This document shows, one piece after another, positions 1-31,350 of a stretch of DNA of 31,350 nucleotides. The position numbers and the translations under genes were made by a program. Source of the DNA: a virus; the IMG/VR virus record IMGVR_UViG_3300037336_000148, positions 1-31,350 of that record. One strand, given 5' to 3'. The notes under the pieces were generated by a model, which was not told the DNA's origin, did no database searches, and saw only the letters and a program-made list of their open reading frames with translations. Every line of letters begins with the position of its first letter. Position 1 is the first letter of the stretch.

Positions 1-127
1 CAAAAATTAGGTGGGGCAGCGCAAATTGCAGCAGTAGGAGTGCAGGGAGTTACAGCAGGAATGGCATTATTTGGGGATCAATCTGAAGACACCGAAAAAG
101 CATTGTTAAAAGTACAAAGTGCCATGG
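1..127. repeat. Terminal direct repeat, copy A (identical to 31224..31350)
   Basis: Bases 1-127 (caaaaattaggtgggg...aaagtgccatgg) recur exactly at 31224-31350. The repeat lies inside an open reading frame. Confidence 0.95.
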
Positions 128-1665
128 CATTTGCGGATGCTATTAGTAGCGTTTCTGATTTAGGCGGTCAATTTAGAGTACTAAAAGCATTAGTTGTAGA
201 AAGTACTTTAGTAAACAAAGCAAATGCAGCAGCGACAGCATTAGCTACCATATCACAAAGATTATTCGGTGTAGCAGTAAACACTACTTCAACAGGTTTT
301 AAGGTCTTAAAAGGCGCAATTGCTGCAACAGGAATTGGACTTCTAGTTGTAGGAGTTGTGGCATTAATACAAAACTTTGATAAGGTCAAAGAAGTAGCTT
401 TAAATTTTATTCCTGCACTTGCAAGTGTTGGCAAAACCATTAGTAATATTGTAAATAGTGTTACGGATTTTATAGGATTGACTTCTCAGACAGACAGGTT
501 ATTAGCAAAGTCTAAACAAAAAGCAGAGGAAAATATAGCGCAAAACGAAAGGTATCTTGAACGTAATGCTAGTACATTGTCAGAGTCTAGGAAAAAAGAA
601 ATAGAATTAAATAACGAACATTTTTCTAGAATAGCAGAAGGCAGATTTAGCGAAGCAGAAAGTTTACTAATTTATAACGAAGCTCAAAGAAAAGAAGTAA
701 GAGAAAAAAATAAAATACTTAACGACTTAGAAAAAGCAGCGCAAGAAAAAAGGAATGCAACTGCAAAAGCATTACGAGAAAAAGCAGCAGCGGCAAGAGC
801 AACAGCTATTGAAAAAGAAAAAGAGGAAGCATTAGCGGGTTTCAGACGCGCAGAAGATCAATTTGATCAAGGTTTAAAAGTACAAAAAGAAGCCTTAAAA
901 TCAACAGCAAATGCTTTACTAAGCGATAACGAGTTAAAAGTACAAACAGAAAACGAGGCTTTTGCAAAAAAATTAGAAATATTAAAAGTTTTTAATCAAA
1001 GCACAGAAGCAGTTGAGATAGAACATAAAAGAGTTTTAGCGCAATTAAATAATGAGTTTTTTGCGGGTGAAGCAGATAAAGCAAAGAAAACTGGAGAATC
1101 AAAAATTTTAATTGCAACGCAGGTTGCAGAAGCAGAAAATACAATACAACAAAAACAATTTGAAGTTGCTGAAAAAGGAATTTCTTTAATTAAGTCTTTG
1201 TTTGGTAGAAATAAGGTTATTCAAAAAGCATCTTTAATTGCTGAGTCGGCAATTGGAATTGCAAAAATGATAATAAGCACAAAGGCAGCAAACGCTGCTG
1301 CTGTTTTAAAATATGCGCTTTTACCTGGTGGTACAATATTAGCTGCTAAAGAATCTGTTTTAAATAATGTTAGTACTGGAATTGGTATTGCAGCAAACGT
1401 TGCAGCAACTGCAAAAGGATTACAGGCATTAGGCGGCGGCGGCGCTCCTAGTGCTCCTAGTTTAAACACAAGCGGTGGTGGTGGCGGTGTTCAAGCAGCA
1501 ACAGCCCCATCCGTATCGTTTAACAATACAGCAGAAAACCAAATAGGACAAAGTTTGGGTAAGGCACAAGCAAATCAACCAGCGCAAAGAGTTTTTGTGT
1601 TGGAATCAGATATTAAAGACGCAACAAATAATGTAAAAGCATTAGTAATAAAGAATAGTTTTTAA
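1..1665 (+). CDS. Tape-measure-like virion protein, 3-prime portion (continues from 30867..31350 across the circular junction; 673 codons in total)
   Basis: The frame is open from base 1; the track start at 40 is an internal GTG. The terminal repeat places it in frame with the ATG at 30867. Features typical of tape measure or ejection proteins: hydrophobic segment GAIAATGIGLLVVGVVALI, a long Ala/Lys/Glu/Gln coiled-coil middle, and Gly-rich GGGGAPSAPSLNTSGGGGG near the C-terminus. Confidence 0.55.
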   Translation, partial: QKLGGAAQIAAVGVQGVTAGMALFGDQSEDTEKALLKVQSAMAFADAISSVSDLGGQFRVLKALVVESTLVNKANAAATALATISQRLFGVAVNTTSTGFKVLKGAIAATGIGLLVVGVVALIQNFDKVKEVALNFIPALASVGKTISNIVNSVTDFIGLTSQTDRLLAKSKQKAEENIAQNERYLERNASTLSESRKKEIELNNEHFSRIAEGRFSEAESLLIYNEAQRKEVREKNKILNDLEKAAQEKRNATAKALREKAAAARATAIEKEKEEALAGFRRAEDQFDQGLKVQKEALKSTANALLSDNELKVQTENEAFAKKLEILKVFNQSTEAVEIEHKRVLAQLNNEFFAGEADKAKKTGESKILIATQVAEAENTIQQKQFEVAEKGISLIKSLFGRNKVIQKASLIAESAIGIAKMIISTKAANAAAVLKYALLPGGTILAAKESVLNNVSTGIGIAANVAATAKGLQALGGGGAPSAPSLNTSGGGGGVQAATAPSVSFNNTAENQIGQSLGKAQANQPAQRVFVLESDIKDATNNVKALVIKNSF

Positions 1666-1667
1666 TA

Positions 1668-1702
1668 TAAATTTGTTTATTAATTAAAAAGTATTATATT
1701 TG
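1668..1702 (+). promoter_or_regulatory. Two tandem Bacteroidota-type -7 boxes (TAAATTTG 1668-1675, TATATTTG 1695-1702)
   Basis: Both match the TAnnTTTG consensus and sit in the intergenic region. Each lies within the repeated context atttgtttatta. The motif is AT-rich, so chance matches are possible. Confidence 0.35.
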
Positions 1703-1762
1703 TTTATTATTTAAAAAATGTGAAGATGCATTTTACCAATTTATTTTTTTTAGTTGTAAATT

Positions 1763-1795
1763 AAAGTCATGCCTTTATCCGGTATGACTTTTTTT
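1763..1795 (+). terminator. Rho-independent terminator-like hairpin
   Basis: Stem AAAGTCATGCC / GGTATGACTTT (one G-U pair), 7-nt loop, then a T-run ending at 1795. Confidence 0.7.
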
Positions 1796-1807
1796 GTTTA
1801 AAAAATT

Positions 1808-2842
1808 ATGAAGAACTACGAACTAAAATACACTATCGGAGAAAAGGGATTATTTAGAATGTCCACAGTAGAAAGTCCTGCTTTAAAAACAGTTCTACTA
1901 ATGTTTGACAGTCAAGAGAAATTACTGCAATTTGCCGACGACGAAAAACAAATTATCTATTCGGTTGCTATGCGGCCAAATGTACTCATACCTAGAAAAG
2001 AAATAAACGGAGAGCCTGCTATGGTTTTTTATAGTGAGGAAACCGTTTATAATTTACAAAAAAACTTCTTTAAAAACAACAGCCACAACGGGGCAACAGT
2101 AAACCATGATGGAAAAGTACGTAATGATATGTACATTTTTGAGAGTTGGATTGTTGTTGATCCTATTAGAGATAAAGCCGCAGTTTTAGGACTAGAAGTT
2201 ATAAAAGGTGATTTAGTCATGGCGCAAAGCGTAGAAAATCCCGAAGTATGGGCTGACATTAAGTCAGGAAAATTAACAGGTTTCTCAATAGAGGCTTACT
2301 TAGAACCAGTATTAACAGAACAAAAAAATATAGAAATGACAGACGAAGAATTTACAGCGCGTGTTAAGAAAGTCTTAATGGCTGAGGAACTTGGAGATAT
2401 GTATATGGTAGGCGAAAAGGCTTACTATTTAGATAAAAAAGAAATTGGAGGTTTATTAACCGACATTGACGGTGTACCATTTGCAAGTATTACAGAAACT
2501 ATTGACGGACTTGTAATGACAACAGATGAAAACGGTTTAGTAGTAGATGCCGTTGCAGCAGAAGCTAAAGTAGTAGAAGCTAGTAAGGACGAAATGAAAA
2601 TGAAAGAGGACATGAAAATGATGGACGACTTACAAGCGGAAAACAACGACTTAAAAGCGCAAATCGTAGCTTTAAAAGACGGTAGCACGATGATGTCAAA
2701 AGAATATGCTGCGGCTAAAAAAGTAGCTCTTAAAATGTCAGAGGAGATGTTAAGAGGTATTAAGCCTAACCCTGATGGATTGCCTGCAAAACCAATGTCA
2801 GCATTGGAAAAATTTAGAGAATATAAAAAAACCAATAAATAA
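1808..2842 (+). CDS. XkdF-like prohead protease fused to a helical scaffold-like C-terminal half
   Basis: The N-terminal ~170 aa resemble the PBSX XkdF family (IIYSVAMRPN, FESWIV, GDLVMAQSVENPEVWADIKSGKLTGFSIEA). The C-terminal half is acidic and Met/Lys-rich helical (KDEMKMKEDMKMMDDLQAENNDLKAQIVALK). It lies directly upstream of the capsid gene. Confidence 0.7.
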   Translation: MKNYELKYTIGEKGLFRMSTVESPALKTVLLMFDSQEKLLQFADDEKQIIYSVAMRPNVLIPRKEINGEPAMVFYSEETVYNLQKNFFKNNSHNGATVNHDGKVRNDMYIFESWIVVDPIRDKAAVLGLEVIKGDLVMAQSVENPEVWADIKSGKLTGFSIEAYLEPVLTEQKNIEMTDEEFTARVKKVLMAEELGDMYMVGEKAYYLDKKEIGGLLTDIDGVPFASITETIDGLVMTTDENGLVVDAVAAEAKVVEASKDEMKMKEDMKMMDDLQAENNDLKAQIVALKDGSTMMSKEYAAAKKVALKMSEEMLRGIKPNPDGLPAKPMSALEKFREYKKTNK

Positions 2843-2848
2843 TAAATT

Positions 2849-3865
2849 ATGCCAATAAGTTATAGCCCAATATCAATAAGAGGCAAGGCGGTAGAGCCTA
2901 TCATCCAAGAAATCTTTTTTGCAAATAAAACGATTCAAAAAAGTTTAGTAAATTTTGCAGACGACGTAAAAGCATCTACAATAATTACTGAAACCGCAGT
3001 AACGGTGCAAGGTCAAAAGTATACTGGAGAAAGACTTAATTCATTAGGTGGTCCAGTACTTAGAGATCGCTTAGCAAACCCAAAAAAGATTGAGTATAAG
3101 TACACATTTAAAATGGAGGACTTACGTCAATCTCGTTTTAATCGTGATATGGCAACAGGTGCGTTTAACATTGACAGTTCGGATTTTAACACACAAGTTT
3201 TGCAATTAACAGGCCCAAAAACTTCTCAAGATGCACAGTTAAAGTTTTGGTCAGGTTTTTCTGCTGCAACTAAAGCATCTATTGCGGGATTAACAGCAGG
3301 TGCGGGACAGGGTAGCATTTCAGCATCAGCAAAAGCAGCGGTTGCAGGATTTGCAGCAGACGCAGCAGATATTGACGGTGTATTGTCAAGAGTTTTATTT
3401 GATGAGACAGCCTTGGGAGCTTATATTAAAGTAGCGGGTACAACATTTACTGTTGCAAATATTGCCACAGAATACGGAAAAATCTTTGGAGCTGCAAGAC
3501 CTGAGTCTTTTGAAGCAGTTGAATTACCTATTATGTATGCACCTTACGCACACAGACAATTAATTTTAACAGCAAACAATTCAGTAGGTGCTGCACAACA
3601 AGTTAACTTTTTAGTTGTTGGAACAGGAGCAAACGAAGTGATCTCTTATAACGGTGTTGTAATTGAATTTGTACCGTTTCCAACAGGTTTTGTTTATTTA
3701 CAAAGACCATCCGTTATTTTCTTTTCAACAGATGCAACATCAGACGTAGCGGCATTTGAAACAGGGAAAGTTGACAACGATAGTGATGTAATGTTTGTAA
3801 GAACTATCTACACACTAGACGCAACTGTTATGGCTCATCCTGACGGTGTTTTATACGGTGGATAA
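2849..3865 (+). CDS. Major capsid protein (assigned by position and size)
   Basis: 338 aa, immediately after the protease/scaffold gene and followed by a strong terminator. No motif-level proof was possible by eye. Confidence 0.6.
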   Translation: MPISYSPISIRGKAVEPIIQEIFFANKTIQKSLVNFADDVKASTIITETAVTVQGQKYTGERLNSLGGPVLRDRLANPKKIEYKYTFKMEDLRQSRFNRDMATGAFNIDSSDFNTQVLQLTGPKTSQDAQLKFWSGFSAATKASIAGLTAGAGQGSISASAKAAVAGFAADAADIDGVLSRVLFDETALGAYIKVAGTTFTVANIATEYGKIFGAARPESFEAVELPIMYAPYAHRQLILTANNSVGAAQQVNFLVVGTGANEVISYNGVVIEFVPFPTGFVYLQRPSVIFFSTDATSDVAAFETGKVDNDSDVMFVRTIYTLDATVMAHPDGVLYGG

Positions 3866-3875
3866 TAATAATAAT

Positions 3876-3899
3876 AAGGGTATGTAATGTACCCTTTTT
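3876..3899 (+). terminator. Rho-independent terminator after the capsid gene
   Basis: Stem AAGGGTA / TACCCTT, 7-nt loop, followed by TTT. Confidence 0.7.
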
Positions 3900-3913
3900 A
3901 AAAAAATAACATC

Positions 3914-4297
3914 ATGCCTATAACAAATTTAGGAGCGCAAAATAGTCTTTCTGATTTACAATTGCCTACAGCATATAACAGGCCTAGTATTGTAACTTTT
4001 GCAGACTTCGAATACATTAGAACGGTTGTTTTAAATATTCCAAAAGCAACAGTAGAAACTGCAACAGCACAAGGCACAATGTTAGCAATTTTTAACAATG
4101 CAACAGTAGGAATTAATAAGCAAATTGTTGATTTAATTGCAGCGGAATTTTTAGCAACACCAGTAGTAACAACTTTTGGTTCTTTAATTTCTTTAACTAC
4201 AAACGTAGAAGTAGGAAATTTTCAAGATCAAACATATTTAACAAATCAAGTGGTTGCATATCGTGCAACAGTACAGATTTTTGTAAAATCAATATAA
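3914..4297 (+). CDS. Hypothetical protein in the head module
   Basis: 127-aa ORF with an ATG start, tightly packed (next gene starts 2 nt after its stop). No recognisable motif. Confidence 0.6.
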   Translation: MPITNLGAQNSLSDLQLPTAYNRPSIVTFADFEYIRTVVLNIPKATVETATAQGTMLAIFNNATVGINKQIVDLIAAEFLATPVVTTFGSLISLTTNVEVGNFQDQTYLTNQVVAYRATVQIFVKSI

Positions 4298-4298
4298 A

Positions 4299-4811
4299 AT
4301 GAGTCTAACAAAATCAAGATTAGTAAGTAGGAAAGCACCAATGAAAGGGATAAAATCCGTTTTCTTTGCGCCTTTTTTAGCATCAACTCCCGTGGTAAAT
4401 ACGGTAACAGGTGTAGTTGCTTTGCCCGCAATTATAAACGCTCTTAGCGTAACAAAAGTAGAGGTAAAAGCAGCAGGAAACAACATTGTAGAAACCTCAA
4501 CATTTGACGAGGCTACACGAACAAACGAGATCGTAGGAGTTTTAACATTTTTTGTAAACGGTAATGATTTATCTTTAAGAAATGAAATTACAACAGACTC
4601 AGGAATTTTAAAAACTATTTTTGTAGAGGATTACAACGGTGTAATTCGTGTTTTAGGATCGCAAAATGGTTGTGATGTAATGACACTAGTAGGTGGATCA
4701 GACTTACAAGGATTTACAGTAACAATAAATTCAAAAGAAGTAGATTTAGCATTTACATTAGCACCGCTGGGGGTTATTGCTTTAAACGCTGCATTATTAC
4801 CAGTACAATAA
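4299..4811 (+). CDS. Structural protein, possibly a major tail/tube subunit
   Basis: 170 aa, beta-rich composition, followed by its own strong terminator as expected for an abundant virion component. The functional assignment is a guess. Confidence 0.35.
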   Translation: MSLTKSRLVSRKAPMKGIKSVFFAPFLASTPVVNTVTGVVALPAIINALSVTKVEVKAAGNNIVETSTFDEATRTNEIVGVLTFFVNGNDLSLRNEITTDSGILKTIFVEDYNGVIRVLGSQNGCDVMTLVGGSDLQGFTVTINSKEVDLAFTLAPLGVIALNAALLPVQ

Positions 4812-4817
4812 ATATTT

Positions 4818-4845
4818 AACGCTTAACAATTGTTAGGCGTTTTTT
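4818..4845 (+). terminator. Rho-independent terminator
   Basis: Near-perfect palindrome AACGCTTAAC-AATT-GTTAGGCGTT (one G-U pair) followed by TTTTT. Confidence 0.7.
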
Positions 4846-4859
4846 AAATAAATTTATAA

Positions 4860-5189
4860 ATGGATATTTTAAGAATAAACACTTTGCCATCATTTGAAAT
4901 TGTATCACGTTATAAATTAAATATAGCTTTGCAATTGCGTTTCCTGCTTATAAATGAATTTACAAAATTATCAAGTGAGATAATCGCAAACGTTACATTA
5001 TTAGAAAATGATAACTATAAAGTTACATTATTATCTTTTCCAATATCCCAAATTGGTAATAAATTTAGTTATACTTTGATAGAAAATTTAAGTCTTAAAA
5101 TAGTATCTTTAGGTAAAATTTTAGTAGTATCAGAAACGCAAAACGTGCAGGAATATACTAAGCTACAAAATACTAAATTTTACAACTAA
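4860..5189 (+). CDS. Hypothetical protein
   Basis: 109-aa ORF whose stop overlaps the next start (TAATG). Confidence 0.55.
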   Translation: MDILRINTLPSFEIVSRYKLNIALQLRFLLINEFTKLSSEIIANVTLLENDNYKVTLLSFPISQIGNKFSYTLIENLSLKIVSLGKILVVSETQNVQEYTKLQNTKFYN

Positions 5190-6298
5190 TGACAAAAAAA
5201 AATATAAATCTTGTTCAATTTTCTGCTTACGAAACAGGCGTTAAAAGACCATCAGTAGGAAAAGAATACACCTTAAACGGTAAAAATAATATAAACTTTA
5301 AAAAATATAGAGATTCTTACGATGACAGCCCTACCAATTCTTTTATAATTAAGACAATTGTAAATTATATTGTAGGTAAAGGACTTGTAGACAAAAGCGG
5401 ATCGCTTAAACCACATGAATTTTTAGCAAAAGGAGATTTGCGCAAAATAGTTTTAGACTTTAAAAGGGATGGTTCGGCATTTATTCAGTCTATAAATTTT
5501 GAGGGTAACGTAGTTAAATTTTTACACACACCTAATATTAGAATGGGTTTAAATGTAAATATAGATGCACGGGATGAAAGATACATGGAGGTTGACGGTT
5601 ATTGGTATTGCTGGGATTATACAAGAGAAGGAGAGTTCCCTCCTAGACCTTACCCAATGTTTAGCAAGTACGACAATGATAACCCTATTGAGATATTACA
5701 TTTAAAAATATTAAGCTCAGAGCCTTACTTTCCTTTTCCTGATTGGTTTAGTGGCTTTAAAAGCGCTAAAATAGAAAGTGCATTAATTGATGATGCGGTT
5801 AATCATGTGATGCGTGGATTTCAGGGAAAAACTATTATAAATATTAATAGTGGTGGCCTAATGGATGAAGATGAAAAAAAAGAAATATCTAAAAAAATAG
5901 GAGACGACTATACAGGAACTGAAAACGGAGATGGTGTTATAATTTCTGTAAACGAAAGCGCAAACGAAGCTATAATTATAGATACAATAGAACCACGAGG
6001 ACGTAACGAGCAATTTGTAACTTATGATGAAACTTGCGAAATTAAATTAATGGCAGCACATCAGGCTATGAATATATTATTTTCCAGACCTGGTAGCAAT
6101 GGATTTTCTAGCAATGCGGACGAGATAGCAACAGCAACAGATTCATTATATTTAAGCACTATTAACCCTATAAGAGATGAATTAATAGAATATCTAAACG
6201 AAATGTTTAGAAAAATTAATCCTAATGCCGATATTGATTTTATAAACTTTGGTCAAGAAAAAATAATTGTTTCAGATACAAATATAACAAATGAATAA
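5189..6298 (+). CDS. Portal-like protein (tentative)
   Basis: 369 aa, within the size range of HK97/PBSX-type portals. The C-terminal stretch EIKLMAAHQAMNILFSRPGSNGFSSNADEIATATDSLYLSTINPIRDELIEYLNEMF resembles the conserved portal core pattern. Not verified. Confidence 0.45.
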   Translation: MTKKNINLVQFSAYETGVKRPSVGKEYTLNGKNNINFKKYRDSYDDSPTNSFIIKTIVNYIVGKGLVDKSGSLKPHEFLAKGDLRKIVLDFKRDGSAFIQSINFEGNVVKFLHTPNIRMGLNVNIDARDERYMEVDGYWYCWDYTREGEFPPRPYPMFSKYDNDNPIEILHLKILSSEPYFPFPDWFSGFKSAKIESALIDDAVNHVMRGFQGKTIININSGGLMDEDEKKEISKKIGDDYTGTENGDGVIISVNESANEAIIIDTIEPRGRNEQFVTYDETCEIKLMAAHQAMNILFSRPGSNGFSSNADEIATATDSLYLSTINPIRDELIEYLNEMFRKINPNADIDFINFGQEKIIVSDTNITNE

Positions 6299-6827
6299 AT
6301 TATTAACTAATATAGAAAACATAGCAAAATTAAGCGGGTTTGATGGAAATATAGACAACGATTCTATTAATCCTTTTATTTTTATGGCTGAAAGTACTGA
6401 AATTAAAAGGGTGTTAGGTAATCCTTTGTATTTAAAAATTAAGACTGATTTTAATAATGATAGTTTGCAAAATGAATACCTAGCATTATTTAATGACTAC
6501 ATAGAATTAATATTATCTTATTACACTTGTAGTTTTTATTTGCAGTTAGGCATAATTAAGGTAAGCCAAAATGGAGCGTATCTAGTAACACCTGAACGTA
6601 CGCAACAGTCATCTGAAGAATTAGTCAAAATGGCTGACAAGTATGAAAAATTAGCGTTAGGATTAGAAATAAAAATGCAAGAACACTTGGAGGAGTTAAA
6701 TTTGCCTGAAAGACCTTCTAACAGTAGAATAAAAGTAAAGACTTCTTTAAATTGGATCAAACCAGAAAAATTTGACAATGAGTATAATCACGATAAATGT
6801 AGACCTACCCAACACGGGACAAGGTGA
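6291..6827 (+). CDS. Hypothetical protein (head-completion/adaptor candidate by position)
   Basis: 178-aa ORF that overlaps both neighbouring genes. No motif recognised. Confidence 0.5.
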   Translation: MNKLLTNIENIAKLSGFDGNIDNDSINPFIFMAESTEIKRVLGNPLYLKIKTDFNNDSLQNEYLALFNDYIELILSYYTCSFYLQLGIIKVSQNGAYLVTPERTQQSSEELVKMADKYEKLALGLEIKMQEHLEELNLPERPSNSRIKVKTSLNWIKPEKFDNEYNHDKCRPTQHGTR

Positions 6828-7254
6828 TCCTTTAAGAAATGCATTTATAGCTGTTAATACTATGTTTGCAGAACTTTACAATCAAAAAGTAGACAAAATA
6901 GCAGGTCAAGGGCTAAGCGAAAATAATTTTACAACATCGTTGCAAACTAAATTAAATAACGTTGCAGAAGGTGCAGAAGTAAACGTACAGAGCAACCTGC
7001 AAGAAGAGGACGAGACACAAGACAGTTATGTTTTAGGTCAAGATGTATTCTTTAGCCTAGAGAGAACACCCGCAAGAATTGAAACATTTGCAGGAATAAG
7101 CGTATTTGAAATTCAAGTAGGTTTAACCGTTGATAGAGTTTTACTTAACAGAGCCGAACTTTTTGAGGTTGACGAGTGGTCACAAACAGGAACAACTTTA
7201 ACGATTACAAAAACAATGTTTGCAGGAAACCGCATACAAATAAACTTTTTTTAA
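6772..7254 (+). CDS. Tail-fibre-associated protein
   Basis: The N-terminus TGQGDPLRNAFIAVNTMFAELY matches the GD.LR..F.K.N.NF.EL motif common at the N-termini of phage fibre/structural proteins. It lies directly upstream of the tail fibre. An alternative ATG is at 6778. Confidence 0.45.
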   Translation: MTMSIITINVDLPNTGQGDPLRNAFIAVNTMFAELYNQKVDKIAGQGLSENNFTTSLQTKLNNVAEGAEVNVQSNLQEEDETQDSYVLGQDVFFSLERTPARIETFAGISVFEIQVGLTVDRVLLNRAELFEVDEWSQTGTTLTITKTMFAGNRIQINFF

Positions 7255-7255
7255 T

Positions 7256-8590
7256 ATGAAAAAATTACTTTTACTTTTATTACCATTTTTTGCGATGGCT
7301 CAAAGCCCTGATGCAACGCAAATAGAAAATATATTATTGCTTAATAATACAAAACAAAATTCAGCAACTAGAGTTATTGTTCAGGATTCTATTACTAAAG
7401 AATTAAAGTTTGTTTTAAGAGCTAGTTTAGTACCACAAGCCAACGCAAGCACAAGCGGAACGGTAAGGACTACAACGGCTGAAGTAAACCCACAGGTTTA
7501 CACTATTGGAATTGTAGATAATAAATTAGATGCTAAATTGAACGTTAATCAAAAGGGTGCACTTAATGGAGTTGCTACATTAAACTCTATTGGTAAAATC
7601 CCCAATGAACAAATCCCAGCGGTTGCAATTTCTGAAACATTTCCTATATCTTCTGAAGCGCAAATGATTGCTTTAAGTCAAGCAGAGCAGGGAGATATTG
7701 CCATTAGATCAGACGTTAGCAAGGCTTTCATATTAAGACAAAGTCCTTCGTCTGTTTTAGGCAATTGGAGTGAATTATTAACACCTGCAAGTACGGTTAC
7801 AAGTGTAGCGGGTAGAGTTGGAGCGGTTATTTTAAACAGTACTGATGTAGGATTAGGTAACGTAAATAATACAAGTGATGCTAATAAGCCTATTTCAAGC
7901 GCAATGCAAACCGCTTTAAATTCTAAAATATCAGGATCAGGCATAACAAACCAACTGGCAAGATTTACCGCTAGTGGGGCGGTAGGTAATAGTTCTATAT
8001 TTGATAATGGGAATGTAGGCATAAACCAACTTAACCCAACAGAAAGACTTGATGTAGTAGGTAATGGAAAGTTTAGTGGTAGATTAATTATATCTAATCC
8101 AGTTGCATTAACTAACACAGTTGCTTCTGGAGACAATTTTATATCTTATATATCGGGTGCAAAAAGCGCAAATATTGGGTATAATAACGCTATAGGTGCA
8201 TTTAATGTTATAGATGGTGATGTAAAAACAATGGTACACAATAGTGGCAATTTCTCAATAGGGAACGGAACGGTTGATGAGGGGTCTAAATTATTTGTTG
8301 TAGGAAATGGGAAGTTTAGTGGTACGGTAACGGCAACGTCATTTTTCCAATCCTCAGACATTCGCTTAAAAAATATCATAAAACGTGATGGTGATGTTAT
8401 TTATTTTACTTGGAAAAACAAACGAGACAATAAAACTCACATAGGCTACATAGCGCAAAAAGTAAGAGCAAAAAATCCAGAGCAAGTACAAAAAGATGAT
8501 AAAGGTTATTTATCCGTAAATTACATAGAAATCCTAGTAGAGAAAATTAGAAATTTAGAGAAAGAAATTGAAATCCTAAAAGCTAAATAA
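7256..8590 (+). CDS. Tail fibre with C-terminal intramolecular chaperone (peptidase S74) domain
   Basis: C-terminus SSDIRLKNI...IGYIAQKVRAKNPEQV...LSVNYIEILVEKIRNLEKEIEILK fits the S74 auto-cleaving chaperone signature (S-D-x-R-x-K). Fibre repeat motifs are present (NGVATLNSIGKIPNEQIP, VTSVAGRVGAVILNSTDVGLGNVNNTS, VVGNGKFSG twice). Confidence 0.8.
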   Translation: MKKLLLLLLPFFAMAQSPDATQIENILLLNNTKQNSATRVIVQDSITKELKFVLRASLVPQANASTSGTVRTTTAEVNPQVYTIGIVDNKLDAKLNVNQKGALNGVATLNSIGKIPNEQIPAVAISETFPISSEAQMIALSQAEQGDIAIRSDVSKAFILRQSPSSVLGNWSELLTPASTVTSVAGRVGAVILNSTDVGLGNVNNTSDANKPISSAMQTALNSKISGSGITNQLARFTASGAVGNSSIFDNGNVGINQLNPTERLDVVGNGKFSGRLIISNPVALTNTVASGDNFISYISGAKSANIGYNNAIGAFNVIDGDVKTMVHNSGNFSIGNGTVDEGSKLFVVGNGKFSGTVTATSFFQSSDIRLKNIIKRDGDVIYFTWKNKRDNKTHIGYIAQKVRAKNPEQVQKDDKGYLSVNYIEILVEKIRNLEKEIEILKAK

Positions 8591-9093
8591 TGAAGTATTT
8601 ATTAATATTATTTACAATATTGGCAATCGGTCAAACCGATAATCAAATGGTAACATTTACGCAAGCGTCAAATTTAGGTTTTAATCTTAAAAGCGGTCAA
8701 AGTAACGTAACAAGTAATCAATGCATGACCAAGAGTGCCGCACTAGCTAAATACAACTTAAACGCTAATTTTATGAGCGAATATATTGATAACCAATTAG
8801 TACCACGAAGTACTTGGGTAAATAATTCTTTCCAAGGAGTGCCTTTTTTTACTAACTTTACAACTTATAATAATAATTCAGAAGCCTGTAATGAAACTAG
8901 CTTTTTAGGAGATACTAGATACACAATTTCAGGTTTAGCAGTTGGAGTGAAAATTTTTTCTGATGAAGCTTGTACACAAGAAATTACTATATTAGATGAA
9001 TTTAGAGTGGCTTTGCAAGGTGAGAATAAATTTTCTTTTCGCGGAGGAGGAGCAAATAACACAATATCTACATTATTTAATTGCACACAATAA
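8590..9093 (+). CDS. Hypothetical protein with a signal-peptide-like N-terminus
   Basis: N-terminus MKYLLILFTILAIGQ, four Cys residues and many N-x-S/T sites. Its start overlaps the fibre stop (TAATG). Confidence 0.55.
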   Translation: MKYLLILFTILAIGQTDNQMVTFTQASNLGFNLKSGQSNVTSNQCMTKSAALAKYNLNANFMSEYIDNQLVPRSTWVNNSFQGVPFFTNFTTYNNNSEACNETSFLGDTRYTISGLAVGVKIFSDEACTQEITILDEFRVALQGENKFSFRGGGANNTISTLFNCTQ

Positions 9094-9105
9094 ATATAAA
9101 TAAAA

Positions 9106-9330
9106 ATGAAACAATCAAAATTTTTTAGCCTAAACTGGCTAGATGCCGCAAAAGCATTATTACTATTAGTAATTGCTACAATTTTAAATTTTATTCAAGA
9201 AACATTTATTCCTAGTTTAAATGTGTCGCCCGAGATTAAAGCATTACTTTTGTTAGTAGTTTCTTATATCATTAAAAACTTCTTTACACCAAATGAGGAC
9301 GATAAATTGCCAGAAACTTTAAAGAGATAA
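9106..9330 (+). CDS. Holin candidate (two predicted TM helices)
   Basis: 74 aa with two hydrophobic segments (AAKALLLLVIATILNFI, IKALLLLVVSYIIKNFF) and a charged C-terminus. It lies upstream of the endolysin. Confidence 0.45.
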   Translation: MKQSKFFSLNWLDAAKALLLLVIATILNFIQETFIPSLNVSPEIKALLLLVVSYIIKNFFTPNEDDKLPETLKR

Positions 9331-9355
9331 TTTTAAATGCCCTACTTAACCTACT

Positions 9356-9688
9356 ATGATTACTATAAAATCTTTAATTTCTTACGTTAATTACTTGTTT
9401 TGTTTTTTTTACGGATTTACAGTATTTGATATAATAAAAAAAATATCAGCAGACGATTTCTATTTAGGAAACATTACAAATTTCTTTCAGTTGCTGCTTA
9501 CTATTATAGGAGTGTTGTTTGCTTATTATAAGCTTTTAACGTATCGGAGGGATTCAGCAACTAAAAGTAGAATGTTAGAGCAAGATGCGGAAAATAAAGA
9601 GATAGAATTGTTTTTTAAACGTAATGCAAAAGAAATTAAAGAAAACGAAATGTTATTCACTAAATTAAATAACGATGCAAATAAGTAA
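9356..9688 (+). CDS. Second holin/antiholin candidate
   Basis: 110 aa with two hydrophobic segments (YVNYLFCFFYGFTVFDII, FFQLLLTIIGVLFAYYKLL) and a long charged C-terminal tail. It overlaps the endolysin start by 14 nt. Confidence 0.45.
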   Translation: MITIKSLISYVNYLFCFFYGFTVFDIIKKISADDFYLGNITNFFQLLLTIIGVLFAYYKLLTYRRDSATKSRMLEQDAENKEIELFFKRNAKEIKENEMLFTKLNNDANK

Positions 9689-10109
9689 GAAGGGCGTTAA
9701 ATTATTACACGATAGGGAAGGTTTAAGATTAAAACCATATTTAGACACAAAAGGGATACCAACTATTGCCTTTGGTAATACCTTTTACGCGAACGGTAAA
9801 AAAGTGACAATGGCAGACAAACCGCTGACAATGGCAGAAGCCAGTAAATTAGGCGATGTAATTTTAGGTAAATTTGTTGAGGGTGTGGACAAGGCGATAA
9901 CATCATGCGTAAATCAAAATCAATTTGATGCTTGCGTGTCGTTTGCGTATAATATTGGTATAAATGGTTTTAGAGGTTCTTTAGCTTTAAAATTAATAAA
10001 TGTAAATCCAAATAATAAAGCAATAGGTGAAGCTTTTTTAAATTGGAGCAAACCAATCGAAATTTTAGGTAGGAGAAAATTAGAAGTTAAACAATACTTT
10101 GGCACGTAA
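9675..10109 (+). CDS. Endolysin, T4-lysozyme-like (glycoside hydrolase family 24)
   Basis: HDREGLRLKPYLDTKGIPTIAFG carries the E-x8-D-x5-T catalytic spacing of GH24 phage lysozymes. QFDACVSFAYNIG is also typical. Confidence 0.9.
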   Translation: MQISKKGVKLLHDREGLRLKPYLDTKGIPTIAFGNTFYANGKKVTMADKPLTMAEASKLGDVILGKFVEGVDKAITSCVNQNQFDACVSFAYNIGINGFRGSLALKLINVNPNNKAIGEAFLNWSKPIEILGRRKLEVKQYFGT

Positions 10110-10122
10110 TTTGTAATCACTT

Positions 10123-10548
10123 ATGAAAAAAATATCATGGAAAAATTATTCGACAAAATTAGCAATTATCTTTTTGGTGGCGTTAGCGGTTGGATGCGGT
10201 ACTAGAAAAACATATCAGACAAAAGAATTAGATAAATTAAAGTCAGCAGAAATAAATACGTCTGCTGACTTTTCTATCTTTAAGAAATTACATATTAATA
10301 ATACCTTTGATCGCAGCTTTAAGTACACACGTCAAATAGGCGATTTAAAGGAGACTTTTGAGCAAAACAACAAAAGCACTACTAGCGTTAAAATAATTGA
10401 TTCAGTCCGTTATAAAACGTTTGACATTTACAGAACCACTATAACTTACAAGTCAGTAAAAAATAAACAAACACAAAGCAATAATAATTTAATTTGGATA
10501 GTAGCAATAATATTAATCTTTTTATTTGCCTTAATAAAATTTAAATAA
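10123..10548 (+). CDS. Unimolecular spanin candidate
   Basis: N-terminal lipoprotein-type signal (LAIIFLVALAVGC) plus an extreme C-terminal TM helix (LIWIVAIILIFLFALIKFK). It lies directly after the endolysin, the same architecture as T1 gp11-type u-spanins. Confidence 0.55.
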   Translation: MKKISWKNYSTKLAIIFLVALAVGCGTRKTYQTKELDKLKSAEINTSADFSIFKKLHINNTFDRSFKYTRQIGDLKETFEQNNKSTTSVKIIDSVRYKTFDIYRTTITYKSVKNKQTQSNNNLIWIVAIILIFLFALIKFK

Positions 10549-10557
10549 AACTTAACC

Positions 10558-11433
10558 TTGAAAAATAATAACAGACGTTACCGCTTAAGCGATTACCAAG
10601 CGGCTAATTTAGGCTTAGAATTAAAAAAAATTAATCAATACACTTTAACCGCAGAACAAGAGGAACAGCATTTAAATAGCTTTGCAAACTTAGAAAACAC
10701 AACTAGAAAAGCAGTATTTACAGACGCGTTTAATAGTCAGGATGACATAAAGTCTTTACCTAAAAACGTTAAAATTAATAAAAAAGGTAAGCGTGTTTTA
10801 ATTATTGGAGATTTGCACGAACCGTTTTGCTTAGAAAAATATAGAGATCATTGTTTAAAAACTTACCAGGAATATAATTGTGATACTGTTGTGTTCATAG
10901 GCGACGTTATAGACAACCACGCAAGTTCTTACCATGAAACAGATCCAGATGGACACTCAGCGGGTCAAGAATTAAAACTGGCAATTTACAATATTAAGCA
11001 ATGGTACAAAGTTTTTCCAAAAGCATACGTTACAATTGGTAACCATGACAGGTTAATTATGCGCAAAGCAATGACAAGCGGTCTATCTAAAATGTGGATT
11101 AGAGATTACGCTGAGGTCTTGGGTGTTATCGGATGGAAATTTGTAGAAAGCGTAGAGATAGACAACGTACTTTACATTCATGGTGAAGGTGGAACCGCAA
11201 GGAATAGAGCGCGTAGGGACTTACAAAGCGTAGTACAAGGACATCTACACACACAATGTTATGTAGAGTGGATTGTAGGAGCTAAATTTAAAATATTTGG
11301 TATGCAAATAGGGTGTGGTGTAGATAATAAGTCATATGCATTAGCTTATGGTAAAAATTATGCAAAGCCTGCTATATCTTGCGGTGTTGTAGAATACGGA
11401 AAACGTGCAACAAATATAATGATGGATCTATAA
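10558..11433 (+). CDS. Calcineurin-like metallophosphoesterase
   Basis: Ordered motifs are present: GDLHEP, GDVIDNH, GNHD, HGEGG, GHLH. The frame opens at 10549 and has no in-frame ATG before the catalytic motifs, so the TTG at 10558 is the only plausible start. Confidence 0.85.
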   Translation: MKNNNRRYRLSDYQAANLGLELKKINQYTLTAEQEEQHLNSFANLENTTRKAVFTDAFNSQDDIKSLPKNVKINKKGKRVLIIGDLHEPFCLEKYRDHCLKTYQEYNCDTVVFIGDVIDNHASSYHETDPDGHSAGQELKLAIYNIKQWYKVFPKAYVTIGNHDRLIMRKAMTSGLSKMWIRDYAEVLGVIGWKFVESVEIDNVLYIHGEGGTARNRARRDLQSVVQGHLHTQCYVEWIVGAKFKIFGMQIGCGVDNKSYALAYGKNYAKPAISCGVVEYGKRATNIMMDL

Positions 11434-11461
11434 AAAAAACCGCTTGTTATAGCGGTTTAAA
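11432..11461. terminator. Bidirectional terminator between convergent transcription units
   Basis: Stem AAACCGCT / AGCGGTTT with a 6-nt loop. An A8 run precedes it, which reads as a T-run on the minus strand, so it is stronger for the minus-strand operon. TTT follows it on the + strand. Confidence 0.75.
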
Positions 11462-11489
11462 TTTCTACTTTTCAAATGTTATTACTACT

Positions 11490-11714
11490 TTATGAAAAAG
11501 CCTTTAAAATAGAATTTACGTTTAGAACACCCGATTCTAAATTTAATTCTCCTTCTTTTATTCTTTGAATTATTGCGTATGCAACTAATGAACCATTGCT
11601 ATTTTTTGTTTTGTAATAGTCTTCTAATGCCCAATATATAACGTCTTCAACTCTTTCAATATGTGAATTTTCTATTAATTCATCTAGAATAATTTCTTTT
11701 AATATTTTACTCAT
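11490..11714 (-). CDS. Hypothetical protein (last gene of the minus-strand island)
   Basis: The track ORF starts at a TTG (11744). The in-frame ATG at 11714 (MSKILKEII...) is more plausible. No motif recognised. Confidence 0.55.
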   Translation of the reverse strand: MSKILKEIILDELIENSHIERVEDVIYWALEDYYKTKNSNGSLVAYAIIQRIKEGELNLESGVLNVNSILKAFS

Positions 11715-11789
11715 TTTTTGTTTTATTATAACTACAACCAACAACTTGTGTATTAAATGGCTGTAATTGTGATTAATTAATACTTATTT

Positions 11790-11897
11790 CTATTTTCCTG
11801 TTATTTGTTTCCATTTTTCTAAATGTTCATCTAATTTTAAATAACTATATTCAATATTTAATAATGCATTTCGACACCAATCAGCAAAAGATTTCAT
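11790..11897 (-). CDS. Possible 35-aa ORF (MKSFADWCRNALLNIEYSYLKLDEHLEKWKQITGK)
   Basis: Hand-translated. ATG start, fills the gap between two minus-strand genes, and is below the length shown in the ORF track. Confidence 0.25.
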   Translation of the reverse strand: MKSFADWCRNALLNIEYSYLKLDEHLEKWKQITGK

Positions 11898-11922
11898 ATC
11901 TTCTTTAGTGTATTCTATTTTC

Positions 11923-12276
11923 TTATTTTTTTTTTCTGATTTCATATTGCTCGCTATAATGTTTAATATGTATTTTACTTATTTGTTCTTGAATTTCAGG
12001 ATATTTTTTTTGATCTAATCCGTTCCAAAACTCACTTAAAGTCCAATAAGAAACTTTTAAGGCATCTTGATTAGTTTTACAATAAAAACCTTTTTTATGG
12101 TTAATACAAGAAGTTGGTGAACAACAACCAGTCTCTCCACAACCAGAACAATAAGGACAATAAACATCATATTTTCTATTTCTGAAAAGACCTTTAAATT
12201 TAGAAAGACAACGCATAACAGCAGTTTGCAAAAATGGCAGGTTTATTCGTTCAATCATATTTTTTTTACGCATCAT
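11923..12276 (-). CDS. Cys-dense small protein, unknown function
   Basis: 117 aa containing CPYCSGCGETGCCSPTSC plus two further Cys. It starts 2 nt after the HTH gene stop. Confidence 0.6.
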   Translation of the reverse strand: MMRKKNMIERINLPFLQTAVMRCLSKFKGLFRNRKYDVYCPYCSGCGETGCCSPTSCINHKKGFYCKTNQDALKVSYWTLSEFWNGLDQKKYPEIQEQISKIHIKHYSEQYEIRKKK

Positions 12277-12278
12277 AT

Positions 12279-12536
12279 TTATTTACCTTCAAATGTTATT
12301 ACTACTTTATGCCCTAGTTTTTTACCCGCTTTATTTGCAAATTGCAAAAGACTTTCAAGATCATATATAAAAAATTCATGCACGTCAATATTGTTCTCTT
12401 TGCAAACCTTTTCAAACGTTTCTAGCGAAGGCGAAGTAGTGCCTAGTTCCCATCTCTTTAATTGCAGGGCACTAATACCTACAATGTCTTTTTTAGCCCT
12501 TAAAATGGCCGTTAATTGTTGTTGTATTTTACTCAT
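12279..12536 (-). CDS. XRE/Cro-CI-type helix-turn-helix transcriptional regulator
   Basis: ISALQLKRWELGTTSPSLETFEKVCKENNIDVHEFF fits the HTH_3 pattern (helix-turn-helix, then the E.G...PSL..L.K......V...F pattern). Confidence 0.75.
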   Translation of the reverse strand: MSKIQQQLTAILRAKKDIVGISALQLKRWELGTTSPSLETFEKVCKENNIDVHEFFIYDLESLLQFANKAGKKLGHKVVITFEGK

Positions 12537-12661
12537 GATGATATTAGTCTAAATAATTTGGGTAAATAATCAAATATAATAAATAATAAATCCGCAATAA
12601 TAATAATTAATAAAACTATTTTTACCGAAGTAGGGAGAGTTTTGTTTATATATTTCCACAT
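12533..12661 (-). CDS. Possible 42-aa hydrophobic peptide (MWKYINKTLPTSVKIVLLIIIIADLLFIIFDYLPKLFRLISS)
   Basis: Hand-translated. ATG start, one clear TM-like segment, and its TGA stop overlaps the ATG of the HTH gene (ATGA). Absent from the ORF track because of its length. Confidence 0.4.
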   Translation of the reverse strand: MWKYINKTLPTSVKIVLLIIIIADLLFIIFDYLPKLFRLISS

Positions 12662-12677
12662 AATAAAATATTTTTAT

Positions 12678-13034
12678 TTATAAGTTAAAATCTGTTTTTA
12701 GTTTACCGTTGTCATCAGAAAAAACTGCAAAGGTATAATGATTAAATGTAGTTAAGCAGCATATTATACTAAAGTAATTACTGCAATAAAATCCTGTAAC
12801 GCTATTATAAAATAAAAAATCCTTATCTTTTACTTCATAAGAATTAAAAGTGCTGACATTTACGTTCATAATTAATTGCTCTTCTAGCTGCTTAAACCCC
12901 CCTTGCGTTGTGATTTTGTTATCATTATTAATTTCTTTTTGATTGTTGTTGATGTCATACAAAACCATTAACTTTTCAATTTCGCTTACTCTTTTTTGAA
13001 GTGCTGAGATGCGTGTACTGTCTATATCATTCAT
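12678..13034 (-). CDS. Hypothetical protein
   Basis: 118-aa ORF with a coiled-coil-like N-terminus (RISALQKRVSEIEKL) and an aromatic/Cys-containing C-terminal half. Confidence 0.6.
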   Translation of the reverse strand: MNDIDSTRISALQKRVSEIEKLMVLYDINNNQKEINNDNKITTQGGFKQLEEQLIMNVNVSTFNSYEVKDKDFLFYNSVTGFYCSNYFSIICCLTTFNHYTFAVFSDDNGKLKTDFNL

Positions 13035-13162
13035 AATTTTATAGGTTCGTTAAATACAGGGTCGTTAATAATAATTTTAAGCGCAGTAATGTACTTTTCT
13101 TTTTCTAATTCTGCTATTCTCTTTTCCAATGCCTCAATACGGGCTAAATAAAAATCGTTCAT
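13031..13162 (-). CDS. Possible 43-aa coiled-coil ORF (MNDFYLARIEALEKRIAELEKEKYITALKIIINDPVFNEPIKL)
   Basis: Hand-translated. ATG start about 15 nt downstream of a minus-strand TATATTTG box. Its stop overlaps the next ATG (ATGA). Its N-terminus is paralogous to the next gene. Confidence 0.4.
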   Translation of the reverse strand: MNDFYLARIEALEKRIAELEKEKYITALKIIINDPVFNEPIKL

Positions 13163-13176
13163 AATATTTTTTTTTA

Positions 13177-13184
13177 CAAATATA
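13177..13184 (-). promoter_or_regulatory. -7 box TATATTTG for the minus-strand island
   Basis: The + strand reads CAAATATA, so the minus strand reads TATATTTG. It lies just upstream of the first minus-strand ORF. Confidence 0.45.
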
Positions 13185-13207
13185 GTAACACTTCTGATAA
13201 AATAAAT

Positions 13208-13219
13208 ATCATTAATGAT
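13208..13219. promoter_or_regulatory. Perfect 12-bp palindrome ATCATTAATGAT (operator candidate)
   Basis: The sequence is its own reverse complement. It lies between the divergent -7 boxes at 13177-13184 (minus) and 13262-13269 (plus). Confidence 0.3.
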
Positions 13220-13261
13220 TAATTTAACGTTTTATTAACTATTACATATTAAGTTATAACT

Positions 13262-13269
13262 TAAATTTG
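13262..13269 (+). promoter_or_regulatory. -7 box TAAATTTG for the rightward early operon
   Basis: Matches TAnnTTTG, 17 nt upstream of the ATG at 13286. Confidence 0.4.
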
Positions 13270-13285
13270 TAAAAAAATAAAACAC

Positions 13286-13507
13286 ATGGACACAACAGAC
13301 TACACGAACAATGCACCGTATTTAAACGAAGAGCAAACAGAAACTGAACAAGTAACAGTGGATGCATGGTATCATGACGAACTTATTAAAATTGCAAAAC
13401 TTACTAAAGAGTATTTTACAATTTTTAACTTTCCAATGGAAAAAACAAACGACGAATTAATTAGGCTCTACGAAATTAAAAAACAACTAAATAAATTACT
13501 ATGTTAA
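13286..13507 (+). CDS. Small acidic early protein, unknown function
   Basis: 73 aa and the first gene of the rightward operon. The N-terminal half is rich in D/E/T (DTTDYTNNAPYLNEEQTETEQVTVD). Confidence 0.55.
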   Translation: MDTTDYTNNAPYLNEEQTETEQVTVDAWYHDELIKIAKLTKEYFTIFNFPMEKTNDELIRLYEIKKQLNKLLC

Positions 13508-13869
13508 TATCAGAATTAGATCTAGATAATAATAAAAAAGCGTTATATTATCAGGCAAGAGCGGAAAAATATTGTAATAAAGACACAAATGATTTAGATT
13601 GTGCGTTTATTTGGGGGCATACAAAAGAAGGATATCTATATTGGAAACAATTACATGAAGCTATATTAGTTGACAACGACGTACCCAAACACTACAAAAA
13701 CGCAACGAATAAAGACGTAATTGATTTTTGCCATGACAACAATATTAATTTTTGTCGTGGTTCAGCAATAAAATACATAGTTCGTGCTGGCAAAAAAGAC
13801 GACGAAATAGAGGATTTGAAAAAAGCTATTGACTTTTTGCAACGAGAAATAAAAAATTTAAAAAAGTAA
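13501..13869 (+). CDS. DUF3310 (SaV-like) protein
   Basis: PKHYKNATNKDVIDFCHDNNINFCRGSAIKYIVRAGKKDDEIEDLKKAIDFLQREI matches the P.HY...(I)D.I....F..G.AIKY..R...K....DL.KA..YL pattern of DUF3310. Confidence 0.65.
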   Translation: MLISELDLDNNKKALYYQARAEKYCNKDTNDLDCAFIWGHTKEGYLYWKQLHEAILVDNDVPKHYKNATNKDVIDFCHDNNINFCRGSAIKYIVRAGKKDDEIEDLKKAIDFLQREIKNLKK

Positions 13870-13878
13870 TATTAATCA

Positions 13879-13945
13879 GCCATAATTTAACAGATGCAAT
13901 GCTGCTTAGTAACTGTTAAATTATGGCATAAAAAAAATAAATAAA
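13879..13945 (+). promoter_or_regulatory. Stem-loop element copy 1 plus A-rich spacer
   Basis: Perfect 15-bp stem GCCATAATTTAACAG (13879-13893) / CTGTTAAATTATGGC (13913-13927) with a 19-nt loop, then ATAAAAAAAATAAATAAA and the ATG at 13946. Confidence 0.5.
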
Positions 13946-14125
13946 ATGTCAAAAGAAAAAAAACTTACACAAGCCCTTGAATTAGCAAAGTCTAAATTAA
14001 AAGTAGCTGAACAGGCATTGAATGATATTACCAAATGGGATGATGATTTGGAAGATGAATATGGAGACCCTGGAGAAAGAGCTAGTTCGGCTTTAAAAAA
14101 GATTATGATTTTAAACGGTTTTTAG
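13946..14125 (+). CDS. Possible 59-aa ORF (MSKEKKLTQALELAKSKLKVAEQALNDITKWDDDLEDEYGDPGERASSALKKIMILNGF)
   Basis: Hand-translated, ATG start, fills an otherwise empty 400-nt gap. Just below the track length cut-off. Confidence 0.45.
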   Translation: MSKEKKLTQALELAKSKLKVAEQALNDITKWDDDLEDEYGDPGERASSALKKIMILNGF

Positions 14126-14200
14126 CCTTGCCAATAACTAATCGATTACAGTATATTTAATACGCCAAGCATAAACCGTTTTAAAAATAAATATTAAACA

Positions 14201-14278
14201 GCCATAGTCAGCTAAAAAAACAAAAATTAACTTTTTTGCTTCTGGTAAGAAAGTTGATTATGGCATAAAAAAAAATAA
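14201..14278 (+). promoter_or_regulatory. Stem-loop element copy 2 plus A-rich spacer
   Basis: 12-bp stem GCCATAGTCAGC (14201-14212) / GTTGATTATGGC (14253-14264) with two G-U pairs that work only in the + strand RNA. ATAAAAAAAAATAA and the ATG at 14279 follow. Flanks are shared with copy 1 (ATTAAnCAGCCATA ... ATTATGGCATAAAAAAAA). Confidence 0.45.
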
Positions 14279-14539
14279 ATGGAATTATTATATACCCTCA
14301 CACAATTAGCAAATCATTTAAAAATTTCAGAAAAATCAGTTAGAAATAAATTAAATATTTTAAAAATAAAAAGATATAGTTCTAAAAATAGAAATGCGAT
14401 GTATTCAGCTGACGTAATTATTGTTTTAGAAAAATCTTATGTTTATAAATATCCACATAAAATTAAAAATGATATTAAAGGTTATACTGCAAATTATTTA
14501 ATAATAGAATCCAAATTAAACTATGATACATTATTGTAA
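14279..14539 (+). CDS. Small DNA-binding-like protein (HTH candidate)
   Basis: The N-terminus YTLTQLANHLKISEKSVRNKL looks like an excisionase/MerR-type helix-turn-helix. Weak evidence. Confidence 0.4.
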   Translation: MELLYTLTQLANHLKISEKSVRNKLNILKIKRYSSKNRNAMYSADVIIVLEKSYVYKYPHKIKNDIKGYTANYLIIESKLNYDTLL

Positions 14540-14777
14540 TTGCGATCAAAAATACGTTACCGAATCCAGCTCCAAAAGATGTTGCACAGCGCAAAGTATT
14601 AAAATAAAAAAAGAAGCCGTACCAACGGCTAAAAGAAGGTTAAAAAAGACTAAAGAAGAAATAAAAGCATATCGAGAGATTTACTATTTAAAAAATAGAG
14701 ATAAAATATTAATGGTCCAAAGAATTTACGATCAAAATAAAAAACATGAAAAGAACATACAACGTATTGGAGAATAG
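14523..14777 (+). CDS. Basic Cys-containing hypothetical protein
   Basis: 84-aa ORF with an N-terminal HYCNCDQKY...KRCC segment and a Lys/Arg-rich remainder. Confidence 0.45.
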   Translation: MIHYCNCDQKYVTESSSKRCCTAQSIKIKKEAVPTAKRRLKKTKEEIKAYREIYYLKNRDKILMVQRIYDQNKKHEKNIQRIGE

Positions 14778-14889
14778 ATTTACACTTGCAGAAATTGCAA
14801 GCGCATTAATACCAAATGCAAAAAAATTGGTTAGAGAATCTAAAGACTTACCGCATTTACAAAAACCTATAAAGTACCTGCTAAAATAA
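14746..14889 (+). CDS. Possible 47-aa ORF (MKRTYNVLENRFTLAEIASALIPNAKKLVRESKDLPHLQKPIKYLLK)
   Basis: Hand-translated. It overlaps the previous ORF by 32 nt in another frame. Low support. Confidence 0.2.
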   Translation: MKRTYNVLENRFTLAEIASALIPNAKKLVRESKDLPHLQKPIKYLLK

Positions 14890-14908
14890 GTTCTTAAATT
14901 ATTGTTAA

Positions 14909-14916
14909 TATATTTG
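14909..14916 (+). promoter_or_regulatory. -7 box TATATTTG
   Basis: Exact TATATTTG in an intergenic region upstream of the small ORF at 14983. Confidence 0.4.
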
Positions 14917-14982
14917 CGAACTAATGTAAAACTATTGTATTTTTACACCAGCAATAAAGCTAAACACTAAAATATAGAAATT

Positions 14983-15135
14983 ATGACTATTCAAGAAAAA
15001 TTAAACAGAAAAGGTTACAATTTAGTAGCAAGTTACAATAATGGCGAAAGAGTAGGGTATTTTGCTAATAATAGAAAATACAACGAAAAAACTAGAATTT
15101 ATAAAACTCAAACAGAAGTTTTAAACTCAATTTAA
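14983..15135 (+). CDS. Possible 50-aa ORF (MTIQEKLNRKGYNLVASYNNGERVGYFANNRKYNEKTRIYKTQTEVLNSI)
   Basis: Hand-translated, ATG start, downstream of a -7 box. It fills the gap before 15156. Confidence 0.35.
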   Translation: MTIQEKLNRKGYNLVASYNNGERVGYFANNRKYNEKTRIYKTQTEVLNSI

Positions 15136-15155
15136 CCATTAAAAAAAAATAAGTT

Positions 15156-15392
15156 ATGGAAAGCAACAGAGAAATTTTTTTAAAAATGACTGAGGAACAC
15201 TATATGCAAATTCCATTAAAAACTAGACAAATGTTTTTATCGTCAAAGCGCATAGATAGCGACTCGCACGACTGGAAAGAAAATATGAACGATCCAGTAT
15301 TTGCAAATATTTATAAAATAAAAAAAGCAGTTGCAAAGCAATTAGAAGAGAGACAATATCAATTGAGAGAATTAAGATTAACGAATAAATAA
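15156..15392 (+). CDS. Hypothetical protein
   Basis: 78-aa ORF with an ATG start, 2 nt upstream of the erf start. Confidence 0.55.
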   Translation: MESNREIFLKMTEEHYMQIPLKTRQMFLSSKRIDSDSHDWKENMNDPVFANIYKIKKAVAKQLEERQYQLRELRLTNK

Positions 15393-15394
15393 TT

Positions 15395-15934
15395 ATGAAA
15401 AACTTAGCAACTGCATTAGTTAAAGCTCAAATGGAAATGGTAACACCTAAAAAAACAGCTTTAAATCCTTTCTTTAAAAATAAATATAGCGATTTAAATA
15501 GCATATTAGAAGCTATATTACCAGCGTTTAATAACAACGGAATTGTTATATTGCAGCCAACTTGCACAATAGAGGGTAAAAACTACGTTAAAACTATTTT
15601 AATGCATGAATCAGGCGAATTAATAGAATCATTAACCGAAATTATATTTTCTAAGCAAAACGATGCACAGAGTCAAGGTAGCGGTATATCATACGCTAGA
15701 AGATATGGTTTGCAGAGTTTTGTCGCAGCAGGAAGCGAAGATGATGACGGACAAAAAGCAACAGTTCCCGCAAAAGAAAAGTCTATTCAATTAACACAAG
15801 AGCAAAAAAACAACGAAATGTTATTGCATAATGCGGAAAACAAAGATAGTTTAGGTTTAATATACAAGTCTTTAAACGCAACAGAACAACAAAGAACAAA
15901 ATTATTAACAAAAGAATTATTAACAAAATTTTAA
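15395..15934 (+). CDS. erf: Erf-family single-strand annealing recombinase
   Basis: LATALVKAQMEM...KNKYSDLNSILEAILPAFNNNGIVILQ...GSGISYARRYGLQSFVAAGSEDDDG follows the ERF family pattern, including the Y.RRY and DDDG motifs. Confidence 0.8.
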   Translation: MKNLATALVKAQMEMVTPKKTALNPFFKNKYSDLNSILEAILPAFNNNGIVILQPTCTIEGKNYVKTILMHESGELIESLTEIIFSKQNDAQSQGSGISYARRYGLQSFVAAGSEDDDGQKATVPAKEKSIQLTQEQKNNEMLLHNAENKDSLGLIYKSLNATEQQRTKLLTKELLTKF

Positions 15935-15941
15935 ACATATT

Positions 15942-16208
15942 ATGAGTGCATTAATTAACTTAGGAATTAAAGGCAAAGATGGAAAATACAAGCAATACAC
16001 CATTTCAATTTCCGACACCGCTAACGAATATGGCCAAAACGTATCGATGTATTTGGCGCAATCTAAAGAGCAAAGAGATGCTAAGGAAAAACGTGTTTAT
16101 CTTGCAAACGGTAACGTAATTTGGACAGATGGTATAATTGTTTCGCCGCCAAGAAAAGATCAAATGACAGAGGCGGAAAATGATTTATCTGATGATTTAG
16201 ATTTTTAA
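15942..16208 (+). CDS. Small protein with an SSB-like acidic C-terminal tip
   Basis: 88 aa ending in ENDLSDDLDF (compare the D-D-D-I-P-F tip of bacterial SSB). It lies directly after erf. Whether it has an OB-fold could not be verified by eye. Confidence 0.4.
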   Translation: MSALINLGIKGKDGKYKQYTISISDTANEYGQNVSMYLAQSKEQRDAKEKRVYLANGNVIWTDGIIVSPPRKDQMTEAENDLSDDLDF

Positions 16209-16341
16209 TTGAAAAAGCAAGTTATTAAGCAACCCACATTGGCCGAACTAGAAAAAGAGAAAATTTCCGCAAGTCCAGAAAGACGCAAAGAAATACAAAA
16301 ATATTTAGATTGGATTTATTGGGGAATTAAGAAATAAGTAG

Positions 16342-16349
16342 TATATTTG
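16342..16349 (+). promoter_or_regulatory. -7 box TATATTTG
   Basis: Exact motif at the start of the 243-nt intergenic region. Confidence 0.35.
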
Positions 16350-16398
16350 ACTTTCGACGGATAAAACCACTAATTTTTAGAATTTAAAATTATTAAAG

Positions 16399-16433
16399 AA
16401 GCATTTGTGATTATATCGCACTTGCTTTTTTTT
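16399..16433 (+). terminator. Terminator-like imperfect hairpin with a T8 run
   Basis: AAGCA...TGCTT outer stem and TGTGAT/ATCGCA inner stem (2-nt internal mismatch, one G-U pair), followed by TTTTTTTT. Confidence 0.55.
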
Positions 16434-16444
16434 ATACAAAACTA

Positions 16445-16474
16445 TTGTTTATTTACTATTTTATATTATATTTG
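16445..16474 (+). promoter_or_regulatory. Full Bacteroidota-type promoter TTG-N19-TATATTTG
   Basis: TTG at 16445-16447, exactly 19 nt of spacer, then TATATTTG at 16467-16474. This matches the Flavobacterium consensus spacing. Confidence 0.55.
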
Positions 16475-16525
16475 CATTAGTATTATTTTGTAGAGAACTT
16501 AATACAACTAAAAACATTTTTTATT

Positions 16526-16571
16526 ATCCTATCAGGGAGGTACTCTACTACCAAACTGATAGGATTTTTTT
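16526..16571 (+). terminator. Strong hairpin plus T7 run, 8 nt before the helicase ATG
   Basis: Perfect 10-bp stem ATCCTATCAG / CTGATAGGAT with a 20-nt loop, then TTTTTTT. Confidence 0.65.
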
Positions 16572-16579
16572 ATTTAACT

Positions 16580-18214
16580 ATGAAACCATACATAGACCAA
16601 CAAAAGAGTATTGACGAAATATTTTTAGAATTTAAAAGCCGAAATAGGCTATTATACGCTTTACCTACTGGAGGTGGAAAAACCGCTATATTTTCCTTTA
16701 TTGCAAAAAGATTTATAAAAGAATGCGATAAAAAAGTATTAGTACTAGCACATAGAACAGAATTAATAGATCAAACTTTAAACACACTTCGCACTATTGG
16801 AGTAACATGTGAAAGCGTAATTGCATCTAAAAGAACGTTGCACAATAATAGTAAAGTTTACGTTTCTATGGTGCAAACATTGAAAAACAGATTACGTGTA
16901 AACCCGCTTTTTTTGCAAAATATAGGCCTTATAATAGTTGATGAGGCTCACTTAAATTTGCACAAAGAAGTATTATCTTATTTTAACTGCAAAATATTAG
17001 CCGTAACAGCTACTCCAGTTTCGTTAAAAAAGATAAATTTTACACGCTGCCACCGATGCAAAAAAGAATATGACACAGTTACTGCTTGCTGCAATTACGA
17101 AACTTACGAATATTCTAGAAAGTTCTCGTATTCTGAAATATACCAACATATTATTTTAGGACAAAGTATTTCAGAATTAATAATAAATGATCGATTGGTA
17201 AGAGATTTAAATTATCAAATAGGTGGTTGCAATCGTTCCGATTTTAACATCGATGAAAAAACAGGAGATTTTGACACCGAAAGCACAAACCAATTTTTCG
17301 GACAGCCAAACGTTGTTAAAAATTACGATGAGATTTGCAAAGGTGAAAAAACAATCGTTTTTAATTCTAGCACTAAAACTAATTTATTAACTTACGAAAG
17401 TTTTATAAATGCAGGTTACGAAAATGTACGTATGCTAGATAGTGTAAACACTAAGCAATCCGAGCGTAAACCAATATTAAAATGGTTTAAAGATACGCCT
17501 AATGCAATATTATTAAATTGTGGGGTTCTTACAACAGGATTTGACGAACCTAGCATACAGGCTGTTATTATGAACCGTGCTACCTTATCATTAGCATTAT
17601 GGCAACAATGCGTTGGCCGTGGCGGTCGTAAATGTGAAACAATTTATAAGCCAACATTTAAAGTGATCGATTTAGGTGGCAATATTGAATCGCATGGAAA
17701 ATGGAGCGATGAAGTTGACTGGAAAAGTATTTTTTATGGTAGTAATGAGAAGCCTAAAATAAAAAAAGAGGTTTTAGATCAAACAAAAAACTGTAACAAT
17801 TGCGGTGCAATAATTTCACGAACCGCTATTGAATGCCCTTTTTGTGGTATAGTTGAAGAACCTATAAACTATACTACAATATCGCAAGAAGTGGCAACTT
17901 TAATCGATCAAATACCTATGCCAGACGGACGTAAAATTGTGGCTTATGTGCAAAAAATTGATAGAGATAAAAATTTTGCGTGGGTAATTTTACAAAATCA
18001 AATAATTGATATTTTTATTAGGCATTCAGTTACTTTTGGAATGTACACAAAAGCAGAAAAAAACGGCAAATTTGAAATATCAATTAGAAATATTATTAAA
18101 GAGCCTTATTTAATTATTCAATGTTCGAAATTAGAAGGTACAAATTTGCGAACTAAAGCCTATATTATAAACAAAATAAAAAATAAATTAGATGCGTATT
18201 ATTCCAGAAAGTAA
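16580..18214 (+). CDS. Superfamily 2 DEAH-type DNA helicase with inserted zinc-ribbon motifs
   Basis: Motifs present: Walker A LPTGGGKT, motif II IIVDEAH, motif III TATP, motif VI QCVGRGGR. Also CHRC...CC and CNNCG...CPFCG Cys clusters. Confidence 0.85.
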   Translation: MKPYIDQQKSIDEIFLEFKSRNRLLYALPTGGGKTAIFSFIAKRFIKECDKKVLVLAHRTELIDQTLNTLRTIGVTCESVIASKRTLHNNSKVYVSMVQTLKNRLRVNPLFLQNIGLIIVDEAHLNLHKEVLSYFNCKILAVTATPVSLKKINFTRCHRCKKEYDTVTACCNYETYEYSRKFSYSEIYQHIILGQSISELIINDRLVRDLNYQIGGCNRSDFNIDEKTGDFDTESTNQFFGQPNVVKNYDEICKGEKTIVFNSSTKTNLLTYESFINAGYENVRMLDSVNTKQSERKPILKWFKDTPNAILLNCGVLTTGFDEPSIQAVIMNRATLSLALWQQCVGRGGRKCETIYKPTFKVIDLGGNIESHGKWSDEVDWKSIFYGSNEKPKIKKEVLDQTKNCNNCGAIISRTAIECPFCGIVEEPINYTTISQEVATLIDQIPMPDGRKIVAYVQKIDRDKNFAWVILQNQIIDIFIRHSVTFGMYTKAEKNGKFEISIRNIIKEPYLIIQCSKLEGTNLRTKAYIINKIKNKLDAYYSRK

Positions 18215-18581
18215 AATTCAACAAGAAGCTGTTATTTGGTTTAAAAACACGTATTGTTTAAAACATTACAAATCAAGACTTATTATTTACAGCGTACCAA
18301 ATGGTATTAACGTTCCTTGCAAGCCAAAAGACAGAATTAAAGCATTAGACTTGCTTAATAAAACGGGACAATTAGCGGGCGTTAGTGATTTATGTATTAT
18401 TGGAATTCTTGGTCGTACCGTTCACGCTGAATGCAAAACGCAAGAAGGCACACAAAGTGAAGAACAAATAGATTTTGAAAATAGAATTATTTTGCTAGGT
18501 GGTAGGTATTTTATTTTTAGAAATTTAACAGAATTCCAGAACCAAATTTCAAAACATATTGTATATTTGACAACCGCTTAA
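18192..18581 (+). CDS. VRR-NUC domain nuclease
   Basis: ESKIQQEAVIWFK...SVPNG...GQLAGVSDLCII...VHAECKTQEGTQSEEQIDF matches the PD-(D/E)xK VRR-NUC layout (D...E.K). Confidence 0.7.
   Translation: MRIIPESKIQQEAVIWFKNTYCLKHYKSRLIIYSVPNGINVPCKPKDRIKALDLLNKTGQLAGVSDLCIIGILGRTVHAECKTQEGTQSEEQIDFENRIILLGGRYFIFRNLTEFQNQISKHIVYLTTA
18562..18569 (+). promoter_or_regulatory. -7 box TATATTTG abutting the terminator
   Basis: Exact motif inside the 3-prime end of the VRR-NUC gene. Transcripts would begin within the following hairpin. Confidence 0.3.
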
Positions 18582-18593
18582 TGGCGGTTTTTT
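18572..18593 (+). terminator. Rho-independent terminator
   Basis: Stem AACCGC / GCGGTT with a 6-nt loop that contains the stop codon, followed by TTTT. Confidence 0.65.
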
Positions 18594-18621
18594 ATGCAAA
18601 AATAAATTAACATTTTTAACC

Positions 18622-18765
18622 ATGAGAGAAATAAGGCAAGACTTATATACACAGACCGAATACGCAAAGAAAATTTGCAAATCAGTTCCTTACGTAAACA
18701 AGCTTATAAAAGAAAATAAAGTTAACACAGTAACCGTAAACGGTGCAACACTTATTAAGATATGA
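18622..18765 (+). CDS. Possible 47-aa HTH protein (MREIRQDLYTQTEYAKKICKSVPYVNKLIKENKVNTVTVNGATLIKI)
   Basis: Hand-translated. The layout is excisionase/AlpA-like (HTH then NG..LI). Its TGA overlaps the next ATG (ATGA). Confidence 0.4.
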   Translation: MREIRQDLYTQTEYAKKICKSVPYVNKLIKENKVNTVTVNGATLIKI

Positions 18766-19265
18766 CAATAGAAAACGCATTACAAAGAATACATTGGAGA
18801 GCTTCTTCCCAACAAAATTACAAGCCAAATCCTAAAGACATTGAAGCGGTTAATTTTATGGTAGAATGGGTTAACCGAGAAAAAAAGCAGTCTATAAAAA
18901 AACATCAAATGTTTGCTAAGTTATACGCAACATATTTGGGGGAGTTGCTGCTGCATTACAAAGACATCGACCAGGCGCAAAAAGAAATAAACACAATATT
19001 GTCAGCTCCCACAGAAAATAGTTTCTTTTGGTTTAGAGAAAAATTTAATTTAGTAGAACATGAAAAAGCTTTAAAAGTTTTGCATCTATCAAACGCTCCA
19101 TATTACATGAAAAGTAAAGATGAGCTGGAAAAAGAAAAAGAAATCTTGCAAGATAACCAAGAGTATTTTTTAAAACACATTCAGCAATGGAGTTTAGAAA
19201 ATATCAGTAAAAGTTTAGAAAATCAAATAACCGAAGCAATAAATAGATATGATAACAATTACTAA
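18762..19265 (+). CDS. Hypothetical protein
   Basis: 167-aa ORF coupled to both neighbouring genes by overlaps. No motif recognised. Confidence 0.6.
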   Translation: MTIENALQRIHWRASSQQNYKPNPKDIEAVNFMVEWVNREKKQSIKKHQMFAKLYATYLGELLLHYKDIDQAQKEINTILSAPTENSFFWFREKFNLVEHEKALKVLHLSNAPYYMKSKDELEKEKEILQDNQEYFLKHIQQWSLENISKSLENQITEAINRYDNNY

Positions 19266-19896
19266 CGAATGCAATATGGAGCTTATGGCTCGATACCCTG
19301 ATAATTATTTTGATTTGGCAATTGTTGATCCGCCTTACGGGATAGGAATGGATGGTGCAAAAGAAAGTACAAGTAAACACGGAGGTAGAAAAGCATACGA
19401 ATTTAAAGGGTGGGACAATAAAATGCCAAGTAAAGAATATTTTACTGAATTATTTAGAGTTAGTAAAAATCAAATTATTTGGGGTGCTAATTACTTTTGT
19501 AAATATTTACCTAGCTCGATGGGTTGGATTTTTTGGGACAAAGGACAAAGAATTTGTAATAGCGACGGAGAGCTTGCATATTCAAGTTTTAAAAAAGCTT
19601 TAAGGGTTTATGAATTAAACAGATGTGAAATACAAAAGTTTGGCGGTGCAATCCACCCTACACAAAAACCCGTTAAACTTTACGAATGGCTTTTAATTAA
19701 CTACGCAAAAGAAGGCGATAAAATACTAGACACGCATGGTGGATCAATGTCAATTGCTTTAGCAGTTCACAACGTAAATAGTAAAAACAATATGAATTTA
19801 GATTTAAATTTATGTGAATTGGATACGGATTATTTTGACGCTGGAGTAAAAAGATATAATAATCATATAAAGCAGAAAACTATTTTTGATTTATGA
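19249..19896 (+). CDS. DNA methyltransferase, beta-class N6A/N4C family (orphan)
   Basis: Motif IV IVDPPYG precedes HPTQKPVKLYEWLI and the motif I-like ILDTHGGSMS. This order is typical of the N6_N4_Mtase family. No restriction partner is present in the genome. Confidence 0.85.
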   Translation: MITITNECNMELMARYPDNYFDLAIVDPPYGIGMDGAKESTSKHGGRKAYEFKGWDNKMPSKEYFTELFRVSKNQIIWGANYFCKYLPSSMGWIFWDKGQRICNSDGELAYSSFKKALRVYELNRCEIQKFGGAIHPTQKPVKLYEWLLINYAKEGDKILDTHGGSMSIALAVHNVNSKNNMNLDLNLCELDTDYFDAGVKRYNNHIKQKTIFDL

Positions 19897-19907
19897 CATT
19901 TAATTAC

Positions 19908-19915
19908 TATATTTG
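19908..19915 (+). promoter_or_regulatory. -7 box TATATTTG upstream of the HNH gene
   Basis: Exact motif 22 nt before the ATG at 19938. Confidence 0.35.
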
Positions 19916-19937
19916 CTTAAATAAATGTATATCTAAA

Positions 19938-20525
19938 ATGGCAAATGTAATTGATTTAGTAGGTTTAAGTTTTGGAAGATTAAAAGTTCTTTCAAGAAAT
20001 GAAGTAAAGGGTAACAGGAGACAAGTAAGATGGGATTGTGTTTGTAAATGTAAAAACACGCATACTGTTACAGGGGAAAGTTTAAGGAGCGGCAAGAGTA
20101 AAAGTTGCGGTTGTTTATTAAAAGAAGCACGTTTTGTAAAAAACAAAAATACAGATAGAGAGCTAGCAATGTTACTTTTAATTTATAGCCCTATGAAAAA
20201 AAGACATAGGTTTAAATTTAAAAATGAAGATTATATAAACTTTGATTTCTTTAAAAAATTAAGTTTATCAAATTGTTTTTATTGCGGTTCAATTCCTTAT
20301 AATACACAGTCAGACGTTAGGTACTTAAAAGATGGCACAAAATTAATAATCACAGATTTTATTTTAAAATACAACGGTATTGATAGAATTGACAGTCTAA
20401 AAGGATATGAAAATGAAAATGTTGTTTCCTGCTGTAAAAATTGTAATTCAGCAAAAATGCAATTAACTATTTTAGACTTTAAAAACCATATAATTAAAAT
20501 TTATAAAAACTTTGCATCAAAATAA
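19938..20525 (+). CDS. Free-standing HNH-type endonuclease
   Basis: N-terminus DLVGLSFGRLKVL...RWDCVCKCKN...SGKSKSCGC and C-terminus GIDRIDSLKGYENENVVSCCKNCNSAK match a family widely annotated as phage HNH endonucleases. An alternative upstream ATG at 19893 overlaps the methyltransferase stop (ATGA). Confidence 0.55.
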   Translation: MANVIDLVGLSFGRLKVLSRNEVKGNRRQVRWDCVCKCKNTHTVTGESLRSGKSKSCGCLLKEARFVKNKNTDRELAMLLLIYSPMKKRHRFKFKNEDYINFDFFKKLSLSNCFYCGSIPYNTQSDVRYLKDGTKLIITDFILKYNGIDRIDSLKGYENENVVSCCKNCNSAKMQLTILDFKNHIIKIYKNFASK

Positions 20526-20580
20526 ATGCAAGTTTAAAAAGTTTACAACAGCACCAATCACAACTAACAATGTTTTAATT

Positions 20581-21633
20581 ATGATAAACTTACCTAAAAT
20601 AGAATTAAAATCAGATAGTATAGAAAAGGTAAATTTAGATAAAATACTTTCTTATCTTGTTCTGCCATCAGATGAAATACCAAAACCCGATCCAGTTCTT
20701 TATTTTGGCGAACAGATGGTGATGACTAGACAAAATATATCGTGTGTTACTGGAAAAGCAAAAGTAGGAAAGACATTTTTGATGACTTTAATAAACCAAG
20801 CTATATTACAAAAAGGCGAACATAATATTTTACGGTCGTACCTACCAAAAGGAAAAGATAAAATAATTTACATTGACACGGAACAATCAAAATATCACAT
20901 ATCATTAATTTTGCAGCGTATAAAAAAAGTTGTATCTGATGAAAAATTGAAAAATATATTAATGTTTAATTTTGATGCGCTTTCAACAAACGAAAGAAGG
21001 TCTTATGTTGAGCAACTTGTTTATACAATTGATGGAGTAGGAGTCGTAATTATTGATGGTATTGCTGATTTAATTTATGATACTAACGACATTAGAGAAT
21101 CAGCAGACATGGCCGACAGTCTTAGAAAATGGGCAACACAACGAGACCTACATATTATCAACGTATTACATCAAAACCCGTCTGATAATCAAAAAATGCG
21201 CGGACATTTAGGCACAATACTTACAAATAAATCAGAAACCGTTATACAAATATCTAGTAGCAAGGAAAATGAAAGTATTAAACTTGTTGAATCTTTAGCA
21301 ACTAGGAACAAAAAGCCAGAAAATTGGAGTTTTGAAATTATAGAGGGACAGCCAACGATTATGGATACTACTTACACCGCTCCAGTAGCAGGACGTAAAA
21401 TTAAAAAATTATGGCAAAATTACGAAAGGTACGCTATTTTAATACAAGCGTTTACAGGCGTTAATAAAGCGCAAGGTATAGGTTATTCGGTTTTATTGGA
21501 AAAGGTGCGGGAAAACGTATCAGAAATGGGCGAAAATGCAATTAAGGAGTTTATTAGGTACGCAAAAGAAATGAAATGGATTTGTCAAGACATTCCAAAG
21601 GGTGCTTATTTTTTACATGATTTTATTGAATAG
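20581..21633 (+). CDS. RecA-fold ATPase, RepA/DnaB-like replicative helicase candidate
   Basis: Walker A TGKAKVGKT, Walker B VVIIDGIADL, then INVLHQNP. The track start at 20512 is a TTG; the first in-frame ATG is at 20581. Confidence 0.6.
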   Translation: MINLPKIELKSDSIEKVNLDKILSYLVLPSDEIPKPDPVLYFGEQMVMTRQNISCVTGKAKVGKTFLMTLINQAILQKGEHNILRSYLPKGKDKIIYIDTEQSKYHISLILQRIKKVVSDEKLKNILMFNFDALSTNERRSYVEQLVYTIDGVGVVIIDGIADLIYDTNDIRESADMADSLRKWATQRDLHIINVLHQNPSDNQKMRGHLGTILTNKSETVIQISSSKENESIKLVESLATRNKKPENWSFEIIEGQPTIMDTTYTAPVAGRKIKKLWQNYERYAILIQAFTGVNKAQGIGYSVLLEKVRENVSEMGENAIKEFIRYAKEMKWICQDIPKGAYFLHDFIE

Positions 21634-21648
21634 TTTAAGTTTAATAAC

Positions 21649-21656
21649 TATATTTG
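21649..21656 (+). promoter_or_regulatory. -7 box TATATTTG
   Basis: Exact motif in the intergenic region, with TTG 20 nt upstream (21626-21628) and the ATG at 21686 downstream. Confidence 0.45.
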
Positions 21657-21685
21657 TACTTTATAAACCAATAAATTAAAAAAAA

Positions 21686-22060
21686 ATGAATTTTAAAAAA
21701 GTTACACTAAAAAATGGACTTATTGCCTATGTTAATTTAGATTTAGTAAGAAGTATACATGAATCATGTAACGGAACGTGTATTTTTTTTTCTGAAAATG
21801 ATCGAGTTATAGTTCAAGAAACTCCAGAACAAATTTTACACAAAAAAGTTGGTAGGACTGCAAAAATTTACAAAGAATTTTCTATTGAAGAAATTTTTAA
21901 GGATTTTGAAAACGGAATTAAATATTCTGAATTAGTAAATTTAATTGCTTTAAAATCTGAAAGAGGAATAAATTTTAGTAAAGAATTAATCGTTAATTTA
22001 AAAGCTAATGGAAGCATTTATAATAAAGAAATAAAAGGATTATACTTTCTCACGGTTTAA
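21686..22060 (+). CDS. Hypothetical protein adjacent to the iteron region
   Basis: 124-aa ORF with its own promoter-like box. No motif recognised. Confidence 0.6.
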   Translation: MNFKKVTLKNGLIAYVNLDLVRSIHESCNGTCIFFSENDRVIVQETPEQILHKKVGRTAKIYKEFSIEEIFKDFENGIKYSELVNLIALKSERGINFSKELIVNLKANGSIYNKEIKGLYFLTV

Positions 22061-22062
22061 CC

Positions 22063-22101
22063 GTTTACCAATTATTTTAATTAAACTGTTAATTGGTAAA
22101 C
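22063..22101. repeat. Perfect 12-bp inverted repeat GTTTACCAATTA / TAATTGGTAAAC
   Basis: Arms at 22063-22074 and 22090-22101 with a 15-nt AT loop. No T-run follows. Confidence 0.8.
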
Positions 22102-22209
22102 CATCATATTTGTAGGTAATTTATCGACAGTTTAATAATTAATTGTAAGAAAAAAACACAATTGTTTTGTTTTTCTTATAAAATATGTTAAATACGTGTA
22201 TAATTAGCA

Positions 22210-22257
22210 ATGGTTTAATATGGTTTACTGATGATAATGTAATGGTTTGATGGTTTA
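22210..22257 (+). repeat. Iteron-like array, four direct ATGGTTT(A/G) copies
   Basis: Direct copies at 22210, 22220, 22242 and 22250. Inverted copies TAAACCATCAT at 22097-22107 and 22289-22299. Related GGTTTAA/CGTTTAC motifs at 22054-22068. Confidence 0.75.
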
Positions 22258-22284
22258 ACAACCCCCTTTAGGGAAGGGGTTGTT
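22257..22284 (+). other. GC-rich hairpin (weak terminator or structural element)
   Basis: 9-bp stem AACAACCCC / GGGGTTGTT with a 10-nt loop. Only TTT follows. It is flanked by the inverted pair TGATGGTTTA / TAAACCATCA. Confidence 0.6.
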
Positions 22285-22383
22285 TAACTAAACCATCATG
22301 ACAAAAAACATAGATAAAATAAACTACCTTAATAAAATGTTAAATAATAAATACAAACAAATAATAATACCTATCTTAGCAAA

Positions 22384-22650
22384 ATGGAAAATATAAACAT
22401 ATACGGTATAACACGCAAAAAGACAAAAAGCAAAATAGACGTTTTAAAAGACTTTATTAATGAGTATGATACTTACGACGCTAAAGAGCTTTCTATTGCC
22501 TTAAATATGCCTGTATTGAAGCTAATAAGCGAAATAGATAGCATTCAAGGTTTAAGTTGGATGACTATATCCCAAAAAGTTTACAGATTGCAAACTAAGG
22601 GCTACGGAATAGAGGAAATAAATTTAACTTTAAATATAAAAACAATATGA
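22384..22650 (+). CDS. Hypothetical protein
   Basis: 88-aa ORF with an ATG start. Its stop overlaps the next ATG. Confidence 0.55.
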   Translation: MENINIYGITRKKTKSKIDVLKDFINEYDTYDAKELSIALNMPVLKLISEIDSIQGLSWMTISQKVYRLQTKGYGIEEINLTLNIKTI

Positions 22651-22814
22651 GACCAAATTACACGATAGAAAAATCAGACTTTTATGAAAATCCTTTATTT
22701 ATAAGTGTTTACAACTGGTCTGGTTTAAATCTTATTGGACTGTACAACTGTTCTACAATCCAAGAGAAGCAAGATAACTCGATTGGTCAGTGGAGAATTA
22801 AATATAAAAAATAA
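22647..22814 (+). CDS. Possible 55-aa ORF (MRPNYTIEKSDFYENPLFISVYNWSGLNLIGLYNCSTIQEKQDNSIGQWRIKYKK)
   Basis: Hand-translated. ATGA overlap with the upstream gene, and its stop directly abuts the next ATG at 22815. It fills the gap exactly. Confidence 0.45.
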   Translation: MRPNYTIEKSDFYENPLFISVYNWSGLNLIGLYNCSTIQEKQDNSIGQWRIKYKK

Positions 22815-23195
22815 ATGAAAACATTTAAAGAGATTAAAAAGCATTTTAAAAATGCAAAAGAAGTAAGGTGTTTAGTTGATAGAAAGATTTATAAAATAGG
22901 TAAAATTAAAACTAATAAAGAAGGATTTGCCCGCTTTGAAATTTTTTGGGTTACTGATAAATATGTTAGGAATACAATAAAATTAAGTGAAAATAATGAA
23001 TTAGCTGAAATAATTTCTTATAAAAAACCTAAATTTGAATATGGTGATAAAGTAGTGGCTAGTGATTACAAAGATTTTAGTATTTCTGTAAATTGTAGAT
23101 ACGCTTGTAAAAATTTATTTAATAGATACGTAGTATTTACTGATTATGATTATGATTATGCTTTTGTTTATAAATATATTAAAAAAACAATATGA
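22815..23195 (+). CDS. Hypothetical protein, tandem paralog copy 1
   Basis: 126 aa. It shares long exact DNA runs with the next gene, for example aaaaagcattttaaaaatgcaaaaga, gctgaaataatttcttataaaaaacctaaattt and aattgtagatacgcttgtaaaaatttatt. Confidence 0.6.
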   Translation: MKTFKEIKKHFKNAKEVRCLVDRKIYKIGKIKTNKEGFARFEIFWVTDKYVRNTIKLSENNELAEIISYKKPKFEYGDKVVASDYKDFSISVNCRYACKNLFNRYVVFTDYDYDYAFVYKYIKKTI

Positions 23196-23540
23196 AACTA
23201 AAAGAAGTAAAAAAGCATTTTAAAAATGCAAAAGAGGTAAGGTGTTTGAATGATGGAAAGATTTATGAATTAGGCAAAATTAAAATTAATAAGGCAGTAT
23301 TTACATATTTTAATGTTTTTGTAGTTTATGATAAATCTAAAAAAATTGCAGTAAAACTAAGTGATAATAATCAATTTGCTGAAATAATTTCTTATAAAAA
23401 ACCTAAATTTAAATATTTAGAAAAAGTAATTGTTAATTTTTGGCAATTGTAGATACGCTTGTAAAAATTTATTAAAAGGATACCTTATGTTTAATGATTA
23501 TGATTTTTATGTTTATAAATATATTAAAAAAATAAAATAA
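23192..23540 (+). pseudogene. Tandem paralog copy 2 with a broken frame
   Basis: 23192..23452 encodes 86 aa and stops at TAG. The homologous C-terminal module (GNCRYACKNLLKGYLMFNDYDFYVYKYIKKIK) continues in the +1 frame from 23430 to a TAA overlapping the terS ATG at 23540. The frames overlap across a T5 run (23437-23441). Confidence 0.5.
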
Positions 23541-23992
23541 TGGCAAAGAACGGTAACATACACCCAACAAGAATATTTAAAAATCCAGACGAATTAGAAC
23601 ACGCTTTTCAGCTTTATAAAGACGATTTACTATTGCAGGCTAAAGAATGGCAAAAAGTTCAGTATGTAGGCAAAGAAGGTCAACGAATGAGCGATGATAT
23701 AAAGTTGCCTTATACGTTAGATGGTTTTGAGGTTTTTTGTTATAAAAATTATGGAACAGTTGAGGATTATTTCAAAAACAAAGATGGTTATTACACTGAC
23801 TTCTCACCTATCTGTACACACATAAAAAAAGAAATTAGAGCAAATCAAATTACAGGTGGTATGGCAGGAGTGTTTAATCCTAGCATTACGCAGCGATTAA
23901 ATAACTTAGTAGAAAGAATTGAGGAGATTACTCCAGACAAGCCTAAAAAAATAATTGTAAAAATTAAAAGAGATGAAAATAATAATTCTTAA
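23540..23992 (+). CDS. terS: Terminase small subunit
   Basis: 150 aa upstream of terL. The pattern PYTLDGFEVFC...YF...F..I...IK.EI...Q..GGMAG.FNPSI is typical of gp3-type small terminase/DNA-packaging proteins. Confidence 0.6.
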   Translation: MAKNGNIHPTRIFKNPDELEHAFQLYKDDLLLQAKEWQKVQYVGKEGQRMSDDIKLPYTLDGFEVFCYKNYGTVEDYFKNKDGYYTDFSPICTHIKKEIRANQITGGMAGVFNPSITQRLNNLVERIEEITPDKPKKIIVKIKRDENNNS

Positions 23993-24153
23993 GAGGTCTA
24001 TACTGTTTATAGACTTAGATTTAAAATCGGATAAATGTCATTGTTTCTTTTTATTTTTTATAAGTTGGAATATAATTAAAGATAATTACCAAGAATTTAA
24101 TTTTAATAATACAAACATGAAACAAATTAAACAATTTCACGTAAATTTGGCGG

Positions 24154-25560
24154 ATGACTGGAATAGAAAGTATAGAATTTGAGAAAGAGTTTTTTAATGA
24201 ATTGTATCATGAATTTGATGAAGCTTTTAATAATTCTGATATTCGTTATATTTTTGCTTACGGTGGTTCTAGTAGCTCTAAAACTTGGTCTATTTGTCAA
24301 AGAATAATCATCTACATGATTGAGGATGAGGATAATAATTCTTTTGTATTTAAGAAAGTTTCTGCAAAAATTGATGAAACAATATTTGCAACTTTTAAAA
24401 AAATAATTAAACAATGGGGTTTTTTAGATTACTTTATAATACAAAAACATTTTATAAAGTGTAAACATACTGGTTCATATACTTCTTTTTCAGGTCTGGA
24501 TGATGCTGACAAGGTTAAAGGATTGGAGGATTATAGGAAAATATTTATCGATGAGTTAGATCAAATAGCTTTTTATGATTACGAGCAATTGGAAACAAGA
24601 TTAAGAGGTCAAGAAGGCCAGCAAATTATTGGTGCGTTTAATCCTGTTAGTGAAATGTCAGATATAAAAACAAAAATATTTGACAAAGAAGAATTGACTG
24701 AAGTTCCTTGTAAGTCTGTTGATTTAAAACTAGTAAATAAAGACAAGGATATGCTTATTTTAAGAACAAATTATCTTTATAACATTTGGATAGTTGGAGA
24801 TGGAAAAGGTGGTGGGTTTATTGACAAGCATACAATTAAAAAGTTTGAAAAATTTAAAATAACAAACTTAAATCATTATAACATCTACGCTCTAGGTAAA
24901 TGGGGCAAACTAAGAACTGGTGGAGAGTTTTTAAAACAATTTAAAAGCGATAAGCATGTAGGAGTTTATGATTACGATCCTAATTTACCCTTGCATATTT
25001 CATTTGACGAAAACGTATTACCTTATCTTACTTGTAATGTATTCCAAATAGAAAACGGTTTGCTTAAGCAAATAGATGAAATAATGCTTAAAGACCCGCT
25101 TAATACGCTTAAAGATACTTGTGACGAGTTTATTAAGCGGTATGGCAAAAATAAAGAGGGCTTGTTTGTGTACGGAGATGCAACTAGCAAAAAACAAGAT
25201 ACAAAAATACAAAAAGGTCAAAACTTTTATTTACTTATAAAAGGATATTTAAAAAATAGTCATCCTACATTTAGAGTGCCTCCTAGCAATCCATCAGTAA
25301 TAATGTCAAGAGGATTTACAAACGAGGTACTTTTAGGTAGCATAGAGGGATTAAAATTAGTTTTTGATAGTAAATGCAGAAACAGTATAAACGATTACCA
25401 ATACTGCACCGAGAATGAGGAAGGCAAAGTAAATAAAAAAGTTGTTAAAGATAAAGTAACAGGGCAATCTTACCAAGAATACGGGCACGCATGCGATACG
25501 TTAAGATATATTTTAACAAGAATGTTTGTCGATAAATATAAAAAATACATGAAAGGATGA
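24154..25560 (+). CDS. terL: Terminase large subunit
   Basis: Walker A-like AYGGSSSSKTWS, Walker B KIFIDELDQ, and C-terminal nuclease motif YGHACDTLRY. 468 aa. Confidence 0.85.
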   Translation: MTGIESIEFEKEFFNELYHEFDEAFNNSDIRYIFAYGGSSSSKTWSICQRIIIYMIEDEDNNSFVFKKVSAKIDETIFATFKKIIKQWGFLDYFIIQKHFIKCKHTGSYTSFSGLDDADKVKGLEDYRKIFIDELDQIAFYDYEQLETRLRGQEGQQIIGAFNPVSEMSDIKTKIFDKEELTEVPCKSVDLKLVNKDKDMLILRTNYLYNIWIVGDGKGGGFIDKHTIKKFEKFKITNLNHYNIYALGKWGKLRTGGEFLKQFKSDKHVGVYDYDPNLPLHISFDENVLPYLTCNVFQIENGLLKQIDEIMLKDPLNTLKDTCDEFIKRYGKNKEGLFVYGDATSKKQDTKIQKGQNFYLLIKGYLKNSHPTFRVPPSNPSVIMSRGFTNEVLLGSIEGLKLVFDSKCRNSINDYQYCTENEEGKVNKKVVKDKVTGQSYQEYGHACDTLRYILTRMFVDKYKKYMKG

Positions 25561-25745
25561 AAATAGAAACAAAATTTAACTTATCAGAAATTGTGTATCT
25601 GATAACGGACAACGAACAATTAGAGAGAATTATTACTGGAATTACAATTTCTCATAATCAAATAATTTATAGACTAGCTTGTAGTATTGTTGAAAGTTGG
25701 CACTATGATTTTGAATTTGTAAAAGAAAAAACCTTTAAATTATAA
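25557..25745 (+). CDS. Hypothetical protein
   Basis: 62-aa ORF with an ATGA overlap with the terL stop. Confidence 0.5.
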   Translation: MKIETKFNLSEIVYLITDNEQLERIITGITISHNQIIYRLACSIVESWHYDFEFVKEKTFKL

Positions 25746-25749
25746 AAGG

Positions 25750-26283
25750 ATGATTTTAGGAATAACACTAAACAAATTTGCTAAACTAAAAAATCAAGGG
25801 CAAAACATAAAGTTTGCATTTTGGATTAATTATTTACTTAATAAAAAGTCATCTTATAAATTTAAAACTAAAGATATACAAAACTTAACATTTGATCAGT
25901 ATACAGATTTAGAGATATTTTTAGAAGCAGAAGGTTTTAAAGAATTTTGTAGTATCTTTGTTGTAAAAAAATGGTATCAAATAATTTACGTTCATAATTT
26001 AGAATTAATCATGTTAGATTATTCAGCGCAAAAAACAGCGCATTACGAACTAAATGATTTTATTTTTAATCCTCCTATTTACGGAGAGGAAGGCAGCGAG
26101 ACAATCGGATCTGAAGTTAGAAAAGAATTCGTTGAACGGTTTGGAAACAATGTAGTTTTAATGGACGTCCTTTGTAAAGGAGACTTAAGCAAATATAAAT
26201 TAGTAGAGCAATGGAAGGTTAGCGAGTTCTTTTTTTGGGCAAACTATCTTACGGGTCAAAGAATATTAGAACAAGTAAAATAA
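25750..26283 (+). CDS. Hypothetical protein
   Basis: 177-aa ORF, tightly packed. No motif recognised. Confidence 0.6.
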   Translation: MILGITLNKFAKLKNQGQNIKFAFWINYLLNKKSSYKFKTKDIQNLTFDQYTDLEIFLEAEGFKEFCSIFVVKKWYQIIYVHNLELIMLDYSAQKTAHYELNDFIFNPPIYGEEGSETIGSEVRKEFVERFGNNVVLMDVLCKGDLSKYKLVEQWKVSEFFFWANYLTGQRILEQVK

Positions 26284-26288
26284 AATTT

Positions 26289-26747
26289 ATGGCTAGTCAA
26301 TTATCACAAGTTTTAACGCACATTATAGAAGTTTATAGCGCAAGTCCGTTAGTTAATACAATTGCTTTTAAGGATGATGATGTGATTGATATTAGCAAAG
26401 AAAACATTTATCCTTTAGTAAGTTTTCAATTATTGTCAAGCCCAGCACCGTTGCAAGACTTAAAGAAGTTTGTTTTTGAATTTACAATTTTAAATCAAAG
26501 AGACGACGCTAAAATTGCAACGCCTTCTAAATTATTAAGTGATATAAATTATATTGATAACATTGGAATAGCTGACAGCATCGCAAACAATTTTATTTTA
26601 GAGGTTTTAAAATCACATAATGTTTTGAATATTAATATAGTGGAGGCTAGTGTATCAGAGTTTGTTCCAGTAAGACGTGATGAACGCAATAATTTAGATG
26701 GAGTAAAATTTAACGCTACATTTTCAATTCATCAAAATGACATATAG
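26289..26747 (+). CDS. Hypothetical virion-module protein
   Basis: The track ORF starts at 26235 inside the previous gene. The in-frame ATG at 26289 (MASQLSQVL) follows the upstream stop by 5 nt. Confidence 0.55.
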   Translation: MASQLSQVLTHIIEVYSASPLVNTIAFKDDDVIDISKENIYPLVSFQLLSSPAPLQDLKKFVFEFTILNQRDDAKIATPSKLLSDINYIDNIGIADSIANNFILEVLKSHNVLNINIVEASVSEFVPVRRDERNNLDGVKFNATFSIHQNDI

Positions 26748-27159
26748 CGTAGGACAAATAAGGCAGTACATTAGAGAGGTTATAAGAACTTCTAAAAACA
26801 CAGCTAGAGTTGATTCTGGATTGCTTAAAGATACGATGAGAGGAGCTTACATAGGTAAAACAAATTCCATAGAATTTAGACAGTTGTTTTATGGAGCTTA
26901 TGGCACAAACAGTAGGTTAATTGCGAACGCTAAAAGAATTATACCTAAAGATTTAGAATGGGTAGTTTTTTTTGAGGATGAACAAGGTAGAGAAATAACC
27001 ATTAAAGGCAAGACTAGAACTGGGCGCGATATAAGAAGGTCAGCAGTAAGCAGCGCAAATATAGGTACTGACAAGATTAAGCAATTATTAAAATCTTTAA
27101 AAATAGCAGATGGCGGCAAGAAAGACAATACAACAGAAGGAGATAGAAGCGTTGACTAA
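26737..27159 (+). CDS. Hypothetical protein, possible head-tail joining type
   Basis: 140 aa. ARVDSGLLKDTMRG loosely resembles the TG.L..S motif of HK97 gp10-like proteins. Weak evidence. Confidence 0.4.
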   Translation: MTYSVGQIRQYIREVIRTSKNTARVDSGLLKDTMRGAYIGKTNSIEFRQLFYGAYGTNSRLIANAKRIIPKDLEWVVFFEDEQGREITIKGKTRTGRDIRRSAVSSANIGTDKIKQLLKSLKIADGGKKDNTTEGDRSVD

Positions 27160-27463
27160 AAATAGTTTGCTTGAATTAGGAAGGTTAGTTAAAGTTGTAA
27201 CCGCTAGAAATTCAAAAGTGAGCTTGCTAGAAAAAGATCACTTACGGGATTCTGTTGGTAGAGCGGTTAAGCCTTATAATACTTTGATATTATCTCAAAA
27301 GTTTTACGGTCAATATAATACACCTAAAGGGGAGGCTACACCAAAGGAAAGAGAAAATTTAATAAATACACCTATGACAAATGCAATTAGAGAATATGTG
27401 GTCGATGCGGTTAATGTTCACGTAAAAAACATGATTGATTTATTAACTAGTCCAATAGTATAG
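27110..27463 (+). CDS. Hypothetical protein, distant paralog of the preceding gene
   Basis: 117 aa. HLRDSVGRAV...QKFYGQYNTP parallels LLKDTMRGAY...QLFYGAYGTN in the previous ORF. The two overlap by 50 nt. Confidence 0.45.
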   Translation: MAARKTIQQKEIEALTKNSLLELGRLVKVVTARNSKVSLLEKDHLRDSVGRAVKPYNTLILSQKFYGQYNTPKGEATPKERENLINTPMTNAIREYVVDAVNVHVKNMIDLLTSPIV

Positions 27464-27464
27464 T

Positions 27465-28622
27465 ATGCCTTTAGCAACACCAATTTTAACAAACATAGAC
27501 AGCAAAGCAAAAATATACTTTGCGGAAAGTCCTGTTATATTTAATTTTCTAAACGAATTACAAGATACTAATATACAAACAGTAAGTATTGAAATATACA
27601 TTTGGCGCGGATCGCAAACTAATGATTTGCCTTTAAGTCCTAACGTTGTGTTTAATAATGTAAAAAAAATATCGCAAGATGATAATTATATCGAGATAAA
27701 TATAAATAACGAACTTAAGTCTTTTATTACTAGTAGTAACCTAAACAAAAATAATCCGCAATTTGCTTATAATAGCACGGCAGGCGCAACAACGGCAGGC
27801 GAAGGGGTATACTTTCATGTTGTTTTTAAAGTTAACTTAGAAAGCGTAAAACAGTTAGGTACTTTTTTTGCCACGTCAGGTTATCGATTGACGCAAGAAC
27901 AAAAAGGAGGTTCTTATAGCACATTTGATGAGGTTGAATTACTAAGAAGGTTTGCAAATGCTATAAATTATGATAGGTTTACTTTTAATTTAAACACAAC
28001 AGCAGAAACTTCTACATCAGGCACAGGAGAAAATGGAATCATTTTGCAAACAATTGTAAATCCTGCTTTAAGATTGCAACAAACAGGAGTTACTTCTATA
28101 ATCGTTTATCTCAATCGTTTAGGTTTATGGGATACCTTTACTCCGTTTGGGAGGTTTACGGAAACAATACCGACAAAACGAGATGAGTTTAGTATTTCTT
28201 TTAGAAATGCATTAAACATTAATAGCCAAATTCAACACCTTAAGCAAAACGGATCTCCAGTTGGTTTTAGAAAATTTACAATTAATACAGGCTTAATTGA
28301 CGAAAACAATAATTATCAAATAAGAGAATTATTAGCATCAAGTAAATTGTATTTGGTTATATTTGGAGCTGATATATTTAAAACAGTGCAAACAGGCATT
28401 ACAGTAGATAGTACATCGGTAACCGTTGACAACACAACTATTACAGTAGATAGCGATGTTGTTACAGAATTAAATTTAGGTTTTTACTCTACTTTTACAC
28501 AAATACCAATTAAGAATTTAACAACAGATTTTTTAAAGAAAACAAGGCTTAACGATAAGAGCTCTATATCTTACACGCTAGAGTTTGAGGAAACTAATAA
28601 TTTTATAAATAACATTGTCTAA
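27465..28622 (+). CDS. Virion structural protein, unknown role
   Basis: 385-aa Asn/Thr-rich beta-type composition with internal ITVDSTSVTVDNTTITVDSD repeats. It sits in the tail-like block. Confidence 0.55.
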   Translation: MPLATPILTNIDSKAKIYFAESPVIFNFLNELQDTNIQTVSIEIYIWRGSQTNDLPLSPNVVFNNVKKISQDDNYIEININNELKSFITSSNLNKNNPQFAYNSTAGATTAGEGVYFHVVFKVNLESVKQLGTFFATSGYRLTQEQKGGSYSTFDEVELLRRFANAINYDRFTFNLNTTAETSTSGTGENGIILQTIVNPALRLQQTGVTSIIVYLNRLGLWDTFTPFGRFTETIPTKRDEFSISFRNALNINSQIQHLKQNGSPVGFRKFTINTGLIDENNNYQIRELLASSKLYLVIFGADIFKTVQTGITVDSTSVTVDNTTITVDSDVVTELNLGFYSTFTQIPIKNLTTDFLKKTRLNDKSSISYTLEFEETNNFINNIV

Positions 28623-30865
28623 TGGTTCAAATATACATCAAGCATACTGACAATAATTTTTATTTATTAGATGTCGACGAAAACGAACTTATAAATTTAA
28701 AGTTTACATTTAAAGACTTAAACGACATTAGTAAAATATTTGCACCATTTACGCAATCATTTACTTTAAAGGCAACAGATAAAAATAAAATACTAAGCGG
28801 GTTTTACGGTAATGAAAAAATACAAAGACCTAATTTAACAGGCGAATTTGATTCTAAAATTTACATAGCTGGTTTTTTATTTCAGTCAGGCAAATTAACA
28901 TTTAAAGAAAGTGATTACGAATTTCAAAACCAGAAAGTTTACAAAGCATCTTTTGCAAGTAATTTAACAAGCCTGTCAGAAATTTTAGGAGACACAACAA
29001 TACAGTCGTTATTCCAGAAAACAGATGGCAGTTTTGATACTGAATTTTTAATTGATTTTAATACGCTTACTTTAAATAAATTAATGTCATCAATAAAATC
29101 TGTTGACGTTGCTAGTACCAATATAAATTTAAAGTTTGCAATTCCATTTATTAGCAATAAACGTGTTTGGATTTACGATGAGGAAAACTTAAAAACCGTT
29201 GATAATATTGCTTTTCAAAATAGCCGAACAATAGATACGGTTAACCAAATAGAACTAGATGAGATAAGACCTGCAATAAATTATAAATGTATTTTAGAAT
29301 ATTTAATTTTAAAAATAGGCGTGCCTATAATTTGCCCTTTATTTGACAGACCAGAATTGCTAGATATATTTACTTGGTGTAGTGCTGAAAATATAGTTAC
29401 ACCTAATACAAAAGCGTCCCCGCTTGTAAATTATAATAATATAATTGCAGCTAGAACAGATTTTAAAAGAGATACATCAGCGGTAAGCGTTCCACAAATA
29501 GAAAACGTTAAATGGTTAATGACTAGTAATTCTGTTACAGGAATTTTTAAGTGCAAACGCAATAACGCAAACAGCGGAGAGCAAGGCGGTTGGTCTGATG
29601 GATTTGATGTTAATGTAATTTTTAACAACCTTATATCTTTACAAGGAGCTGGAACTAAAATAAAAGTAAATTTAATAAATGCGGAAACAAATATATTACT
29701 AGATAGTCAAGAGATAACAGGTAATGTATTTACAAGTAGAATAACAGATACAAGGGCTGAAAATCCGACAATGTTAAACAGTAACGGTGAGCTATTTATG
29801 AGAATAGAAGTTTTGCCTTTAACATTACTAGCTTGGAATAATCTTAATTTTCAAACTGTACAACGATTTAATTATACTAGACGAGTTACAGGTTTTAAAA
29901 GAACAGCGCGTGCAAATTATTCACACACCAGTTTAAACAGTACGGCATCAGCAACATTAGGCGGTAACAAATTTAATTTAATTACAGCTTTACCAAAAAT
30001 AAAGTCAGCTGATTTTTTAAGATCATTTTTTAAAACATTTAATATTTCAGTTGTTGCAACGGGATTACCTGATCAATCGATGTATTGGTTAACACCAAGC
30101 GACATACAAGAAAAAAACAAAGAGTGGAGCACTAGAGAGGTCGACTACACAGAATATACGGACATTGCTACTTTAAATAAAAAGGAAGGTAATGAATACA
30201 ATCAGTATTTATTTAGTCATGCAAAAAGCAAATATTTTGATAGTGAAACATTTGGCAGTTTAATATTTCCTGAAGCAGAAGTTTTAAAGCCAACTAAGTT
30301 TGAAATAAAAACTGATTATAGTATTATGAATGTGCGTAATTTAGCGCACCCTTCAAGCGTTAAGACCGCTTACGGATTTGCAAACGAAACACCAGAGGTT
30401 TTAAATAATGGTGCGGTAAGATACAAGCCAGTCTTTGAAGAATTTACTTTGTTTTATTTGCAGGCAAATAGCTTGGGTGCAAGTCCATTTTCTTTGCAAT
30501 TTTCTAATACGCAAAACCAAAGGTTGTTCCAAATATTACAGCCTTCTTATGTTAATTTTGCTAACAGAAAAACACTAGCCTTTGGCGCAATAGGAATAGA
30601 TACAGATTCTTTATACCTAAATTATTATAGTGAATTTATAGAATTACTTTTAAATCCTAATACTTATAAATCTGAGTTTATTGTTAATTTACCAGCAAAT
30701 GAAATATTTTTAAATTTTGCAAATACTAAACAAGGAGAGAGTAATATCCCAACAGGGTTTAGAATGCAAAACCAAATAATTATAGGTAATCAAAGATACT
30801 TCTTTTTAGATGCTCAAATAAATTTAACAGATGGTAGAACTAAATTAATAGCTTTAAATTTTTAA
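28622..30865 (+). CDS. Large virion structural protein (tail/baseplate-type, unknown role)
   Basis: 747-aa ORF whose start overlaps the previous stop (TAATG). It lies directly upstream of the tape-measure-like gene. Confidence 0.55.
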   Translation: MVQIYIKHTDNNFYLLDVDENELINLKFTFKDLNDISKIFAPFTQSFTLKATDKNKILSGFYGNEKIQRPNLTGEFDSKIYIAGFLFQSGKLTFKESDYEFQNQKVYKASFASNLTSLSEILGDTTIQSLFQKTDGSFDTEFLIDFNTLTLNKLMSSIKSVDVASTNINLKFAIPFISNKRVWIYDEENLKTVDNIAFQNSRTIDTVNQIELDEIRPAINYKCILEYLILKIGVPIICPLFDRPELLDIFTWCSAENIVTPNTKASPLVNYNNIIAARTDFKRDTSAVSVPQIENVKWLMTSNSVTGIFKCKRNNANSGEQGGWSDGFDVNVIFNNLISLQGAGTKIKVNLINAETNILLDSQEITGNVFTSRITDTRAENPTMLNSNGELFMRIEVLPLTLLAWNNLNFQTVQRFNYTRRVTGFKRTARANYSHTSLNSTASATLGGNKFNLITALPKIKSADFLRSFFKTFNISVVATGLPDQSMYWLTPSDIQEKNKEWSTREVDYTEYTDIATLNKKEGNEYNQYLFSHAKSKYFDSETFGSLIFPEAEVLKPTKFEIKTDYSIMNVRNLAHPSSVKTAYGFANETPEVLNNGAVRYKPVFEEFTLFYLQANSLGASPFSLQFSNTQNQRLFQILQPSYVNFANRKTLAFGAIGIDTDSLYLNYYSEFIELLLNPNTYKSEFIVNLPANEIFLNFANTKQGESNIPTGFRMQNQIIIGNQRYFFLDAQINLTDGRTKLIALNF

Positions 30866-30866
30866 T

Positions 30867-31350
30867 ATGGCAAATAAAAATCAAGACGAAGAAAAAAGAG
30901 TAAAAATTATATTTGATCAGAACGCAAGCACCGCAGCAACTGATGTAAACAAATTAAAAGCATCCTTAGATAAGGTAGAGGTTAGTGCAAAAGATGCTGA
31001 CAAGTCATTTAAAAATATTGACAAGACATTTGAGCAAGTTTACGGAGATTTGCAACCCCTTACGACTAGATTAGGCGAAGCAGAAGACAGATTGTATGAA
31101 TTGTCATTAGCGGGGCAAACTACCACTGAGGAGTTTAGATTGTTACTTCAAACTGTTGCAAATTACAGACGTGTTCAGATACAAACAGATCAGACCGTTG
31201 ATGCAGCAGCCACAACAATAGGCCAAAAATTAGGTGGGGCAGCGCAAATTGCAGCAGTAGGAGTGCAGGGAGTTACAGCAGGAATGGCATTATTTGGGGA
31301 TCAATCTGAAGACACCGAAAAAGCATTGTTAAAAGTACAAAGTGCCATGG
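30867..31350 (+). CDS. Tape-measure-like virion protein, 5-prime portion (continues into 1..1665)
   Basis: ATG at 30867, 1 nt after the previous stop. The frame is open to the window end and in phase with 1..1665 once the 127-bp overlap is collapsed. Confidence 0.55.
   Translation, partial: MANKNQDEEKRVKIIFDQNASTAATDVNKLKASLDKVEVSAKDADKSFKNIDKTFEQVYGDLQPLTTRLGEAEDRLYELSLAGQTTTEEFRLLLQTVANYRRVQIQTDQTVDAAATTIGQKLGGAAQIAAVGVQGVTAGMALFGDQSEDTEKALLKVQSAM
31224..31350. repeat. Terminal direct repeat, copy B (identical to 1..127)
   Basis: Exact 127/127 match read by eye. Confidence 0.95.

Follow-up and report, generated by a model that had tools for sequence, protein, structure and literature searches.

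Regulated accessory operons are the source of most anti-CRISPR and anti-defence genes, and their conserved regulators are used as bait. In Aca operons an inverted repeat overlaps the promoter and lies no more than 100 nt from the operon start, and about 40% of acr-aca1 operons carry a second repeat upstream (PMC13551039). Aca1, Aca2 and Aca10 have been described (PMC6765145, PMC9410906, PMC13551039), and crystal structures of all three have been published. A Bacteroidota Aca occurs nowhere in PMC13551039 (0 occurrences), and the literature that we searched describes no regulated accessory operon in Bacteroidota phages. Here we describe such a candidate in a window of 31,350 nucleotides from an IMG/VR virus record, which belongs to a Flavobacteriia-type phage with a Bacteroidota-type promoter box. 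We favour, with moderate confidence, the view that its seven small minus-strand genes form a self-repressed accessory operon resembling those of Aca, Cro and C proteins, whose conserved core serves as a landing pad for cargo. The core consists of a coiled-coil gene (cc43) and a gene for an XRE-family helix-turn-helix protein (HTH85); the other five small genes are recently swapped-in passengers. Since the core is conserved and the five genes are swapped, we regard the locus as a further instance of a design already known, not as a novel system of seven genes.

The likeness to acr-aca operons lies in a small HTH regulator inside a short operon of small, fast-changing and unannotatable genes, in one or two putative inverted repeats over the operon's own promoter less than 100 nt from the first start codon, and in a regulator that is conserved while its neighbours are swapped between related phages. 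However, HTH85 lies in the middle of the operon with cargo on both sides and the coiled-coil gene always upstream, and no known Acr is found among its partners by Pfam, PHROG, NCBIfam or PADLOC. The preliminary description had likened the block to acr-aca operons. This comparison stands for the promoter and operator design but does not extend to Aca homology, as no Aca is found among the 13 PDB sequence matches of HTH85 (E <=10) or the best 50 of its 144 Foldseek PDB matches. Because no partner matches a known Acr, toxin or defence family, an anti-defence role stays an analogy. The restriction-modification C proteins, such as C.BclI and C.Esp1396I, have an HTH, a length of 75-85 aa and a fold class that HTH85 probably shares, and they appear among its Foldseek matches. 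They bind a pair of neighbouring palindromes over the promoter of their own gene and thereby time the expression of co-transcribed genes, as HTH85 might do here at the candidate sites. Unlike these systems, the operon contains neither a restriction nor a modification gene, and its candidate sites are unrelated to the C-box in sequence; the Foldseek E-values of 2-3 indicate only a generic XRE fold. Phage morons and accessory-gene hot spots between conserved anchor genes share with it the presence/absence and replacement polymorphism, the placement of insertions where genes meet and the short duplications left at their edges. The locus differs from them in that its anchor is the cargo's own proposed regulator and in that a shared promoter, instead of individual ones, seems to serve most cargo genes.

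Layout of the minus-strand block

The block at 11437-13219 is the only one read from the minus strand in the window, as the preliminary description had claimed. The ORF lists show seven consecutive ORFs in it, each remaining minus-strand ORF of at least 70 aa is nested within a larger plus-strand ORF, and the sign of both GC and AT skew reverses only at about 11500-13000. It lies exactly at the junction between the late/lysis genes and the early operon. The window ends share a 127-bp overlap, which indicates that the genome is a complete circular assembly of 31 kb. No integrase, excisionase, recombinase, partition or telomere-resolving gene is found by PHROG and Pfam scans of 32 plus-strand ORFs, including all of at least 120 aa, so the reported absence of integrase and partition genes holds for a complete genome.

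The coordinates of the features are given in Table 1. The promoter box, the perfect palindrome upstream of it and the terminal hairpin with its T-run were all located in the sequence as reported. The proposed gene order also stands in its seven ORFs, but the sixth product is more likely 51 than 35 aa long, because all 51 residues are 94-96% conserved in three other phages (L035, L037 and L038); this longer gene, g6_51, overlaps Cys117 by 23 nt. Coupled junctions had been suggested throughout. ATGA overlaps are present at cc/g2_118 and TM42/HTH only and a 2-nt gap separates HTH from Cys117, whereas the gaps of 16 nt (g2_118/TM42) and 75 nt (g6/g7) do not fit the suggestion.

Table 1. Positions of genes, control elements and recombination scars in the window.
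Feature	Position	Strand	Remark
Hairpin terminator AAACCGCTATAACAAGCGGTTT then T-run	11437-11458		in block common to window, L001 and L043
24-nt direct repeat CATAAAGTAGTAATAACATTTGAA, copy 2	11471-11494	-	marks far edge of insertion B
Cargo insertion B	11496-12287	-	downstream of HTH
g7_74	11714-11490	-	insertion B
g6_51	11945-11790	-	insertion B
Cys117	12276-11923	-	insertion B
24-nt direct repeat, copy 1	12288-12311	-	3' end of HTH gene
HTH85, XRE-family helix-turn-helix	12536-12279	-	core gene; proposed autorepressor
Cargo insertion A, 500 bp	12537-13036	-	between cc and HTH; ATGA overlap at each end
TM42, hydrophobic	12661-12533	-	insertion A
g2_118	13034-12678	-	insertion A
cc43, 43-aa coiled coil	13162-13031	-	conserved tail N[DN]P[IV]F[ED]xPIK
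P_left -7 box TATATTTG, TAnnTTTG type	13177-13184	-	14 nt before cc ATG at 13162
Candidate operator O2 position	13189-13196		degenerate in window: CAGAAGTG (3/8 mismatches)
Candidate operator O1, 12-bp perfect palindrome ATCATTAATGAT	13208-13219		core CATTAATG at 13210-13217
Conserved central block GTTAATAAAACGTTAA, GTTAA-N6-GTTAA	13224-13239		single exact copy in window
P_right -7 box TAAATTTG of divergent early operon	13262-13269	+	
p73, first early-operon gene	13286-13507	+	

Promoters and candidate operators

The TAnnTTTG motif by itself is common in the window: the two strands carry 33 and 43 copies, where about 17 are expected. Palindromes of 12 bp are not rare either, as there are 11, but two of these fall within the 123-bp spacer between the divergent operons, where about 0.04 would be expected. 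The P_left box keeps one and the same place in the alignment of the eight relatives that have this spacer, and CATTA[AG]TG is found at the exact O1 offset in the window and in seven relatives with at least 77% HTH identity. These fixed positions place the box and the first palindrome beyond chance. O1 is also the sole CATTARTG in the 31-kb genome, and relaxed matches occur at chance level. The O2 position reads CATTAATG or CATAAATG in the relatives; given its degeneration in the window, any cooperative repression from both sites may be weak in this phage. Shared ancestry could account for part of the conservation of the candidate operators, since the spacers of the relatives are mostly only about 20% diverged. 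In L046 and L047, whose HTH proteins are only 52% identical, the CATTARTG sites are lost though the promoter boxes are kept.

The geometry of the sites points to the operon's own promoter. O1 and O2 are situated 22-50 nt before the ATG of cc, so that less than about 100 nt separates them from the start of the first gene, and they cover the -33 region and spacer of P_left, not the early promoter. The O1 centre is 29 bp upstream of the start of the P_left -7 box, and the O2 centre is 8 bp upstream of this box and 21 bp, or two helical turns, from O1; both offsets are kept exactly in the relatives with at least 77% HTH identity. The distances of the two centres from the P_right -7 box are 48 and 69 bp, respectively. 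On this evidence the preliminary suggestion is supported: the block is an operon that has a promoter of its own and an inverted repeat as putative operator, and its XRE protein resembles an autoregulator. The most conserved stretch of the spacer is the GTTAA-N6-GTTAA block, which is retained even in L046 and L047 and suggests a second regulator besides HTH85. At the other end of the operon, the hairpin lies 3 nt past the stop codon of a convergent plus-strand metallophosphoesterase gene and therefore probably terminates both operons. Inside the operon, a further copy of TATATTTG at 12578 and a TAnnTTTG at 12735 occur at chance density; the former could act as an independent HTH promoter.

We propose that the core comprises a Bacteroidota-type promoter, two 8-bp palindromic operators (CATTARTG), cc, HTH85 and a terminator common with the convergent late operon. 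On infection P_left would fire and HTH85 would accumulate, binding O1 and O2 either as one dimer or as two. The bound protein would block RNA polymerase and shut down its own operon, so that the co-transcribed genes would be made as an early, self-limiting pulse. The same logic is used by Aca, Cro and restriction-modification C proteins. Slot A, between cc and HTH, holds g2_118 and TM42, and slot B, after HTH, holds Cys117, g6_51 and g7_74; the latter slot was exchanged by recombination that used the conserved HTH gene as homology anchor. The cargo may act on the host in take-over, anti-defence or superinfection exclusion. Besides the degenerate O2, the possible shared ancestry, the internal TATATTTG and the second conserved block, further features count against an autorepressed operon: minimal relatives leave only cc for the HTH protein to regulate, and the HTH gene is in the middle of the operon rather than last.

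Conserved core and exchanged cargo

The comparison covers about 16 independent metagenomic contigs (L001, L041-L049, L052-L058, L062 and L063). Only four items recur in them: the divergent control region of about 120 bp, cc (43-66 aa), the XRE HTH protein (83-87 aa) and the terminator. The common layout runs from p73 through the spacer to the divergent cc, then zero to two genes, the HTH gene and zero to seven or more genes; the operon of L045 is cc and HTH alone. The cc gene lies upstream of HTH in every relative whose sequence covers the 5' flank, and it opens the operon everywhere except in L052, which has a 64-aa ORF ahead of it. The gene is fast-evolving (10 nonsynonymous and 5-7 synonymous codon changes), and its product has no family match in Pfam, PHROG or NCBIfam. 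HTH85 is a real gene, as indicated by purifying selection (24 synonymous vs 7 nonsynonymous codon changes against L043), a probable XRE fold and a marginal pass of Pfam HTH_3 (PF01381; 23.7 bits where 23 is the cutoff, over positions 18-55 of the 55-position profile). Its family forms 12 clusters, all metagenomic, and three of the 12 have a precomputed PF01381 match. The AF2 model (pLDDT 74) has five helices, at residues 3-14, 16-19, 23-31, 38-47 and 60-74. Its best Foldseek matches are the XRE domains of DdrO, ClgR, SinR and C.BclI, all with E > 0.1 and a TM of about 0.45, and both PDB and BFVD give generic XRE matches only.

Around this core the cargo is highly variable, and about 30 different small genes occupy the two slots across the relatives examined. 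A leader element common to several cargo genes is located upstream of them. The gene before HTH may be TM42, cc or an unrelated gene of 111-117 aa, and TM42 and g2_118 are absent from every relative but L001, the near-identical sister. In L041, L043 and L045 blastn finds homology at 12288-12536 and from 13037 but none across insertion A. The g2_118 protein is essentially an orphan, with one representative among 1.84 billion proteins, and its first 21 residues duplicate the N-terminus of cc (12/21 identical, E 4e-7). In slot B, L001 carries unrelated genes of 55 and 110 aa in place of window positions 11459-12287; it keeps genes 1-4 and replaces 5-7. Cys117 and g6_51 are found in L034-L038 without HTH85 and travel independently in other phages, while g7_74 has no relatives in IMG/VR. 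The Cys-rich family comprises 38 clusters with no known fold and has seven invariant cysteines in the pattern YCxxCxxCGxxxCCxPxxCx5GxYC. The earlier statement that none of the partner proteins carries a nameable motif is borne out, as Pfam, PHROG, NCBIfam and PADLOC scans return no match, to Acr, toxin or defence families included, for any HTH partner.

The boundaries of the exchange have left relics. The peptide HKVVITFEK*, encoded by copy 2 of the 24-nt repeat, matches the C-terminus of the L001 HTH protein exactly; this copy is what remains of an earlier 3' end of the HTH gene. The duplicated cc N-terminus in g2_118 is a further scar. The window and L001 differ at 24 positions in 2.6 kb, and the clustering of ten of these within 12294-12405 places the crossover inside the HTH gene. 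The locus is a clear case of cargo exchange with the regulator gene as recombination anchor. As in morons and accessory cargo loci, genes are present, absent or replaced from one close relative to another, and recombination has left scars. L002 and L003, which are close by structural genes and have the same structural and replication backbone, lack the entire module, which is therefore dispensable, in keeping with an accessory role of whatever kind. Should autorepression by HTH85 be confirmed, cc and HTH together would provide such a bait for cold-water Flavobacteriia phages; should the protein prove an ordinary early-gene repressor, the locus is routine phage mosaicism.

Alternative readings of the operon

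An immunity or lysogeny-type module, with HTH85 as a CI-like maintenance repressor, rex-like passengers and a temperate or pseudolysogenic phage that does not integrate, seems to us rather unlikely. Like the lambda immunity region, in which PRM-cI-rexA-rexB diverges from PR-cro, the block is a leftward repressor operon with passengers whose promoter diverges from the early operon, and it is placed between late/lysis and replication genes, where siphovirus lysogeny modules sit. The small membrane proteins TM42 and, in L053, L055 and L063, a multi-TM protein of 85 aa are of the kind that serves in superinfection exclusion, and RstR and the P22 C2 repressor are among the nearest NCBIfam and PDB names. 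However, these last matches fall far below family cutoffs, the operators lie off the early promoter and overlap only the HTH gene's own, and the 85-aa regulator lacks the C-terminal cleavage/oligomerisation domain of the lambda system; no larger sensor, peptidase, S24 or oligomerisation domain is detected in it by Pfam. The complete genome has none of the genes for integration or maintenance listed above, and no relative has an integrase Pfam match adjoining the module. A search of 185,579 bacterial and archaeal species genomes (one each) gave no module copy and no true homologue; its one match was a generic XRE protein, 34% identical, from a Clostridiales MAG. The 12 clusters of the family are all metagenomic. 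The preliminary view that this is not a classical lysogeny module is therefore upheld. It is also unlikely, in our opinion, that HTH85, possibly with cc, is a Cro-like early switch which works chiefly on P_right, from an O1 placed at about -60, to activate early genes or damp them, with autoregulation secondary. In its favour, p73, the spacer, cc and HTH are inherited as a single block, the distance from O1 to P_right resembles that of a class-I activator, and in the window the -7 box of P_right is directly adjoined by a second palindrome. This palindrome is conserved in L001 only, though, both conserved sites overlap P_left rather than P_right, and L002 and L003 run the same backbone without the module, so the lytic programme does not need it.

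A bolder extension of the self-repressed operon, to which we give only a small chance, would make cc and HTH85 a two-protein timing switch of a kind not described before, in which the coiled-coil partner modulates the XRE repressor in the manner of SinI/SinR. It would be a portable landing pad of lytic Flavobacteriia phages for anti-defence or takeover cargo, with the Cys-rich family as a new metal-cluster effector. The ATGA overlap of TM42 and HTH, together with the antitoxins PezA and HigA as best PDB and NCBIfam names for HTH85, could indicate a type II toxin-antitoxin or abortive cassette with TM42 or g2_118 as toxin and HTH85 as the overlapping antitoxin that would both neutralise it and control its transcription. 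We consider this quite improbable, because these matches span the generic HTH only (E 1e-3 to 1e-2), no toxin-HTH pair is conserved, the two candidate toxins being confined to the window and L001, and no partner matches a toxin or PADLOC family. Finally, the tight packing with two ATGA overlaps, the single promoter and terminator pair and the lack of any product of known family had led to the proposal that the seven genes act together as a single defence or anti-defence system not yet described, with the HTH protein as its anchor. This proposal is hardly credible on the present comparison. Co-occurrence of HTH with the 118-aa or Cys-rich protein is not seen beyond the window and L001, and the latter has no Cys-rich gene. 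Only cc and HTH are inherited together; most relatives lack five of the seven genes, Cys117 and g6_51 are found apart from HTH in other phages, and recombination scars flank the cargo.

Genome setting of the minus-strand block

The first and last 127 bp of the window (1-127 and 31224-31350) are identical. The contig is thus a closed circle, complete at about 31.2 kb, and its structural module wraps around the window ends. TerL has its best match in Flavobacterium phages at 40% identity, the closest found, and no cultured relative of the phage was found. A megablast search with 25 kb returned a single match, a 97-bp methyltransferase fragment, to Streptococcus phages, while blastn of the island DNA at distant sensitivity against 50,697 phage records and tblastn with the HTH as query returned none. 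The promoters of the window are of the TAnnTTTG type, a form known for Bacteroidota.

Between 11437 and 13219 lies the sole minus-strand coding block, with seven ORFs encoding a coiled-coil protein (cc43), g2_118, the hydrophobic peptide TM42, the XRE-type regulator HTH85, the cysteine-rich Cys117, g6_51 and g7_74. The preliminary description had singled out this block as the only one on its strand, and both the ORF listing and the GC and AT skews, which change sign only over the block, confirm it. The -7 box, the palindrome and the hairpin with its T-run are present as described, and the reported lack of an integrase is borne out, since neither an integrase nor a recombinase or partition gene was detected among the 32 plus-strand ORFs scanned, including every ORF of at least 120 aa. 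Two details stand in part. The ORF given as 35 aa exists and is better read as 51 aa (g6_51), because all 51 residues are kept in three other phages. Among the junctions, described as ATGA overlaps or 2-nt gaps, two ATGA overlaps and one 2-nt gap are found, and the rest are a 16-nt gap, a 75-nt gap and a 23-nt overlap.

Table. Coordinates of the features discussed (window positions unless another contig is named)
Feature	Position	Strand	Remark
Structural, lysis and metallophosphoesterase genes	up to 11433	+	
Hairpin with T-run	11458-11437		
24-nt repeat, relic	11494-11471		encodes HKVVITFEK*, the exact C-terminus of the L001 HTH
Insertion B	11496-12287		flanked by 24-nt direct repeat CATAAAGTAGTAATAACATTTGAA
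Shared leader	12216-12284	-	other copies: L041 3431-3499; L058 720-763; L036 4521, 5258, 6008
24-nt repeat, copy	12311-12288		3' end of the HTH gene
g2_118 residues 1-21	12972-13034	-	
cc43 residues 1-21	13100-13162	-	
-7 box of P_left	13184-13177	-	TATATTTG
O2	13189-13196		CAGAAGTG, degenerate
O1	13208-13219		ATCATTAATGAT, perfect palindrome
GTTAA-N6-GTTAA block	13224-13239		GTTAATAAAACGTTAA, best-conserved part of the divergent spacer
Second perfect 12-bp palindrome	13251-13262		AAGTTATAACTT, abuts the P_right -7 box
p73	13286-13507	+	acidic, 71-73 aa, no family match
Early/replication operon	from 13286	+	p73, DUF3310 protein, Erf, helicase, methyltransferase, HNH protein, primase-like AAA protein
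DNA methyltransferase, then directly HNH/endonuclease VII-like gene	19249-20525	+	early region
Terminase and further structural genes	after early/replication operon		
cc-like gene, 53 aa	L035 1609-1770	-	

Conserved core and variable cargo

Related metagenomic contigs (L numbers) were gathered by four queries, namely the flanking metallophosphoesterase, the HTH, the cc protein and the Cys-rich protein, which together yielded about 16 independent contexts. All HTH-bearing contexts share one layout: p73 stands on one strand, and beyond a spacer of about 120 bp cc and then an HTH of 83-87 aa follow on the other. In every one of them the end of the cc-HTH block is convergent with the late operon. 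Throughout these contexts cc is a coiled-coil protein of 43-66 aa with the C-terminal tail N[DN]P[IV]F[ED]xPIK. The slot between cc and HTH holds none to two genes: the window and its near-identical sister L001 have g2_118 and TM42 here, and L044, L054, L063 and L065 have an unrelated family of 111-117 aa. The slot behind the HTH holds from none to at least seven genes that differ in nearly every contig and include a YopX protein, DUF7352, DUF7446, an 85-aa multi-TM protein and many without a match. In L045 the block consists of cc and HTH alone. L001, which matches the window at 99% identity across 12288-14887, retains cc, g2_118, TM42 and HTH, and 55-aa and 110-aa genes replace Cys117, g6_51 and g7_74. 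Two contigs with the structural and lysis backbone of the window, L002 (at 6877-7401) and L003, whose phosphoesterases are 86% and 67% identical to that of the window, lack the entire stretch 11434-15155 (3.7 kb), that is, the minus-strand block, p73, the DUF3310 protein, p59 and the 86-aa and 84-aa early genes; homology restarts just ahead of the Erf gene.

The preliminary description had treated the seven genes as one system and proposed a search for co-occurrence of the HTH with the 118-aa and Cys-rich proteins. Such co-occurrence was not found beyond the window and L001, and L001 has no Cys-rich gene. An exhaustive HMMER search among 1.84 billion proteins gave one representative of g2_118, the count of a near-orphan, and L034-L038 have Cys117 and g6_51 but no HTH85-type HTH; in L035 the two follow a TM protein and an HTH that is unrelated to HTH85. 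No relative of g7_74 was found in IMG/VR. Because the cargo differs among relatives and Cys117 and g6_51 occur without the HTH, the seven genes are not a co-inherited system, and these comparisons indicate that the unit of co-inheritance is cc, HTH and the control region. The divergent early operon always opens with the gene of the small acidic protein p73, which is co-inherited with cc and HTH. On L035, a cc-like gene is read in the early-operon direction, on the strand opposite to an HTH73-TM60-Cys112-g6 cassette; since the HTH of this cassette is unrelated, the cc gene is not strictly bound to the HTH85 family.

Searches of all seven products against Pfam, PHROG, NCBIfam and PADLOC gave generic HTH matches only and none for the partners, cc included. 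HTH85 passes Pfam HTH_3 marginally. Its comparison with the L043 homologue (24 synonymous and 7 nonsynonymous codon changes) indicates purifying selection, and cc evolves faster than the HTH. In the AF2 model (pLDDT 74), HTH85 folds into five helices with a short extension at the C-terminus, and Foldseek against PDB and BFVD gave only matches of a generic XRE kind, none with an E as low as 0.04; the weak resemblances are to PezA, DdrO, ClgR, SinR, C.BclI, P22 C2 and RstR. A SinI/SinR-type relatedness of cc to the HTH C-terminus was also tested, and no alignment was found.

The control region and a proposed mode of regulation

The window contains 11 perfect 12-bp palindromes, of which two fall inside the 123-bp spacer, against an expectation of about 0.04. 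Alignment of the spacers of eight relatives reveals as conserved elements a -7 box in each of the two divergent promoters, a central GTTAA-N6-GTTAA and two copies of CATTARTG. The centres of these copies lie exactly 29 bp (O1, the palindrome of the preliminary description) and 8 bp (O2) upstream of the -7 box of P_left, the promoter of the block, and thus 21 bp apart, a spacing fixed in every relative with at least 77% HTH identity. Both sites overlap the P_left core promoter, and their distances to the -7 box of P_right, the divergent early promoter, are 48 and 69 bp. CATTARTG occurs nowhere else in the 31-kb genome. In L046 and L047, whose HTH is 52% identical, the -7 boxes are kept, the GTTAA block persists although HTH and operators have diverged, and the CATTARTG sites are lost, which would look like regulator-operator co-variation in a single lineage. 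A TTAGTT pair in L046, 21 bp apart and offset by 6 bp from the O1/O2 positions, is only suggestive of a covarying operator. A wider HTH85 regulon was rejected, as relaxed operator matches are at chance level genome-wide, and so was the GTTAA block as a recurring promoter element, its exact copy occurring once. The second palindrome of the spacer was dropped as an operator candidate because only L001 shares it with the window and the other relatives do not conserve it.

The minus-strand block is a regulator-anchored accessory operon, a known kind, and we consider it probable that it is negatively autoregulated. HTH85 would bind O1 and O2 over P_left, with CATTAATG as its proposed target, and once bound would repress its own operon, so that cc and any cargo would be made as a self-limiting pulse. 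A Cro-like role, in which HTH85 would instead act on P_right, appears doubtful. That the block is a CI-like immunity module seems unlikely: it resembles the lambda PRM-cI-rex unit in position but is without the defining partners of that unit, and the operator placement, the small size of HTH85, the lack of an integrase in a complete genome and the absence of prophage copies from 185,579 species genomes all disfavour this explanation. A toxin-antitoxin pair is very improbable and a seven-gene system hardly credible, as the co-occurrence that either would predict fails.

Published acr-aca operons carry a small HTH within the operon and an inverted repeat that overlaps the promoter, no more than 100 nt from the start codon; often another repeat lies upstream (PMC13551039). 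With its small in-operon HTH and its repeats over the promoter, the window block is like them in design, and to this extent the earlier interpretation as an acr-aca-like operon stands, while its assumption of seven co-functioning genes fails on co-occurrence. However, HTH85 has no homology to solved Aca proteins, by PDB sequence or among the Foldseek matches listed, and no recognisable Acr is found among its partners, so that membership in the acr-aca class is not established. HTH85 is also like restriction-modification C proteins in size and in its putative two-site autoregulation, although the block is without the defining partners of those systems.

Cargo proteins and recombination scars

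The Cys117 family comprises 38 clusters (P0013-P0050), all metagenomic. Seven of its cysteines are invariant, arranged as Y-C-x2-C-x2-C-G-x3-C-C-x-P-x2-C-x5-G-x-Y-C; a helical hairpin, modelled with confidence, comes after them, and four members have a C-terminal TM helix. No fold was assigned, because the cysteine region is poorly modelled by AF2 (pLDDT 66 overall, about 51 over the cysteines) and Foldseek against PDB was empty, the PDB profile search giving coiled-coil noise only; neither Pfam nor PHROG gave a match. A metal site in Cys117 is plausible, and it may be a metal-cluster protein. Cys117 is worth recording as an uncharacterised cysteine-rich phage protein family, and so is the cc-HTH core as a possible bait for finding cargo genes in phages of Bacteroidota.

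Homology with L041, L043 and L045 ends at 12536 and restarts at 13037. By these limits insertion A is a 500-bp segment that carries g2_118 and TM42 and meets its neighbours in an ATGA overlap on either side. Of their first 21 residues, g2_118 and cc43 share 12 (57%, E 4e-7), which indicates that the g2_118 N-terminus is a partial duplication of the cc start marking the upstream edge of this insertion. Insertion B, with Cys117, g6_51 and g7_74, lies between the two copies of the 24-nt repeat. Differences between the window and L001 cluster in 12294-12405 (10 in 112 nt, with only 9 in the next 2,470 nt), which places the crossover for the cargo B swap inside the HTH gene, so that the conserved regulator gene acted as the homology anchor for the exchange.

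A leader of 45-70 nt (translated MMRKKNMI...QTAVMRC) stands ahead of unrelated cargo genes in different phages, and in L036 its core, AAACYGCTGTTATGCG, is repeated at the 5' ends of several early genes in a row. This shared leader could have a regulatory role or could have served as a linker in recombination, and the cargo genes that it precedes may have their true start codons downstream of it.
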